From: a virus
Lineage: Duplodnaviria > Caudoviricetes
DNA length: 64,000 nt
Reading direction: 5' to 3' (one strand)
Virus record (IMG/VR): IMGVR_UViG_3300029305_001653
Location: 48,223 to 112,222 of that record
A program made the position numbers and the translations under genes. Within the stretch, counting starts at the first letter, position 1. Each line of letters starts with the position of its first letter. Shown here piece by piece: positions 1 to 64,000 of this stretch. A model generated the notes under the pieces. The model searched no databases. It worked only from the letters and a program-made list of their open reading frames with translations, and had not been told where the DNA came from.

Positions 1-55
1 CTGTAGATATATATGAATGAGTATAAGATACTAATCATCGAAAGGAGGAGTAAGA

Positions 56-442
56 ATGAAGATTAAAAATCTAACTCCTGTAGTACAACAAGTGAAGATA
101 GTAGAGATTATAGGAGGAAGAGAATTTACTATCTATATTGAAGGTAATGGATGCACTGAATTACAAGGATTCTATCTCTCAGATACAAATAAATTGAGAG
201 GTATCATTGAAGTAGTCGGAACATCTCCATTTACTCATAGTGAAGAATTCATCAGTGAAGATGACTTTTCTAGTGAAGAAGAATTAGATCTCAGTGAAGA
301 TTCTCCTGAGGAAGAGGAAGTAACTCCTGATGAAGATGATCCCTCTAGTGTAGATAAATTTATCTGTGAAATTTGTGGAGCAGAATTTGCATCTGCTAGA
401 GGATTAACTTCTCATAGAAGTAGATCTCATATAGAAGAATAA
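56..442 (+). CDS. Acidic hypothetical protein with C-terminal C2H2 zinc finger
   Basis: AGGAGG RBS; C-terminal FICEICGAEFASARGLTSHRSRSH matches the C2H2 pattern. Confidence 0.65.
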   Translation: MKIKNLTPVVQQVKIVEIIGGREFTIYIEGNGCTELQGFYLSDTNKLRGIIEVVGTSPFTHSEEFISEDDFSSEEELDLSEDSPEEEEVTPDEDDPSSVDKFICEICGAEFASARGLTSHRSRSHIEE

Positions 443-461
443 TACAAGGAGGGTTATTAAT

Positions 462-1955
462 ATGCAAATAGGAGCTTATCCAATAGAAAGAGATTACTCT
501 CACTATGTCGCATATGCTGCAAAGACAGTATTTGCTGTAGTAGGTACAGCTACTAAAGGTCCTATCGGAGTAGCGACAGTATGCACTAGTGCACAGGATC
601 TTGTGAATAAATTCGGTCCTTTACACTCTAAGTGCTATGGACTATATGCAGGACAGTATTTCTTAAGTCAGTCATCTAAATTATATTTCGTAAGAGCAGC
701 TTCTGAGAGTGCTACAGGATCTACTGTATCAATCTCTGGAGTAGATGCTGAAGGTAAAGAAGTGAGTGCCATCACTCTGAGCTTCATAGAGTCAGGTACT
801 TACTATGATGGATACACAGTAGTCGTAGGCAAAGGAATTCCTAAAGTCATCGAAGGTGAGTCTATTGACACATACAAGTTCGCTATTAAGTCTAAAGCAG
901 GTACTACACTAGAGACTATAGATAATATCCTGATAGAAGATATAGGTACTAAGTTCGTATCTAATTATGTCTCTGTAACATATATGAATCCTGCTGTAGT
1001 AGCTCTAACTGAAGATGTGTACACATTTACTGGAGGAGCAGATGGTATAGAAGATATCTCTGAAGCAGACTATATAAATGCTGCTCAAGTACTCGCTTCC
1101 GATACTATCGATATGAACTTATTCGCAGTACCTGGAGTTTCTGAAGCTCCTGTAGTAACTGCGATGTTAGCTTTAGCAGAATCTAGAGGAGACTGTCTCT
1201 ATTTAGTAGATCCTCCTGCAGGATTGACTAAGGAAGGAGTAGCTCAGTGGCATAATGGTGCAGGAGAGTATCAGCATACTGCATTTAATTCTAGTTATGG
1301 AGCTCTTTATTATGACTGGATTACTATCTATGATCCTATCAACAAGACAAGAGTGAATGTTCCTCCGAGTGTACTAGTAGCTGCAAGTTATGCTTATAGT
1401 GATCGTATTACTGAAGTGTGGTATGCACCTGCAGGTCTCAATAGAGGAATTATAAGAGGAGCATTAGATTCAGTAACTAAGTTAGGTAAGACAGACACAG
1501 AATACCTCTATACAGGAGACAATAGTATAAATGCTATTTATGATGATCCTCAGGTAGGACTCGTTATATGGGGTCAGAAGACTTTACTTAGAGCAGATAC
1601 TGCATTAAATAGAGTAAATGTACGTAGAATGATGAATTACTTGAAGAGAGTCATCACTGCTGCATGTAATTATCTAACATTCGAACCTAATGATAGAGTT
1701 ACATGGAATAGCTTCACTCTGAAAATATTACCTGTACTTAAGAATATCCAAGCAAAGAGAGGTATCTATGAGTTCAGAATTATCAAGGGTGAGACTATTG
1801 TCACAGAAGAAGATATCGATAACTACAAGATGCCTTGTATGGTAATGATTAGACCTACGAAGTCTGCGGAGGAAATTCCGATTTACTTCACGATCACTAG
1901 CACAGGTGCTGACTTCAATGAAGTACTTGAAGCTAATGGTATCATTACAGAATAA
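462..1955 (+). CDS. Contractile tail sheath protein
   Basis: VGTATKGP near the N-terminus; WYAPAGLNRG, WGQKTL, NRVNVRR and FEPND sheath motifs. Confidence 0.95.
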   Translation: MQIGAYPIERDYSHYVAYAAKTVFAVVGTATKGPIGVATVCTSAQDLVNKFGPLHSKCYGLYAGQYFLSQSSKLYFVRAASESATGSTVSISGVDAEGKEVSAITLSFIESGTYYDGYTVVVGKGIPKVIEGESIDTYKFAIKSKAGTTLETIDNILIEDIGTKFVSNYVSVTYMNPAVVALTEDVYTFTGGADGIEDISEADYINAAQVLASDTIDMNLFAVPGVSEAPVVTAMLALAESRGDCLYLVDPPAGLTKEGVAQWHNGAGEYQHTAFNSSYGALYYDWITIYDPINKTRVNVPPSVLVAASYAYSDRITEVWYAPAGLNRGIIRGALDSVTKLGKTDTEYLYTGDNSINAIYDDPQVGLVIWGQKTLLRADTALNRVNVRRMMNYLKRVITAACNYLTFEPNDRVTWNSFTLKILPVLKNIQAKRGIYEFRIIKGETIVTEEDIDNYKMPCMVMIRPTKSAEEIPIYFTITSTGADFNEVLEANGIITE

Positions 1956-1971
1956 TTGAAGGAGGGGTATT

Positions 1972-2517
1972 ATGCCGTCTAATATAGAATCTTTAGGAGC
2001 TTCTCATCTTGCGAGTGCAGGATTCGAAGTACAACGTACTAATAACTTTGAAATCCAGATTGATAATGTTTCTAAAGTAAGACCTTTAATTCTTGCTGTA
2101 GTATCTGGATTCTTACCTAATGAGTCGAATGAAGTTATCTCCTTGAACTATGGTAATACTACTATCACAGTAGCTGGTAAAGCTAACGCTAATGGTAGTG
2201 GTTCTCTCGTAGTAAGAGACTTTGTACAAGAAGATATAGAGCAAGTTATCGACGAATGGAGAAAGACTGTTTACGACAAAGATACAGATGCTATCGGATT
2301 CGCTGCGGATTACAAGAAGCCTGCATATGTTACTCAGTATGCTCCAGATGGATCTCTTCTACGTGTATGGACTCTTGAAGGTGTCTGGCCATCTGCAGTA
2401 GACTATGGTCAGGTAAGTTACGATAGTCCTGGAGTAAAGACTATCAATATCACACTTCAGTATGATAAAGCTACTATTAATAGAGACAATTATCAGACTG
2501 AGAAGGTTACTAGATAA
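1972..2517 (+). CDS. Tail tube protein (T4 gp19-like)
   Basis: Directly follows the sheath; ADYKK...WTLEGVWPS...ITLQYD pattern. Confidence 0.9.
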   Translation: MPSNIESLGASHLASAGFEVQRTNNFEIQIDNVSKVRPLILAVVSGFLPNESNEVISLNYGNTTITVAGKANANGSGSLVVRDFVQEDIEQVIDEWRKTVYDKDTDAIGFAADYKKPAYVTQYAPDGSLLRVWTLEGVWPSAVDYGQVSYDSPGVKTINITLQYDKATINRDNYQTEKVTR

Positions 2518-2572
2518 TCATACTTCCTCTATAATCTCATTCACTATGATGTGTATCGAGATATATAAATTG

Positions 2573-2606
2573 AAAGAAGCCTTAGGAGATCTCCTAAGGC
2601 TTCTTT
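2573..2606. terminator. Perfect 34-bp palindrome, likely intrinsic terminator after tail tube
   Basis: AAAGAAGCCTTAGGAGA|TCTCCTAAGGCTTCTTT. Confidence 0.75.
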
Positions 2607-2704
2607 AGTATTATACTAATATCAGATAATGAGGAGTATATTAGAGAAGACTTAATGTCTGAATTCCATCAGAAGATGTTGTTTAGATATCTCATCTATA
2701 GAGG

Positions 2705-3514
2705 GTGGAGATTGAAGGATATGAAAGAGAGGTATTATCAATGTCAACTAATTATAATTTTACTCAAGAAGTCACATTACCATCTCAAGGTTTGCTAAAT
2801 CCTGAGATACCTGGAGGTGTAGTAGTCCAGAGATGTATGATGGTAGCAGATCAGAAATATCTGTCAGGAGCTAGTCAAGCTGCGTCATCTTCTATACATC
2901 AGCTACTACAGCGTACCATAACTTCTCCTGAGAATATCGATGTATCAGCATTAACATTACCTGATACTCTATATCTATTATTCAAATTAAGAATTCTATC
3001 TTATGGTAGTGATTACAAGTTCCGTACTAGATGTCCTGAGTGTGGTAAAAAGATAGATATCACAGTTGATTTATCGGAATTGCCTGTAGAGATTCTAGAT
3101 GAAAATTATTTAGATGAGTTAAAAGTAAAATTACCTCACAGAGGAGATACAGTATATACTAAATTACCTACAAATGCTGATATCGAAGAGATAGATAGAG
3201 AGATCAAACGTAGAAAGAGAAGAAATGCTAATGACGAGTCTGAGTATATAGTACGTATCGTGAGATCTATCGAAAAGATCGAGCTCGCATCTCCGAACAA
3301 AGATGGGAAGAAAGAATTGACAAATCTCGTAGAGATTGAAAGATATGTAGGAGCTCTTACTAACTTAGATGCATCTGTCATACTATCTACTAGAGAGAAT
3401 ATAAGATTCGGAGTAGTTCCTAGTATTGAATATACTTGTCCTGAATGTAGACAATATATCGATGTAAATATACAGTTCTCTCCAGAATTTTTTCGTCCTG
3501 TCTTTAGCAGGTAA
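2705..3514 (+). CDS. Baseplate hub/tail assembly chaperone (T4 gp26-like); true start probably ATG 2741
   Basis: VTLPSQG, RILSYG, two CPEC zinc knuckles, C-terminal EFF; lies between tube and tape measure genes. Confidence 0.75.
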   Translation: MEIEGYEREVLSMSTNYNFTQEVTLPSQGLLNPEIPGGVVVQRCMMVADQKYLSGASQAASSSIHQLLQRTITSPENIDVSALTLPDTLYLLFKLRILSYGSDYKFRTRCPECGKKIDITVDLSELPVEILDENYLDELKVKLPHRGDTVYTKLPTNADIEEIDREIKRRKRRNANDESEYIVRIVRSIEKIELASPNKDGKKELTNLVEIERYVGALTNLDASVILSTRENIRFGVVPSIEYTCPECRQYIDVNIQFSPEFFRPVFSR

Positions 3515-3527
3515 TTTAGAGAATATC

Positions 3528-3719
3528 GTGGAATCTTCATTCTATCTGTCTTACTATGCAGGTATACAGCCTTCAGAAGTAGACAACTTATCTACTTATG
3601 AATTCCGTAAATATGTAGAGTTGCTTAACTCTCAGTTAAAATCAGATAGAGAGTATGATGAATCTCTAGCTCAGATGTATGGAGGAGCTAGAGGTAGAAA
3701 ACAAATGAATAATATATAA
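3528..3719 (+). CDS. Tail assembly chaperone partner (T4 gp51/GT-like), possibly reached by frameshift
   Basis: SEVDNLSTYEFRKYVELL pattern; frame is open upstream through a T6 run in the previous gene. Confidence 0.6.
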   Translation: MESSFYLSYYAGIQPSEVDNLSTYEFRKYVELLNSQLKSDREYDESLAQMYGGARGRKQMNNI

Positions 3720-3758
3720 AGGGAATTAAGATAATTCCACGTATTATAATAATGTAAG
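3720..3758 (+). promoter_or_regulatory. Class I phage promoter AGGGA-N13-CACGTATTATAATAATGTAAG
   Basis: One of six copies with identical spacing, all upstream of ORF starts. Confidence 0.8.
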
Positions 3759-3800
3759 GGTGAAAGAAACACCATAATAACTATTAAAGGAGAATGACTT

Positions 3801-4124
3801 ATGAAGAATAAAATATTCACTACTGGCGAGATACTGACTATCAAGACTAATCTTAGAGAAATTGAAAAGAATTTAGGAGGTCCTATCCCTGGAGGAGTAA
3901 TTGATGTAGATGATTTGAAAGATCATATATTACGTCCAGGAGAAGTAGTTACAGTATGTAGCAATTTGAGAGCTTTAAATAAGAGAGATTCTTCCTATAA
4001 AGGTAGTACTCCTTACGGAAGCAAGACTACACCAGGTAGTGCTATAAAAGCTATAATATTCTTACTAGCAGTATCTGGGATAATATTCATAATAGAGAAA
4101 ATATTAGGTCTGACTATATTATAA
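3801..4124 (+). CDS. Small accessory protein with C-terminal transmembrane helix
   Basis: Own promoter and AAGGAG RBS; hydrophobic AIIFLLAVSGIIFII; internal repeat GEILTIKTNLR / GEVVTVCSNLR. Confidence 0.7.
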   Translation: MKNKIFTTGEILTIKTNLREIEKNLGGPIPGGVIDVDDLKDHILRPGEVVTVCSNLRALNKRDSSYKGSTPYGSKTTPGSAIKAIIFLLAVSGIIFIIEKILGLTIL

Positions 4125-4150
4125 CGCATTAATCGAGGAGGTGATAGCTC

Positions 4151-7129
4151 TTGGCAGTATTAAAAACTGAATTAAATTGGAGTACTTATCAACAGAAGCA
4201 GTTATCTATACTACAAGACTTAGAGAAGTCTTTCGCTAGAAGCTTGAGGATAAGTGAACACTTAGCTACTACTATGAATAAAGTAGAGTACTCCATAAAA
4301 TCTATCGCTATTGCCTCTGAGAATTCTGCGAAGAATATTCAATCTATAACTCAGAAACTTCTTAAAAATTATGAGACTCTAGAGCAGACTACAGCCTCTT
4401 ATGAAGCTAAGATGAGAGAGGCAGGAAAGTCCCTAGGAGGATTCAGTGTTCGCATTAATTCAGCTGGGGAAAGTGCTGAGAGAAGTGGTAGACAGGTAGA
4501 ACAGGCAGGTGGAAGATTTGCATCTGTCCTTGATAGTACTAGCAATTTATTATCTAACTATTGGGATCATCTAGGAAGACTTGAAGGAGTAGGTAGGGAA
4601 ATAGATAAATTCTCTGACGCTAGTAATCAGATGATTAAGTTATCTGGTATGTCCGGAGATATAGTAAGAGAGTTCCGAGGAGAGATAATGAGCACAGTAG
4701 CAGAGCTGAACGTAGCTACAGGTTCAGCTTTCAGTCCTCAGGAATCCTACGGACAGATCATATCTATTTTCCAAGGAGTAACTAGTAATCTAGATGCTAT
4801 CGAAGAGATGGCGAAGCCTATGCTCCTCACTCAAGAAACACTAGACGTTAATATTAATACAGTAGCAGATATCTTTAATAAATTCTATACTAGATATAAT
4901 TTCTCCTCTATGCATATGGAAGATGCGTTAGACGAGATTAGAGGTAATACTGCAGGTAATTCAGCTAATGCTGAAGCTACGCTAGAGAATCTGAAGACTC
5001 TAGAACATTGGATTAACAATTATGCTGGAGACAATAATGAACTTAGAGAGGAACTGATAGAACGTACTTCACACTTTACTTCATGGTTAGAGAGTATGAA
5101 TATGGACTCAGGTCCTTTTGCTGCATATATGAAGAATGTAGCAGATAGTGTCTCTAATGTAAGCCAAGACGGGTTACAATTGATACTCAGTAGAGTAGGT
5201 ATAGGAGCTTTAGAAGCTCAGAACTTAGCTAGATCTGGAGAGTATGAATATCTAACATCTAATATAGTAGAAGGTATCTACGCAGTCATGTCAGATTTTG
5301 ACAGTAATAGAGATGGTAGATTCGGAGAAGGAGAAGCAGTTAATCTAAGTAAGATGCTAGAGAATTACGGTATAAGTATGGATCTAGCTATGGAAGTATG
5401 GAATCTGAAGAATTCTGATGGATGGACTTCATTAGAAGATTTCATAGAGAAAAATTCTGATAAATCTTCAGCAGAAGAGTTAGTAGCAGATAAATATGTA
5501 TCTATGGCTAATAAGACTAATCATTGGTTAGAGCAGATATACGCAGTAACTGCTAGTATCCAAGAACTTCTCCCATTCGGCTTCTCTGATATAGCATTAG
5601 CTATCGCTCTACTAGGAGGTACAGGATCAGGTGGAGGTCTCGGAGGTAGAGCTGTATCAGGTATGAGAAGTATAGGCATGCAGAGTATGTATAGAGGTAT
5701 TTTCTCTACTCCTAGAAGTCTAGGAGGAGTTACTCAAGGTCTATCTAGAGTAGCAGGTATCGGAGGAGGTATCGGAGGAGCTGCTATGCTCGGAGGAGGA
5801 GTAGTAGCAGGAGGAGCTCTAGCTTTCGACGGATTCTCTGACATGGTAGATACAGGAAATAGTACAGGTACTAGAGTATTAGGAGGACTTGAAGGAGGAC
5901 TCGGAGTAGCTGGTGCAGGTACTCTACTAGCTGCAGGTGTTACGAATCCTGTAGGATGGGCTCTACTAGCAGCAGGAGGATTAGCTGCATTAGGTAAGGT
6001 TGCTTACGAGAATGCTACAGCTCTTGGAGGAAATGCTCAAGCTGCAGTAGATGAATTAGCTAAGATAGAAAAAAGTCTACAAGAAGAGAATCAACAAAGA
6101 TTCACTGATATCCTAGATCTTTCTTATAATTTCAATAAAGAAACAGATATAGAAAAACAGAGACAATTACTCCTAGAAGCAGGCATAGCGGAAGAAGAAG
6201 AATTACGTAGCATGCAGAAAGATCAGATGAGTAATCTTATAAAAGAGTATCAATCTGCGGCTTCTGCTATGACTACTATCACAGATAATATTCTAGGAGA
6301 AGCTGAAAGATATACTACTGAGAAACATAAAGAACAGCAGAGTAAGTTTTTACAGATGGTAGAGCAGCAGGCAGATACTCCTGAAGAGAGACTACAGTTC
6401 CTCAATATGATCAAATCTTCGGTTACTGACGAAGATACTCGTAACAAGATAGATAAAGTAGTGGAGAGAGGATGGATCTCAGATGATCAATGGAATGATA
6501 TCCTCATGGGAGGACAGAACTGGCTTTGGGATAAGCATCATCTAGGGAATACTACTATCAATGCCACAGATATGAATAGAGCTGCTACATATTTAGGAGG
6601 AGAAGCTAATTACAGCAATTTCGACGAAATAGATGAAGCAACTGAATTATGGAATAAATATCAGGAAGCGATTATATATAAAAATAGAAAATCAGCTGAT
6701 GAGATATGGAAAGAGATATTAGATAAGGATTACGATGATGAAGTAGCAGAGATGTTCGGAGCAACTGGTCCTGAACATTTACATCTCCCTGCATATAGAC
6801 AAGGTACTAATTACATCACAAAAGATCATATAGCTCTTCTCCATGAAGGAGAGGCTGTAGTACCTAAGAAGTATAATCCTGCAGTAAATAGTAAAGAATT
6901 ACAATACTTAACTGAATATTTGACAAGAGAGCAAGAAAATACTCAGAGAGAGTATCAAGAGAGTAAAGAGTACTTAATATCCTTTATAGAAGAGATGAGA
7001 GAGATAAGGATGTTCTTATCTCTATGGAAAGAAGAGAATAATCTGAAAGAGAGATTATCGAGTGCACACTCAAAACATAATGATATAAATAAAGTACTCT
7101 TAAGACAGTATTTAAGTATGAATACTTGA
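4151..7129 (+). CDS. Tape measure protein
   Basis: Long helical protein with a Gly/Ala-rich hydrophobic centre and AYRQGTNYITKDHIALLHEGEAVVP motif; position after chaperones. Confidence 0.85.
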   Translation: MAVLKTELNWSTYQQKQLSILQDLEKSFARSLRISEHLATTMNKVEYSIKSIAIASENSAKNIQSITQKLLKNYETLEQTTASYEAKMREAGKSLGGFSVRINSAGESAERSGRQVEQAGGRFASVLDSTSNLLSNYWDHLGRLEGVGREIDKFSDASNQMIKLSGMSGDIVREFRGEIMSTVAELNVATGSAFSPQESYGQIISIFQGVTSNLDAIEEMAKPMLLTQETLDVNINTVADIFNKFYTRYNFSSMHMEDALDEIRGNTAGNSANAEATLENLKTLEHWINNYAGDNNELREELIERTSHFTSWLESMNMDSGPFAAYMKNVADSVSNVSQDGLQLILSRVGIGALEAQNLARSGEYEYLTSNIVEGIYAVMSDFDSNRDGRFGEGEAVNLSKMLENYGISMDLAMEVWNLKNSDGWTSLEDFIEKNSDKSSAEELVADKYVSMANKTNHWLEQIYAVTASIQELLPFGFSDIALAIALLGGTGSGGGLGGRAVSGMRSIGMQSMYRGIFSTPRSLGGVTQGLSRVAGIGGGIGGAAMLGGGVVAGGALAFDGFSDMVDTGNSTGTRVLGGLEGGLGVAGAGTLLAAGVTNPVGWALLAAGGLAALGKVAYENATALGGNAQAAVDELAKIEKSLQEENQQRFTDILDLSYNFNKETDIEKQRQLLLEAGIAEEEELRSMQKDQMSNLIKEYQSAASAMTTITDNILGEAERYTTEKHKEQQSKFLQMVEQQADTPEERLQFLNMIKSSVTDEDTRNKIDKVVERGWISDDQWNDILMGGQNWLWDKHHLGNTTINATDMNRAATYLGGEANYSNFDEIDEATELWNKYQEAIIYKNRKSADEIWKEILDKDYDDEVAEMFGATGPEHLHLPAYRQGTNYITKDHIALLHEGEAVVPKKYNPAVNSKELQYLTEYLTREQENTQREYQESKEYLISFIEEMREIRMFLSLWKEENNLKERLSSAHSKHNDINKVLLRQYLSMNT

Positions 7130-7150
7130 TAGAATTGAGGTGAGACTAAA

Positions 7151-8710
7151 TTGAGTGTTCAAGATCAAATCTATCGTTACGTAATTGATGAGTTAGGATT
7201 CAATCATGCTATAGCTTGTGGTATATTAGCTAATGCTCAAGCAGAGTCTGGATTTAGACCTAATGCTGTAGGAGATAGTGGAGATGCTTACGGACTATTC
7301 CAGTGGAACTCTAGAAGAGAGGAGCTATTCTCCTATGCAGGGACTAGAAGTCCTTCTGTAGCTCAACAATTAGAGTTCCTCGGATATGAACTTTACAATT
7401 CTGAGTATGTTGCTAGATCTCATATAGAGGATTTAGAAGATACTAGAGATGGAGCATACGAAGCAGGATATAATTTCTGCGTATATTATGAACGTCCATC
7501 TAATAAAGAAGAGAAAGGTGATATTAGAGGGAAAGCAGCTCAGACTCTATTTGATAGATATACACCTACATCCTCTCCTGTTAGCTCTAAAGGAAAGAGT
7601 ATCGTGTCTATAGCTCGCACAGTAGTTGAGAAGAAAATCCCTTATATCAAGGGAGAGTCTTTGTATGACAATGATCAGAGAGGTACAGATAGTCCTGGAC
7701 TAGTTTACTACGCTTACAGAGAAGCTGGAGTAGATATACAAGAGTATTCAGCTAGTGAGTATTACTACAAGTATAAAGATAGAGCTAGGAAAGTCACTAC
7801 TTCTGAATTAGCTCCTGGAGATTTACTATTCTATGATTACCACAATCAAATAATTGATGTAGCTATAGCTACAGGTGAGGGTACTCGTATCTACTCTAAA
7901 GAAGGAGTAGGTGTAATAGAAGAGACTAGTATAGGTAGTCCTATATATGTTTTGAGATTACTCTCTAGTGCTGAAACCTCTATAGGAAGAGATTCAGAGG
8001 CTACTCATACTCCAGGGTTCGAGTCTATATCTCCAGAGGAGTATATTGCACTCTCTTCTCTAGATTTTAATGCTGCTAAAGTAGCTAGTAGATTATCAGA
8101 ATTATCTACTACAGGATTTGATTATGGTTATCTCATAGATATTACTCATAATGAAGAGTTTAGATTTTATATACCTGAATTCTCTGAACAAGCAGGAGCT
8201 CAATGGAGTGATGTAGAGATAAGAGGGAGATCTGTCTCTGTGAAGTCTTATGAGTCTACTAACTCTAGAGTAGTGAGTCTATCTTTAGACCTATATGCAG
8301 GTGTAGGTCTTTACGCTCCTACCTCAGGAGAGAGCAAGGAAGAAACTTTAGATAGAATGTACAAGGATATAAATTTTGTGAAATCCTTAGAATATCCTGA
8401 CTACTCTAATCCTATCATCAAACCTCCTCCTACAGTACACTTAATACTAGGTCCTACTCTGAGTATAGTAGGCGTAATTAGTAATGTGAGTGTGGAGCAT
8501 CTCAAACCTTTTGATGAACAGAAGAGAGCTATGTATGTGAAATTGAATTTCACAGTTACACAGATAGCTGTTAATCCTCCAGATTATAGAGATATTAGAT
8601 CAGGTCCGACTTCTGCACTTAGTACTTCAAATACAGCTTCTCTTTATACTGCAGGTACTACGATAGAAGGAGACCCTACTAATGTACCTACTTACTCAGA
8701 AGGAGAGTGA
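7151..8710 (+). CDS. Tail-associated lysin: phage tail lysozyme + degenerate NlpC/P60 + tube-initiator-like domain
   Basis: GILANAQAESGF/YGLFQW/YERP lysozyme motifs; TDSPGLVYYAY/APGDLLFY NlpC-like; C-terminal baseplate-type domain. Confidence 0.8.
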   Translation: MSVQDQIYRYVIDELGFNHAIACGILANAQAESGFRPNAVGDSGDAYGLFQWNSRREELFSYAGTRSPSVAQQLEFLGYELYNSEYVARSHIEDLEDTRDGAYEAGYNFCVYYERPSNKEEKGDIRGKAAQTLFDRYTPTSSPVSSKGKSIVSIARTVVEKKIPYIKGESLYDNDQRGTDSPGLVYYAYREAGVDIQEYSASEYYYKYKDRARKVTTSELAPGDLLFYDYHNQIIDVAIATGEGTRIYSKEGVGVIEETSIGSPIYVLRLLSSAETSIGRDSEATHTPGFESISPEEYIALSSLDFNAAKVASRLSELSTTGFDYGYLIDITHNEEFRFYIPEFSEQAGAQWSDVEIRGRSVSVKSYESTNSRVVSLSLDLYAGVGLYAPTSGESKEETLDRMYKDINFVKSLEYPDYSNPIIKPPPTVHLILGPTLSIVGVISNVSVEHLKPFDEQKRAMYVKLNFTVTQIAVNPPDYRDIRSGPTSALSTSNTASLYTAGTTIEGDPTNVPTYSEGE

Positions 8711-8715
8711 AGTAA

Positions 8716-9066
8716 TTGAATACTAGAGAGTTCTATGAAGAGTCAAAGAATTCTTCGAAATCTTACTCAGATAGATACAAGAATTGTAAAATATTGAAAG
8801 ACATAGAGACGAAAGAAGTATTACTGTCTACGAGGGAGATAGTAGATATACCTAGTCATCCTAATGATTTATATCATAGAGTGAAATCTAATGAAGTATC
8901 TAGATTAGATTTACTAGCTCACAAGTATTATAGCAATCCTCTACTATGGTGGGTGATAGCTCAAGCTAATGATATCTATGACCCGATGACTATGTTACTA
9001 CCAGGTACTCTATTGAGGATACCTTCTCTAGAAGTACTGTATGGTAATAATGGAATACTTCTATAG
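8716..9066 (+). CDS. LysM-like baseplate wedge protein (gp53/gpX-like)
   Basis: RLDLLAHKYYSNPLLWWVIAQANDI...LPGTLLRIP. Confidence 0.85.
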   Translation: MNTREFYEESKNSSKSYSDRYKNCKILKDIETKEVLLSTREIVDIPSHPNDLYHRVKSNEVSRLDLLAHKYYSNPLLWWVIAQANDIYDPMTMLLPGTLLRIPSLEVLYGNNGILL

Positions 9067-9082
9067 GTCATAAGGAGGAACT

Positions 9083-49123: not shown

Positions 49124-50530
49124 GTGTCTTTCTTGCTTGACAGTACTCTTGAAAAGTTAGTATTTGCTGCATTCTTGAGAGAAGAAACATTCTATGCTCA
49201 ATATAGCTCTATTATAGAGGATACCATGTTCTCTACTTCCAGCTGTAAAGTCTGCATTAATGTTTATATAGACTATGTAAGGCAATACAATAAAATACCT
49301 ACACAAGAAGAGATGTATAGTGATCTTGGAAGATATTGTCAGAGGTACGGTATTGACGAATCTATGAAACAACGCTCTATTGAATTGCTACAAGAGTGTT
49401 ACAAGATAAATTATAATTTAGATTATGTTAGAGATCATTTTATAAAATTTGCTACTACAAATAAACTTACTGAAGCTATAATAGATGCAGCAAAGAGGAT
49501 AAAAGATAAAGGCGAGTATCTCTCAGAAAGAGATTATGAAGATATTCATGAGAGTATAGAACAAGCAATTACTATCAAAGCTAGAGATACTGAGGGAGTA
49601 TTATTATCAGAGGTAGCAGATAATCCTAGTGCATTTATGCAGTCCCAAAATAGGTATGATAAGGATGCTATCGTAAAAACAGGAATTGCTACATTTGATA
49701 ATGCTCATATGGCAGGAGGACCACTTCCTGGAGAGATGTATGTAGTATCTGCTCCTCCTGGAAGAGGTAAGTCTACTCTCCTTGTTAATATAGGAGCTTC
49801 AGCTTTGTTACAAGGTAAGGATGTAGTGCATATATTTGTAGGAGATAATACAGAAGCTGATGGTGTCCTGAGGTATTGTGCGAGATTGACAGGAGTACCT
49901 ATGTCTCAGATCATGTTAAATTCCTCTAAGTATCTGGAGTCTTGGAATTACTTGAAAACTAATTTCTCTCTTGGAAATTTGATCATAGGAGCTTATCCTA
50001 TTGACGGACCTACTATCTCAGATATTAGATCATTTATCACGAAGAATATCATACGTAGAGGTATAAAACCTGCAGTATTCATATTAGACTATATTGATAA
50101 CTGTCGTAGGAATGATGCAATGAATTCTTATGAAGCTTTAGGTGAACTCTACAAGAAAATGAAGAATATATGTGAAGAGTTAAAGTTGATAGGGTATACA
50201 GCTTCTCAGCCTAAAATTGAGTTTTGGGATAATGAAGGAGTTGCAGGTTTGTCTAGCTTAGCAGAGAGTTCTATGAAGCAGCATATCATAGATGGTATGA
50301 TAACTATGACGAAGAAGAATGATAATGATTATAGCATGTATGTTCCTAAATTACGTAGAGGACGTTCTGACTTTGTAGTAGATCTTATGATAGATTACGA
50401 GAGAATGTTCGTAAAAGAATCTTTTGTCTCTAGGAATTCACTTAAGCAACAGACTTCAGGGAATAATACTACCACTATGAACAACTATAAAGGAGAGGAT
50501 ATCCCCAAGCCTCCAGAGAATCCTTTTTAA
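49124..50530 (+). CDS. Replicative DnaB-like helicase
   Basis: APPGRGKS Walker A, ILDYID, TASQ, LAES, KLRRG. Confidence 0.9.
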   Translation: MSFLLDSTLEKLVFAAFLREETFYAQYSSIIEDTMFSTSSCKVCINVYIDYVRQYNKIPTQEEMYSDLGRYCQRYGIDESMKQRSIELLQECYKINYNLDYVRDHFIKFATTNKLTEAIIDAAKRIKDKGEYLSERDYEDIHESIEQAITIKARDTEGVLLSEVADNPSAFMQSQNRYDKDAIVKTGIATFDNAHMAGGPLPGEMYVVSAPPGRGKSTLLVNIGASALLQGKDVVHIFVGDNTEADGVLRYCARLTGVPMSQIMLNSSKYLESWNYLKTNFSLGNLIIGAYPIDGPTISDIRSFITKNIIRRGIKPAVFILDYIDNCRRNDAMNSYEALGELYKKMKNICEELKLIGYTASQPKIEFWDNEGVAGLSSLAESSMKQHIIDGMITMTKKNDNDYSMYVPKLRRGRSDFVVDLMIDYERMFVKESFVSRNSLKQQTSGNNTTTMNNYKGEDIPKPPENPF

Positions 50531-50545
50531 ATAGGAGATAGTAAT

Positions 50546-51583
50546 ATGTACGATTATCAATCCTTAGTAGAAAGAAAATTAGCTCCAAAAGGAGTATCAG
50601 GTAAAGATTCCATCTATGCTTGTCCTCTCTGTGAGAGTGAGGATACAGGTCACCACTTGTATGTAGACTATAGTAAAGGATATTGGCACTGTTTCCACTG
50701 CGATGCAGGAGGTAAGAGGATAGAAAGTCTATTAAAACTACTTAATATATCAGTAGACTATGATTATGAGATTCTTTATAATGAACAAGATGAAAGGTTA
50801 GAGGATATCTTCTCTCTAAAATCTACTAAGAAATCTTTAGATCTAGTAGATTACAGTACAGACTTAGAAATACTGACAGAATACTTTAGATTACATACAT
50901 CTTCTTTGTCGGAGTCTGCATATCTTTATTTGAAAAGTAGAGGATTAGATGACAGTATCATCTATAGTCTAGGTATAAAGGAAGGCAGAAGTAGGTATGG
51001 AGAAGATATAGTGATTAAAAATAAATCCTATATTGGTAGAGATTATAGTGGTCGTATTATGATACCTTCTTTGAGGAAAGATGGATTAATATCTTTCTAT
51101 GTAGGGAGAGACTACATAGGAGATAAGTCTCCTAAGTATCTAAACCCTCCAAAAGAGTTAGTTGCAAGTTCTGAGGATGTATGGTCTTTGGACATCATAG
51201 ATACTTCCACTGTAATCATATGTGAAGGTGTATTTACATCTATCGCTGTAAATCAAGCTTTAGGTAAATTGATATCCTGTGCTACCTACGGTAAGTCTAT
51301 AGCTCAGCATTCTAGTAATTCAGATGTGCTAGTGACTAGTCAAGGAGAGAAATTACTCAATAAGAAATTTAGTCAGTATATCATATTCTATGATAAAGAT
51401 GCTAAGTCATCAGCTATAGCTAGTGCTAAGTACCTTTATGAAAGAGGAGCTACAGTAAGAGTAGTTACTATCCCTGAATATATGTATGGACCTAAAGCAG
51501 ACGCAGCAGATATGAAACGAGAAGAAGTAATCCAGTGTATTCAGAACTCAATAGTATATGATAGATTCAGTGAGATAATTTGA
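50546..51583 (+). CDS. DNA primase
   Basis: CPLC..HH..HCFHC zinc domain; KYLNP; CEG; YDKDA TOPRIM; KDA. Confidence 0.9.
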   Translation: MYDYQSLVERKLAPKGVSGKDSIYACPLCESEDTGHHLYVDYSKGYWHCFHCDAGGKRIESLLKLLNISVDYDYEILYNEQDERLEDIFSLKSTKKSLDLVDYSTDLEILTEYFRLHTSSLSESAYLYLKSRGLDDSIIYSLGIKEGRSRYGEDIVIKNKSYIGRDYSGRIMIPSLRKDGLISFYVGRDYIGDKSPKYLNPPKELVASSEDVWSLDIIDTSTVIICEGVFTSIAVNQALGKLISCATYGKSIAQHSSNSDVLVTSQGEKLLNKKFSQYIIFYDKDAKSSAIASAKYLYERGATVRVVTIPEYMYGPKADAADMKREEVIQCIQNSIVYDRFSEII

Positions 51584-51593
51584 TACGAAGAGA

Positions 51594-51627
51594 GTAGCTC
51601 AACATTCACAATTCTTGCGTTACTTAT
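51594..51627 (+). promoter_or_regulatory. Class II phage promoter upstream of ThyX-like gene
   Basis: GTAGCTCAA-N15-CGTTACTTAT. Confidence 0.75.
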
Positions 51628-51684
51628 AATGTAAGAAGGGAAGTAGTTCTGCTTAAATTATATGAAGATAAGGAGATAGTAATT

Positions 51685-52797
51685 ATGGGAAAAAGTGAAC
51701 GTATGAAACAGAGATCTTATACAGGAAATATTCCTCCTAAAGTTTCTATTATAGGAAAGACAGAGAATCCTATAGGGCAGTTATTCTGCGTATGGTCAGG
51801 TACTCGTTATCCTGATATCATGACTCCTGAAGATATCCAACATATCTACGACAATCATGATTGTCCTGAAATATTCTTCAGTGAGCAAGACTGGAAGAAT
51901 GCTAAGATTATCTGTGAGTGGTATCCTGAGTATGCAGGAGAAGATGGTAAAGATTATAGAAATGTTATCTTGTCTATTGCTCGTAAAGTTATTGAGTCTA
52001 ATGTTCCTGCAGGTGAAGCAGTCCACTTCAATATTCAGATTGATGATGCTAACGTAGCTTGGAGAGAGCAGTTAGTAAGAGGTCGTATTTCTCAGCAGTT
52101 CTGGACTATGTCTACTCGTATTATGGATATGACTACAATGGACGTTAATATGAATGAGAGTATTCGTCTTATTGGAGGAGATAAAGCTGTCAAGGCTTAC
52201 AATGAGTGTGTAGACTATATAAGAGATACTTATAAGTTCTTAGTGGATGAGTGTGGAGTTCCTATGGAGGATATCAGACTACAGCCTCAAGGACATACTC
52301 ACAGAGTTTACTGGATGGTTCCTTTACGTACGCTTATTACTATCCTTAACAAGAGATGTGACTGGATAGCACAAGCTACACTGTGGACACCTATTGTATC
52401 AGGTATAGTGCAGGAGTTAAGAAGACTTAATATGTATGATATCGTATCTCCCTTTATAGGTAAGCCTATGGTGGATGTATCTTGTCATTCAGATTATGGT
52501 ATGTACTATGTATCTAATTACATCATGAATGCAGATAATGAAGATAGATACAGCGGTAGAGATAAAATTCCTTGTGACCCTCTTTGGCTTGCATATAAAG
52601 GATATCGTATGCCTGAACATACTGATATTGAATTCTATGATTACTTAAAGTCTATGTATATTCATCTTTGGAAAGATGATTATCTTGAAGTATTAAAGTG
52701 GGATAGAGAAAATCCTGAGGCAATAGGACCTTATGATAGACCTGCTAGTTGGTTTATTGAGAACAATAGAGAATCAGATATAGCATACTTAAAATAA
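51685..52797 (+). CDS. Divergent flavin-dependent thymidylate synthase (ThyX-fold) protein
   Basis: E..HFNIQI...EQLVRGRISQQFWTMSTR (RHRx7-8S-like), MEDIR..P, LR...KR....AQ. Confidence 0.7.
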   Translation: MGKSERMKQRSYTGNIPPKVSIIGKTENPIGQLFCVWSGTRYPDIMTPEDIQHIYDNHDCPEIFFSEQDWKNAKIICEWYPEYAGEDGKDYRNVILSIARKVIESNVPAGEAVHFNIQIDDANVAWREQLVRGRISQQFWTMSTRIMDMTTMDVNMNESIRLIGGDKAVKAYNECVDYIRDTYKFLVDECGVPMEDIRLQPQGHTHRVYWMVPLRTLITILNKRCDWIAQATLWTPIVSGIVQELRRLNMYDIVSPFIGKPMVDVSCHSDYGMYYVSNYIMNADNEDRYSGRDKIPCDPLWLAYKGYRMPEHTDIEFYDYLKSMYIHLWKDDYLEVLKWDRENPEAIGPYDRPASWFIENNRESDIAYLK

Positions 52798-52822
52798 GAG
52801 AGCCTATGAGCTCTCTTATTTT
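52791..52822. terminator. Intrinsic terminator after ThyX-like gene
   Basis: AAAATAAGAGAGC-CTATGA-GCTCTCTTATTTT. Confidence 0.7.
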
Positions 52823-52842
52823 GTTTAGAGAGGAGATAAATT

Positions 52843-53454
52843 GTGGCTAAGTTCATATCCATTTCAGGACCTTCTACTACAGGAAAGACATCTTTAATAG
52901 ATTCACTGAGTACATATTCTAATTTGAAGAATGTAGTATTCAGTCCTGACATACATGATGTAGTGTGGAAAGAATTAGTAGACTTAGGTTATTTTACAGA
53001 GTTTAAAGAGATAAGTACAGATAGTGAGTATCTTTGTACGTATATCATAAGATTGATCGAATATTATAATAAATACATAGATTCTTTTAAAGATAAAGAT
53101 GTACTAGTGATATTAGATGGTTGTTGGCTGGATATATCCATCTACTCTATATTAAATATGTGGTACAATAGAATCATAAAGTCTGTACAAGATAGTATAT
53201 TAGAGAGTATCTCGAAGTATGATGAGAGAATATCTAAGATTTATATCACGAAAGCTGATGATGTTAATTACCCTATAAGTAAGTATAGACTTAGAGGAAA
53301 GATAACTACATTCAGAGAAAATAGACCTTTAGAGTTAAAATACTATGAGTTAGCTAGACATTTTAAAAACGCAGTTTCACTTCCTTCATCTGACATATCA
53401 GACTCATCACTTTTTATATTGAGAGATCTTAAAGAACTAGGTCATCTTAAGTAG
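52843..53454 (+). CDS. P-loop nucleoside/nucleotide kinase
   Basis: ISISGPSTTGKT Walker A; ILDG..LD..IYS. Confidence 0.75.
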   Translation: MAKFISISGPSTTGKTSLIDSLSTYSNLKNVVFSPDIHDVVWKELVDLGYFTEFKEISTDSEYLCTYIIRLIEYYNKYIDSFKDKDVLVILDGCWLDISIYSILNMWYNRIIKSVQDSILESISKYDERISKIYITKADDVNYPISKYRLRGKITTFRENRPLELKYYELARHFKNAVSLPSSDISDSSLFILRDLKELGHLK

Positions 53455-53470
53455 ATGTTACGTTACTTAT
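53437..53470 (+). promoter_or_regulatory. Class II-like promoter upstream of second kinase and polymerase
   Basis: CTAGGTCAT-N15-CGTTACTTAT (degenerate upstream box). Confidence 0.45.
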
Positions 53471-53486
53471 AAGGGAAGGTGAAATC

Positions 53487-54188
53487 ATGATTACTACAGA
53501 GAAAGAATTATTATCGTATATAAGTTCTCAAGGTAAGTTAGATGCTATTGTAGTTGAAGGTTATGATGGCGTAGGTAAAGGTAGAGTTCTAAATATGCTC
53601 TCTGTATTTTACTCTAAAATACCATATCGTCCAGATTATAACTTGTGGCAGAAACATGGATTAGAGCAACCTGATAGATGGAAGATCTCTGGATTCTTCT
53701 GGGATATTTATAGTCATTTCATGAAAAATAGTGAAAGGACTGACTCTCTGATGCTATTTGATAGAGGAGTAATTAGTGGTGCTGTATACAATCACGACTA
53801 CTCTATCGCTAGAGATTATAAGAAGATGATAGGAGATATGAAGATACTGCATATATTAGTCACTTGTAGTAAGGAAGACTATCTAAAATTCGCAGAGTTG
53901 AGAGATTCCGTAGATTCTACGCAGTATGATATATGTCAAATATATACTAGTGAATATATGAAGTGTTTAGAGATGTCAGGTGTAGACTATGTAGTTTACA
54001 ATAATATTTATGATGAAGAGTTAGCTGGAGAAGTGAAAGAGACATGTGCAGGATGTGGGCATTATAGCTATGGTTGGTGCAGACATCCTGAGGTGAATAG
54101 TATCGTGGCATCTAGTACTATTAGGTGTGAGCTTTCTCAAGAAAGTGAGGTGCAGGATATTGGTAGCAAATCGGTGCAGTGCGTGTAG
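53487..54188 (+). CDS. Thymidylate kinase-like dNMP kinase with C-terminal Cys cluster
   Basis: IVVEGYDGVGK, LFDRG..S..VY; CAGC..WC tail. Confidence 0.75.
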   Translation: MITTEKELLSYISSQGKLDAIVVEGYDGVGKGRVLNMLSVFYSKIPYRPDYNLWQKHGLEQPDRWKISGFFWDIYSHFMKNSERTDSLMLFDRGVISGAVYNHDYSIARDYKKMIGDMKILHILVTCSKEDYLKFAELRDSVDSTQYDICQIYTSEYMKCLEMSGVDYVVYNNIYDEELAGEVKETCAGCGHYSYGWCRHPEVNSIVASSTIRCELSQESEVQDIGSKSVQCV

Positions 54189-57120
54189 TCTACATGAGTG
54201 TTCCTATCAACAGGTACAGATAGGAGGTAATTGTTCTCCTGAAGAGTGTGAGCTCCTACTAGTAGGAGACTTTCCTAAGGCAGATGATGATATTACAGGA
54301 TTACCATTCTCAGGAGATCAGTATAAATTCTTGTGGGACTTGTTAAGTCAAGTAGGTGTGAAGTATCAAGTAACTTATCTTATTAGGTGTATTCCTATTG
54401 ATAAGTATTCTAGGAGATATAGGAAACCTGAGCTAGATGAGTATGTTCCTTGTTTGAAAGAGAAATTCGAGAATGAAGTAGAGAGACTCAAGCCTAAGTG
54501 TATACTAGCACTAGGACAAGCTCCTCTTGATGTTTTAGTATACAATGGATATATTTCAGATGCTGAAATCAAGACTAACAATCCTATTAAGAGCTTCAGA
54601 GAAAGATCTCATAATGCTTTTATCAGAGGTCAGAAAATCACGTTCTTGTCTACTTATCATCCCTCTTATGTTGCGAATAATGATAACGAACAGATATATA
54701 ATCGTTTCATCGAAGATGTAGTATATGCTTGCAGACATGCAATGAAGGAACGTAGTGCTGGTATTTATAAGTCTATTGATATTAATGTTAATCAGTTAGA
54801 GAGGATTGTAGATATCTGGTGCAATGATCCTAGTATTGAGTGCGTAGGATTCGATACAGAGTCTAATGGATTGAATCCTTTAGTAAAAGGAGCTAAGATA
54901 ACTTCTTTCTCCCTATGTGCTGATGGAGTAACTGGTTACAATATATTCTTGTATCATCCAGAGTTAGATATCTCAGATGATGAGAGGGCTAGGATTATAG
55001 CTGCAGCGAAGAAGTTACTTACTACTAAGAGTGTAGTAGCACATCATGCTAAGCATGAGCATAGGTTCGTTAAAGTACTATGGAAATTCACTCCCAATAT
55101 CGTAGACGATACTATGTACATGTCTTATATCTTATTCTTAGCTTATCCAGGTATTAAACATAATTTAAAATTCCTGTCAGGTAGATTCTTAGGTATGCCT
55201 CCTTGGGAAGAATATATGGATGAGTATAGAGAAATTTTTGCTGCATTGAAGCGTAGGAAAAATTTAGATGATGTTAAGGTAAAAGAGTTAGTAGAAGATT
55301 TCGGTCCATATCTAGGAGTCACGTCAGAAGATATCTATAGATTCTGGAGTATCATCAAAGACCCTGACTACTATATTAAACAAGAGGAGTCAGATGATAG
55401 TGACGTATTAATGTGGATGGTTCCTGTACGTATTATGAGAGACTATGCAGGTATGGATGCTATAGCTGCTCTTAATCTTCGTAAAGTATTTAAACCTTTG
55501 ATAGATTCTGACCCTGGATTGTCTAGAGCTTATAGTATGATGGTTAAGGGTGCAGAAGCTTTTGCTAATATGGAACTCAAAGGTCTCCGTATAGTGGATA
55601 TTGATAGATGGACTAATATTTATCAAGAGAAGTTGGATCAGAACTTAGATATCTTGAAGAATTTTGATGAGGTAAAAGAATTCGAAAGAGAAAATGATGT
55701 GGAATTTAATCCTGCCTCTGCTAAACATAATGTGGAAGTATTCTACAATAAATTTAGATTTCCTGTAAAAGGTACTACAGGTAAGGGTGATCCTAGTACT
55801 TCTGAGACTGTACTCATCGATCTCATAAAAGAGTATAGAGAGAAGGAAGGAGAAGAGCGTAAGTTAGAATTCCTGACTACATTCAGAGAGTACAAGAAAT
55901 TGAAGAAGTTGATGACTGCTTATCTTGTAGGGTTACGTAGATTCATGCATGAGAACGATGCTTTCGATGGTAGAAAGTGTGAGTATGTAGAAGTACCTAG
56001 TACTCAGAAAGACCTTCACATTCATCCAGGATATCTACTGCATACTGTAGAAACTGGTCGTGTAGCTTCTCGTGACCCTAGTCTGCATACAGTACCTGCA
56101 GGATCAGATATTAAGAGATTATTCGTGTCACACTGGAAAGGTAGAGGAGGGTTAATAGTAACTGCCGACCAGTCACAGTTAGAGTTACGAGTACTCGCTT
56201 CTATCATTGAGAGGTATTATGGAGACCCTAGCTTAGCTGATGCTTATAGACAAGGCAAGGACATTCACCGATTCAATGCATCTAAAGTATTTGCAAGACC
56301 TGAGGAAGATATCGTAGATTCAGAACGTAGATTCGCTAAAACAATTTCATTCTCCTTACTTTATGGTTCTTCTGAGAAGTCTGTAGCTGAGAGTACTGGC
56401 AGAACTCCTGCAGAAGTACATGACTTATTCGAATCATTCTATGCAGCATTCCCAGGTATTAAGAAATATATTGAGTCTACTCATGACTATGCTCGTCAGT
56501 ATGGATGTGTTCGCACTCCTATGGGACGTATCAAATATGTCTTAGCAGCACAGAATCCTAATGATAGAGGTAAGTATTCTGCAGCATTGAGACAAGCACA
56601 GAACGGTATCATCCAATCTAGTGGTAGTGATCTATCATTTCAATCTATTGTATGGATGAATGATTATTTTAAAAAGAATAATCTAGATACTCAGGTAGTA
56701 GGATTTATCCATGACTCTATTGAATTGGACGCTCCTCCTGGAGAGTGGTTCGAAGCTTATGATGCTCTGAAGTATTCGATGAAAGATTTGAATGAGTCAG
56801 AGGATTGGATTACTGCACCTCTAGGTATTGATGTAGAGCTTGCTACCTCTATGGGAGATACTGTAGCTGTAAAAGATATGACTAAGCATGAAGATGGTTC
56901 TAGGACATTTGTATTGAAGGGTTATGATTATATCATAGAAGATATTATCAAAGAATCTTATTATTCTTATGATATAGTCGAAGATGAAATTTTAGAGGAA
57001 GAAGAATTCTTTAATCGTAGTGGAGATCTCGTTGCTCGTCGTGCTCTTAATCTTTCATTCGATGATAAGACATTTAATCTGAGAACTCATAAAATTAGAT
57101 GGAAGCCTAAGAATCTTTAG
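54127..57120 (+). CDS. Family A DNA polymerase with N-terminal family-4 UDG-like domain (SPO1-like architecture); probable start TTG 54160
   Basis: CxxC, LLVGDFP..PFSG, YHPSY; exonuclease FDTE/YAGMDA; DQSQLELR, RRFAKTISFSLLYG, IHDS. Confidence 0.93.
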   Translation: MSFLKKVRCRILVANRCSACSLHECSYQQVQIGGNCSPEECELLLVGDFPKADDDITGLPFSGDQYKFLWDLLSQVGVKYQVTYLIRCIPIDKYSRRYRKPELDEYVPCLKEKFENEVERLKPKCILALGQAPLDVLVYNGYISDAEIKTNNPIKSFRERSHNAFIRGQKITFLSTYHPSYVANNDNEQIYNRFIEDVVYACRHAMKERSAGIYKSIDINVNQLERIVDIWCNDPSIECVGFDTESNGLNPLVKGAKITSFSLCADGVTGYNIFLYHPELDISDDERARIIAAAKKLLTTKSVVAHHAKHEHRFVKVLWKFTPNIVDDTMYMSYILFLAYPGIKHNLKFLSGRFLGMPPWEEYMDEYREIFAALKRRKNLDDVKVKELVEDFGPYLGVTSEDIYRFWSIIKDPDYYIKQEESDDSDVLMWMVPVRIMRDYAGMDAIAALNLRKVFKPLIDSDPGLSRAYSMMVKGAEAFANMELKGLRIVDIDRWTNIYQEKLDQNLDILKNFDEVKEFERENDVEFNPASAKHNVEVFYNKFRFPVKGTTGKGDPSTSETVLIDLIKEYREKEGEERKLEFLTTFREYKKLKKLMTAYLVGLRRFMHENDAFDGRKCEYVEVPSTQKDLHIHPGYLLHTVETGRVASRDPSLHTVPAGSDIKRLFVSHWKGRGGLIVTADQSQLELRVLASIIERYYGDPSLADAYRQGKDIHRFNASKVFARPEEDIVDSERRFAKTISFSLLYGSSEKSVAESTGRTPAEVHDLFESFYAAFPGIKKYIESTHDYARQYGCVRTPMGRIKYVLAAQNPNDRGKYSAALRQAQNGIIQSSGSDLSFQSIVWMNDYFKKNNLDTQVVGFIHDSIELDAPPGEWFEAYDALKYSMKDLNESEDWITAPLGIDVELATSMGDTVAVKDMTKHEDGSRTFVLKGYDYIIEDIIKESYYSYDIVEDEILEEEEFFNRSGDLVARRALNLSFDDKTFNLRTHKIRWKPKNL

Positions 57121-57121
57121 A

Positions 57122-57160
57122 AGGGAATCTAGAAATCTTCACGTATTATAATAATGTAAG
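57122..57160 (+). promoter_or_regulatory. Class I phage promoter upstream of ligase
   Basis: AGGGA-N13-CACGTATTATAATAATGTAAG. Confidence 0.8.
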
Positions 57161-57188
57161 GGAAACGAATTATAAAGGAGGAAATCAA

Positions 57189-58805
57189 ATGTCTAAGAAT
57201 CTCGTAGAGTACCTTGAGAAGTGTGATGATGCATATTATAACAGCTCTAATCCTATTGTGAGTGACTCTACTTATGATGCTTTAGTAGAGACTCTTAAAA
57301 GATTAGATCCTACTAATCCTTATCTAAAGAAAGTAGGAGCTAAGGTAAAGTCTAATAAGCTAGGTCGTATTGTCCCTATGGGTACACTTTCTAAGTATCA
57401 TACAGATGAGGAGATTATTAAGTGGCTTAATTCTGAGAAAGATGAAATTCTTTTATCTCCTAAGTATGATGGATTCGCTGTAGAGTTAGTCTATGATAAA
57501 GGTAATTTAGTATCTGCTAGTACTAGAGGAGACGGATATACAGGAGAAGATGTTCTCACTGCTATGATGAGAGTACAGAGTGTACCTATTTCTTTATCAG
57601 AAGAGTGGACAGTTACTGTAAGAGGAGAAGCTATCATACCTCTGATGCATCATGATCATGTGAAAGAATTAGGTTACTCTGCTATGCGTAATGCAGTCCC
57701 TGGTATAGTAAGATCTAATAAAGCGGAAGCTTTAGGTTATGTTGATTTTGTAGCTTATGAGTTCATTGATGGTTCTGCTGATAGAGTAGCTCAAAGAGAA
57801 AAATATAAAGGTAATTTCATAATAGAAGATTATCACCATCTGAATTACCAGGATATAGATGCTATGCAGAGGTACAGAGAAGAATTTCGTAAAGGTTATT
57901 ACTACGAGATAGACGGAGTAGTCCTGAAGACTAGATTCATTCTAGAGGATGATTTTTTGAATCCTTCTCATATGATAGCTTGGAAGTATAAGAGTAATAG
58001 GGAGGCTACTGTTCTAAGAGATATCGAGTATCAGTTGGGATTGACTGGATACTTCACTCCTATCGGAATCTTCGATGAAGTTGAATTCCAAGGAGCTAAG
58101 TTGACTAGAGCTTCTCTAGGTAATATCACTCGTATGAAAAAAGACTTCGAAGGTCTGACGATAGGTAGTATCGTCGAAGTATCTCGTAGAGGAGATATTA
58201 TCCCTTATATTGAGAAGTTGTCTTATATTGAGGAGAGTGGTGATTTGGTAACTCCTCCTATCAAGTGTCCTCATTGTGGAGAGTTCTTAGATGTAGATAT
58301 CGAGAAGAACTTAGAAGGTATTCTTATAAAGTACGAGCCTCACTGTGTAAATAAATCTTGTCCTGAAAAACTCAGACTACAGATTAGTCAGTACGTTAGG
58401 ACAGTAGGTATCAAAGGTATTGGAGATAAACTTGTGAGAGGACTCATCGATGCAGGACATATAAATTCTATCATTGATATCTATAGAATCAATCCTGCAG
58501 TTATCTTGGATATCCCTAGACAAGGACAGTCTTCTGTAGAAAAGTGGAGTCAGTTGCAGGAGAAGAGATTAACTTCCTTAGAGTTGTTGACTGCTTATCC
58601 TTTCATTGACTTAGGTAAGAAAGTATGGGAAGCATTACTTTCTAGAGGTTATAACTATATTGACTTGCTTGATATTACAAGAGAGGAATTATTCTCTTCT
58701 AAGATTAAAGGAATCGGTGATAGTAAGATTGATAGTATCGTCCACCAAATAAGTGAAAATCGTGAAGAGCTTCACTTCTTAGGAGTATTACAAGGTCTGT
58801 TGTAA
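57189..58805 (+). CDS. ligA: NAD-dependent DNA ligase (no BRCT domain seen)
   Basis: AYY..SD.TYD, KYDG, TRGDG..GEDV, VRGE, EIDGVVLK, RRGDIIP, C4 zinc finger, HhH repeats. Confidence 0.92.
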   Translation: MSKNLVEYLEKCDDAYYNSSNPIVSDSTYDALVETLKRLDPTNPYLKKVGAKVKSNKLGRIVPMGTLSKYHTDEEIIKWLNSEKDEILLSPKYDGFAVELVYDKGNLVSASTRGDGYTGEDVLTAMMRVQSVPISLSEEWTVTVRGEAIIPLMHHDHVKELGYSAMRNAVPGIVRSNKAEALGYVDFVAYEFIDGSADRVAQREKYKGNFIIEDYHHLNYQDIDAMQRYREEFRKGYYYEIDGVVLKTRFILEDDFLNPSHMIAWKYKSNREATVLRDIEYQLGLTGYFTPIGIFDEVEFQGAKLTRASLGNITRMKKDFEGLTIGSIVEVSRRGDIIPYIEKLSYIEESGDLVTPPIKCPHCGEFLDVDIEKNLEGILIKYEPHCVNKSCPEKLRLQISQYVRTVGIKGIGDKLVRGLIDAGHINSIIDIYRINPAVILDIPRQGQSSVEKWSQLQEKRLTSLELLTAYPFIDLGKKVWEALLSRGYNYIDLLDITREELFSSKIKGIGDSKIDSIVHQISENREELHFLGVLQGLL

Positions 58806-58836
58806 GGTACAGTAGTAAATATTATTCGTCATAGTA

Positions 58837-58885
58837 TAAATGCAGGACTGCAGTATTGATTATAAGTAGTCCTGCATTTATTTTA
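58837..58885 (+). terminator. Hairpin after ligase
   Basis: TAAATGCAGGACT...AGTCCTGCATTTA followed by TTTT. Confidence 0.65.
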
Positions 58886-58908
58886 ATATACAAGAGGAGG
58901 TTATTAAT

Positions 58909-64000: not shown

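What the first reader, a model, noticed from the sequence alone, without database searches (positions are those of the whole stretch)
51685..54188. Divergent ThyX next to two nucleotide kinases and the polymerase: possible ThyX-fold base-modifying enzyme
Seen: the ThyX signature RHRx7-8S reads RGRISQQFWTMSTR (His replaced by Gly). The upstream H-x-S-x-x-E-H element reads NVPAGEAV, and there is a C-terminal extension of roughly 100 aa. Two different P-loop kinases and the polymerase follow directly. Known: pre-replicative base modification usually pairs a thymidylate-synthase homologue with a dedicated dNMP kinase, and characterised hydroxymethylases are ThyA-fold. Inference: this ThyX-fold protein may make a non-thymine product such as 5-hydroxymethyl- or 5-hydroxy-dUMP/dCMP, giving the glycosyltransferase operon its handle. 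It shares the class II promoter with that operon.
Basis: partly seen in the sequence, partly recalled or inferred. Interest (0 to 1): 0.78.

Follow-up and report, generated by a model that had tools for sequence, protein, structure and literature searches.

The report
Rewired ThyX enzyme in gut phage
An uncultured gut phage carries a strongly remodelled copy of the flavin thymidylate synthase ThyX beside nucleotide kinases and its DNA polymerase; it probably makes a modified uracil nucleotide for the phage DNA rather than ordinary thymidylate, but nothing here proves that.

Summary
Window 51685-52797 encodes a 370-aa protein with a confident ThyX fold (pLDDT 95.9; Z 15.1 to M. tuberculosis ThyX). 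It reads RGR-x8-S where ThyX has RHR-x7-S, lacks the motif-1 histidines, and carries about 150 extra residues. Two P-loop proteins and a UDG-fused PolA follow directly.

It belongs to a phage-only clade of 127 sequences that includes Listeria phage LIS04 gp124. None of the 127 keeps the RHR histidine. None keeps the four cysteines that are near-invariant in a sister family of 118 representatives. All dUMP-contacting residues stay invariant.

A family profile also hits YerA41 gp081, SP-15 gp130 and the Pbunavirus/Wifcevirus ThyX-likes. These phages have, or are close to phages that have, experimentally shown C5-chain thymidine hypermodifications. The gene travels with an NDT-like protein, a YfbR-like HD nucleotidase and a YorR/Tmk-like kinase.

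My best reading (about 0.45) is a dUMP C5-modifying enzyme that makes a non-thymine precursor. The rival (about 0.35) is a divergent but ordinary dTMP synthase: a complete 142-kb relative has it as its only thymidylate-synthase homologue, with no decoration cluster found.

The proposed link to the KamA/PaaK operon holds only within the window's own genus. Kropinski et al. (2018) proposed the idea for SP-15 gp130, and this scan has flagged similar rewired-ThyX modules on other DNA.

The parts
51594..51635 (+). Promoter-like conserved motif (GTAGCTCAAC-N8-TTCTTGCGTTACTTATAATGTAAG) about 50 nt upstream of the ThyX-like start. Further copies lie at 42371-42412 and 59960-60001, all on the + strand.
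   Evidence: 3 matches to the 24-nt half against 0 in 100 shuffles. A Shine-Dalgarno AAGGAG lies 9 nt before the ATG.
51685..52797 (+). ThyX-fold protein P0001 (370 aa), a member of the histidine-less and cysteine-less 'close' clade (LIS04 gp124-like).
52843..53454 (+). P0002: 203-aa P-loop protein of AAA_28 type, substrate unknown, confined to the window's own phage lineage.
   Evidence: Homologues were found only in L010 and L012 and in near relatives.
53487..54188 (+). P0003: 233-aa YorR/thymidylate-kinase-like dNMP kinase candidate with a Cys-rich C-terminal tail that overlaps the polymerase ORF by 62 nt.
   Evidence: Family members sit next to the ThyX-like gene in 33 of 65 loci.
54127..57120 (+). 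Replicative family-A DNA polymerase with an N-terminal UDG domain and a 3'-5' exonuclease domain.
   Evidence: A UDG-PolA lies next to the ThyX-like gene in 31 of 65 loci.
46678..47532 (+). Nucleoside 2-deoxyribosyltransferase-family protein (NDT-like, 284 aa, with an unknown C-terminal half). It is a conserved companion of the ThyX-like gene.
   Evidence: Companions are also found in LIS04 (gp121), SP-15 (gp127) and YerA41 (gp086).
41625..42284 (-). YfbR-like HD 5'-deoxynucleotidase. It is a conserved companion, adjacent to NDT in about 27 related loci, and here it is the first gene of the minus-strand operon.

Best explanation
P0001 is a ThyX-fold enzyme that still binds dUMP but has a remodelled cofactor and one-carbon side. 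I propose that it adds to C5 of dUMP a group other than a plain methyl. Candidates are 5-hydroxymethyl (water capture of the exocyclic methylene intermediate that ThyX chemistry passes through) or a longer hydroxylated alkyl chain. The downstream YorR/Tmk-like kinase P0003 would then phosphorylate the product, and the UDG-fused PolA would incorporate it in place of some or all thymidine. The conserved NDT-like and YfbR-like HD proteins would remodel the competing deoxynucleotide pool or supply a sugar-derived donor. Shown here: the fold, the residue pattern, clade-wide conservation, synteny, and distant homology to genes in hypermodified phages. Inferred: substrate, product, cofactor use, and the roles of the kinases, NDT and HD.
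For: (1) Fold. The model has pLDDT 95.9 and pTM 0.91. It aligns to M. tuberculosis ThyX at Z 15.1 and rmsd 2.7 A over 212 residues, and to T. maritima ThyX at Z 13.9. (2) The dUMP site is kept. The residues that the profile alignment to T. maritima ThyX equates with Q75, R78, R90, R147 and R174 are invariant in 127/127 clade members, and the S88 equivalent is S or T. (3) The cofactor/folate side is rewired across the clade. H53 is N/D, T55 is P, H59 is S/A, H79 is G/S (0/127 His), Y91 is T/I, N163 is P/S and H178 is I. The protein scores 21.1 bits against the TIGR02170 thyX equivalog cut-off of 87.9. (4) LIS04 gp124 (43% identical, same clade at 99% support) coexists with a ThyA-type gp9 in an SP-15-group phage and lies three genes after the NDT gene, as SP-15 gp130 does. 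(5) The family HMM hits YerA41 gp081 (E 1.9e-18; hhalign 97.5%), SP-15 gp130 (1.2e-5) and Pbunavirus/Wifcevirus ThyX-likes (about 1e-29 and 1e-27). SP-15, YerA41 and Pbunavirus F8/14-1 have experimentally shown C5-chain thymidine derivatives (PMC5977210; PMC12686479; PMC12191111 section 8). (6) Conserved companions in 65 related loci: P0003-like kinase in 33, UDG-PolA in 31, NDT in 28, HD in 27. NDT-like genes are also present in LIS04, SP-15 and YerA41, and P0003-like genes in SP-15 (gp134) and LIS04 (gp126). (7) In this comparison it has the highest identity measured (59%) and a stronger E-value than longer shared proteins such as NrdD and UvrD (E 1e-152).
Against: (1) No experiment exists for any member of this clade. 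(2) In the complete DTR genome G002 (142 kb) the clade member is the only thymidylate-synthase homologue. There is no ThyA and no second Thy1. It sits in a genome with NrdD and a dUTPase-like gene, which is the classic set for plain dTMP supply. Ten further G002 proteins showed no modification enzymes. (3) G002 lacks P0002 and P0003 homologues, so the kinase partnership is not universal in the clade. (4) The His of RHR and H53 are not proven to be indispensable for ThyX catalysis (my own knowledge of the mutant literature, not checked here). (5) These phages assemble into long contigs from ordinary metagenomes. That argues against very bulky, dense modification of the YerA41 kind, though not against hmU-like bases. 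(6) Association with hypermodified phages could reflect shared descent of the replication module rather than function.
Confidence: 0.45

Rival explanations
1. It is an ordinary, though highly divergent, flavin-dependent thymidylate synthase that supplies dTMP for phage replication. The extra residues and motif changes would reflect drift or adaptation, for example to another reductant or folate form in an anaerobic Firmicute host.
For: The ThyX fold and the complete set of dUMP-binding residues are present. It is the sole TS homologue in the complete genome G002, and no ThyA was found in the window's 112-kb contig. It accompanies NrdD and a dUTPase-like gene. No decoration genes were found among ten sampled G002 proteins. 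It sits in the replication module, as phage TS genes usually do.
Against: It scores far below the thyX equivalog cut-off (21.1 against 87.9 bits). Clade-wide, H53, T55, H59, H79, Y91, N163 and H178 equivalents are lost. LIS04 carries a ThyA-type enzyme as well. It is distantly related to genes of phages with proven C5-chain T-derivatives. Its conserved companions (NDT-like, HD nucleotidase, own dNMP-kinase-like gene) are what base-replacing phages such as SPO1 carry (the SPO1 comparison is my own knowledge).
Confidence: 0.35
2. It acts on a substrate other than free dUMP. Candidates are dCMP or UMP (as the ThyX-fold UMP methylase PolB of polyoxin biosynthesis does) or uracil in a polymer (DNA or tRNA).
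For: PolB is a structural neighbour at Z 13.5. In Pbunaviruses the modified T is confined to TG context (PMC12191111 section 8), which a pool enzyme cannot explain by itself.
Against: The phosphate- and uracil-binding arginines of the mononucleotide site are invariant. A dNMP-kinase-like gene follows directly. No nucleic-acid-binding domain is detected in the protein.
Confidence: 0.1
3. It is a catalytically dead dUMP-binding protein, for example a pool sensor, regulator or scaffold of a nucleotide-synthesising complex.
For: Several flavin-contacting residues are lost, including the RHR histidine.
Against: Purifying selection is very strong on many polar residues beyond the dUMP site. R207, R215, R288, D293, W234 and others are invariant or nearly so in the clade. 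It has the highest identity measured in the comparison with G002 (59%).
Confidence: 0.07

Closest known systems
Flavin-dependent thymidylate synthase ThyX/FDTS (T. maritima TM0449, M. tuberculosis Rv2754c; Pfam PF02511)
   Same: Same fold (Z 14-15). Same dUMP-binding residues (Q75, R78, S88, R90, R147 and R174 equivalents). The Pfam Thy1 match is above its cut-off.
   Different: It reads RGR-x8-S instead of RHR-x7-S. There are no H53, T55, H59, Y91, N163 or H178 equivalents. It carries about 150 extra residues as two insertions and a tail. It fails the thyX equivalog model.
Listeria phage LIS04 gp124 (annotated ThyX; SP-15-group phage, OQ999172)
   Same: 43% identity over the full length, and the same clade at 99% support. 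It has the same R-S-K variant of the motif and follows an NDT-like gene.
   Different: LIS04 also has a ThyA-type gp9 and an SP-15-like sugar cluster (UDP-glucose dehydrogenase, glycerophosphotransferase, GT). It has no KamA/PaaK operon, and its polymerase is larger. Its DNA chemistry has not been reported in the papers I read.
SP-15 gp130 and YerA41 gp081: long Thy1-like proteins of phages with 5-(dihydroxypentyl)uracil-type hypermodification. gp130 was hypothesised to be a hydroxymethyluridylate synthase (Kropinski et al. 2018, PMC5977210).
   Same: Both are found by the family profile (YerA41 gp081 E 1.9e-18, hhalign 97.5%; SP-15 gp130 E 1.2e-5). Both lie near an NDT-like gene. YerA41 gp081 shows the Cys-less G..Y..D pattern of the window's clade.
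   Different: Neither is detectable by pairwise BLAST to P0001. Only parts align. SP-15 gp130 ranks 14th among viral structural neighbours.
hmdU base-replacement pathway of Bacillus phages SPO1/SP8 (ThyA-fold dUMP hydroxymethylase + dTMP/dUTP-degrading enzymes + hmdUMP kinase + UDG-fused PolA)
   Same: The logic is the same: a TS homologue, nucleotidase-type companions, the phage's own dNMP-kinase-like gene and a PolA with a fused UDG domain. The SPO1 details are from my own knowledge and from PMC13697223.
   Different: The TS homologue here is ThyX-fold, not ThyA-fold. No ThyA was found in the 112-kb contig. No product is known.
Cys-bearing long ThyX-like proteins ('far' family, 118 representatives; Pbunavirus LS1 gp72 and Wifcevirus WFC gp068 are related)
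   Same: They share motif-1 changes, the same insertions with the KR-x-x-WIAQ..LW and NE.R..G.D..P.(C/D)PLW signatures, and similar synteny with NDT, HD, kinase and polymerase.
   Different: The 'far' family keeps RHR (103/118) and four near-invariant cysteines (CCCC in 115/118). The window's clade has none of these (0/127) and shows D-x-(Y/H)-D at those positions.

Membership tests
ThyX / flavin-dependent thymidylate synthase (PF02511, TIGR02170) | Pfam Thy1 domain match above the gathering score | tested here: met
   45.6 bits against a cut-off of 24.8, covering only residues 111-230 (profile positions 55-171 of 191).
ThyX / flavin-dependent thymidylate synthase (PF02511, TIGR02170) | Score above the NCBIfam thyX equivalog cut-off (functional equivalence) | tested here: not met
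   21.1 bits against a cut-off of 87.9.
ThyX / flavin-dependent thymidylate synthase (PF02511, TIGR02170) | ThyX three-dimensional fold | tested here: met
   The AF2 model has pLDDT 95.9. It aligns to 3gwc at Z 15.1 and rmsd 2.7 A over 212 residues, and to 1o26 at Z 13.9.
ThyX / flavin-dependent thymidylate synthase (PF02511, TIGR02170) | ThyX signature RHR-x7-S | tested here: not met
   The sequence reads RGR-x8-S. The His position is G in 71, S in 51 and His in 0 of 127 clade members.
ThyX / flavin-dependent thymidylate synthase (PF02511, TIGR02170) | dUMP-binding residues (Tm Q75, R78, S88, R90, R147, R174) | tested here: met
   Q129, R132, S143, R145, R198 and R224 align to them by profile. 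They are invariant in the clade, with S/T at 143.
ThyX / flavin-dependent thymidylate synthase (PF02511, TIGR02170) | Motif-1 and flavin/folate-side residues (Tm H53, T55, H59, Y91, N163, H178) | tested here: not met
   They are N/D, P, S/A, T/I, P/S and I respectively across the clade. Only E58 (E111) and R165 (R215) are kept. The assignment of roles to these residues is from my own knowledge.
ThyX / flavin-dependent thymidylate synthase (PF02511, TIGR02170) | FAD binding, homotetramer, dTMP formation | not testable with these tools
ThyA-fold dUMP/dCMP hydroxymethylases (SPO1 gp29, T4 gp42) | ThyA (PF00303) fold and catalytic Cys motif | tested here: not met
   There is no PF00303 match anywhere in the 112-kb contig. 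P0001 is ThyX-fold.
SP-15-type thymidine hypermodification module (SP-15, YerA41, Carin-5 group) | PolA fused to UDG, NAD ligase, dUTPase/dCTP-deaminase-type gene and TS homologue (features listed in PMC13697223 and PMC12686479) | tested here: met
   UDG-PolA and NAD ligase; dUTPase-superfamily gene at C1:2449-3054; TS homologue P0001.
SP-15-type thymidine hypermodification module (SP-15, YerA41, Carin-5 group) | SP15-like polymerase subfamily with large inserts and a C-terminal domain | tested here: inconclusive
   The window's polymerase is 997 aa. Its best tblastn matches are SPO1-like Bacillus phage polymerases, not SP-15, LIS04 or YerA41. The inserts were not examined.
SP-15-type thymidine hypermodification module (SP-15, YerA41, Carin-5 group) | Chemically modified thymidine in virion DNA | not testable with these tools
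   The contig is an uncultured metagenomic sequence.
Thymidylate kinase / YorR-like dNMP kinases (for P0003) | Profile-level similarity over the whole kinase core | tested here: met
   The profile of 24 family members matches YorR (2axp) at E 1.3e-14 and Tmk (2pbr) at E 1.6e-9 over positions 1-182. P0003 alone gives only weak hits.

The most novel reading that the evidence does not exclude
The long ThyX-like superfamily comprises this clade, the four-cysteine sister family, and the YerA41 gp081, SP-15 gp130 and Pbunavirus proteins. In the boldest reading it does not use methylene-tetrahydrofolate as a methyl source. Instead it uses ThyX-type activation of dUMP C5 to form a C-C bond to a sugar-derived carbon chain. 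The donor could be a pentose or deoxypentose phosphate, possibly released by the companion NDT/DNPH1-like enzyme, or a C4 unit added to the methylene intermediate. That would make it the long-sought first enzyme for 5-(dihydroxypentyl)uracil of SP-15, the 88/104-Da linkers of Carin-5 and YerA41, and the sugar-alcohol thymidines of Pbunaviruses. By my arithmetic the 362-U nucleoside of F8 equals dU bearing a tetrahydroxypentyl group. The window's clade, having lost the four Cys and the RHR His, would be a cofactor-simplified version.
Probability: 0.15. Interest if true: 0.9.

Novelty: new variant of a known kind. Interest (0 to 1): 0.6.

Why it matters
All characterised enzymes that make non-thymine C5-pyrimidine deoxynucleotides for phage DNA are ThyA-fold. 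A ThyX-fold enzyme doing this would be a new catalytic solution. It would also give a handle on a question open since the 1970s: how SP-15-type C5-chain uracils are made. The clade is abundant in gut and environmental viromes (more than 120 clusters at 90% identity) and has one cultured member, LIS04. The question is therefore directly testable with one protein and one phage. If the protein turns out to be a plain thymidylate synthase, it still shows that ThyX can work without the RHR histidine and the motif-1 histidines. That bears on the mechanism and on ThyX-directed inhibitor design.

Tried and rejected
1. Pairwise BLAST of P0001 against SP-15 gp130 gave no significant match. Only the family profile and fold search link them.

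2. tblastn of P0002 and P0003 against 50,697 phage records found nothing. PDB sequence searches with the single proteins found nothing useful. The P0002 family profile gave only P-loop-level hits, so I do not call P0002 a nucleotide kinase.

3. PHROGs has no family for P0001 or P0002.

4. The sigma-70 promoter and terminator scan of 51400-54400 was not above shuffles.

5. A maximum-likelihood tree with the mixture model did not finish. The FastTree version leaves the order of the close, far and canonical groups unresolved. I therefore make no claim that the close clade is nested within the cysteine-bearing family.

I could not measure whether positions 226, 263, 279 and 298 cluster in space, nor inspect the pocket.

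7. The Atlas search with residues 250-370 returned only Thy1-family fragments, so the extension has no independent known domain there.

8. The Walker and Mandel 1978 papers on DHPU biosynthesis are not held. The YerA41 2022 paper has nothing on its TS homologue.

9. The KamA/PaaK operon as an obligate partner of the clade was rejected.

10. I did not run complex prediction. A dimer or tetramer pass would follow from likeness to solved ThyX structures and would not bear on function.
Full report
WHAT IS THERE

The window is the last 64 kb of a 112,222-bp IMG/VR viral contig that CheckV estimates to be 69% complete. It is a large myovirus-type phage of about 35% G+C. It carries DUF4815 baseplate and collagen-repeat fibre genes, an anaerobic ribonucleotide reductase (NrdD), a dUTPase-superfamily gene and a full replication module. 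Close relatives come from gut-type metagenomes. One source names a relative as a Lachnospiraceae MAG protein.

ORF 51685-52797 (+) gives a 370-aa protein, P0001. It is preceded by a good Shine-Dalgarno sequence and a conserved promoter-like motif. The next genes are:
- P0002, 203 aa, Walker A GPSTTGKT, AAA_28 just below the Pfam cut-off.
- P0003, 233 aa, Walker A GYDGVGKG.
- A 997-aa UDG + 3'-5' exonuclease + PolA fusion.
- An NAD-dependent ligase.

Upstream lie primase, DnaB, an SNF2-type helicase, a nucleoside 2-deoxyribosyltransferase-family (NDT-like) protein and gyrase B/A. Then comes a divergent minus-strand operon: YfbR-like HD 5'-deoxynucleotidase, BshB1/PIG-L-type deacetylase, LpxD/NeuD-type acyltransferase, PaaK-like adenylating ligase, KamA-family radical-SAM aminomutase, a small crAss001_48-like protein and an unassigned 359-aa protein.

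FOLD AND RESIDUES

With a 147-sequence alignment AlphaFold2 gives a very confident model, with mean pLDDT 95.9 and pTM 0.91. Its only real structural neighbours are ThyX proteins:
- M. tuberculosis ThyX: Z 15.1, rmsd 2.7 A over 212 residues.
- T. maritima ThyX: Z 13.9.
- The UMP/dUMP methylase PolB: Z 13.5.

The core spans model residues 15-334. The extra ~150 residues form a helical block at about 40-100, a hairpin plus helices at about 262-314, and a tail at 335-370. No viral predicted structure covers the whole architecture; the best TM-score by query is 0.52. The extension matches only fragments of the same family in the Atlas.

A family profile aligns to T. maritima ThyX across the catalytic core. 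This gives the following equivalences.

Kept:
- Q129 = Q75
- R132 = R78
- R134 = R80
- S143 = S88
- R145 = R90
- R198 = R147
- R215 = R165
- R224 = R174
- Q230 = Q180
- E111 = E58

Changed:
- N106 for H53
- P108 for T55
- A112 for H59
- G133 for H79
- I146 for Y91
- P213 for N163
- T219 for N169
- I228 for H178

From my own knowledge of the ThyX structures, the kept set is essentially the dUMP site plus the phosphate-binding arginines. The changed set lies on the flavin/folate side.

P0001 passes the Pfam Thy1 cut-off (45.6 against 24.8 bits, over residues 111-230 only). It fails the NCBIfam thyX equivalog model by a wide margin (21.1 against 87.9 bits).

THE FAMILY

An exhaustive phmmer search of 1.84 billion representatives found only 256 proteins at E <= 1e-3. 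Canonical ThyX proteins are therefore out of reach, and this is a separate family. Two groups appear.

The 'close' clade has 127 sequences in my alignment, at 42-83% identity, and is found on contigs up to 142 kb. It is monophyletic at 99% support and contains Listeria phage LIS04 gp124, which is 43% identical and is the only cultured member.

The 'far' family has 118 representatives at 25-35% identity. It keeps RHR, with His in 103 of 118. It has four near-invariant cysteines at the equivalents of P0001 positions 226 (R-x-C-W), 263 (P-P-C), 279 and 298 (P-C-P-L-W). All four are present in 115 of 118.

The close clade has none of this:
- 0 of 127 have the four cysteines. The positions read D-x-(Y/H)-D instead.
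- 0 of 127 have the RHR histidine (Gly in 71, Ser in 51).
- R215 and several other arginines have become invariant.

The all-or-none behaviour suggests that the four cysteines form one unit, plausibly a metal or iron-sulfur site, which the window's clade dispensed with together with a flavin-side histidine. This is inference. I could not inspect the coordinates, and the tree does not resolve which state is ancestral.

Pbunavirus (LS1 gp72) and Wifcevirus (WFC gp068) ThyX-likes read R-T-R. They carry Cys at the 226 equivalent and a P-x-C...C pattern. The family HMM scores them at 1.8e-29 and 3.6e-27.

LINKS TO PHAGES WITH KNOWN DNA CHEMISTRY

SP-15 replaces about half of its thymine by 5-(4',5'-dihydroxypentyl)uracil, which carries phosphoglucuronate and glucose. 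Kropinski et al. found two Thy1-type proteins in it and hypothesised that gp130 is a hydroxymethyluridylate synthase (PMC5977210). YerA41 and Carin-5 carry thymidines with a 104-Da or 88-Da linker, a phosphate and sugars (PMC12686479, PMC13697223).

P0001 does not match SP-15 gp130 by BLAST. The family HMM does hit it (E 1.2e-5; hhalign 78% over the N-terminal half), and it is a structural neighbour at rank 14.

YerA41 gp081 is a 387-aa protein annotated 'hypothetical'. The Carin-5 paper lists it as YerA41's TS homologue. It matches at E 1.9e-18 and hhalign 97.5% through the KR-x-x-WIAQ..LW..PI and DN.ER..G.DP..PDP signatures. It shows the Cys-less G/Y/D pattern of the window's clade.

LIS04 is classed in the genus Thornevirus, species Thornevirus SP15, as is SP-15. 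It has gp124 three genes after its NDT gene, as SP-15 has gp130. It also has a ThyA-type gp9 with the P-C-H catalytic motif.

Pbunaviruses F8 and 14-1 were shown in 2025 to replace about a quarter of their thymidines, in TG context, by nucleosides of 362 U and 390 U. These were read as a sugar-alcohol and a cyclised aldopentose derivative (PMC12191111, section 8).

So three independent phage groups with experimentally shown C5-chain uracils encode a long, rewired ThyX-like protein of this superfamily. This is a correlation. It could also reflect common descent of the replication module.

SYNTENY

I fetched 62 IMG/VR loci with the family pattern, plus three loci from assemblies, and labelled neighbours with iterated profiles built from the window's proteins. 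Recurrent arrangements are:
- (A) NDT, HD, 0-4 genes, ThyX-like, UDG-PolA, primase (about 28 loci).
- (B) Primase, DnaB, CobT/VWA protein, sigma-like protein, Thi4-like flavoprotein, MazG-NT5C nucleotidase fusion, class-III aminotransferase, ThyX-like, P0003-like kinase, DnaE (about 30 loci; Pfam).
- (C) The window's own order: NDT, SNF2, DnaB, primase, ThyX-like, P0002, P0003, UDG-PolA, ligase (L010 and L012).
- (D) ThyX-like next to SSB and T4-like head genes (L007 and L011).

Counts within +/-10 kb are: P0003-like in 33 of 65 loci, UDG-PolA in 31, NDT in 28 and HD in 27.

The P0003 family profile matches the SPbeta YorR protein (E 1.3e-14), thymidylate kinases (1.6e-9) and deoxynucleoside kinases. 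'dNMP-kinase-like' is therefore justified for P0003. P0002 is not assigned.

The same profiles find NDT-like genes in LIS04 (gp121), SP-15 (gp127) and YerA41 (gp086, annotated mannosyltransferase). They find P0003-like genes in SP-15 (gp134) and LIS04 (gp126).

The clade does not depend on the KamA/PaaK operon. The records behind L010 (G001), L011 (G002) and L012 (G003) have no KamA homologue. G002 has direct terminal repeats, is 142,407 bp and is rated 100% complete.

A whole-proteome comparison shows what G002 shares with the window's phage and what it lacks:
- Shared: the ThyX-like gene (E 1e-152, 59% identity by tblastn), HD, NDT-like, dUTPase-like, NrdD, gyrase, helicases, PolA and ligase.
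- Absent: the other six genes of the minus-strand operon, and both P0002 and P0003.

KamA and P0002 homologues sit on the same contigs as ThyX-like homologues only within the window's own genus. The matching longest-contig lengths are:
- KamA: 116035, 67721, 115030, 90128 and 63783.
- P0002: 67721, 63783 and 115030.

The promoter-like motif is real. All three copies are on the + strand, upstream of gyrB, the ThyX-like gene and the gp32-like gene. It does not tie the gene to the minus-strand operon.

THE RIVAL

G002 has no ThyA and no second Thy1. Ten further G002 proteins that I scanned are homing endonucleases, a reverse transcriptase, an endolysin or unknowns. A phage with NrdD, a dUTPase-type enzyme and one TS homologue is what one expects for plain dTMP supply. 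These genomes also assemble well from ordinary metagenomes. I weigh this seriously.

VERDICT

Estimated odds:
- About 0.45: a dUMP C5-modifying enzyme with a non-thymine product.
- About 0.35: an ordinary but very divergent dTMP synthase.
- About 0.10: another substrate.
- About 0.07: non-catalytic.

A Thy1-type enzyme feeding a modified base was proposed in print in 2018 for SP-15. Similar 'rewired ThyX' modules have been flagged by this scan on other DNA; 78 notes hold the search words, among them e1-5633442, which has the same sugar-chain idea. Those are unchecked AI notes and not independent evidence.

What is new here:
- The definition of the histidine-less, cysteine-less clade with LIS04 gp124 as its cultured member.
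- The four-cysteine signature of the sister family.
- The profile link to YerA41 gp081.
- The demonstration that the KamA/PaaK operon is a genus-level add-on.

Noticed in passing
L009, L013-L071 (far-family loci); P0001-equivalent positions 226, 263, 279, 298: The sister family of long ThyX-like proteins has four near-invariant cysteines (all four in 115 of 118 representatives) in and around the C-terminal insertion. This suggests a metal or Fe-S site unknown in canonical ThyX. All four are absent from the window's clade.
   Followed up: partly
window 42371-42412, 51594-51635, 59960-60001 (+): There are three copies of a roughly 42-nt promoter-like element (GTAGCTCAAC ... TTCTYRCGTTNCTTANNATGTAAG, with a TATAAT-like core). 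They lie upstream of gyrB, the ThyX-like gene and the gp32-like SSB. The copy at 42371 is part of an inverted repeat with 42343-42354.
   Followed up: partly
window 54040-54188: P0003 ends in a Cys-rich tail (C-x2-C ... C ... C ... C) that overlaps the annotated GTG start of the polymerase ORF by 62 nt. It may be a zinc ribbon, or the polymerase may start further downstream.
   Followed up: no
L021:2720-15971 and L029 (type B loci): In DnaE-polymerase phages the ThyX-like gene sits in a cassette with a Thi4-like flavoprotein, a MazG-NT5C nucleotidase fusion, a class-III aminotransferase and a P0003-like kinase. That gene set looks more elaborate than thymidylate synthesis needs.
   Followed up: partly
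L090:3696-4232 (YerA41 gp086) and L090:236-1399 (gp081): YerA41 gp086, annotated mannosyltransferase, matches the NDT-like profile at E 1.5e-26. gp081, annotated hypothetical, is a member of the long ThyX-like superfamily.
   Followed up: partly
L074:4786-5658 (LIS04 gp9): The LIS04 'thymidylate synthase' gp9 is ThyA-type (P-C-H motif). Kropinski et al. reported Thy1 motifs in SP-15 gp9. If so, the first TS of the two related phages is of different folds, while the second, the long ThyX-like gene, keeps its position after the NDT gene.
   Followed up: partly
G000:C1:15348-15974 (upstream of the window): There is a second AAA_28 P-loop protein (E 5e-14), distantly related to P0002 (27% identity), next to NrdD and a metallophosphoesterase.
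   Followed up: no
window 36496-42284 (-): The seven-gene operon (HD, PIG-L deacetylase, LpxD-like acyltransferase, PaaK-like ligase, KamA-family aminomutase, crAss001_48-like, unknown 359 aa) is confined to this phage genus. KamA homologues at 45-55% identity are otherwise common in bacterial genomes. Only the HD gene is shared with the related complete phage G002.
   Followed up: partly
L082:6526-7623; L083:10107-10784; L084:590-1405 (G002): The complete relative G002 carries a reverse transcriptase gene and two GIY-YIG/NUMOD3 homing-endonuclease genes inside its replication module.
   Followed up: no
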